From the NCBI GenBank assembly GCA_010093705.1, contig MU006120.1, positions 124,001 through 172,349 of the forward strand: a DNA stretch of 48,349 nucleotides. The letters are read 5' to 3'. The translations under genes were made by a program, and so were the position numbers. Origin of the DNA: Patellaria atrata CBS 101060 (taxonomy: Eukaryota). Shown here piece after piece: positions 1 to 48,349 of the stretch. Positions within the stretch are counted from its first letter, which is position 1. Every line of letters starts with the position of its first letter. The notes under the pieces are model-generated. The model was given only the letters and a program-made list of their open reading frames with translations, made no database searches and was not told the DNA's origin.

Positions 1-1416
1 ATACCCACTCAGGGTTACTTATATGATCGCGTACGGCGATTAGGTCGTCTTGGTTGGAGCAGACTATGTGAATCAGAATAGATCCATCTGGAAGGTCTCG
101 TAATACTCACGTGCTGGCAATGCTAAGTGGGCATGGTCCGCATTGTATTTTATTATATCAGATATTGACCTGACTTTAGACTTCTCAAGACCAGCCATGA
201 ACTTGTTGGCTATGTCCTTAAACTCATGGTCTACACTTGTCAGCTAAATAATCGAAATGTATGCTTTACTCTATTGCTTACATGCTACCATCTCGAAACC
301 ATCTGCGTCATCGACACTTAAGTTCTCAGGTAGTGGAATTTCAACGGGATAGTTCACTGCGGCACCTCGATCCCTTATTTTTTCTATGGCCGCTTCGTAT
401 TTTTGCTCCTAGAAAGAAAGTTAGAAGAGCCTTTAGGGATGTCAAAGCTTTTGAGTGACTCTGTACAGTACCATTTCTTCATCAGCGTTTCGATCTGGCC
501 GACAACTCTCCTCGTCTAGTTTCCATATCGCAGGATCAGCAAATCCGATTCGGAGACCACACCAGTTTCTTTCCCAAGGATTTTCCGTCATATCTATACC
601 GCTATCCCAACTGTCTCGGTTACTTGAGCCTTTGGTCAACACTTTAACCAGTGTCTCAAGGTCTGCCGCGGACTTCGCCATAGCACCAACAGAATCAAAC
701 GTTTTGCTGAGCCCGAATATGCCATCCATAGGAACTTCACCGACTGTGAGTTTAATAGCATAGAGCGCTGATCGACTTGCAGGCGTTATAATCGAGCCTA
801 CAGTTTCCGTCCCAAGAGCAAGTGGCGCAAAGCCAGCTGCAACAGCAACAGCAGAACCGGTAGAGCAACCACCAGGAGCAGAATGGCCAAGAATAGTTTC
901 CCCGGGTTCGATACCACCAGGTATGTAGATTGATTGTGTTTGGCCACCGACAGACGACCAGCCTGGCATCATGTTTGGTGTCCTTAAGCCACAGAATTCC
1001 GTAAGATTCGCTTTTCCAATTACAATGAGGCCACCTTGGATCAGTTGATCGATGATAGGAGCATTTTTCTTCGGTTTCGCACCAACGAAGGCGTAAGACC
1101 CTACTGTTGTGTCCATTCCCAAACTTGGCTCCGTCATTATGTTATCCTTGACAACAATGGGTATGCCGTGAAATGGGCCCCGAGTCTTCCCCCTCGCCCT
1201 CTCCTCGTCCAACTGTTTTGCCCGTCCCAGAACATTGTACCTTGGAGCTACTGATATCAGGGCTCTCAATTGGCGTCCTTTCCGATTGTGTCGCTCGATC
1301 TGAAGTAGATATCTCTCGACGATTTCGACGCTGGTCAGGACGTTGGCATCCAGAAGGCTCTTCAGATCCGTCGCCGTGATGGTGAGAGGGTCGAAGTCCA
1401 CAACATCATGATCCAT
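1..1416 (-). CDS. Amidase-signature family enzyme, 3' end outside the window. Exons 1416-472, 408-282, 230-111, 63-<1
   Basis: RGPFHGIPIVVKDN (catalytic Lys), GKANLTEF, PGGCSTGSAVAVAAG, GTETVGSI (nucleophile Ser). GT..AG introns with CTAAC/CTGAC/CTGAT branch sites keep the frame (...YHEFKD...KYNADHA...NQDDLIA). Confidence 0.9.
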
Positions 1417-2576
1417 AATGATGAGGGAAAGGGTGACCAGAATGCTGAGACCCGTAGAGACAGTTGCGGGGTCAGAAGGGCATATTGCTCTTCACAGAGC
1501 AGCGTTTTCGGTAGTGAGCTCAGAGGAGTCAATATATTTGTAGGATAAGTAGGGCCAATGATTGCATGCCGGATGTCGTCGCGTTCTCACGAGATCCGAT
1601 ATAGTGGTCCACTGTGCCTCAGAAATTGGTGTTCGGCTGGGGTAAATTAAAACCGTCTTGGGCCGCAATATAACTATAGATGAAAAGAGAACGATTGACA
1701 GAAACAGAACCAGGTCACACCTTTCGCCAGATAAATTGCCACGGGTAGCCTAGCTCTTAAACCAGAAAGGGAGGGTGAAGCTTAACCGGTATATGGAGAA
1801 GAGAGGCCTAGAGGCGAACGAGAACGAGGATTTTACCGGCTGGTCAACAAACTCACAAGGACATCGGCAGCAGCACAGACGACTCACGACTTGTCGATTG
1901 AGTCGATTATTATTACTGTACTGCACTATGAAGGCGCGTCAGCATCTTCTACCGTAGACGGACCAAAGCTATACCAGCATAGGCTGTCTACGAGAAGCAC
2001 AGAGCGCATAGGAAGCTCCTTGTTCTTAGTGCTGATCAGCCATCACGATCCCTCCCCCAGAATCCCAAATGCGCCTCAAAAAGAAGGGCGAGCTTTTGGA
2101 CGTGGAGGATCACCAGTTTTCTTTCTTTCGCGTCCTTGGTCCCCGAGCCCTGAGACTGAGAAAATTCGTTTTCTTCCTAGCGAAGCCGCGGGCCAGACGG
2201 TGCCTATGTGCGATCCAGGTTACTCTCTGTAGTCTGCACATCTTCGTGGGCGCTCCGGCGTATGGTATCGCCCGTATGTGCGGCGAAACCGTGCCGTCCG
2301 GCCTAGCGTTGGGAACTGGTGAGGGATTGGGGGAGGGGGATAGGGTACTGACTAGAGACTAGAGAGGACGAGTTAAAGTGTAGAACAGCGGGAGAATTTT
2401 CCACCAAGAGATGGGGAAAGCGTGGGGAGCCTATCATGCCTACTAACTGTAACTCTTGTAGACTGTATTAACCTCCCCTGGTCGAGTCGACAACCCACGC
2501 GTTTCATCCAAAATGTCATCGTGCCTGAGGAATTCAAATATCGAACAAATAACCCTTGTCCCCATGCCCTCATCTT

Positions 2577-2611
2577 TCCTGACTCCTGACTCCTGACTCC
2601 CGACTCCTGAC
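2577..2611. repeat. 7-bp tandem repeat (TCCTGAC)x5, one copy TCCCGAC
   Basis: Read directly from the sequence. Confidence 0.9.
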
Positions 2612-3939
2612 AAAACGTTGATGCCGAGGAATGCGACATCGCGGTCGCGACCTGTTGAGATCAACGGTTGCAGGCTTCCCCAGAGTTATCGGGATGGAAG
2701 CATCGGAACTTAACATTATTATGCGTCTCCTTTTTGAACGTCTTTCCATCTCTTCCTGTCTTCATATTCCTCAAATTTCAACTCTTCATAAATCCTGTAA
2801 TCCTTGCTATACTTTCTTACAGACTCGTGATCAACTTTGCTTGATATAAGCTTGCTCGACTTTCAACTCTCTTTGCCACTATAAGCGGGGATAATGCTTT
2901 AAGTTGAGCCTTATCGAACACCTCTTATATCTTCTTTTTAATTTCACTTTTGGACCTTCTCCAAGTCATTAATCAAGCCCTAATTACCTGATTGGTGTGA
3001 AGAGTTGGATTTTTCCTATCATCTTAATTTAGTGATTGTTCCGGATCTAAGAAACTAAACGGCAGATCAATTAATGAACAGGTTATTAGTTGTCGGACTA
3101 CAATGATTCACAGCTCCATCTTTCATGCGTCACCAGTTACCTAAGGCAGAGACCATCTAGTGCGCTGTGTATTGTGAAGCAGACAGACTTATTACCTACG
3201 AGTCTCTCGGGTCGCAAATATGGTGCATTTCAGGGTTGAATGATCAAAAGACAGTCTAAGGAGATACTGCGACGAAGCTAAAGAAATCTGACCAGATCTC
3301 TCTCCCTTAGATGTCCTGTGACTCCTCATCACATTAATATCGGACTGCGCACACGCATCTTTTGTATGTTGTTACCAACTGTCGACGGTCCAACAACAGT
3401 GGTGCACCGGAGAGCGTACAGTAAGCGTGCACTATATACGTGGTCAAGCAGTGTCTCCCATGAGATGATGGTGGACAAAGTACCTTCTCTTTTGTATGTC
3501 ATCAATCATCTATCAACCTTATATTCATGATTAAAGACACTTCTTCCGATTCTCATTCTTATGATTCTTAAATGTCTTCCATACGACCCAAAGACTCTTC
3601 TTGGATGTTTGCAATACAGGCGTATATCATCAATTCTTGAGTAAGCTTGCGGGTATGGCACTGCATACAATGATTATTGGTTCACTTCAATCTCCTTGTA
3701 ATAGTTGTCCCTACTATAATTAAATTCTCCGCATCATTATTTCCGGATTCTGTGAGGTAGTTACAGTGATTTGAAATTCACCGAAGGTATGATGGCTTTC
3801 CGTCAACTAACCTCCAAGGCACTATTAGAATTTAAAAAAAAAAATGAAATACCTTATATACTATATATATAAGGACTAAAATCCTATTACTATTCGTTGC
3901 CACAACAATGAAAAGGCTTCAGAGCATAATCTAGAGGTG

Positions 3940-4139
3940 AAAAAAAAAAAAACCAAAACAGTTCGCACGCCCTCCGAAGAGGGCGTGCTACGTCTGCTGC
4001 CCCCCGATAGGGGCCTGAGGTATAGGGGGAGGGAGGGAGTTGATTTTGCCCTCCTTAGGAGTCGACCCCGGGGGTGGTGGTGACGAAGCCTAGTGGCGAT
4101 CCACTAGGCTACTTCCCCCGGGTTATGAGAAATGACTCC
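3940..4139 (-). other. GC-rich multi-hairpin element ending in oligo(T) on the minus strand; candidate structured RNA or non-autonomous element
   Basis: Perfect stems 3965-3974/3979-3988 (cTTCGg loop on minus), 4087-4096/4101-4110, 4067-4074/4115-4122 and 4058-4063/4134-4139; A13 at 3940-3952. Confidence 0.5.
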
Positions 4140-4736
4140 AGAAACGTTGTTGATAACCTGCAAGTCCAGGCTGGTCATGTGTTTGTAGCTTGTGTAGGTT
4201 CTAACGTGCATTCAATCAATGATGTTGATTGTAAGTCACGTGTGGAGAACAACATGATCTCCCAGGGGTGCCATTCATGATCAAGTGTCAATATAAGTTT
4301 CCTATGTCACGATGTACAGTTACCAGTATAAGTGATTAGTAGAATCTACCCAACGCAGAAAGACTTCTTCTTAGACATTACAACGAGACTTTATCTCCAT
4401 CACTACATCGTAGGAGTTCATGGTCTAGATCTGGACCATCCGATCATACAAATGTTACGACCCTAGAGGATAGGGTCTAACATTGGTGCTCAATCAGTGA
4501 TGCAACGGTAGAATTCCAGAGCAACAGTAATGAGATAATTCGCTCAATGAACGCATACCGAACTTCTTACAACAAAAACGTCCGCAAATGGACTGATAAC
4601 TCCCACCAAATGAAGTTTCCCACCATCATCAACGCTAACCTCCTAAATTCAACTTGTCCAGTCCACAACCTGACATCCAAATAACCCGCTCTTCCCGAGA
4701 CAATACTACAGGTAGTGCTAGTAGTTTCCATCACCT

Positions 4737-5429
4737 TTAAGACATTACCCTCCCCTCAACCTTATCCTCTCCATCCCTCAGTCGCTCCTCAAACCCTGAG
4801 CCCTTCCTCCCTTTAAGCATCCTCAACACTTCCACATTCTCGTGCTTCCTATGCACCGGTGCGGTTGTCGGTCCGCTGGAAACAGACATAGAGCCCCTAA
4901 CCCTATCTTTGAACCCAAGTCCCAACTCGCAGTCTTCCTCGTTCACCAGTTCCCCAGGATGCGGTTCATCAGATCTTGCGTCATCCCGTGCACGCATCTC
5001 TTCGTCGAGGAGAAAGGCGATACTGTGTTTCCGCTTTTGCTTTTGCGGGGAAAGCGGAGGTATAGATGCAGGATTTTGTTGTACGAAGGGTGGATAGCAC
5101 GAGGAGCTAGTTGAAATGGGTATGTCGGGCGTCATTGATAAACGAGATTGGATTTGGGCAGCGAGTGAAGGAGAGGGCGGCGGGAGGATCGGCCCTGAGG
5201 TGCGAGAAGAGACGATCTTCTGGACTTCGGGAAAGGAGAGATGGGAGGATTGAGGGACGAGGGCCGGACGGCGGTAGTAGTGATAGGGATTGAGTTGATC
5301 CAGAGGGGGTGATGGTATATAGCCCTCGTTACCTTCCTGTGCGGTGGGCCCGTTGATCACTCCCGGTATACGGATTTTATGGGTTGTGGAGAAGCAGGGC
5401 TTAATGGGGTGCTGCGTTTGAAGAGCCAT
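4737..5429 (-). CDS. Hypothetical Pro/Ser-rich protein (230 aa)
   Basis: ATG-initiated ORF, low complexity, KRKHSIAFLLD (basic stretch plus SIxxLL-like motif); no recognised domain. Confidence 0.45.
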   Translation of the reverse strand: MALQTQHPIKPCFSTTHKIRIPGVINGPTAQEGNEGYIPSPPLDQLNPYHYYRRPALVPQSSHLSFPEVQKIVSSRTSGPILPPPSPSLAAQIQSRLSMTPDIPISTSSSCYPPFVQQNPASIPPLSPQKQKRKHSIAFLLDEEMRARDDARSDEPHPGELVNEEDCELGLGFKDRVRGSMSVSSGPTTAPVHRKHENVEVLRMLKGRKGSGFEERLRDGEDKVEGRVMS

Positions 5430-6720
5430 TAGATATATCTTCCAGTTCGAAGGGGAAAAATGGTCTGATTGGAGAAGATATCTCGAGCTTCGATACTGGT
5501 GCAGCGTAGTCTGCCATTACTCCTAGATGCAATGTCTTCTCTTGAGGTATTAAAGTGGGTGCAGATGTTGCACGAAAATTTCAACGTCGGCCGGAATATA
5601 GAAGCTATCGAATAATTTTGCTAATCGGACATGTGCAGACCATTATCGAGGAAGAACTTGTTTGTTTGCCTACGCCATGTTCTGATTCTAGAGTTTGACA
5701 AACGTGGGACAAACACAGAGCGTATAGAAAGTTTCAATATATATTCATCTACTAAATAGCATTTCAATGGATAGATAAGTGTCATTTGAACCGAGACAAA
5801 AGATTGCAAATTTACAAATTCTGAAGGACTGATAACTTCTGAGAAACAGAGGAAAAGACTTCACAAAACTGGTGCTAGAGAGAGGATTCGCAAGTGTTTG
5901 CACTAGGTGATTTAGCTTTCGAGTTTGTGACAATCAGTAACACATTGTACGCTTTATACGGACGTGGCATAAGAATTAGATAGCATCTCTGTCAGAGTTT
6001 CTTACCGCAAATGGATTGCATTCAGCTTTCGGTCCCTTTACCTCCTCTGGACTCTGGATGGCTATGGCGATGCTTTAGTTGAAATTGGCGATAGTCATGA
6101 GAGCTGAATCGTGAGATATTCTTCGAAATAGCAATTAACAATCAAGGCCTCCTTCAATTAGCTCTACGGGTCTCGACAGAACTCCTAGCAAGCGTAAACT
6201 TGTGAGAGCCGGACTGATCATTGCTCGAAGATCTTTGACGGAAGCAGACATTGCGCAGAGAGAGGAAATGGCAAACGACGTATGCTCTGGATTGACTTGA
6301 TCAAAGGGACGTTTCTCTTGAGGATTCGGACTCCTGAACAACCGGGAACCAGCACGGAGTACAGTACAGCTACTCCGTGGGAAATGTCTAGGACTTCTGA
6401 GATGCCACATCTTATGCTCAATGTTCCAGCTGTTCGGAGGCTACCTTAAGGTAGAGACTGGAGTCAGACGAGATTCGGGAGTTGTATTGATAAGGTTCAG
6501 GAGAGAGGACTATCTAACTATTTCTTGTTGCAGTTTGTTTCTAGCCTTGGCAGTGAAATCGCGTCATCTTCGGGATGTCGATTTTTGAACTGGAGGGGAT
6601 GAGTCGGATGGGAGGGTTATGAATGGCTCCCCAATACCTTATAATGGATATTCCAAGTCTAAACAGCTGTGAGAGATATCTTTCCTCCGACTCTCCTATT
6701 CTATAGAAATTCGGCTCTCA

Positions 6721-8418
<1,698 letters not shown>

Positions 8419-8788
8419 TACAATATTAGGGCTATGCAGTTTCACCTTCATTCTGTACACTAAGACGAAAATTTTGCTTTTGAATGATCCTTATGAGCGT
8501 AGAATTTTGTGATGCGTACCAATTGCTCCGCCCAAAACGAGGAACTACAAAGGAAAAGAGATATCGCACCCCATGCCATCCTAGGGTATCTTAATAAACA
8601 AAAGGAAAGGGGCAAATCCAGCCATGCAACGCTAGGGTATCGTACACATCGTAATGTCTCCATCAATGCTCGCCAGTGATCTGCTCAACCCCTACCACCG
8701 GTAATCACCGGTATCATGTACCGAAAAGCCATATCTGAGTCCTAAGAACTCGTACACACACTCCCCAACCCTTCCCCTGAAAATACCC

Positions 8789-9541
8789 CTAAAACCCCCC
8801 TTCCCAACCCCACATCCCGTTCACGCCCACCTCCTCATCTGCCTCACCCCACCACCAGTCATCCTTCTGTTCCTCCAAATCCACAGCCTCATTCCCCCGC
8901 TGTCCCCGAGAATCAAACCAGGCCCCTTGCTGGCCCTGCTGCTGCTGGTTCTGCAACACCACCTGGTACTGCGACGACTGGAAGTACGCCGTGTTGCTTC
9001 TCTGCGGCCCTCCATACTGAGCATCGTACCGTCGGACGTCCTGCGGCCCGTACCGCTGGTCTTCGTACTGCAGCGTACCGTAGCACGCCGCGAGCAGCTG
9101 CTGGTCCCAACCGCTCTGCACAGGCGGGACGGAGACTGGCATCGGGGACAGGGCGCGGGCGACGTAGCCGGCATAGTAAGCCGGGCTTACAGCGGAGACC
9201 CCGGCATTGGCGGCGAGGTCGAGAGGAACGCGGGGAGGAGGCGCGGGGGAGGTTCCCGGAGCTGGGCGGTGCGGAAGAGGGTTTCCCGGATTGTGGCCCG
9301 GGATGCCGAAGGAACCGGCCGCAGCTTGAGCAGGGCCGAAAGCTGGTACAGAGGCGCCTTGTACGGTTGGCGCTGCGAGATCCCTCACAATCACTGGGAT
9401 TGTGGGTGCCTGTACAGCAGTGGTAGCTGCTGCAGTTATGGGAGGTCTTGATGCAGGGCGGCGGCTCTCCATGTTTTGATATTGCTGCTCGGGGCCCTGT
9501 ACCCCTGAGCTTTGGCTTGTTCGCGCTGGTTGATCGCTCAT
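8789..9541 (-). CDS. Hypothetical low-complexity protein (250 aa; Pro/Ala/Gln-rich, Trp-rich acidic tail)
   Basis: ATG-initiated ORF with a GC-rich core; no recognised domain. Confidence 0.5.
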   Translation of the reverse strand: MSDQPARTSQSSGVQGPEQQYQNMESRRPASRPPITAAATTAVQAPTIPVIVRDLAAPTVQGASVPAFGPAQAAAGSFGIPGHNPGNPLPHRPAPGTSPAPPPRVPLDLAANAGVSAVSPAYYAGYVARALSPMPVSVPPVQSGWDQQLLAACYGTLQYEDQRYGPQDVRRYDAQYGGPQRSNTAYFQSSQYQVVLQNQQQQGQQGAWFDSRGQRGNEAVDLEEQKDDWWWGEADEEVGVNGMWGWEGGF

Positions 9542-10016
9542 TTTTGGCTGGTACCGATACGCGAAAGCTTGAGATAAGAAAAGAGTCGTCTTGTGAGGTA
9601 TGAAGGCTTTGTGAGAGACTTATAGGAGCAGATAAAGGTTATTACAGCTTGTTGCTGTATTGATATTGCTGTACGTGAAGAAGAAGTTTGGTAAAAAGGC
9701 CTTCGTCGTCACGTTTGTGGAGGTTGAAGAAGGGATTGACGTGGATGGAGGTTAAAGAAATCAATAAGTGAGAATTTGCAAATGGTTTGGCTGAAGTTCG
9801 GAGTTTCTGCTTAAACAATGCAGAAAATGTAAGTAAGTATCTTTGAAGGAAAATGTTGCTTCCACGAGGTCTCTCAAACAAGCCTGAGTCACTTTCCTAC
9901 TTCTACCGAGTGCATGTGAATGATATGCGGCAACCAATACGTCGTCTTGCTTGATAATCATCTTATATTTCTATAGCCGTTTGTCTATTCAACAAGGAAA
10001 CGTGAAAGTCATAACT

Positions 10017-11129
10017 CTAGGGAACTTCATCCCATATTCTGTCACCCTCTTTTGGCGGTTCCAGGAAGTCTAAGGGAGCAATATCCGGTAGCTGATGCTT
10101 CTCAGCCCATGCTTTCACAGCATCAAAGTTTCGACATTTATGCTGCGTGTTAAAATCCACGAATGCCTCGGGCTCCGTCTTATTTGGTGGTTTATACCAG
10201 ACCTGTCCGAGGACGCCTACATCAACGGTGCACATGAGTTGTTGGCGCAGGATATCAAGACAATGAGCTGTTTGGGAGTAATTTCGCATGAGCTTTACGT
10301 ATCTCTCCGAATTGAGGACTGTTTATCACCTACTAATATGATATTTTACGATTCCAGGTGAGTTTTTGAAAGGTCCCAATCCCTGCGCCCTGTAGTAGTC
10401 GATATTATAATACAACGACTTGCGAAGGAGATTCTGAACAAAAGATAAGCAAGCAGAAGGTCTTGGAGAATGAGTCACTGACCAGACAATGCAGATGATG
10501 CAACCCTTCCACATGCGCAGGATATCCTCCTCCATACTTCTGCTTAATCTTGACCTGATCAGGCGCAAGGTTAGATCGTGCTGCTAGATCGTCTGCTACT
10601 CTTGCAGCATGGACTGGTACAACGCAATTAGCAACTTTATGGAACTACCTAGGTTATCATCAGGGAGGGAATTACAGTCTACCCCCAACGATTTCCACGC
10701 CGCATCAACTTCTGGCCCGGCATCCTGACGGAAGGCGTTCAACTTGAGGAGTGAACCTTGGAATTGTACAGTGCTATACAATATATCGACATCATGGATA
10801 ACAGGAGCTGCGTTGATTTAGGATGTGAGAGTATAACATCATTTGGGGTCATATTGAAACCACTGACAGTACTGGGAGATCTTTCTAAGACAATAGGGGT
10901 CGGAACTCGGTAGCCATCCTCTGCCAACCCAAGCACCGATTATACTCGAGCATATAGAACATACAAGGAGAAGAGCGATGATCACAGGCCATGATATTGG
11001 TCTTGAGACACGTCTTGCAAAATCTAAATATATTTCTGAGCTATCAGATTCAGAGAGCAGCCTTTCGCGGTCCTCTGATTCCGTATGCCGTCCTAAATCT
11101 ACTTCTTTCACGGTAGAATTGTTGTGCAT
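10017..11129 (-). CDS. DUF3328/UstYa-family oxidase (RiPP cross-linking enzyme family), about 291 aa. Exons 11129-10868, 10807-10676, 10613-10483, 10433-10334, 10267-10017
   Basis: N-terminal TM helix (WPVIIALLLVCSICSSIIGAWVG), GPEVDAAWKSLG, two HxxHC motifs (VEGLHHLHCLNLLRK; YHITHCLDILRQQLMC), C-terminal FNTQHKCRNFDAVKAWA. Spliced length 876 nt is in frame with canonical splice sites. Confidence 0.93.
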
Positions 11130-12582
11130 AGTGGGCGGGTATGTAGAGAATGGCCTGCACAAGACGATGCAAAGGTATGAATAGAAGAATTTCGGATGAT
11201 AGAGCTGGAAAGAGCATGAAGTGGAAACAAGCGCAGTAAAAGAACAAGATGAGATCCCGACACTAGGGTGCTTTACAGGTAAGCTTCTATGTCATAGCTT
11301 TACCCCCAATAGAGCAACAACCTTCGAAGCAACCTCTAGCGCGAGCGGTGTCAACGGAGCGCCGATACCTGCGCAGTGCTGCGATAGAGACATAAGTATG
11401 GAGCTCCGCCGCCTCAGTCGACTAGAACTATCCAGATCCCAGATACCGTGACGGCAGATCGAATTGAGGAGGCTTACAAGGCTACGTGGATTGGTCCAAG
11501 CAGGACCGAGCAGAATAAGATGTAGATTAAGTTCGTAAAGAAGGCGGAGAATTCCTGCAATGGCTGTTAGCTGCGTGTTTTCTGATTTAAGGGACTACCC
11601 TTTTTGTAGGAATAATAAGCGCGAAGAGATGTGGCATCTCTTGGAAATGATGCTTAGGCTTTCAGCTGGACCTGCTTTGCTGGAATAGATCTACCAGACG
11701 ACGGAGAAAAGATGTCCCATCTGACTTCAGCTTGAACTAAGCGCATGGGCCACGATACAGAATCTTGAACCTGAATGCTTGACTGTCCTCTTTGCTCTTC
11801 TTATTCTTTGTTTTTGAAAGGCATTAGACCAATGATTGCTTCACATGGAGAAGACTGTCCAACTTGAGTTGGATTAAGGTTCCCGGGCTGTGTTCGAGCT
11901 GAGGAGAGGCCAGAAAATTATCTAACTTAATTAGGCAAGGTTTCATATTAGAGTGGTGAAAACACCACATCCCGCAGTACTCACGTCTTCGATTCATCCG
12001 CAATATTGATTAAAACTATCGTGTCTGCTGCTGCGTGCTTTACTGTCAGGTACAATTGGGGAGGGACAATTATGAAAATGTTGGTAGATGAAGTTATGGC
12101 GTAGAATGAACTCTTCCCGGACGCGTGAGGAGTAAGGCAAACATCATCAGAAGAGTTCAACAAGATCTACGATCCGATGTTTGATAGCAGTAAAGGCAGA
12201 TGTCATTCGCGGCACGGTAAAGCGAAGTTCAGATGTCGATCTAGACCGGGTCAGTACAGCTGCAGCTTCTTTCAATAGCTCACGTCACATTTTCTTGTCA
12301 TTCTATCTCTCTTCGCCGTATCACGGAGTTTCCTGAACGCCTCTGTTACTTGCAAAGGCTAGCTTCTCGTTTCTTGGTCTCTCTCTTCCTGTTATTGTTT
12401 AGCTTTCCAGCCTCTCCCGCATCACCGACATTCAATACTTCAAGTCTCCGTCTTACGCTCTTATGCTTTTGTCTCATGGCGTGAAAATATTGCAAAATGG
12501 CCTTCGAGCAGCAAGGAACGTGGCCCCAAGCGTTGAGCTAGAGCTACAGGTCCACGAGAGAGCTCATTACCATTTCGAGAGC

Positions 12583-12588
12583 TATAAA
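12583..12588 (+). promoter_or_regulatory. Putative TATA box of the precursor peptide gene
   Basis: TATAAA about 95 bp upstream of the ATG at 12681. Confidence 0.5.
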
Positions 12589-12680
12589 GACAGCTATCCT
12601 AGGTAGGAGTCAAGGACTATCCCACTCCAATACCTTCATCCCTTCACCAGGAGTCAATCAATAGTTACCACAGTTCCAAA

Positions 12681-13049
12681 ATGCTTTTCACTAAGACATT
12701 TGCCCTTCTGGCTCTTTCATTCTCAGCCGTCATTGCGGCTCCCATCGCCAACGCACCGGCGGAAGCACGTGATGCCAACCCACAATCTAGCTACTCAGAC
12801 TATGGTACTTACGGAGATGTCCCTCCACCCGCTGGTGGTTACGGATCATACGACAGCGTTCCTCCTCCAGCTGGAGGTTACGGCTCGTATGACAATGTCC
12901 CTCCTGCGGACGTTCCGTCAGACTACGGAACCTATGGCGACTATGTAAGTAGCTGTACGAAAGCTCCTTCAGCATTCTCGCTAACGCTAGGGTTTTCATA
13001 GGGATCCTACAAGCGTGATGCTAAGGCTGAAGCTGAGAAGAAGGCTTAA
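12681..13049 (+). CDS. Secreted Tyr-rich repeat protein, putative RiPP precursor (103 aa). Exons 12681-12944, 13002-13049
   Basis: Signal peptide MLFTKTFALLALSFSAVIA|AP; repeats YGTYGDVPPPAGG / YGSYDSVPPPAGG / YGSYDNVPP / YGTYGDYGSY; intron GTAAGT..CTAAC..CATAG; exon 2 reads GSYKRDAKAEAEKKA*; divergent from the DUF3328 gene. Confidence 0.85.
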
Positions 13050-14550
13050 ATGGATGACTGAATTATTCAGTGAGATCATGGCTAGAACAAGTAGGTTCCC
13101 TCCTAGCTTTTCTACTTCGTTAAGCTAACGCCACAAGTCCCCGTATGATCGGCTTACATCAAGATTAGCTGGGGAAAGGTAGTTGGGTTCATCACTTGTT
13201 AGTGTACAATTATAGAGGAGATGGTGGTAGTCATCATACGGCAATGACGCGGCTCGTCCGTTTTACGACTTTTGACATTAATACGATCCTTAATAGAACA
13301 AATTTAGAATTTACAGATGAACATGACCATTTCACTACTTTGCCTCCCATGTTTACAGCATCCTTCCACCTAGTTCAATTGAGAGGTTATCGAACTATGT
13401 CAAATCCGCCCCATCGGCAGTTTTAAAATTGACCTAGTGGTACGTTTTGTGAGATGAAACTAGTCGAACTTCAAGTGAGAATCGTGCCCATATGACACAC
13501 TATCAATCTTACGCTGGGGGTTCCTATACAGGCTCAGTGTTTTCGAAGGCACAGCACGCCACGTTAAAGCACCCGAGGGCGAGTTCAACGTTCAGATTTG
13601 CAATATCATGTCTTTTTTGGAGGATCAAGGGCGCATGTTCAAGCTTTGACAACTGTGATTTCCTTTTAACGTACTTCCATTATCCCGTTTTAGTCTCTCC
13701 ATATTGCTGGTACAGTTGATCGTTTAAGTGTTGTAGTATTCCCTAATCCACGTGTCCATTTTCTTTATTACATTTCAGACCTAGTCAACCTCATTAGTAT
13801 ACTACAATGGGTTCAAAAAATATAGGACGCAAAATCAGGATGCTATTATACCACACGAAGTTACATAAAGTCCATGAATTCAAGTATAATCTCGCTCATT
13901 CGGATTATCAGAGCTATAAGCACTACACTCTAAAATATATCCAAGGAATCGAAACAACAGACACGACCTCCCTAGCCATCCGAATTTCTTCCCCAGTCTA
14001 CTCATCACAATCAATTTCTCTCTCCATATCCTCTCCTCAACCCTAACTTAACCAAATTTCCATCCCCTAAGCTCTCAAGCTTGATCAGAGACGTATGTTC
14101 AGACTGTCAAACGGAGTAGAGAGCTCTTGCGGTGGCCCTGTGTAGTTGGGTGAAGCGGGAGACGTTGATCTGATGGATGGGGAGGGAATAAACCAGCATA
14201 TATGATGAACCGGGCCGGCGCCGCGGAGGGAGTAGAAGATTTGAAAAGGGGCTTGTAGAGAGGGATGCAGTATCATGGTAGTATTTGGGAACTGTATGGT
14301 TTTGCTGGCTAGTGTTGTTCACTACTTTCATGGTTTGGCCGTTCAGAATGATTGCAAGGTGTGGTGATGGGGGTTGACATGGTCAGCAATATAGGCGAGC
14401 TGAAAGATATTGAACAAAGCTTCAAAGACATCGCAAGTATGGAAGTAATATTGATTGATCACTAAGTGTATGTATGCTACTTTAGAGTGAAGGAGAAATT
14501 ATTATCGATCAAGATCTACCCTTTTTAATAAAGTATCTAGAACTTCCCAG

Positions 14551-15138
14551 CTAAAAATAAAAATATTCAACACCGGACCACCAGGGCGTATTCTCGAAGG
14601 GTTTCGGAATCTGGCCCGCAGGATCCTCTTCTTCCACCCGGTCCAACCTCATTTGCATACCAATATGGCCGCAAGAATACCCGTATCTCGGTAACTTACC
14701 CGCTCTTTGACTCGTCAATTGGCTTTGAAGCAATCCTAACATGACTCTCCTCGGAAAAGGGGTAGGATCTACAAGCAAACCGTTATGTGGGATAAGTCCT
14801 TGCGAGTGGACATCGGGCGTATTTCTCGCGTAGTGCGCTTCCCGAGCACCTCTTTCTCGGTTTATTTGCTCTTGACTTGCTTGATGAGAATGGAGGTCAT
14901 TTCGAGCATCGTTTAGCCGCTGTTGCGCGTCCACTTTCTTCATCATGTTACGTCTTTCTTTAATGGTCTTACCAAGAAACCTATCTTGAAGATCCGTCAG
15001 TTTGCACTTATCGCACCTTCCCGTTAGACGCCGTTCGTACGTCCATCTTTCGCATCGTGCAGTCGGTGACAGCTGTCTTGTGCAGGGAGCAATATCATAA
15101 GCATGGTCGCAAGCATAGATATAGGTACCACGACACAT
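14551..15138 (-). CDS. Hypothetical protein with an N-terminal Cys/His cluster (putative Zn finger) and a helical/coiled region (195 aa)
   Basis: MC-x7-CDH-x6-C-x9-C-x12-CDKC at the N-terminus. Confidence 0.6.
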   Translation of the reverse strand: MCRGTYIYACDHAYDIAPCTRQLSPTARCERWTYERRLTGRCDKCKLTDLQDRFLGKTIKERRNMMKKVDAQQRLNDARNDLHSHQASQEQINRERGAREAHYARNTPDVHSQGLIPHNGLLVDPTPFPRRVMLGLLQSQLTSQRAGKLPRYGYSCGHIGMQMRLDRVEEEDPAGQIPKPFENTPWWSGVEYFYF

Positions 15139-16359
15139 TTGGGTTTGGATATTCGTGATAATAAATATACAGATTAATTTCTGTGAAGAATACGACGTGT
15201 AATTAAGTGTTTGTTAGTGTTGAGTATGCGTCACGATATTACTAGAACTAATGAGGATTCTTGCTTGATTTATATGCCTAAACGCTCTCCAAAGAGAATT
15301 TGATACATTGTGTTGATGACAACGTACACTGAGAAGGACTATGTATTCTGGTAGCGTGGGTGCATTCTACACATTGTACGCTCCTGTTGTGAGAATTGTA
15401 CTGTATCATCACCAATCCACTCATATTTTCCTCGACCAAATACTATAGTGCTATGATAGCAAAAGAAACTTTAGCAACGAGACAAAATATCAGGCGAACT
15501 AGGTGGATGCACTTATAACTTGGGGTTACTGACTTATGAAATCTTATATTGGTCAATCTTTGAACAATTTGAAAATCGCCCAGAGCAAATACAGGAGAGA
15601 GGGTATGGAAAGAAATTCCAAGGCATGATTCGCTGTACGGACTTCCGAATGGACTAGGACTAGAAGCAGAAATATGTGAAATCGCTGGTAAAATTCAAAG
15701 TACCGAAGATAAACGGCTTTGCAGACGCGATACGTGCATGATTCTTGCATAATTAATGCATAGATAGAACACACAACGGTGAGCCAAGCAAGCTGCGTCC
15801 GAGTGAAAAGTGGTCGCATTATTTATACGCAGAAGTACAGCAGAGACCGTGTTCTAGAATGCGTTTAGTGCTACTAGATGTAGGTAGAGCGATGGTGATG
15901 ATTCTGAATAAAGTTGTAAGGTTTCTCGAATTTGAAACAAAATGATTGGAGCACTCATAGGGGCAAAACAGTTGACGGTTCAGTAAAATACTTATAGAAG
16001 TATAGTGAGATGCAGGATGCAGGCTAAAGTCATGTATCGTATGTGGTTGACGACACAGATTGAGAGGCGAATTGAAACAGAGACTCAAACGGGTTCCGAC
16101 TCTTTTGCCTCCCTTGCTCTGCCTCAAGAAAGGCCAGAATTTGGATGTGAAGAACAGGGCACAGATATCCCTGACGATAATTGAGATCTTGAGACGCAAG
16201 TAGATCGCTTAAACGAGTAACAGAATTTCCTTCGAGTCAACATGGCCGGGTGAACCCTACGACTGATGCCGTTGAGGATGTTATCCTAACAATCTAGGAG
16301 ATATCATCTATGTGAGATAGATAAGTTAGAGCAAGATGTCCAAAGACCATAGATATATA

Positions 16360-16972
16360 GATTAATTATTGAGAAAATAAGGGGTAAAAAAAAGAATAAA
16401 TAAAGAAATAATTTAACCAAATAGAGTAAAGTGCGAATTTAGTAGCTAAATATATAAAATCCGTAATTTAGAAAAAAAAATTATAAAATTATATAAATAA
16501 AAAAGATAAAATTAAATTAAAAAAAATAAAATAAAATATTATTATTAATAATTAAAAAAAAGAAAATAATTTATTTTTATTTATTTAAAATAATATTAAT
16601 TAATTTTATATAATAAAAATATAATTATAATTAAAAAATAATTATTATATATAAATATTTTATTAATTTATTTAATTTATTTATAATTTTTTTTAAATAA
16701 ATTTTTTTTTAATTTATTAATTATATATATTTATAATTTTAAATTATAATATTAATATAATTTTTTACTTTATAATTATAATAATTTTATAATAAAATTT
16801 TTATTTATTTTTAATAATTAATAATTAAAATTTATTTTAAAATTATTATATTAATTAAAAATTCTTTTTATTTTTAAATTTATTTTCTTTATTTTAATAA
16901 ATTAAATTATTTAATATAAATTTTTTTTTAAATTATTTATTAAATATATTTATATTTATTGATTACTTTTTC
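16360..16972. mobile_element. Extremely AT-rich island, probably a RIP-degraded repeat relic
   Basis: About 600 bp almost devoid of C and G and rich in TpA, with abrupt borders against normal-GC DNA; the original element is unrecognisable. Confidence 0.75.
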
Positions 16973-17479
16973 TCTAGGCTATAGATTCCGTATATCCGGC
17001 TACTAATTTTGCACTTCACTCTCGAAGCGTTGAAGCCATAGAAGCTAACCGGTTGTGGGGAGTGTGGTAGGTACCGAAGCGCCCAAAGCTCCTTCCCGTC
17101 TCTCCGAGGGGTTTCCGACTCCCAAGGCCAAGGGGAAGGTGCGACACAAAGCCAACCGAAGAGGCACCACCAGGACTGTAAACTCGACGAATCCCAGTTT
17201 CTATCCTCCTTACGGGCAACACGTCTCTATTAATAAATTAGTATGCTTTCAAGAACTTCGAAAATCTCTCCAAAGATTCGTTATCGCATCCATCTCAACC
17301 TCAAGCGCCCACCCTTGGGCACTACGTTCATCTAATCCTCCCTCACTATTTACGGTTTTTGTTGATTGGCTTCATACTCCGTCTCACTAGCGGTCGCATC
17401 ACATCGCTTCACGCTGCTGTAGAACGCGCATCTTTAGTTCACATCGGCTCCTTTGTTTTTGTCCTACCACACCTTAGCA

Positions 17480-19448
17480 ATGAAGAGGACATCTTTTCTC
17501 CAGCTTTCTGATCTCGTAGGATATCCAATTATTCCCCTCCACCTGACACAACATCATGTACGGCCAATACTTTGAAAAATCTATAGCTAACTCCAAATCG
17601 CAGAAGCTACCTTCGAGATCCGAGACAAAGGCTCTGAAAGCAGAACTTGAAGCTCACTATGACCCTCCCCCAAACCCCGCGCTTATCAACCGTCGTCCAC
17701 TGTCCCCGAAACTTGAAGCTGAACTTCGATCAGCATGCGCTGCTGTGATGTACGGGAATGCTTATACCGAGCAGAGCGCAAAGGCACGGCCTATAGAAGT
17801 CACCATTCCGAGAAAAGAACGTCGGAAAAGGGCAGATTCGCCGCCACCGGACGGTCCAGTTGTTCAGACGAGAACACATCGGTCTAAGGAGCAAATCGAG
17901 AGGACGGCAAGTAGTCAATCTATTCAACGTTTACGAAAAGATAGTGCGGAGCATCATTATCACCGTGCGGAAAGCATTCAACCAGTGATACAACCGAATG
18001 TTAGCCGCCGCCGCGGAGAACCTTTACGGCAGGATCGCATCAAGGATACCTTAAACCACACTCGCAAAGATTCAAGTCAGGTCTACCAAGATCTCTTAAA
18101 TCATACGATATCTCGTCCGGTCATTGAGAGACCTCAAACTGGACCCTTCCCCGATCCTCGCTCAGATACGCCAGAAACAAAAAGTTCAACACCGATGACT
18201 ACCTCTACTGATCGGGCGAACCACTCAAACTCAACTGCTTTGACGTCGGCAGTCCTGACACCAAATCGAAGTTCGAAGCGTGGATCAAAACAAGCTCCGT
18301 CGGAGCTTCCTTCCGTTGCTCATTCGGACGAGATCACTACAGAATGGATGCGCCAAGAACTAGAAAGACGCCGGATTGAAGCTTTACGGCAACAAGAACG
18401 AGCTAGGTCACGTAGTAGGTCCGCGAGCCGGACAAGAAGCATTACTTCTGGAATTAAGGAATACATACGACCAGGTAGCAGCTCGATGAGCAGGCCTGCT
18501 TCGCGGGATTCATTACGGAGCAAGTCATCCGATCATGGAGTGGAGCGTAGCTCTTCAACTCGTGGTTGGCGGAGTTGGGGTCTGCAAAGGAAGGGTAGCA
18601 GTAGCAGCATCGCGAGTAATCGGCCAGAGAGTTCTAGAGGTCGTTCGAATTCAAGACATGAGGAGCAAAACAAATCGGAGATCAACCTTAACAGGGAGCT
18701 CCCGCCCCTTCCCAAACTCGACCAGTGGAAAGAGCATTCTGGAGACTCTCCTCAAAAGCAAAAACAGGCTGCAAATACGCACATTGCGAATTTGATGCGT
18801 TCCACAACAGCACAACAGGTTGATCTGAGTGTTGATCACGACTCCAAAGAGGAAATAACAAAGTCTAGCACTCATTATAAGACGCAAAATAGTGGTGGTT
18901 CTAGCTCGAAATCCTTAGGCAACGATTCTACTGGTTCTTTGACAGAAAAGGATGGACGACGTATGTCAAAAGGGCTTCCGCTACCACCTAATCAGGATTT
19001 CCATGAATTGGTATCCTCTTTCGGAAATGATATGGGAGAGACCGAGCTGGAGCCGCAGCCGAGAATCAAACGCACCGCGGAGCCGAGGCCTCATACAAGC
19101 ATTGACAGGCAACAACAAGCGGCGGCAACGGCACCCTCATCGAAATTCAGTCTAGATCAGAGAAGGCCGCAAACACCCAGCTTCAGTCGAAAGATTAGCG
19201 CTGATGCTGCGCGAGCCCATACTTCGCACGGACGATATGGGCGAGGGGCTGAAAATTCCTGGTCCGAGACACGCCCATCTACAGAACACAAGCAGCTCAA
19301 GTTTCTTCGTAAGGCTATCAGTGCTTGGATGCTGGGAGGTAAAAAGGAGAAAAAACTGCATGCGGCGGATGGTATGCAGGGTCATGGTGTTAGGCCTAGC
19401 GTCATGGGTGCAGATGAGGCGGCTGGATCGCCCGTTGTGCGTTATTGA
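17480..19448 (+). CDS. Hypothetical Ser/Arg-rich, probably disordered protein (~640 aa). Exon 1 17480-17557, exon 2 17604-19448
   Basis: Long ORF; intron GTACGG..GCTAAC..CGCAG joins MKRTSFLQLSDLVGYPIIPLH in frame; contains NLNRELPPLP and SKGLPLPP Pro motifs. Confidence 0.75.
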
Positions 19449-20184
19449 TGTTTTTTTTACGATGATGATGATACACATTATGAGACCATGAGGGATGAAA
19501 ACCACTTACTGTAATATGCACAGACCAGGCCTCAAATTAGGTAGTATACCACAGTAGAGTAAGCGATGAATATGTATATCTCATGATAAGTATCGACAAG
19601 ATATTCAAATGAAACAAAAAGTGATTGGTACTTATTCTGGTGGTTCTGTCGGAGGGATGATATAGCAATAACGTGGTTTGTCTTCCCGCGGGGGTCTGAT
19701 TTCATAATGCGTCAAGGGTAGTAAGGCAGGTATTAAGTACCAATGCACTGAGGAAGCACTGGTATCTGTTCAATATCTAAATCTTGCCACTTTCTCATCT
19801 CTACAACAAAACTCTAGTCTGATTTCCTTTCTTCTCCTTCTTGGGGGCCAACCATCTGAACGGAGCTTGAAGATGTGTTGATGCGCTAACGAGTCTATTG
19901 CGACTTGTGCACTTGCCTTTGAAAACTCATTCTCACCACCAGCGCTGACGGGAAGAAAACCCCACGTTTTACTCTGATGGAATTCAATTGATTCAATTGA
20001 TTCGAGACATTCGTTCCTTAATCGCGTATATGTTTTCTTACCTTACCTTTCAACTCGTTAGTCATCCCCAATCCCCGCCACTCTGGCTACACCTTAAACT
20101 TTATGGATAAATAATACCATAATTTCATTACTTGCCTTAGCGCTATCATTAGGGCGATTCCTCAGTTTCTACAGCCTTATTAAG

Positions 20185-21156
20185 ATGTGCAAAATACAAC
20201 GATATCGCTACACGTGTGGTCACAGCTCTACTCATCGACATTCACAGTGCCGCGCTACATATATCCCGAGGAAGCGAGCTAAAATTTCGTCTAGTCTGGC
20301 AGCCTGTCACGCACAGCCATATCTCGTCCTTTGCTCGAAATGGAAGTGTGGTCCCTGTCAGAGCGAGCAATTCAACGAAGATTGGATGAAGCGAATCGAG
20401 AAAGCACGAGAAGAGTTTCAGGCTGCATTGAAAAGGATTGCACCCCATCTGGTTGAAGAATGGGGCGGCTACGACCTCAGAAGCCTTCCATGTAGCGCGG
20501 AAAGGGATGAACTCGAGCGATTGGAAAGAGTTGTAGACGAGTTAGAAGAAGAGCGAGGGTTGGCTGGTTGGACTATGCGAGAAAGGTTTCCCAATATGTG
20601 TAGGGAGCCGTACGAGCGTTCCAAGTGTTCCGAAAAGGTTCTAAAGCCGTCACTGTTGAGGTACGAAGTCAAACCTGAAGAGGTGGTTGAGAAGACCAAG
20701 GTGTTGTTCGGTGGCGAGAAGTTTGTACCCCGGAAGCATTTCACATTTCACAGCTTCTTCAAGGAGGAGTACAGTATCGTGGGCCCCTATGTCGACTACG
20801 ATGATCTCGCGGAACAGACCATGGAATTGTCCGCATGGGGCCTGTTTTGGGGTGAAGCAATGTCTGGAGTCGCCTATGGTCCGAAAGCAAAGGTTGACCC
20901 TAAAGCGAACGCAAATTTTGTTGCGAAGGGACCCAGAGCAAAGAGCAAGGAGTTCTCGAAAGCGACAAGTCCACCTATGAAACAGAATCCCACAAGTCCC
21001 AAAGCAAACAAGAGGACATTCTTTGAGAGTGCTATCGAGAGCGACGTCTCTGATGCGGAATCCTCCACAGCTACCTCGTCGCGGCGACAGAGCAAACAAC
21101 CCCTTCGCCGGGTTGACAGCTTCTTCGATGAGACTTCACCTCCACCGCCGGTCTAG
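20185..21156 (+). CDS. Hypothetical protein with N-terminal MC..CGH..CxxC putative Zn finger; the frame continues through three stops to 22044
   Basis: MC-x8-CGH-x8-C-x18-C-x13-CGPC followed by a charged helical region; ORF 21208-21744 is in the same frame. Confidence 0.65.
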   Translation: MCKIQRYRYTCGHSSTHRHSQCRATYIPRKRAKISSSLAACHAQPYLVLCSKWKCGPCQSEQFNEDWMKRIEKAREEFQAALKRIAPHLVEEWGGYDLRSLPCSAERDELERLERVVDELEEERGLAGWTMRERFPNMCREPYERSKCSEKVLKPSLLRYEVKPEEVVEKTKVLFGGEKFVPRKHFTFHSFFKEEYSIVGPYVDYDDLAEQTMELSAWGLFWGEAMSGVAYGPKAKVDPKANANFVAKGPRAKSKEFSKATSPPMKQNPTSPKANKRTFFESAIESDVSDAESSTATSSRRQSKQPLRRVDSFFDETSPPPPV

Positions 21157-22613
21157 TTCAATCCGAGGGTACATACCGAGTACACACCACCACCCACTCC
21201 CCCTTCGATGATTAGTGAGGACACGCCACCACTACCCGCGTCACCTTCAATAATGAGCGTGTCTAGCATCCTGTCATCCATCGACCTAGTTCCTCGGACC
21301 GAAGAGCTTGTATCCAGATCATCTACCGAAGAGTTTTTCCCGAGACAAGCTTCACATCATCAATCGGGTAATGATACACTCATTGGTCTTGTTCCCGAAG
21401 ACAAATACCTTCGAGAGAGATCAAATACCAGAAACTCTCCCCCACCGAAAACTCCACACCATCAAGCAAGCATCTTCTCAGACCAGCCGCCACAGACCAG
21501 ACACTCTTCGCCCAGGCTCAACACCAGTCAGTCACCACCGCACCAACCTTTCCATTATCATTCCAAACGCCTCCCATCCGTCAGCCAGCTACCCCGTACC
21601 CAAGAATTCCATGATAGACCATGGACCCGAACGCCATCCTCATACCACCAACCACTCCCCCCTATATCTCTACCCCCACACACCAGGGATCCTCCAGAAA
21701 GCTCCCACACCCACATACCCATGACGCGGACATCACCTACCTAACTTTCACATCACCACAAGATCATCTCATCCGCCAACACGGTTCCTCACACCGGCGA
21801 TCTCACGCATAGAACAAACAGAATAACGTCGCCGCCGCCGCAATCCCAGCTTCAGTACCGCTACGGCAGCTTACCGTCTATGCATCATCCCCTGCAGCCC
21901 AAAGACCCGCCTATGGATCCTTACACCGAAGCGTCGGCTCCGTAGCAGGGTCGGCGCTCCGCCCCTGGCATACCGCACGAGCATCAGGATCGGAATGTGC
22001 GGCAGGAGCATGATGGCGGGATGCAGGATGCTTGGTTCGATTAATACCTTATTCTTACATCCTATTAGGAAGAAAGAAGGGGGGGTGGTGTGGAGGGTTT
22101 AGTCATTGGGTTCGGCCTTTTGAAGTTCTGGACGGGATCAGCGATGCATAGCAGTGCGAATTAATCTCGGACTTCGGGGTTCTATTTCTTCCGTTTACGG
22201 GGCTGTGTTTATAGAAGTGAGGGATTGCACGGGGGTTTCATTCATGAATTCATTTTAAGGGGCGTAGGGTTATGGGAGACAGCAGGATTACCGATATTTG
22301 CCTTTCACTATACCATAATAGTTTTGTTTTGAATGAATTCACTTAATCGTGATTGAGTTTTCTTTTTTTACGGTTCCTGCGAGCTATGCTCCACTAAGTG
22401 TTAGTCGTCTACAACGTCTCATGGATATTCTCGCACCATCTTTCATGACACAAACCTTGAAATGCCATGATATCCGCGCGATGATTCCTCGGACGAGGTT
22501 CAAGTATAAATGCCCGCTCATGCCTAGCGTCAAGATTGCTCCCCCAGCGCAACATTATTCAACACATCACACTATTCTTTCCTCATAATTAACCCTCATA
22601 ATACCCTCATACC

Positions 22614-24200
22614 CTAGCCCCTGGCACCGACACCCGGGCTCGGAAAAGCACCGGCTCCATTCCCCATCATATCCATAAAACTCGCCATTCCGCCCATTCC
22701 ACCAGCTGATTCAGCACCGGGGAGAAAATTGCTTCCTACGCCACCAGCGCCCATATGTCCTCCACCCATACCGAGTCCAGGACCCATCGGACCGGGTTTA
22801 TTGCTCTTCGCGATCTCGATAATCGCATGCTTGCGTCCGAACTCCCTCGCGTCGGCGGCAGATGTGGTGACGGCTTCCAGTAGGGACACTAGGGCTGTAT
22901 CTGACTTTTGGGCACGGGTTTCGTTTGCGAAGGTTTCGGTGTTGGGGGGCACTAAGAGGGGGAGACGGCGGGTTAGGGACAGGAGGGCGCGGAGGAGGGG
23001 ATGGTCTATGGGTGAAGAAGAAGTAGAAGTTGCCGGGTTCTCAGTAGATGTGGAGGATGTGAAGGGGAGACTGGGGTCGGTAAGGTAAGAGGGGGGAAGA
23101 GAGGAGAGGTAAGACTGCAGGAGATGGATGCGGGTTTGGAGCATGCGGATTGCGTTGCTTTTTGCGGTTATGGAGGCGAGGACTGCAGTTGGGTCAGTCT
23201 CTTCTTTGGCCTACAGATGCATTCTGTGGGGATTGGAGCTGTATACCTTCTTCATCCTCCGGGGAAAGTCCATCTCCAATTTCTGACGCTCCATTGACTT
23301 GTGTGCCCTCCTCTACCGCTTTGGCCTTCCCTTTCCCCTTATCCACCTCCTGGCTCTCGGCAGGCGTCTCCGTCTTGGTAACTGCTGTCGCATTGCCGCC
23401 TCCCCTTGCGACAAAATCCACGGCGATCATTTCCGCTTCGCCCGTCTCAATTGAAAACACTAGTTCTTTAAACTTTAGTTGGCGTGCGGGTGCTTCACCT
23501 TCTACCTCCATCGCGCCGCCGGTTTCCCAGGAGCTCTCGTAGAGCGTGAGAGGCATTTTGCCGCCAGACATGTTGCCTTGAAGCACGGTGGTGGGGTGGA
23601 AAAGCATGAGGATGATGGACTCGTTGTAGACTTCTTGGAGATTTGCATGGATGGGGAGATGGTGTGGTTGAGGGCCGCTTGAGGGGCCGAGGGTAAACCA
23701 ACCGACTAGATCCAGGCCTTTATAGACGTCCTTGACTGAAATTGCAATTAGCTTATACTGCGTGTAGAGTATAAGAAACGAGCATTTTGTTGTCATAGAT
23801 TTCCCTCTTCTTAGGAGATCTATTGTTCGACTAGGCTCCCAGGGTTTGCAATAGTGATTCCCCCCGGCTAAAACGTCTCTTCATAAGAGGTAGTATCTGA
23901 CTTACATTGCTCTAATCGCTGATCGAACCACGTACAATTCAACCTGATCTCTCCCTCTGGCGCCGTTGTGACCAAACATTCGAACGCAACCTCCATAGTG
24001 ATCTCACGACCATTTTGCTTTCCCAAAATGGCTCCGACCACAGGACCATTCAACCGTCTTAAAGTATGTCGAGTTATAAAGTCCGAAATCGTGAGAAGGA
24101 CGAGCGGGTGGAGCTGGATTTCGGGGCTCGTGTCTGACGCCCTCGCTGTTGATAATAAAGAATTTGGTGCGGCATCTACATCTTCTAGTTGTGATTTCAT
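22614..24200 (-). CDS. CSN6: COP9 signalosome subunit 6 (MPN- domain). Exons 24200-23906, 23735-23247, 23182-22614
   Basis: LHPLVLLTISDFITR, VVGAILGKQNGREI, QFKDVYKGLDLVGWF, ETGEAEMIAVDFVARGGGNA, NAIRMLQTRI..L..YL. Confidence 0.92.
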
Positions 24201-24772
24201 GGTCGTCAGTGGGAAAAGAAGGATGTGCAAGTTCTAGCTTTGCAAAAACTAGAGAGCCGCAAGGATGTGCGATAGGATTGTTCAGAGGAAGAATTGCTGT
24301 GCAAAGTTGTGTTTGAAGCTCCAGTTGCCTGAAGCTCTCTCGTCATCTCAGGACGGGAAATTCCTATAGCAGGTTGGTCGGCTAAAGTTCGGTAGCGAGC
24401 GGCGATCTGGCGGGGATCTTGAATTGACCTCAACGACACTTTAGGTTATCAGCTATATTACAAAACACTAAGGGTTTTCCCCTAATATCACTATGAAATT
24501 TTGTCAGATCATGAACATAATTCTCAATGATTATCGATCGTCAATATTAAGGTACATATTGCAACTTTTCGAACCGTGCCAGAAAATTCTACCCTTGTAA
24601 ACCAGTCTTTTGTATCCCAATTCCCAAACAATATCCATCTCTTGTAAGTGAAGTCTACCCAATATTCCGAGGACGCCTTCATAAGCCCAGTCTTATGATC
24701 GAACCGTAGTCTAGCTAGTCAAATCTATCCCACAACCTCTATAGAACAATTTGCGGAACGCTAGACATTACA

Positions 24773-26178
24773 TTAGGATTCAACGACAATCTTTAGGACG
24801 AGATTTCCGTCCGCATCGACGCCCTTGCCAGCAAGTTCGAAGGCTTCCTTCGCGGCGCCGAGGCCTTTAAATCTATGGGTCACCATATCATCAAGACTTG
24901 GTAGAACCCCGGAGGAAAGGATCTTGATACCAATCGGATAAGTATTGGCGTAACGAAAGATTCCGATTATATCGACTTCTTTTAGATGTGAAGCCGACAT
25001 TGGAAGGGTCTGAACGGGAGTACCCATTCCCACCATAACTAATTGACCGCCAGGTCTTGTTGTCTGCAAAAGTCAGCAAGGATTCGAAATTCGGTCTGGG
25101 TCTTCATCGACAGTACATACGTAAAGGCCAGTTTGCATGCAGATCTCCTTTCCGGTGCAGTCAAAAGTGACATCTGCACCTTCAACGTCTAGCTCCCCAG
25201 CACAGGCGACGTCGACAATCCCGGAAGCGAGATCTTTGGCCGTATGGAATTGACTAGGTTCATCGTGGTGATGTTTATTAGGTCTAATAACATAGCCTTT
25301 CGTTGCGAATCCATTTCGAATAGCGTATTCGACGCGCCTTGCGTTGATATCTGCTATCAGAACTGTGGTGGCGCCGGATAGCTTTGTCATAGCAGCGACG
25401 AGCATGCCGACGCTACCGGCACCGAAGACGATAACAGTATCACCTTGCTCTATCGTTGCTCTTCTCGTTGCGTGAATTGCGACGGAGAGAGGTTCTAATA
25501 GAGCAGCTGAATCTAGAGAGATGTGCGCTGGGATTCTAGCGAGGGTTCAGCCTCTCGCTCATGCAAGGCAAAAGTCTAAAAAACGTACTTGTGACACCAC
25601 TTCGCAGGATGGTTAATTCGTTCCTGCAGAGTACCCTGGAAATGGGGTACCGATTTTGCACTACTTCGAAACCTCATCTTCGGGCACAGATTATATCTGC
25701 CTCGTAGACAAGATCTGCAATTGTCACATGGAACACCTACTTCCAATGCAACTCGATCTCCGATCTGGAATCCAGATACAGCATCTCCAAGGGCGACCAC
25801 GATTCCGGCAGATTCGTGACCTAGGGAAAGCGGCGCTGACGCTTGCAGATCACCATTTCGGAATTTGTTGTAGTAAGAAACGTCACTGCCGCAAACACCA
25901 GTTGCTTTGACAGCAATCTGGAGTTCGTTAGGTGCAGGATCTGAGATTGTTCTCGTTTCCTAATACGATGTTAGCTTGAACTCTAGTTGACGATTTCCCC
26001 AGATACCCCACGATGTTGTGTGGGATATGTAGGTAAGAACGGGAAGGTAGAAAAAGCAAAGTTCAGTCCGTACCAGACGTAGGTCCCTTGGCCCATGCAA
26101 GACGGAAGCTTGAATCGTAGCCTTATTGTAATGCCTCACGGGGATTGGATAGATGTCGGCTAATGCTGTTGGAGCCAT
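24773..26178 (-). CDS. Zn-dependent NAD+ polyol dehydrogenase (sorbitol/xylitol dehydrogenase family), 4 exons
   Basis: CGSD, LGHES, structural Zn motif CDNCRSC..GRYNLC, LLEPLSVAIHA, GAGSVG, FDCTG, GIFRYANTYP. Confidence 0.93.
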
Positions 26179-28967
26179 AACGACACTTGTACTTGAAACG
26201 CGGTATCAGATGTGTTGACAAAGAGAAACAGAAAGAGAAAATTTGGTAGCTACGAGACTACCCCACGGCAGGAATTGAGGGAGATAAATATACATGTTGG
26301 GACAGTCCTAGACGTGCTAGATCATCTCAACGAAAGTGCTGGGCCTGAACTGATACTTCTTCGTGCATCGGGGAGATAGTGAAGCGCATAACGACTATGA
26401 GCTCCACGTCATATAGCTGAACGAATCACCTATGCTTGCTCTCATGCGTAGTCTCAGGGTGCCAGCGTAGTCTTTTCTTTATCCCGTAAAGCTCAGTATA
26501 AAGATGGCTAGATCCTCCCCAGCGAGACTGGGAGGACGAGGGAGGTCGACGACATTTCTGCCGGATCAACACAGAGGAAGTCCCGAGCAACGAACGAGAA
26601 GCTGGGCCCCGCCGACGCTCGTCCTGCAGAACAATGTCTATCAGCAGTACTTGTGAAACAGCGATAAGGTAGTGTCGAGAGGCTTGCAGTTGCACCCGGC
26701 CCTTAGCCATAGTCTTCAGGCTGTATGCCGTCTGTGCTTTGTTGCAATCGCAACAATAACGAGCAACGGGGACCCATCAAAAGGTCATTTCAAGCAGCAA
26801 TAGGGTGCCAAGGATCGCCAGAAAGTCGAATCTCCCGGCCTAATGAGATAGCGTGGACGGTGGATGTGTGTTATGGCGAAACGGCGAAGATAGTAGTGTG
26901 GCTCTTATGTTCTACTGGCTAGCATAACCGTCCCGGCTTTCCTGCTGCAACGCCCGCCTGTTCCCTGCACGGCTTAGGGGTATAATAAGGGTATAATGGA
27001 TGAACATATTGGGATGGACTTGACTGTTCGTTGTTGAGAGATTGAGAGAATGTCTTGCCTTTCTAGGGGGAAGATTGCTGAGGCTACCGAGAATGCAATA
27101 TCACATCCTGTGCTATGCGGACCAATTCGATAGAGGAACGCTCGTTTGAATGCGGATACCGCTAATAATTATTGGAACTGGCGACATCGTGCAGTGGCAA
27201 TTGCTAGTAATTCGAGCTTATCAGGACATCTCCCGGCCCTGTCGTTAAAAAAGATCCTGACACCCATAAGGTACCCCCTACCCAAGCCTCTGATTCACTG
27301 CACAAGTTCGCAACGGTTCTCACCATCAGAACCTTGTGGACCGCGCTGCACCTGCTGCAGTAGTGTAAGGTGTTAGCAAAAGAAGTTCTGGTTCAAGACG
27401 AGATCGCGAGTAAGTAGCTCGATCCGAGAACTGCGGTATTCTGAGCGACAAAGAATGACGGGCTTCATGACGAGATAACTGCCCTTCTGTGCTTCCAACA
27501 TCCTTCGTTCAAAACCATTTTCGCCAGTACCATCTCGATCTAGAAATGTTCAGATGCTGTCGGCCGTGACGGGGACGAATAACCTCATATCATGACCATT
27601 TTTCATTTCTAGCGTCACTGATAAGCTTGCTCGACATATATTGCTGAAAAGTCCTGCGACAAGTATCAGAATCCCGACGGGACGGAAGGCGACATATTGG
27701 ACCTGCAGTCTCATTGCGTTGGAAGGACCGAAGAACAACTTTATCCTTCTTTCTACCGGCCTCAGTTGCCTCACGAATTCCACCATTTCTCCAACCACCC
27801 CCTCGCGAAGGGCTAGGTTGGGGAACAGCGGTGAATGTTCTCATCTCGGAACAAATGCGTCCAGTGCGTCCATGTCTGCTCGATGTGAGATGGTCATTCT
27901 TGGAGACGAGACAAGAAATACCTGGTCAATATGAAAAATGACCTTGATGGATGCAGGCCTTACGAGATTGGGGGGGATGGATCACGGCTTCACTTCAGGT
28001 ACAGCACGATACAGAGAAACCCAGCCTAAGAACCAATGACAGAAATGGGACTTTAGCCTTTAAGGTTCGCAGTCTTCATTTGCCCTCTCCCATGACCTTT
28101 CTATACTCTACATATTTTTACAGTGGCAACATTCTTTTCTCTCATGATCTTCATGTTCTTCCTACGAGTTCTCAACTTTTCAAGACAATATTTCAGCAAC
28201 GATATCAAAGCTCGACAGGCAAAATAGGCATTTCTATAGACTATATGTACGAACACATTTTCAATTTTTGATTTGGTAGAATGGTAAGATTGCGGGCATT
28301 CGTGCCGGTCGACAACTAATTAACATCCGTCCAAGCGAGTGGGCACGTTTCTCCACGTGCGCTTAGCTCACTGCATTCGCTGCCAGGATATCGGAGATCT
28401 ACCACATACAACTTTCTCTTCAGAACGACATGTGTAGCCTCCGACTCCGATGTGATAGAATACGTTAGAGACAGATTAAGACAACCCATTATTGTGCGGC
28501 ATGGTACCTTGGATAACGGTGGCTACTTATCCTGAGTCTCAATGTAGAGGACCGGCTTAGTGCCCATATTCCACACTCCTCAAATCTTCGCGCAAGAAGA
28601 GAAGTTGAAAATAGTCTCAATTCAGTCTGATATCTGTCCGATATTCGGAATTTTCACCGTCTATTTACAAGAGCTGACCAAGCAGACATGGTTCAAGAGT
28701 TAAGCTATAGCCTAGAGCTAATAAGGATTCCTCACTTCGTTCTTGAATCGTAACGGCGATCGACTACCCAGCAACCAACAACGCCACTACTTCACCGTAT
28801 ATAAAGGATAATGCAAGAGCCCGCAATAATGAGGGAGATTTTAGGTAAAAGTAGCTCACTCACTCAAGACTCCACTTCGTTGTTAGCGTATTATCTTTTA
28901 TCCTCTACCTGCTACAAAGCAGGACATGAAAGAAAATTGTACGCGCTTCCATCTATCCTTCAGTTAT

Positions 28968-30417
28968 CTACAACTTACTCTTTCCGCCAAGGACCACGCA
29001 TTCAATCCACTCCTTGATAATAATGTTAACGGCTTGGGGCTTCTGGGTCAAGGCCCAGTGCGTAGCCGGGACGCTGCGCACAGTAAGATTTGATAGGTAT
29101 TTTCCCATCCCTCTCCCCATCGATGGCAGCAACACGTGGTCGTACTCTGCTTGGACATACAAGGTAGGAATGTCGATATTCGACGACTTGAGTCTTGCAT
29201 TCTGTGAGATGGGTGGTCGAGGAGGTAAGTTCCGTGACTATCACTTACTGTTGATCTTCTTCCCAATTTATCTCTCTTGTCCTATACCAGTTCACTGCGT
29301 GATATTAATATCTGAGCCGCGATCATCACATATATACTCACCTGTCCCATGAAGGCCGTTTCGATGATATTGGTCCACGTAGTACTCCAATTCTCTTTCA
29401 GTCAACAATTTGCTCTTCCCAACCTTAAGCAGGTTTTCGAAGATTATACCCTTCGTTGGGTCGAACATCAACTCTCCACTGGCACCCTTTCCTCCGTACA
29501 TGCCATTCAAAAACTGCCTGATCTCCTCTTTCGTCGTGATCTTCCCTTCAACTTCAGGACTTGCAAGATGGAGCTGGTACCCAAATTGGGGTAGCGGGCC
29601 CTTGACCATGTCTTCTGTAGATATGTACTGCTTGTGTACGGGGGCAAATGGCGTGCAAACAGAGAACACATGCGTTATCAGTTCCGGATGCCACATCGCC
29701 GCACGCCAGACAACAGCACCTCCCCAATCATGTCCGCCTAGCACGATCTTGGGCGCATTGAGCTGTCGTGCTAACTCCGCGATGTCGTCCGCCGCTCGCT
29801 TCATCCCGTATAGAGACAACGGTGCGGGAGGCACCTGTGGTGCATCCTGCCGAACGGTCACATTTGATTCGAGACGTGCGCTGAAGAGTGTAACAGAGAG
29901 ATAACTTTGCCTACCGTTCCACCATATCCCATCATATCAGGTGCTACAACTCTGAAGCCCATCTCTAGTAGGATGGGAATCTGGTACCGCCAACCAATCG
30001 AAAGGTCTGGCCAGCCGTGGATCTACAACGCATGTTGTCAGAGCCAGCACGAACTGCGTCATACACTCCTACGAACCCCATTCAAATGAGGCAAAGGGAG
30101 GCGATGATGGGAAGGGGTGGTTGGGTAGAATCTTCGATCACTCGATAAACGAAAGTATCGACGGGTAAGACCTACGAGGAAGATTGTCCCTTTGATAGTA
30201 GCATTGTTATTTCCAGGCAGCCCGAGAATATAATCTGCAAGAGGATTTTTTGCAGTCAGCTGCCTCTGTGCCAATGATCCTCTTTCGCCACAGATTATAG
30301 GGAAAATCTGGGCTATGTGGGGAAGGGGGTAAATTCACGATAGGTCTGGCCGTTCACATTCGCCTTCTCATGCGTGACGCGACTATCGTCGTACGGGTCG
30401 ATTTTGTCAACGTCCAT
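28968..30417 (-). CDS. Soluble epoxide hydrolase (alpha/beta hydrolase), multi-exon, C-terminal SKL peroxisomal signal (PTS1)
   Basis: HGWPD oxyanion motif, [17 protein letters not shown] nucleophile Asp, FGYQL, ATHWAL, ends GGKSKL*. Confidence 0.92.
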
Positions 30418-31707
30418 TGCGGCACCCCGGTGGGAAGTTTTCTGTTTACCGATAATGCAAAGGCACTGAGTAATAGAGTGCCAACAATTTCTCTCCGGCA
30501 CATCCGAGGAGAGTAAAAATTTCTTCGCAGATGGTGAAGATAAGGTTCTCACTTCTCTCTCTGGGTTTCGCTTTGGCGATTTCCCTCTTGCAGAGCCGAG
30601 GTTCCCCTACATGTACCTTCGTACCTAGTCCAGTGGAATAAACAAGGCCATCATAAGCAAATCCTGCAGTAGTGATGATGTCTCCGCCGTATTATTAGCC
30701 CTATCGTGCAGATACGTAAATGCAGCAACCTAAAGTAACTTGTCCCCCTTTATCAGACAATTATTCCCATCCACGCCAGGCTTGTCATGTCAAGGTGCTA
30801 CAACCTGTCTTATACCTTATATATGGTTCTTCTGAAACCCGGCAGGAGTCAGCTACGCGAAGGATGGCAATCTTCCCATATTTGCATGTGCCAAAATTCC
30901 AGCAGCATACCCCGAAAAACGGAACAGGAAGAGGGTATCCGCAATCTGCATGTCCAAGTCTGCCACGTCGTCGAGCTTTTCATCTCGTTGCCCCAGCACA
31001 TCGGGCTCAGACAAGCAAGTTTATATATTATCGAGTAGCACAGCATGAAGGTGTAGTAAAAATGATGGTAAGAACGGTAAGAAGATGGTAAGCCGAAACA
31101 TCGAAGCAATAATCGTGGTGAGATTGTCCCGTTCGGTAACCAGTAGCAATTAGGGTACGTTCCGTTCACGCATGCTTCATCCAGGCTGTCGGAATGGAAG
31201 GGGGGAAGATGGTGCTACTGCATCTTCTGCATGCTTGTTCGAATAGTAACCGCGAAGCCGTCGGAACACAGGGGTTACAAAAGATATACGTGCTGTGTAT
31301 TCGACTCGCGTGCATGCGGTACGTATCTTTTTCCTTATTATCAGTTTGTGAGATTGGAGGATGACAGCCAATGAGAAGAGACAGCGAAGATGGGACGAGG
31401 AGAGGGAGGAAGCGAGGACATGCGGCTTGCGGGCCCATATTAACGTGCATTCGCCGACTACAATGGGACCAGAGGACAGATTGATCTTGTGTGACTGGTG
31501 GCGGGCGCAAGAGGAAGACAGAATGTCCAGGATCTTAGGTTGCTCGATTGACGATGTTGTTTTGCTGTCTTATGAAAACAATGCTATCTTACACCATGCT
31601 CATGATAAGTGTCATACCCCGGAACCGAATTCACCTCTACCATCCACCGGAAAACTCGAGTGTCTTTTGTTAACACTATTAAAACTGGAAACCAGGGCGA
31701 GACAGGA

Positions 31708-32794
31708 TCAGTAAATCACCGTATCCTCGTCCGCTTCCATAACGACATCTACGTTTTCATCGCCGCCCTCCTTACTCTCCTCGGGCTCAGGGATCATTTT
31801 GCCATTCGTCTCTGCTTCTACTCGTCGTTGATCTTCCAATGGAGGGGACTGTTGATTAGTATCGCCATTAGGGAGGACATCAGGAGACTTAGCATGATCT
31901 CCTGAAGAACCCACCTCGTTTGAAGGCTTGGGTTGCTCTGTGTCAACATCATTCTCACCGAGATCGTTGGACTCCGCACCATGTTTCTCCTTCTCCTTCT
32001 CACGCGTCTGCTCGAACTCGTCCAGTTCTCTGTCGATTGTAGCTTCCGCTTCTTCGATTTGGGCTTTGATGATATCTTCGTCTTTGGGGCGCAACTCCCA
32101 AGGTTTATAGTACTAGCTACTAGTCAGCACCTATACTTGAAGTTGTAAGGATAAATCCCAAACATACCAATCTCGGCTCCGTTCTTGTGTAGAGGAAGTT
32201 TGCCGTAGCTAGGAGATTCGAGTGTCGTATCCGCATCTAAAGGAGACCATGATTAGCCCCTAAACTTGCAATGCACATTCAAGCTATTTCCCTACCGATT
32301 GCTCGTCAAACTTCTTCTGCTCCCGCCTTCGAACAGCCATGAGATCATCCAGCTTGCGTCTCTTGCTCTCGTCATGCTCTTCTGCCTGCTGCTTCAGCTT
32401 CTCTTGCTGCTTCTTCTCAATGTCCGCCCGTCGTCTCTGTGCTGCTGAAGATGAGCTTTGTGAGAGTGTGCCGAGCAACGCGCCAAAAAGCCGCTGTCCT
32501 CGTTTACGTTCTTCTATTTCGCCATTTTTGCGTTTTAATGCCCGTAGCTCGGCTGGTGTAGGTTTTGCTTCCTGGAGAGTATCATTTTCCCTCTCGACTT
32601 TGACTCTGGGGCGCTTGTTCTGGGTGTCTGGTGCCGATGACGATTGTCTTCTCTTGCCTGTGGGCGTGGGGGAGATAGATTCTTGGGGATCTGCTTCGGG
32701 GACTACGACTGCGGATGCTATGACCCTGGAGCTATATTAGAATTCGAAATCTAATGTAGGAAACATGCAGCACTTACGGTTGGGTATCTGACAT
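31708..32794 (-). CDS. Pinin/SDK/memA-domain protein (splicing/EJC-associated), multi-exon
   Basis: EERKRGQRLFGALLGTLSQS, RRADIEKKQQEKL, ANFLYTRTEPRL, YKPWELRP, acidic tail ending EADEDTVIY. Confidence 0.85.
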
Positions 32795-33203
32795 GTTTAG
32801 AAGAGCATTGAAATAGGCCTAGGGATGCTCAGCAAAGAAATCTACTACACGGGTGATGCTGAATGGTTAGATTGTCCAAGCTCGCGTTTACTTTACGCGG
32901 GCGAGGCTCTTTCTCTTCCGCGGTCTAATTATGGCGGAAGAGAGATGCCAAGGCTCTTAGAAATGCGACTCCTACCTCAGCATTCAACTTCCCTTTGTCA
33001 TAACTCCACGCTCGAACCTTCCACGTCATAGGATCAAACTTATAACAACCTCTTTTAAGAGGTACAACTTCTCATAAAGCTTTTCAATCTTTGCGCCGAC
33101 CACACATACACGCACACATACGTATTCAGCCCACACCTAAAGGCTCGCACAGTGAACTCAGCCTCATCGAACCTTTCTTAACTTTACATATCCAGCTTGA
33201 GCC

Positions 33204-33584
33204 ATGTCTCGCCACCATCCGTAAGTCCCTCTCAACACCCTTTTCCCAGATTCTCCAGCTAACCTTCCTTTCAGCGATCTCGTCATGTGCCGCAAACAGC
33301 CCGGTATCGCCATCGCCCGCCTCTGCGACAAATGCGACGGCAAGTGTCCCGTCTGCGACTCTTACGTGCGTCCCACAACCGAAGCCCGCATCTGTGACGA
33401 CTGCTCGTTTGGCAATTACCAGAACAAGTGCGTCGTCTGCGGCGGGGAGGGCATCTCAGATGCTTTCTATTGCTTCGAGTGTACACGGCTCGAAAAGGAT
33501 AGGGATGGCTGTCCCAAGATTATCAATTTGGGAAGTAGTAGGACGGATCTGTTTTATCAAAAGAAGAATTTTAGGAACCATTGA
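33204..33584 (+). CDS. RDS3: PHF5A/Rds3/Ini1, SF3b splicing factor. Exons 33204-33220, 33275-33584
   Basis: [39 protein letters not shown]...[21 protein letters not shown], near-invariant for this family. Confidence 0.98.
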
Positions 33585-34185
33585 TTCTAAACTGGGGAGG
33601 ATGGATCCAGTAGCAATATTGGGATGGATGTGGCACTAAGAGCTGCTTACTAGGAATAGGACCAGAGGAGAGGCTCGGTTTATTCAGTACCTAGGATGGT
33701 CCACTGCAGTTGGGGTTGGAGTTTGGCAACTAGATTTGGAGGCTCCATGTGGTATGCATGCACGATATACTACCATATCAAAGACGTTCTGACAAAGCTC
33801 TAGCTTCTATTCTCTCAAGGTGACTGGTTGTGATGTTCGTGATATGATGTTAACATAGGATTACAGGATTCCGGTATCATTCCTTTGCCAGAACCTAGGA
33901 TACAGTTGTGAACGTTCTTGAATACGACTGACAATACCCTCATGAACTATTGATGTATCTATTCATGTAAGTCCAATTAGATTATTTTTTTAAGTCTCTT
34001 GCGGCTTTAAGTGCCGTGCTTTGTCTAAGTATGATACAAGAATTACAATTCAATGTGAGTTGCCATGCAAGTACCTTCATAAAATGTGATAAAACCTTCT
34101 TCATGCCCACGATCGTTGGCGTAGGATTACTTGTGGGTAGAGAGTACTATAGCAAGTTTCATTCGCGTAATTCGTACCATAATGC

Positions 34186-35581
34186 TTAGATATAAGAAAC
34201 CTTGACGCCCATTCCCACGGTTCTCCTAACTTTCTCCCACGCATCTCTCAAGCTCCGCTTGATTCTTTCTCTCAGATCTCTGCGCCCAAAGGCCAGTGTG
34301 AAGGCCAATATGAAAAAAAGGATTCGTAACAAGGCCATGGGATTATTCGTGAGTGACGTTGCCGTGTCTATTATGAGGGTATTCAACGAGGCGAACATCG
34401 TCGAAGCCCTTTTGTACAGTCCAGGCGGCGGACTAACATTCTTTTTTACGGCTTTCGACGACCTTGAAGGTGTCGACGGCGTGCCTTGCTGTCTACCCTG
34501 CCCAGTCCTCGGCGCTCCATTCATCTTACCCGTCGAATCTTTACCCGGCGATACAGGCGCTCTTCTTCTCTTGAGCTCCTCTTGCCTCAGCTTTTCCTCC
34601 TCCATCTTCTTCTCCTCAGCCCTTCGCGCCTCCGCCTCTCGCTTCCGCTGCTCAAGCTGCTCCTGCTGCTGTTTGCGTAACTCCTCTTCCCGCAACGCGG
34701 CGTGATCATTCTCCTCCCTTAACCCGTGCAAGGCGAGCAGGAATGCTTCCTTGCGCTCATCGTCCAGGATCTCGGACATACTGATGAACTCGCGGGCGTA
34801 GTCCCACTCGTCGTTGCGCGGGAGCACGTGCAGAGTGTAAAGTTCGAGTAGCTTGAGGCGGACATTGAGGTCGCGGGGAGTACTGGCGCCATGAGTGGAG
34901 GGACGGCCGGGTAAAGAACCCCGAGAGGAGTCCATGTGCGCGGATATGTCGAAGGTAGGGTGAGAGACGGCGGATAGATAGGTCTCGAGCCGTTGTTGGG
35001 TGAGTTTTTGGGTTGGTGAGTGGGTTAGAAGAAGTGTTGCTCTTTAATTTTATTAGCATGGGAGGTCATAGATGATATGTCTTCTCTTCGTACAGGTTTA
35101 CTACGACTTCAGGGTCGACGTCTCCTTCGACACCTCCGTACCCATCTCGCACGATGTCCTCCCATGCACTCCCATCCCGCGCTTTTTGCACCAATGACTT
35201 CCATTTTGCGGTCCCGAATGCGTGTTTTCCCTCCTCCGGTCCCAATTCAACCACAGAGTTCAGGAACGTGAGATAGAAGCTCCAGACCTTAATCCGCGTG
35301 CCCCTCGAGGCCGCCGCAACGGGGGCTGGACTGGTAGTTGTAGATTCCCCATCAATATCACCGTTCGTGGTGTTGGGCTGCTGCTGCGGTGAGATTACCG
35401 GCTCGATCGTGGACAGAGCCTCGGGGAGACGACGCGTAAGGAATAATTGCGCGGCTTGTCTGTATGCCTTCGCAATCTGTGAGGCCTGATGACGGGATGC
35501 GGAAAGGCTAGAGATGGACGATGACAGCATATGTGAGGCGGACAGGGAGTCCTCATAGGTGTGGGACATGGTGGTCGTCAT
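34186..35581 (-). CDS. PEX26: Peroxin 26 (fungal). Exons approx. 35581-35094, 35041-34186
   Basis: YRQAAQLFLTRRLPEAL, RIKVWSFYLT, VVVNLATLLL, ELYTLHVLPRNDEWDYAREFI, C-terminal TM then GMGVKVSYI. Confidence 0.88.
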
Positions 35582-36218
35582 GCTGCCATTGAGGATTCGG
35601 GGAACAATGGGATGTTGCAGTGGGAAGGACCTTTTACATGGCGAGCTGGACGTCAAGGGAGAAATGTTGTGGGTGATTACGCTGGAATGCTGAACCTCGG
35701 CAAGATCGGACCTTGTTGGACGATGAGGTTCGGGTCTGGTTGCTCATTGGGAATGTCAACTTTTGAAGATTGCTTCTGAAATTACACATGCAATTCGTAT
35801 GAGTAGTCTTGAGTCTACTGGCGACGAGTATCTTGCTGCACACTCTTTACAGTCATCTACGGTCATTAGATAAGTTGATGAATGACAATCCTGATCGATT
35901 CATAGTTGCCTGCTTTCTTTCAGGCAGACTCCAACACCTCCCAAAGGTTTGCAACTGCCAACCTTCTTCATCAAACTGCTTTGTATAGTCCTTCTGTCAT
36001 TCGAAACAACGAGTTAGTCTCGGTTCGCAGACAGACACGGCGTTGATTGTTTTCTCTGTTCTGCTAGTCACCCGCACTGCATTCCTTAGACGCTTCACAT
36101 CCACTCCATTCTCTCATTACCTTCCAAGGTGATCTAAAATCCCTTTCCGTCCAACTCCTTACGCTCGCTTTACATCCATGAAGTAATTCCTTAGGCCATT
36201 GTTCTCTTTATCGTCGTT

Positions 36219-38294
36219 ATGGATGTCACCCGAATATCTTTTCCAGCTCGGCTACTGGAAGTACTCGAGGCGTTATCAGAATCCACATTCGTAGCTCTGG
36301 ATCTCGAACTATCAGGTATACCAGTTCAGAAGCCTCGAAATGCGCAGAAGCAGACCATGGAGGAGAGGTACCAGGAGGTCAAAGCTGCAGCAGAGCGTTT
36401 TCAAATTCTCCAAATTGGCCTGACCTGCGTTTTTGAGGATCTCCAAGAAAACAAATATACCTTAAAACCGTACAACTTCAATCTGTGTCCCATCCTGGAT
36501 GAAAAATTGGACATAGAGAGAGAGTTCTCTTACTCGAGCGGCGCCGTAGAGTTCCTACTCAGTCATGGGTTTCATATGGAACTCCCTTTCACAATGGGTG
36601 TGCCATATCTCTCGCGTGAGGAGGCTAAACTAGCAAAGCTACTAGCTTATGAGAGATTTGACTCTTCAAGTTATGAAACTATAACAATAGATCCTAGTGA
36701 TATCCACTCGTTGGCGTTCATAAATCAGCTCCGGGAAGATATACAGAGTTGGGAAAAGACGGGTAAAGTAAGTGGTATCGAAAACAACATATTTCCATAA
36801 TTTATTTTAGCGCTTTCTGCATATACTAATAGATATCAGCCTTATCCTGATTGCTTATGGATTCCCACTCGTAGGGCGGAAGATATAGGTGAGCCCCGTT
36901 CACTATCCCGCTACGAGAGAAGGCTAGTTCATCAAACTATTCGCTCTGAATACCCGGATTATGTCACTTTAACTAGGAAAGACTCTATCAAAATAATATT
37001 CTACGACCAGGTTCGTGAGGAGGAAGTACTGAAGTCTAAAAAGAGAAGGGTCAAGGAACAAATCTCTCGTCAAGTCGGTTTCAGATGGATTGTAGATGCC
37101 ATGACTGGAGAAGATATCAGTAACATTGATGTTCAATCCTTCGCGAAACATCCGGATACTGGACATGACAGATGTGTAGATTTGGATGAGCTGAGGTCCC
37201 GCTTCAACTACGCACGGGAGAATTTGAAGAATCGTCGACCTGTATTGGTGGGGCACAATATGTTCACCGATATGGTATATTTCTACAAATGTTTCATTGG
37301 AGCCTTACCGCCTACCTTGCGAGATTTCGAAATAGCTCTAAACGAGTCGTTCCCAAAGATTGTGGATACAAAATATCTCTCTACTCATATGAGTGGACAT
37401 CTTAACTCCACGTTCACACTCGAGCAATTGGAAAAAGACCTTCGAGAGCAGGAGACGCCGCTTTACAGGGTTCATCCAAAGTTCACCAAGTACACCGAAG
37501 GTGGATTTGCACATGAAGCAGGCTATGATAGCTATCTCACTGCTGTTGTCGCTATATTACTTTCTGCGAAACTTGAAGCGTCCGGAAGCTGGGTGGACCC
37601 TCAGGACCATATTCTGTCAGATGACGAAGCGTATGAGACCGCACCCGAAGATTCCAGTCGCATATCTTTAGATGGCCACGTTCTGTCCACAGTTGACCCT
37701 GTCGTTGAGTCGACGGAGCATTCTTCACCGGAGACCCCATCTACTACTGGGACTGTCACCATGTCACCAGTAAACAGCCCAGTCACTATTACCACCCCTT
37801 CAGTCTCTTCTAAGAAGAAAAAGAAGAGATCAAAAGCGAAACCCGCATCCCCCGAGTTGAAATCTAAACCTATACCTCCCAAATCGAAATCACAACCTAC
37901 TATAGCGAAAGTCAAGAACAAATTCGGTCATGCAACGATATACGATCGTTTGTCATCTCTAAATCTAGACGAAGACCGCAGGACACCTTCCCCTGAAGTA
38001 CTAGAAACTGCTCCTCGCCCTCCGCCCGAAGCTGACGGTACGCTGAGCAATGATCAGGTCTGGGATACCAACATTACCGTGCCTATTAAACAGGTCTGGG
38101 ATGAAGACGCGAACAACGCGGCGCTGAACGCGTTTCATACTTGGGACCAACCAGTATCAATGGTTAAGAGGGAGCCGATGATTCTCATGCCCCATTTCGC
38201 CACCGATTTCTGGCGCGTATACGGGAACAAGTTGAGGGTTTTCGGGACCGTGGAAGGCATTTCGGTCTTGCCGAGCTGGAAAGTTGGAAAATGA
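36219..38294 (+). CDS. CAF1-family DEDD ribonuclease with R3H insert (PARN-like). Intron 36768-36839
   Basis: FVALDLELSG, FQILQIGL, LSRYERRLVHQ (R3H), LVGHNMFTD, FPKIVDTKY, HEAGYDSYLT. Confidence 0.9.
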
Positions 38295-39105
38295 GCATGG
38301 TTGTGTGGTATTACTAGCGTTCATCCATTGCCTTATCACCTGATTCTACAACCACCTAAGATAGATGGAAGCGTGTGGGTGCCCTCGTGTATAATACTTT
38401 AATGCTGCGGCATAACACAAAAATATCGAATGGCAGACAAAATTCTGAATAATTATTGTCCTTTCAATACGGTGATAAAACCCAATGTACGTTTAACTTC
38501 CACCAGAAATGGATCTCAATCGTACAGATGTGATGATATTTAACCCTTCCCCATTCCCCATTCAAGATGCATCTCCGAAGGGGATATACCTCGGTTTAGA
38601 TTTATATACCAAACACAACCCCTTCTAAACTCGTTCATAAGGCATACACCCCTTTCTCTGCGCTTACTCCCAATAAGCTGGTTCCTTGGTCAAGTGCTAA
38701 GATCTTAGTCTTCCGGAACTCCTCTGGCCGGGTGTCATATCTCGATGTTTGTTTGACCCTTACCGCTCAAAGGGTTGTGACAAGTTCGTTTGCTATTATT
38801 AGTTCTTGGTATTTTGCTTTTTGGAAATGGGGTGAGCTATGAGCCAGGGGGGGGGAGAGGAAGAGTTATGGAACGGAAAATGTGCAATAGAAGTTGAGTA
38901 GTGAGGAATCCGGTTCTGAAGGGATATGAAGGGGGCGACTGAAAGGGTGGATAGATACAATGTGTTCTCATTTGGGTTAGACAGTATATGGGAAGTGGGA
39001 GCTCGAAGACAATGTTAGTTACCAGAGCATGCCAGCTGCACTGGTGATGATTATTCATTGATCTCATTCGGTGAAAATAAGGGTATATTGCAGCAAACTC
39101 CGCTA

Positions 39106-40277
39106 TCAGCATTGAAACGCTATTCCCTTTCTCTCCACAACATTCTTTCCCCCGCCCGCAAAACCCGTGCCCTCACTCCTGATTTCAATCAAGCTTGGTT
39201 TCAGCTTTTCCTTGTCTTTCTCCTTGTCCTTTTTACTCTTCTTCTCCTTCCCTTCCTTCGCAGGGTTGCCTGAGAGATATGTGTCGCAGACATAGCACCG
39301 TAAGCTATCATCCTTATGTTCAACATGCGGATTCGTCTCGCCAGTTGGAACCTTCATGAACTTCTCGACACAAGGTTTGCATAAAACATGTCCGCACGGG
39401 ATCGTGAAGAAGGCTTTCGTGGAGTTACTCAGAGCTTTTCGACACGCCGGACAACTCCGTAATACCTTCCCAGTCTCTGCTGACGTCTCCTCCGTAAATT
39501 TGAGGTTTGTTAAGCTCTTCAACGAGATCGGATGCGGACTTTCCTCGCTGCTCGCCGGACACACCGGATCCAGCTTCTTTTTCTTCGTCGGCGCCTCGAC
39601 GCCAACTCCCGGTGTCTGCGACGGTACCCAGAACGAAGGTAGATTTGAGCGCGCATTTGCACGTTTCTCCTCGTGGACCTTACGCTTCATCCTCGTTCTC
39701 TCCTCCTGTGCAACCCGGACTAACTCATCCTCATCTAGTTCGAACTTCCTTTTCGTTCGCTTCTGCGCGCCCTCCACTTCCTCCTTCTCCACCACAATCT
39801 TCCCTCCCTCTCTTCCCACAACCCTTGCCCCACCCGCCGCCTTCTCTAACCCCATCTGCACCATCTCAAACTCTCTCACCGCCCGCTCTGCCGCCTCGTC
39901 TTCCTCCCTCCTTGATTGCTCCCCCTCCTCTTTCCTCCTCTTCTCCTCTTCTTTCTCTAGCCTCTTGATTTCTTGCCGTTGCGCAAGCAGATTCGACACC
40001 GCGCACTCTCTGCAGAAAACGTCACCGTGGGCGCAAGCGATGGGGTCTCGCGAGGGGAGAAGACAGAGCTGGCATGAGGAGAAGGGGAGGAAGGAGTCGC
40101 GGGAGAGATGCGTGCGTTGAGAGCCCCAGGTCGACTTTAATTGGGCGCGTTCGTGAGAGGTGAAGAAGGCGAGAGAGGTGTTGCGTTTACCTAGGGTAGG
40201 AGGATTAGTTTATCACGAGGTTCAGAGGGGGAATCAGATTGGGAGATAGAGTAAGATGTAAACTTACTGTGCGCCAT
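39106..40277 (-). CDS. NOSIP-like U-box/RING protein. Exons 40277-40268, 40190-39106
   Basis: MAHSKRNTSLAFFTSHER, RDSFLPFSSCQLCL..RDPIAC, LPSFWVPS, CPACRKALSN, CGHVLCKPC, EGTGFAGGG, ends AFQC. Confidence 0.9.
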
Positions 40278-41442
40278 CTTGAGAGAATATTAGTGTTGGT
40301 GGAGGAGTGTCGAGGGACTGTAGTGATATTGAGATTTATGAGTGGTGCTCACCTTTGAATGCGAGTGAGTCGATATTATATAAGCAACCCTATCGATAAG
40401 CCTGTAGAACTATTCAACATCACCCCTTTTCTCCAAATCAGAGGAAGATAATTAAATTCTTTCTTAAACAGCGTCTTCTATCTATGCACGATAGTAATCA
40501 AACTACTTTTCTAGAACGTGAATGTAGGAAGAAAGATGTGAAATACTTCCTATCCTATATTACAACCAATCCCCATAAAGTAATAACTGGACTCACCAAC
40601 AAGATGCTTCTGTTTCACACCGTACTTATTGCCTTATAATGGTGCTCTTCGCTCGGTCTTGTATTACTTTTAAGCAGAGTCTCTTAGTCTGCCTCAGTAA
40701 AAAAGTACTCCAACAAGACAAATCCCCAATAAACGCGGTGAGTTTATTTGGGAAAAACTCTGATATTCTTGTTGGAGTTCTTCAGTTGTGCAAAACTTTA
40801 TACATGCACTTTCTGTCCCCTTGCTATAATGGGGAATTGTACGGCGGCGGAATGAGATTAGGGGAGCGGGGAATATAAGAGCGAAGCCGGGGTTGATGAG
40901 AGATAGGTTCGAAGCGAGCCTACGACATTAGGGGGTGGGGGGATAGTGGGACTCTAGAGTTGGTAAGTACCGGTACTGGAGGGTGTACATAGAGCATGTA
41001 TGGAAGGGTCTTTACAGAGATGAAAGAGTAATTGCAGGTATAATGCGGGAGGATCTAAGGCTAACAATATTGGAATAGGCACTTTGGAGTAGAAATTACA
41101 TAAGACAGATACAGTTTACATTTTATCAGTACATATCAATACGGCAAGTCAGCAATATATCACTCAAGTCAGTTGATAGTAGAGACCATCTGAATTCGGC
41201 AGATCCCTTTAAAGAAAAAAAAGAGAAGAAAAAGTAAACGCACAACCCAGAACTTCAAACAACCAATTCGACGGGGAGTTTGGCCTTCGCAGCAGGAAAT
41301 CATCTGCACTTGACCCCCCCCCTGTTCCTTGTTTTTAGATAGCCAGACATACTGCCCGAAAGCCCGCCTAGACACCATCCGAGATAAGGTTCTGTCAAGG
41401 CTCAACCTCAGATGGAAGCTGAAAGGTATATTGCTACATGTA

Positions 41443-41636
41443 CATGAAGCTTAAACTTGAGGAAAGAAAGTAAAAGAGAGTGTCAGAACAGCGCGAGCTG
41501 TTCTATTAAAGTAAAACATGACTAAGCTATCGGATTATCCATGAAGCTTAAACTTAAGGAAAGAAAGTAAAAGAAACTGCCAGAACAGCGTGAGCTGTTC
41601 TATTAAAGTATAGCATGGCTAAGCCGCTGGATCATC
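41443..41636. repeat. Diverged 97-bp tandem duplication, each copy with an 8-bp hairpin
   Basis: CATGAAGCTTAAACTT.AGGAAAGAAAGTAAAAGA... begins at 41443 and 41540; AGAACAGC-GCGA/GTGA-GCTGTTCT in both copies. Confidence 0.9.
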
Positions 41637-41730
41637 CAAGGCACTTATACCTATTGGGTCTAGCCCGTGACAGGTTCTTAATGAATGATCCCCACGAGTG
41701 AAGGAATCTCCGACGAGAATTGAGTTGAGG

Positions 41731-41733
<3 letters not shown>

Positions 41734-41769
<36 letters not shown>
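41734..41769. repeat. (GT)18 microsatellite
   Basis: Read directly from the sequence. Confidence 0.97.
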
Positions 41770-41770
<1 letters not shown>

Positions 41771-42059
41771 GTATTGGTAAAAGAGTGTCTATGAAGATTG
41801 TTAGTATCAAATCGACTGGACCACAATAGGTGAGTGACATACCGAAAAGTCCTGAAAACTGCTCCACCACAAGAAAACCCATATCCTCCTCGCTGCAGCG
41901 CAAATCCGTCCGTATCGTCCAGAGAAATCTACGAAATAATTAGCACTGATATACCTGTACTGAAAGACCGAATAAACTCACCGAAGGTTGAGAATGATCT
42001 CACCACCATGCCCACCGGTAGATCCCTTCGTGTTGAATATCCTACAATGAATTCTGGGG

Positions 42060-42455
42060 ATTGGTTAGTATTAGCGTACATGGAAGAAGACAATGGACAT
42101 ACCGAACATCAGGTGAAACCTGGCCACCACAGCCAACCCAAAATCCTCCTCAATGGAATGCAGTATCGGTCGCCTCGGTCGGATCGGTCGTATCGTATCG
42201 GAACCTAAATGTGACTTGGCAATATCACAAAGATTGGTATCAAAAACGGTGTGAAAAGAAACTAAGAATTGGTTAGTATCAGCGTGCACAAAAAAGCATT
42301 GGTGTACGTACTAAAAACCGGGTGAAACTGGACCAGCACAGATAACCCCCAAATCCTCCCAAAGCGATGCCGTATCGGTCGTATCGGTCGAATTGAACCT
42401 ACCTGTGACTTAGCAGAATCCCAAAAAGTTGGTATCCAAAAGCCGTACACCAAAA
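42060..42455. repeat. Diverged ~208-bp tandem duplication (exon+intron units on the minus strand)
   Basis: ATTGGTTAGTAT.AGCGT at 42060 and 42268; both copies share GGTGAAAC, AAATCCTCC, GTATCGGTCG, TGTGACTT and TTGGTATC blocks. Confidence 0.85.
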
Positions 42456-42813
42456 ATAAAACCCAAAGCTGTACACCAATAATAAAACCAAAGCCCGTAC
42501 ACCAAAACAAAATCCAAAATCAAAACCCGAAAACAAAACAAAAGAACAAAAAAGCAAGAAATGTACAAGTATAGATGGGGGAGTGGGCCATCTGAACAAA
42601 ACATATATACAGCACAATAAGACGATCCCTCCGCCGGCCGGTGTGGTTTTTCGGTAATCCGTTTTTTGGCGATTGTTTTCTGTTTCAAAGTTTTTTTGGT
42701 GCACCGGAGCGCATTTTCTGGGGGTTATGTAAGCCAAGAAGATGGGGTTTATACTTAACGTAGTGCTCTCTCTCTCTAAAGGGGTAGCGGAAGGTTAGAA
42801 GGGGTTCGGTGCA

Positions 42814-42873
42814 TGGAGGTGGCTATGCCCAAGTATGCTGGAGGTGGCTATGCCCAAGTATGCTGGAGGTGGC
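42814..42873. repeat. 25-bp tandem repeat, 2.4 copies
   Basis: TGGAGGTGGCTATGCCCAAGTATGC twice, followed by TGGAGGTGGC. Confidence 0.95.
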
Positions 42874-43619
42874 CAGTACCAGTCATCTGGAGGAGGCTAG
42901 AAGAACCTGTGTACTTCTGAACTCTGCTGCTGCTACTACTGTACCTGTAAAGTTAGTAAATGTTAGTAAATATGGACCTAGTGCTGGCCTGGTAATCGTT
43001 AAAAAGAAAGTCAAGTCCTGGAAGCTCGTGGTGAAGCGAATGGATTCTGGAGCCATGATGGATGCCGGCCGAGAATGTTGAGCACACCACTAAGGATTGA
43101 AGAGGTGAGGTCGTCGCCCAAGGAAAGATCGGAAATATTCTGTTCTGGGTCTGGCGTCGCTGCCCGTTAAGATGAAGGAGTGAAGATATAAGAAAGAGTA
43201 GCGTTTACGATTCGTGATCCGCTAGTAAAAAGAGAAGACAAAGTCGAAGCAATGAATGAAGGTTCTGGTGCGTTCTCGCGGATGATTTCACGAAGTGGGC
43301 CAGGTGAAACACTGTCAATGATAGTGGTCTTACCAGAAGAGAAATCAACCGGCGTAGGTTCAAAGACCTTTGTACGGAATTTTACTTTTTCGTCGCTTGA
43401 AATGAGAGTAGTAAAGCCCGAAGACTCATCAGTAACAAAAGCGAATGGTACTTCCTCGGCACTTGAAAGAATGGTTGTGAAACCGGAAGAAGAAGAAGAA
43501 GAAGAAGAAGAAGAGAGCGAAGGTTCTTTTGAATGAGTGGAAGTAGCAGTAGGCAAGTCGAAAGAGAATGAAGAGCTGGATGAATGAGTGGAGGTACGGC
43601 GGCGTACAGTTGGAGTAAC
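42860..43619 (-). pseudogene. Disrupted Ser/Thr-rich gene fragment, cut by the copia LTR and carrying TAA/TAG stops
   Basis: Frame is open from the LTR junction (43619) to TAA at 43169-43167 and continues in frame to TGA at 43013-43011; SSG[FK]TT motif occurs three times; CAG TAG TAG CAG CAG CAG at 42941-42924. Confidence 0.5.
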
Positions 43620-43828
43620 TGTCAGACTGAAGAAGTTAGTAGTAACGGATAATCAAGTATATTTCCTACTGCCTTACGCTAGCTATTAGCACCATTCCTT
43701 TGACACAGCTGCCTAGTAGGTATCAACGCTGTTGCCTGCATGTTCTCATGTATTTAAACGCTCGTTAGAACAGTCATTAAACAATCAAGCGATATCCCCC
43801 CATCGATTTGTGCATCACAAATCTGACA
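43620..43828 (+). repeat. 5' LTR (209 bp)
   Basis: TGTCAGA...TCTGACA terminal inverted repeats, immediately followed by a PBS; candidate TSD GTAAC at 43615-43619. Confidence 0.88.
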
Positions 43829-43839
43829 GTTATGAGCCC
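43829..43839 (+). promoter_or_regulatory. Primer-binding site GTTATGAGCCC (copia type, matching an internal initiator tRNA-Met fragment)
   Basis: Abuts the LTR terminal CA; resembles the GGTTATG(A/G)GCCC PBS of copia/Ty5-type elements. Confidence 0.8.
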
Positions 43840-43987
43840 GGTTTGCCCTAGGTTCTAAAATCAGTTTATATCGGATATTTGTCTATCTTTTAGATCTTTG
43901 GTGTATCAAGTTCACCTTCTTTTGATCCTATCTTTGCTCAAATATCCTCCCTTTTTATCTGGTTTTCTGATACCAACCGCTACCACA

Positions 43988-46900
43988 ATGTCGTCTTCAA
44001 ATACTATCAAATCTACTGTTGTTCTCAACTCCTCGACGGATTGGAACTTGTGGATTGGCCTTATAAGGGGCAAAGCAGGCACGGCCTGGAAGTATTGTGA
44101 TCCAAATGATGCTTCACCCCCTGTTTTAAGCGCACCAGATCAACTGACAGATAAGGACCCTGCTGCTGTCGAAAATCATAGAATTCTGTATAGAGAATTC
44201 GAAAAGGCTCAGACCAAGTTAGATAACGTATCTGACTTTGTGTTCGAATCTGTGTCAACTCAACATCTTGTTTTTATCATCAGGCTGAATACCCTTCACG
44301 AAAGGCTTGTTGAATTAAAGAAGAGACTTCAACCAGACGATCGAGCCACCTATTTGGATCTTCAGGCCCGGATCTACCGTCTGAGATCAACTATCAAAAA
44401 GAGCTCAGTTCTTGACTGGCTCCAACGTTTTGAAACCGTCTATACTGAGTGCAAAACGTCCAACCATCCCCTCTATCAGGGCCATATGCTCGAGTTCGAA
44501 CTACTTGAAGGCCTCAAAAAGATAGATCCACAATGGGCAACTTCCTGTCAGAAAGATCTTAACAGACAGATTAGATCCATACCAAAACTGACCTCTCAAC
44601 CTATTACTCAGGAAGTTACACCAACCAGAGACACCGTGAAATATGTCGACGACGTCTATGACCTTATCTCAGAATTCACTAGTTATTACCGATCCGTTCA
44701 GGCTGTTGGGGGTAACTCTGGATCAGGCTCATCAAGCACAGCTTTTGCCACCTTTCAGGGAGAATCAAATAACCCAACAGCTAACATTGACAAAAAGGAG
44801 AAATCTAAGAAATCTCACACTGGTGATAAGCGGGATCCACCTACATGCCTTTGCGGAGAAAAACACCTATTCTATACGTGTTCCTACATCAATCCAGCTG
44901 TCAAGAAGACTAATAGCTACTCTGATCAGACTCAACGAGAGGTCGAAGAGAAGTATCAGAAATCTAGCGATAGAGTTAAGTATACTATTGACAATATCCG
45001 GTCAATTTTCAAGGAATCCTCTCAGGGGTCAAAACAGCAAAACGACTCCAAATCCTCTGAAACCTCAAGCAAAAAGGTCAATCTGATGGCCACGAGCCTC
45101 CCTAACGACTTGCCCTTCAAATTCTCAGCTAGTTTCTTGCTAGACGGTGGGTCTGATGTCCACGTTTGCAACAATCCGGACATCTTTAAGATCGAACGAG
45201 TAGAACCAGGTTTAACGCTCGGAATGGGCTTTGGATCCGTTCCAGTTGAAGCCATCGGAAGCTTTGAAGTCCCTGTAGATACACCATACGGAAGGGACTA
45301 TATCACTATGAACGACGCCTATTTATGCCCACAATTCAGAACATCTCTGATCTCACAGTCTCGAGCTCAAAAACGAGGAGTATTCCACCACGCACGGAAA
45401 GGGATCTTTGAGGATTTAGACGGAAACGAAATTTGTAAAATCTACCTGATTGACACCCTATACGTACTCCATCATGTCGAGCTTGACATCAATCAACAGC
45501 GCGTCGCTATGGTAACTCGCTCCGCTCAGCCGAGGCCGCCAATATCAGCCCCTGCTGAGAAATGGCATAAAATGCTCGCACATCCAGGACCTGAGACCCT
45601 CGAACATCTCCAAGCGAACGTGACTGGAGCTGAAGTCTTTGGCAGAGGTCCTACCACAGTCGAATGCGAAACTTGCGCTTTGACTAAATCAACAGAGATT
45701 GTTTCACGAAGACCAAGGGCCACTTTACCCGCAACGAGACCCTTTGAACGAGTTGCTTTTGACCTTATTTACCTTAAAGGTGGTTATAACGGAAGCAAAT
45801 ACGTATCTCACTTCTATGATAGGGCCACTGGCTGGCACGAAGCCGTATCTCACACTCGGAAAAGCCAAGTTAGCCAGATTTGCAAATATTTCGTTGCTCG
45901 TATCAAAGCTCGATTTGACCATACAGTTGTCTATTTTGAACGTGACGGTGAGAGTGCTCTTACAGCAGAATTTTACGACCTACTCGCCTCAGAAGGTGGC
46001 ATATCAGAACCATCAGCCCCTGGCACTCAGGCCCAAAACGGAGGTGCTGAAGCTTCTGGAAGGGTGTTGGTAGTAAAGGCTCGCTCTCTACGAATTGGTG
46101 CTAATTTACCCCACGATATCTGGATTGAACCAATCAATACAGCTGTATATCTAGCTAATAGGACTCCTCAGAAACGGCTCAACTGGAAAACACCGTACGA
46201 AATGGTCACTGGTAGGAAACCAGATCTTAGCCACCTGAAAGTATACGGTTGCAAAGCATATGTTTTGAAGAAAGATATACCCAAACTTCAAAAACTCGAT
46301 CCACGTGCCCATATTGGCTACCTAGTTGGATACGACTCATCAAATATCTTCAGAATCTGGGTTCCTAGTCGTAAACGCGTTTTCTCCTCAAGAGACGTTC
46401 GTTTTGATGAAAACGAGCTATATAGGCCTCAAGCCATCGACATTGGTCACATTTTGAAGGAATCCACTGAAGATATCATCGACATAATCGAGATACCAGC
46501 CAAACTCAGGGCTATGGCCTTGCAGGAAGATTTCCCAGCCATACTAGACAATGACGATGATTTTTCGGAATTAGGGGTTGCCCCTAAGCTTGTTCCTACT
46601 CTTAAGGATACAACCAAAAATGGTCCCATACCATCGGCCAATAGTAGCGCCATATCCGCTCAAAGGTCACCCAATCCTTACCTACCTAGCCCGAGAGCTA
46701 CACCAGATGGTGTTGACCCCCAGCAACAAGTAGCAACTCCTCTGGATCAGTATCATGACTTTTATGATGCCTTAGATTCGGCTCCTGAGGATCCGTCCCA
46801 TCAGCTCACCCAGGAGCTTGCCCAAGATTTAGCAAGGGATACTCAAGATACTCAGGATTTGGCTCAAAACGAGCCCAGCCCCTCCACTTCGTCAAACACC

Positions 46901-48349
46901 ACAGCTCATGCTAGAAGTTCACGAAACACGGCCCCACGAGCTAATTTAATCTCGTCTGACTTTTCAGAATCAAATATACTAACTTCTAAACGTCGCCGTG
47001 GCCGAACGGACCATAACGCGCTATTTACCTCCTTTTTAGCCTCCCAAAAACGTGAAATCCAACCAACGAACCGGCTACATAGAAGTCAGCTTCCCCCAGC
47101 ACCAGGTGGTTGGAAGCAAGCTCTTAATCACCCTTTTAAGCAAGATTGGCTAACAGCAGCCACTCGGGAGTATACTGAACTACAGCGTCGTGGCACGTTT
47201 ACTGTTGAACGGAGATCCGATCTGCTAGAAGGAACTCAGATAGTTCCCCTGACTTGGGTTTGGACATACAAATACGACGAGGAGGGATTTCTAACCAAGT
47301 TCAAAGCGCGACTTTGCGTCAGAGGCGATTTGCAATACACAGATCTGGATACCTATGCTGCTACTCTAGCTATACGTACTATGCGAGCTATACTATCGAT
47401 TGCAGCTGCTTTTGGCCTAATAGCTCACCATTTAGATGCTGTAAACGCCTTTGTAAACAGCCCACTTGACGAAGAGGTATACTGCATCCCACCTAACGGA
47501 TTTACAACCCCTGGATCCGTTCTTCACCTCAAACGAGCCCTATATGGTCTTAAAAGATCTCCTCTACTTTGGTGGAAGACACTATCTAGGTCCCTTGAAG
47601 ATCTGGGTCTATCTGAAGTATCAGGTGTCAATTGCCTGTATACGAATGACTGGCTAACCGTATTTTTCTATGTGGACGATATAGTTTTACTTTGCTCACC
47701 ATACTATTCTGAAGAACTAAAAGAGTTCAAATCCAAACTAATGGCTCAGTATCCGATGAAAGATCTTGGAGATCTTCAGTACTTCCTAGGTATCCGTATC
47801 GTACGTGACCTAGACGCACGTAAGCTATGGCTCTGTCAAGATGCCTATCTTGAGAATATCTTCTCAAAATTCAAACTGATCGAATTCGACGGAAAAGTTC
47901 CACGAACACCGCTTCCATCTGGTGTTTTAGAACGGTCCACAACTCAGGCATCTCCTTCTCAAATTCGCCTTTACCAGCAGTTAGTTGGCTCAATTATTTG
48001 GCCAGCCTCAACAACAAGACCTGACGTAGCTAAAGCAGCTTCAGAACTGTCGAAATACCTCACCAATCCGTCGGAACGACATATCAAAGCGGCAAAACAA
48101 GCTATTTGTTACCTATACCATACTAGATTTTGCTCCATTGGGTATAGCAACGAGCCACAGGATAGCACGATCTTCGTAGTTGCCTCAGATGCATCATTTG
48201 CTGATGATACTATAGATCGCAAAAGTAGTCAGGGCTATCTATTTTCGTTATTTGGTGGACCAATTGATTGGAAAGCTTCAAAGCAAGATACGGTCACCAC
48301 GTCAAGCACGGAAGCTGAACTGCTATCGCTCTCTTTAACAGCTAGAGAG
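43988..48349 (+). CDS. Copia gag-pol polyprotein (>1454 codons, open to the window edge)
   Basis: CLCGEKHLFYTC knuckle, protease FLLDGGSDVH, integrase WHKMLAH..CETC, QNGGAE, NRTP, IGYLVGYD, RT KFKARLCVRGD and YVDD (47669), RNase H SDASFADD..STEAE. The RT and RNase H motifs were checked to be in the frame of the ATG at 43988. Confidence 0.95.
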   Translation, partial: MSSSNTIKSTVVLNSSTDWNLWIGLIRGKAGTAWKYCDPNDASPPVLSAPDQLTDKDPAAVENHRILYREFEKAQTKLDNVSDFVFESVSTQHLVFIIRLNTLHERLVELKKRLQPDDRATYLDLQARIYRLRSTIKKSSVLDWLQRFETVYTECKTSNHPLYQGHMLEFELLEGLKKIDPQWATSCQKDLNRQIRSIPKLTSQPITQEVTPTRDTVKYVDDVYDLISEFTSYYRSVQAVGGNSGSGSSSTAFATFQGESNNPTANIDKKEKSKKSHTGDKRDPPTCLCGEKHLFYTCSYINPAVKKTNSYSDQTQREVEEKYQKSSDRVKYTIDNIRSIFKESSQGSKQQNDSKSSETSSKKVNLMATSLPNDLPFKFSASFLLDGGSDVHVCNNPDIFKIERVEPGLTLGMGFGSVPVEAIGSFEVPVDTPYGRDYITMNDAYLCPQFRTSLISQSRAQKRGVFHHARKGIFEDLDGNEICKIYLIDTLYVLHHVELDINQQRVAMVTRSAQPRPPISAPAEKWHKMLAHPGPETLEHLQANVTGAEVFGRGPTTVECETCALTKSTEIVSRRPRATLPATRPFERVAFDLIYLKGGYNGSKYVSHFYDRATGWHEAVSHTRKSQVSQICKYFVARIKARFDHTVVYFERDGESALTAEFYDLLASEGGISEPSAPGTQAQNGGAEASGRVLVVKARSLRIGANLPHDIWIEPINTAVYLANRTPQKRLNWKTPYEMVTGRKPDLSHLKVYGCKAYVLKKDIPKLQKLDPRAHIGYLVGYDSSNIFRIWVPSRKRVFSSRDVRFDENELYRPQAIDIGHILKESTEDIIDIIEIPAKLRAMALQEDFPAILDNDDDFSELGVAPKLVPTLKDTTKNGPIPSANSSAISAQRSPNPYLPSPRATPDGVDPQQQVATPLDQYHDFYDALDSAPEDPSHQLTQELAQDLARDTQDTQDLAQNEPSPSTSSNTTAHARSSRNTAPRANLISSDFSESNILTSKRRRGRTDHNALFTSFLASQKREIQPTNRLHRSQLPPAPGGWKQALNHPFKQDWLTAATREYTELQRRGTFTVERRSDLLEGTQIVPLTWVWTYKYDEEGFLTKFKARLCVRGDLQYTDLDTYAATLAIRTMRAILSIAAAFGLIAHHLDAVNAFVNSPLDEEVYCIPPNGFTTPGSVLHLKRALYGLKRSPLLWWKTLSRSLEDLGLSEVSGVNCLYTNDWLTVFFYVDDIVLLCSPYYSEELKEFKSKLMAQYPMKDLGDLQYFLGIRIVRDLDARKLWLCQDAYLENIFSKFKLIEFDGKVPRTPLPSGVLERSTTQASPSQIRLYQQLVGSIIWPASTTRPDVAKAASELSKYLTNPSERHIKAAKQAICYLYHTRFCSIGYSNEPQDSTIFVVASDASFADDTIDRKSSQGYLFSLFGGPIDWKASKQDTVTTSSTEAELLSLSLTARE

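Follow-up and report, generated by a model that had tools for sequence, protein, structure and literature searches.

The genome of Patellaria atrata CBS 101060 contains, within the 48,349-nt stretch analysed here (the window), two divergently transcribed genes that make a good, though unproven, candidate locus for a new modified peptide: a DUF3328/UstYa-family gene (10017..11129, minus strand) and a gene for a 103-aa predicted secreted peptide rich in Tyr, Gly and Pro (12681..13049, plus strand). We see about an even chance that the locus is a two-gene enzyme-substrate module, a plausible new variation on the DUF3328 RiPP-like theme; the gene structures, the family of the enzyme, the conserved adjacency and triads and a control-passing docking model are shown, and we infer that the peptide is modified at all, by what chemistry, how it is processed and what it does. 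The two ATGs are separated by 1551 bp (11130..12680), presumed to be a shared promoter region, and ORFs of at least 70 aa within it have no Pfam match.

The DUF3328/UstYa-family gene consists of five exons including the stop codon (11129-10868, 10807-10676, 10613-10483, 10433-10334 and 10267-10017 in the splice model) and encodes 291 aa. Its four introns, of 60, 62, 49 and 66 nt, all have GT..AG borders, and the spliced product is identical, letter for letter, to the deposited protein P0021 (M501DRAFT_595923), whose own database record carries PF11807. The PF11807 (UstYa) model matches the translations of exon 5 (4.2e-20, 73 bits, with a gathering cut-off of 25), exon 3 (4.4e-07, 30.4 bits) and exon 2 (2.6e-04). 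The first HxxHC motif, HHLHC (H170-H-L-H173-C174; 10486..10500, minus), ends 3 nt before the start of intron 3, while the second, HITHC (H207-I-T-H210-C211; 10260..10340, minus), is interrupted within codon 209 by the 66-nt intron 4 (10333-10268). Residues H170, H173, C174, H207, H210 and C211 are invariant across 35 DUF3328 orthologues, Cys221 and Cys253 are likewise invariant in the orthologue alignment, and at least two HxxHC motifs occur in 104 of the 120 DUF3328 homologues among the matches listed.

A MET2 gene (MetX, TIGR01392) is confirmed and consists of three collinear pieces at 6673-8415. Across the window, 24 ORFs of 110 aa or more were scanned for tyrosinase, methyltransferase, transporter and peptidase domains, and none was detected; the same holds for 54 ORFs of at least 70 aa at 1.5-25 kb, selected from 115 such ORFs overlapping positions 1-26000 by leaving out the two genes and all frames overlapping a longer ORF. 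Altogether, the ORFs scanned contain no Pfam domain of the dikaritin accessory genes (tyrosinase, methyltransferase, S41 peptidase, transporter, regulator). Accessory genes are not obligatory in dikaritin-type clusters, and asperipin-2a is made without most of them. The arrangement that defines a locus of this type, a DUF3328 gene close to a gene for a precursor with a signal peptide, is present in P. atrata, the signal peptide being recognised by eye. An earlier note on this DNA had described a complete spliced DUF3328 gene with both HxxHC motifs adjoining or split by introns, placed head-to-head with the peptide gene at a distance of 1.55 kb, flanked by MET2 and accompanied by no recognisable tyrosinase, transporter, methyltransferase or peptidase gene; the gene model, the positions of the introns and ATGs and the ORF scans agree with this description throughout. 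Of the checks it proposed, the PF11807 search yielded the exon 5 match, and linkage of the pair was found in other species (see below).

An AF2 helix and the hydropathy profile place a transmembrane anchor at residues 47-71 (10917..10991, minus). By analogy with CctR (PMC12435403), the protein would have a single N-terminal anchor and a lumenal C-terminal domain. The same paper characterises CctR as an O2-dependent, disulfide-linked binuclear-copper homodimer with a lumenal catalytic domain and a need for electron input, and it is only with this work that the binuclear copper oxidase nature of DUF3328 enzymes was shown (CctR, 2025). CctR and CctO of the cyclochlorotine NRPS cluster have the same architecture as the P. 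atrata protein, their N-terminus being disordered and followed by one transmembrane helix and a helical, lumenal domain that contains HxxHC(x)nHxxHC; these enzymes, however, act on a non-ribosomal cyclic peptide (hydroxylation, chlorination, isomerisation) rather than on a ribosomal Tyr-rich one, and no NRPS is encoded in the P. atrata window. Some DUF3328 orthologues carry the name 'cyclochlorotine biosynthesis protein O' in their source records, an annotation by similarity, so that the nearest relative with a name may be something other than a Tyr cross-linker. Comparison with solved structures gave no match by phmmer and none at E<=1e-3 by Foldseek against pdb, and the best hit of a wide structure comparison (Z 5.4) was only to a generic helical hairpin.

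The peptide gene comprises exon 1 (12681-12944) and exon 2 (13002-13049), separated by a 57-nt intron (12945-13001) with the consensus elements GTAAGT...CTAAC...TAG, and the resulting 103-aa model is identical to the deposited protein P0001 (M501DRAFT_1035378). A signal peptide (residues 1-19), predicted by eye, is followed by a run of five X-Ala/X-Pro dipeptides, AP-IA-NA-PA-EA (residues 20-29; 12681..12767, plus, for both). The mature part, counted from residue 20, has 84 residues and contains 11 Tyr, 11 Gly and 12 Pro. It includes an N-terminal tyrosine triad, Y38-S-D-Y41-G-T-Y44 (12792..12812, plus), a tandem 39-nt repeat coding VPPPAGGYGSYD[S/N] twice (12819..12896, plus; 77% DNA identity) and a C-terminal tyrosine run, Y82-G-T-Y85-G-D-Y88-G-S-Y91, followed by K92-R93 (12924..13016, plus, spanning the intron). 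K92-R93 is the sole dibasic site of the peptide, with no KR between the repeats, and the charged C-terminal tail DAKAEAEKKA (13017..13046, plus) is predicted to be removed there. The ESM Atlas model of the peptide is disordered (pLDDT 0.28), and the Atlas contains no match of at least 0.9 for it.

All 11 tyrosines of the peptide stand in Y-x-x-Y relations and form seven such pairs, whereas 100,000 shuffles of the mature part gave a mean of 1.28 pairs and never reached 7. The two copies of the tandem repeat have 7 synonymous codon differences versus 1 amino-acid change, and both internal DNA repeats of the gene together have 12 versus 1. Because the differences between the internal repeats are almost all synonymous and the Y-x-x-Y spacing is far beyond chance, the sequence indicates that the peptide is under constraint.

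The peptide belongs to an unnamed Pezizomycotina family, the Tyr-triad family, for which a profile search of 1.84 billion proteins yielded 142 representative clusters (E<=1e-3), 53 of them with E<=1e-10; a 16-member family profile recovers P0001 at E 7.7e-19 and 2.5e-19. The family is defined here by a signal peptide, (Y-x-x-Y)n clusters around PPxGG linkers, a terminal Y-[KR][KR] and a short tail, all of which the P. atrata peptide has. Among the 120 family members in the matches listed, Y[KR][KR] is present in 100, at least two GGY in 80 and at least two Y[KR][KR] sites in 9. Only Y38, Y41, G42, Y44, G83, Y85, Y88, Y91 and K92 are invariant in nine Dothideomycete-type relatives; the alignment indicates that the conserved elements are the two Y-x-x-Y-x-x-Y triads at the ends of a Tyr/Gly/Pro tract of about 60 aa. 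A low-complexity composition and the lack of a match to any Pfam or NCBIfam family might suggest that the small ORF is a chance frame beside a real DUF3328 gene. This explanation is effectively refuted by the conservation of the family, in which not only the number of clusters but also the signal peptide, the triads and the Y-KR are kept across fungal classes, and the synonymous bias between the repeats and the consensus intron stand against it as well.

Several multi-unit relatives (P0330, P0190, P0271, P0168 and P0145) consist of a signal peptide followed by unit-KR-spacer modules, with spacers rich in EA/EP/AP, and resemble precursors releasing defined units of 25-35 aa. This architecture supports Kex2-type maturation in the family, and by analogy with the spacers the X-Ala/X-Pro run of the P. 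atrata peptide may undergo dipeptidyl trimming. Two kinds of tail follow Y[KR][KR] in the relatives, one acidic and similar to that of the P. atrata peptide, the other amphipathic and conserved. Kex2-processed repeat proteins (KEPs; Le Marquer 2019, Umemura 2020) are recognised by a signal peptide and at least two units split by dibasic sites. Some multi-unit members of the family are of this form, unlike the P. atrata peptide and its Pleosporales orthologues, each with one unit and one KR. Dikaritin precursors contain multiple short cores flanked by KR, and the P. atrata peptide does not. With one KR and none between the repeats, it is therefore not a canonical dikaritin or KEP precursor.

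These features do not bear out the earlier note's view of the peptide as a Kex2-processed repeat precursor of the dikaritin type, and the short cores listed there are not delimited units, the two terminal triads being what is conserved. It had also supposed that such precursors may already appear in KEP surveys; 11 accessions of nine family proteins are absent from Table S2 of Umemura 2020, though the P. sporulosa and E. turcica genomes were included. Six family motif strings were unmatched in four supplementary files of Le Marquer 2019, and four were unmatched in Umemura's three files, Table S2 having no sequence column and hence lying outside that motif search. The two-gene interpretation as first put forward stands in part: PF11807, the linkage and the complex model described below favour it, while the dikaritin-type precursor, the listed cores and the presence in KEP surveys were not borne out. 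The full-text literature searched does not describe the peptide family or its pairing with DUF3328; preprint supplements and subscription papers might list related precursors. The accessible portions of two DUF3328 surveys, of Venturia (PMC9632046) and of lichens (PMC12048977), do not mention the family or the pairing, and the lichen survey could not find precursors for its own DUF3328 clusters.

A scan of metagenome contigs with the peptide alignment gave eight loci. Six of these hold genuine members of the family, their contigs being 1-2 kb long or, in one case (L004), leaving only 351 bp upstream. The other two, L007 and L008, encode unrelated Pro-rich proteins of bacterial type. Four DUF3328 orthologues had no tblastn match at the eight loci, whose contigs are shorter than the 1.55-kb spacer and uninformative on linkage.

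To our knowledge, very few DUF3328 enzymes have a known substrate. The asperipin-2a locus of Aspergillus flavus (aprA, aprY, aprR, aprT) is similar to that of P. atrata in being a very small cluster with a single DUF3328 gene and a precursor targeted to the secretory pathway. According to PMC6514808, the cluster comprises four genes, the Tyr-to-beta-carbon ether bicycle depends on AprY alone as its macrocyclase, and the FYYTGY core contains a Y-x-x-Y spacing, with ethers between Tyr side chains and beta-carbons. On the other hand, aprA encodes many short Kex2-flanked cores, whereas the P. atrata peptide has one tract of about 60 aa and a single KR; no reductase or transporter gene was found nearby in the ORFs scanned; and the P. 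atrata enzyme, set against AprY by description, belongs to a broadly conserved orthogroup. The enzymes of ustiloxin, phomopsin and victorin biosynthesis (UstYa/UstYb, PhomY and VicY) likewise have PF11807 with two HxxHC motifs and Tyr-containing substrates, made from precursors with a signal peptide and Kex2 processing, which is predicted in P. atrata. In their clusters, as described in PMC7329392 and PMC6514808, there is also a tyrosinase, a methyltransferase, an S41 peptidase or more than one DUF3328 paralogue, and the cores of the precursors, of 4-6 aa, are repeated between KR sites; none of these features was found at the P. atrata locus in the ORFs scanned.

In all four species where both could be identified, a peptide-family member and a DUF3328 orthologue have consecutive protein accessions. 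The P. atrata pair (KAF2834391 and KAF2834390), being adjacent in the window, calibrates this method. The other pairs are those of Paraphaeosphaeria sporulosa in three assemblies (KAL5377799/800, corresponding to DPSP01_009577/8; OAG12233/4; KAK7183636/5), Karstenula rhodostoma (KAF2449440/1) and Bipolaris maydis in four assemblies (EMD93314/3, ENI07237/8, KAJ5027649/8 and KAJ5062404/3). The linked species span Patellariales and two families of Pleosporales. Among the matches listed for the enzyme and for the peptide, contigs of equal length occur only in P. atrata (172349) and in one P. sporulosa assembly (410027).

The DUF3328 protein shares 46-62% identity with 34 full-length orthologues, and its last exon 60-80% among the 120 matches listed, which marks the orthogroup, as judged by sequence comparison, as unusually conserved. 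Counted by name, Aspergillus contributes 18 and Penicillium 10 of these 120 DUF3328 matches, while no named Eurotiomycete is found among the 120 peptide-family matches listed; conversely, the peptide family has named Sordariomycete members, and the top 120 DUF3328 matches have none. The two phyletic patterns overlap only partly, and the enzyme consequently cannot depend on a Tyr-triad peptide everywhere.

The possible contact between the two products was modelled with two copies of the enzyme (residues 75-291) and the peptide (residues 20-103). The complex scored 0.62 (0.64, 0.62 and 0.59 in individual runs), compared with 0.06 for the best control, the controls containing no Tyr-rich decoy or paralogous DUF3328 protein. 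In calibration, 51 of 78 solved complexes attained this mark, as did 2 of 108 mismatched pairs; that set consists of folded pairs and is unlike an enzyme dimer with a disordered peptide. The runs share at least 65% of contacts, with a peptide pLDDT of 46-49. The lowest-error contacts are those of Tyr38 with His170/His173 of one enzyme copy and of Tyr85 with His170/His173 of the second; the predicted interface segments, 34-47 and 81-92, coincide with the subfamily-invariant residues. In the model, the two subfamily-invariant Y-x-x-Y-x-x-Y triads are each placed at the first HxxHC of an enzyme copy. The enzyme copies themselves were modelled with a pLDDT of 92, and since the score rates partner placement only, the complex model is silent on dimerisation.

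The two genes could, alternatively, be neighbours by descent only. The oxidase would then act on another substrate, as its occurrence in classes lacking the peptide suggests, and the peptide would be an unmodified, disordered, secreted or wall-associated protein, the pair being leftover microsynteny, perhaps with a shared bidirectional promoter. The numerous Aspergillus and Penicillium enzymes without a named Eurotiomycete peptide among the matches listed are in accordance with this, as are the high cross-class conservation of the enzyme, unlike that of lineage-specific tailoring enzymes, the lack of accessory RiPP genes in the ORFs scanned nearby and the fact that the four linked species all belong to the Dothideomycetes, three of them to the Pleosporales. 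Adjacency in every testable species across two orders, the routing of both products to the secretory pathway and a control-passing docking model with the conserved triads at the catalytic histidines argue in the opposite direction, and we regard mere common descent as possible but somewhat doubtful.

As an enzyme-substrate module, the locus may operate as follows. The DUF3328 protein would be a type-II membrane protein whose short tail faces the cytosol and whose catalytic domain, beyond a single transmembrane helix, lies in the lumen; within a homodimer, its two HxxHC motifs are predicted to make up a binuclear copper site. The intrinsically disordered peptide would enter the same secretory compartments by means of its signal peptide. 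There the oxidase, using O2 and reducing equivalents, would most likely act on both terminal Y-x-x-Y-x-x-Y triads, each active site of the dimer taking one of them. We expect the chemistry to centre on tyrosine, with either hydroxylation at the beta-carbon or the ring, or an ether that joins a Tyr phenol to a beta-carbon at a distance of three residues, like those of asperipin-2a (FYYTGY). A Kex2-type protease would cut after Y91-KR and release the charged tail, and a dipeptidyl aminopeptidase may trim the X-Ala/X-Pro run left after the signal peptide. The cell would thus secrete a modified peptide some 60 residues long, or smaller pieces of it.

The tyrosines of many peptide copies could instead be oxidised or cross-linked between molecules to yield a material, such as an extracellular or wall matrix, an adhesive or a spore wall, comparable to resilin or to the curing of DOPA-proteins. 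The disordered peptide has the composition of a structural protein (11 Tyr, 11 Gly and 12 Pro in 84 residues; pLDDT 0.28), its long tract of about 60 aa is not cut into short cores, and the conservation of the enzyme orthogroup resembles that of housekeeping genes. Yet the multi-unit relatives look like precursors of defined 25-35-aa units, a single peptide spans the two sites of one dimer in the complex model, and no wall-anchoring signal (GPI, Pir) is evident by inspection, making such a material distinctly improbable.

A broader form of the module, which we think unlikely, would make the DUF3328 orthogroup of Dothideo-, Eurotio- and Leotiomycetes a core secretory copper oxidase with Tyr-triad peptides as its native substrates, rather than a secondary-metabolite tailoring enzyme. 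Its homodimer would grip one peptide at both terminal triads, each of which it would turn into a 'tyrosine zipper' held by several ethers or, alternatively, hydroxylated. The products would form a new class of modified secreted peptides of about 30-60 residues with a conserved role, for example in signalling, metal binding, or adhesion and wall curing, and the amphipathic tail that family members of other classes conserve after KR could serve as a follower recruiting the enzyme.

With two genes and one presumed shared promoter region, the locus offers a minimal testable enzyme-substrate pair, kept in at least four Dothideomycetes including the maize pathogen B. maydis, and its putative substrate is of a kind that Kex2-repeat surveys, by their definition, do not cover. 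Should the pairing be true, the search for RiPP precursors widens to single-unit, long-core fungal proteins with one KR, the DUF3328 orthogroup most conserved in these searches receives a substrate, and an unnamed secreted Tyr-rich family of about 142 clusters gains a function. If it reflects synteny only, the locus consists of an ordinary DUF3328 gene beside an ordinary orphan secreted protein.

Residues 1-41 of the DUF3328 protein, which precede the anchor, are disordered (pLDDT below 50 in the AF2 model) and probably cytosolic. This N-terminal tail contains the sequence DRERLL (11072-11055, minus), and a [DE]xxxL[LIVM] motif is present in 17 of the 35 DUF3328 orthologues.

The DUF3328/UstYa gene and the small peptide gene described in the earlier note are both present, and that observation of a gene pair, with its motifs, is confirmed. 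The DUF3328 gene is modeled on the minus strand with five exons (11129-10868, 10807-10676, 10613-10483, 10433-10334 and 10267-10017) and four introns of 49-66 nt, all of the GT..AG type. The small gene, modeled on the plus strand with exons 12681-12944 and 13002-13049 around a 57-nt intron (GTAAGT...CTAAC...TAG), is divergent from it, with 1551 bp between the two ATG codons. The spliced products, of 291 and 103 aa, are letter-for-letter identical to the deposited Patellaria atrata CBS 101060 proteins M501DRAFT_595923 (P0021) and M501DRAFT_1035378 (P0001), respectively. No second copy of either gene was found within the window.

The Pfam search proposed for the larger protein gave PF11807 (UstYa) matches for the translations of exon 5 (4.2e-20), exon 3 (4.4e-07) and exon 2 (2.6e-04). 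A search with the last exon returned 295 longer proteins at E<=1e-5; the best 120 of these, which were examined, are 60-80% identical to the P. atrata protein over that exon and originate from Dothideomycetes, Eurotiomycetes and a few Leotiomycetes, including, counted by name, 18 from Aspergillus and 10 from Penicillium. Overall identity of 34 full-length orthologues to the P. atrata protein is 46-62%, and in all 35 sequences both HxxHC motifs are present, Cys174, 211, 221 and 253 are invariant, and a hydrophobic anchor lies near residues 40-70. In the AlphaFold2 model (mean pLDDT 76) residues 1-41 are disordered and followed by a helix at 47-71, and the motifs are carried by two long helices, 167-180 and 201-221. 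Phmmer found no match in the PDB, Foldseek found no solved relative at E<=1e-3, and the top match of a VIA wide search (Z 5.4) was a generic helical hairpin. Some of the best 120 of the 295 matches are labeled, by similarity, "cyclochlorotine biosynthesis protein O," which recalls how varied the chemistry of DUF3328 proteins is.

P0001 begins with a hydrophobic, signal-like segment (residues 1-19, as read from the sequence), followed by five X-Ala/X-Pro dipeptides, a Tyr/Gly/Pro tract, a single dibasic site (Y91-K92-R93) and the charged tail DAKAEAEKKA. No Pfam or NCBIfam match was found for this protein. All 11 of its tyrosines lie three residues from another tyrosine, forming seven Y-x-x-Y pairs; shuffling the mature sequence gives a mean of 1.28 pairs, and none of 100,000 shuffles reaches seven. 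Two DNA repeats lie within the gene, one a 39-nt tandem (77% identity) and the other dispersed, of 23 nt (78%); their copies differ by 12 synonymous codon changes vs. one amino acid change, showing constraint on the peptide sequence.

Database searches show that P0001 is a member of a family rather than an orphan. P0001 alone found 20 matches; a 16-member profile found 148 in a 5.8-billion-protein set, where only the best 8000 word-sharing candidates were scored, and 142 representative clusters at E<=1e-3 (53 at E<=1e-10) in a 1.84-billion-protein representative library. Named members occur in Dothideo-, Sordario-, Leotio-, Geoglosso- and Lecanoromycetes. The common plan comprises a signal peptide, Y-x-x-Y clusters around PPxGG linkers, a terminal Y-[KR][KR], present in 100 of 120 listed members, and a short tail. 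Across nine aligned Dothideomycete-type members only Y38, Y41, G42, Y44, G83, Y85, Y88, Y91 and K92 are invariant; they make up two tyrosine triads that bracket the tract. Several members (P0330, P0190, P0271, P0168, and P0145) are multi-unit, with units of 25-35 aa ending in KR and spacers rich in EA/EP/AP dipeptides, a layout typical of Kex2/Ste13-type processing. True Kex2-processed repeat protein (KEP)-like precursors thus belong to the family, within which P0001 is a single-unit form.

The tail differs between lineages. P. atrata and the Pleosporales have an acidic or charged tail, while in most non-Dothideomycete members (P0003, P0007, P0011, P0015, P0143, and others) the final Y-[KR][KR] is followed directly by about 10 residues that make up a conserved amphipathic decapeptide, typified by A-V-D-W-V-K-S-L-F (A-V-D/E-W/F-V-K-S/K-L/I-F/W); a crude pattern finds it in 43 of the 100 Y[KR][KR]-bearing listed members. 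This decapeptide may act as a follower or recognition sequence, or may itself be released as a second peptide.

Linkage of the two genes was assessed from consecutive GenBank protein accessions or locus tags, calibrated on P. atrata (KAF2834390 and KAF2834391), whose adjacency is known from the window. Consecutive pairs occur in three assemblies of Paraphaeosphaeria sporulosa (KAL5377799/800, DPSP01_009577/8; OAG12233/4; KAK7183636/5), in Karstenula rhodostoma (KAF2449440/1) and in four assemblies of Bipolaris maydis (EMD93314/3, ENI07237/8, KAJ5027649/8, KAJ5062404/3). Linkage, which had been proposed as a test of the pairing, is thus seen in all four species with identifiers for both genes, spanning Patellariales and two Pleosporales families, a count that leaves out named peptide members from Exserohilum, Byssothecium, Dendryphion, Cladosporium, Pseudogymnoascus, Mollisia and the Sordariomycetes. 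The phyletic patterns of the enzyme and the peptide family overlap only in part. The orthologue is common in Eurotiomycetes among the best 120 of 295 DUF3328 matches, and no Eurotiomycete is named among the 120 listed peptide matches of the 5.8-billion-protein search; conversely, no Sordariomycete is named among the same best 120 DUF3328 matches, and peptide members do exist there. Small low-complexity genes often go unannotated; even allowing for this and for the limits of the two listings, the enzyme orthogroup cannot depend on the Tyr-triad peptide everywhere. Inherited adjacency (microsynteny) of functionally separate genes is a live, if somewhat doubtful, explanation of the pair; the linkage and a docking model that passed its controls speak against it.

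That model combined the peptide lacking its signal sequence (residues 20-103) with a pair of lumenal-domain copies (residues 75-291). The complex score was 0.62 (runs 0.64, 0.62, and 0.59) vs. 0.06, 0.01, and 0.00 for three controls. By the tool's own account, 51 of 78 solved complexes reach its mark, as do 2 of 108 mismatched pairs; its calibration excludes peptides, disordered chains and multi-copy jobs, and supplied alignments were unused. At least 65% of contacts were common to the runs, and partner pLDDT was 46-49. The interface is confident over two stretches of the peptide, residues 34-47 and 81-92, which are the invariant triads that the alignment had picked out independently, and the lowest-error contacts are predicted between Tyr38 and His169/170/173 of copy 1 and between Tyr85 and the same residues of copy 2. 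The tool's verdict was "supports binding; does not show it." The earlier interpretation as a two-gene system is supported in part: it withstood two of the three refutation tests set for it, PF11807 membership and conserved linkage, and the docking model adds to it. We regard the chances as about even that the pair is a true enzyme-substrate module producing a Tyr-modified secreted peptide; the same relation with a cross-linked material as its product seems improbable.

Consistent with the earlier note, 24 ORFs of 110 aa or longer spread over the window showed no domain of a tyrosinase, methyltransferase, transporter or peptidase. Nor did 54 ORFs within 1-26000, chosen from the 115 of 70 aa or longer that overlap this region by excluding the two genes and frames overlapping a longer ORF. 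The upstream neighbor is indeed MET2 (homoserine O-acetyltransferase, MetX), matching TIGR01392 in three collinear open pieces at 6673-8415 on the plus strand (model positions 3-115, 116-194, and 197-351). Between it and the DUF3328 gene, a 276-aa Gln/Pro/Ala-rich frame (8789-9619, minus strand) without a Pfam match is a putative orphan low-complexity protein. Apart from orphans, the remaining neighbors are an alcohol dehydrogenase, a CAF1 nuclease, a RING protein and a Ty1/copia element; the last is assigned from the RVT_2, retroviral SH3-like and Pol beta-barrel domains of a 1497-aa plus-strand frame running past the window end (43859-48349), which indicate a Ty1/copia-type retrotransposon pol.

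Of characterized systems, the asperipin-2a pathway comes closest; the review PMC6514808 describes it as a four-gene cluster with a sole, essential DUF3328 protein, AprY, and a core, FYYTGY, stapled via Tyr-to-beta-carbon ethers. In contrast, the P. atrata precursor lacks inter-repeat Kex2 sites, its peptide tract is long, the locus has no reductase or transporter gene, and the enzyme is drawn from a conserved orthogroup. With its single dibasic site, P0001 also lacks a defining feature of dikaritin and KEP precursors, multiple KR-flanked cores, and the locus is therefore classed not as a canonical dikaritin cluster but as a variant, probably with a similar mode of action. The family seems to be uncaptured by the two KEP surveys checked (Le Marquer 2019; Umemura 2020), contrary to an earlier guess: Umemura Table S2, which covers P. 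sporulosa (19 rows) and E. turcica (11 rows), lists none of eleven accessions that stand for nine family proteins, and family motif strings had no match in the searched supplementary files of either survey (4 of Le Marquer, 3 of Umemura), a search uninformative for Table S2, which has no sequence column. For the enzyme, PMC12435403 describes CctR as a membrane-anchored, disulfide-linked homodimer that binds two coppers through HxxHC(x)nHxxHC, consumes O2 and requires reducing equivalents.

As previously pointed out, introns adjoin or split both HxxHC motifs: HHLHC (residues 170-174) ends one codon upstream of intron 3, and intron 4 interrupts codon 209 of HITHC (207-211). Such introns seem to mislead gene callers. 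Among the best 120 of 295 matches, several deposited orthologues run 150-250 aa and many are shorter than about 280 aa; 16 of the 120 have no second HxxHC motif. At least the P. sporulosa protein P0039 (DPSP01_009578) lacks the first motif and the exon-4 segment, by comparison with P0038, because an exon was skipped.

The probably cytosolic N-terminal tail of the P. atrata DUF3328 protein contains an acidic dileucine-type sequence ([DE]xxxL[LIVM]), DRERLL (residues 20-25; 11055-11072, minus strand), and in 17 of 35 orthologues this pattern lies ahead of the transmembrane helix. It is consistent with the Golgi, endosome and vacuole location cited for CctR in PMC12435403.
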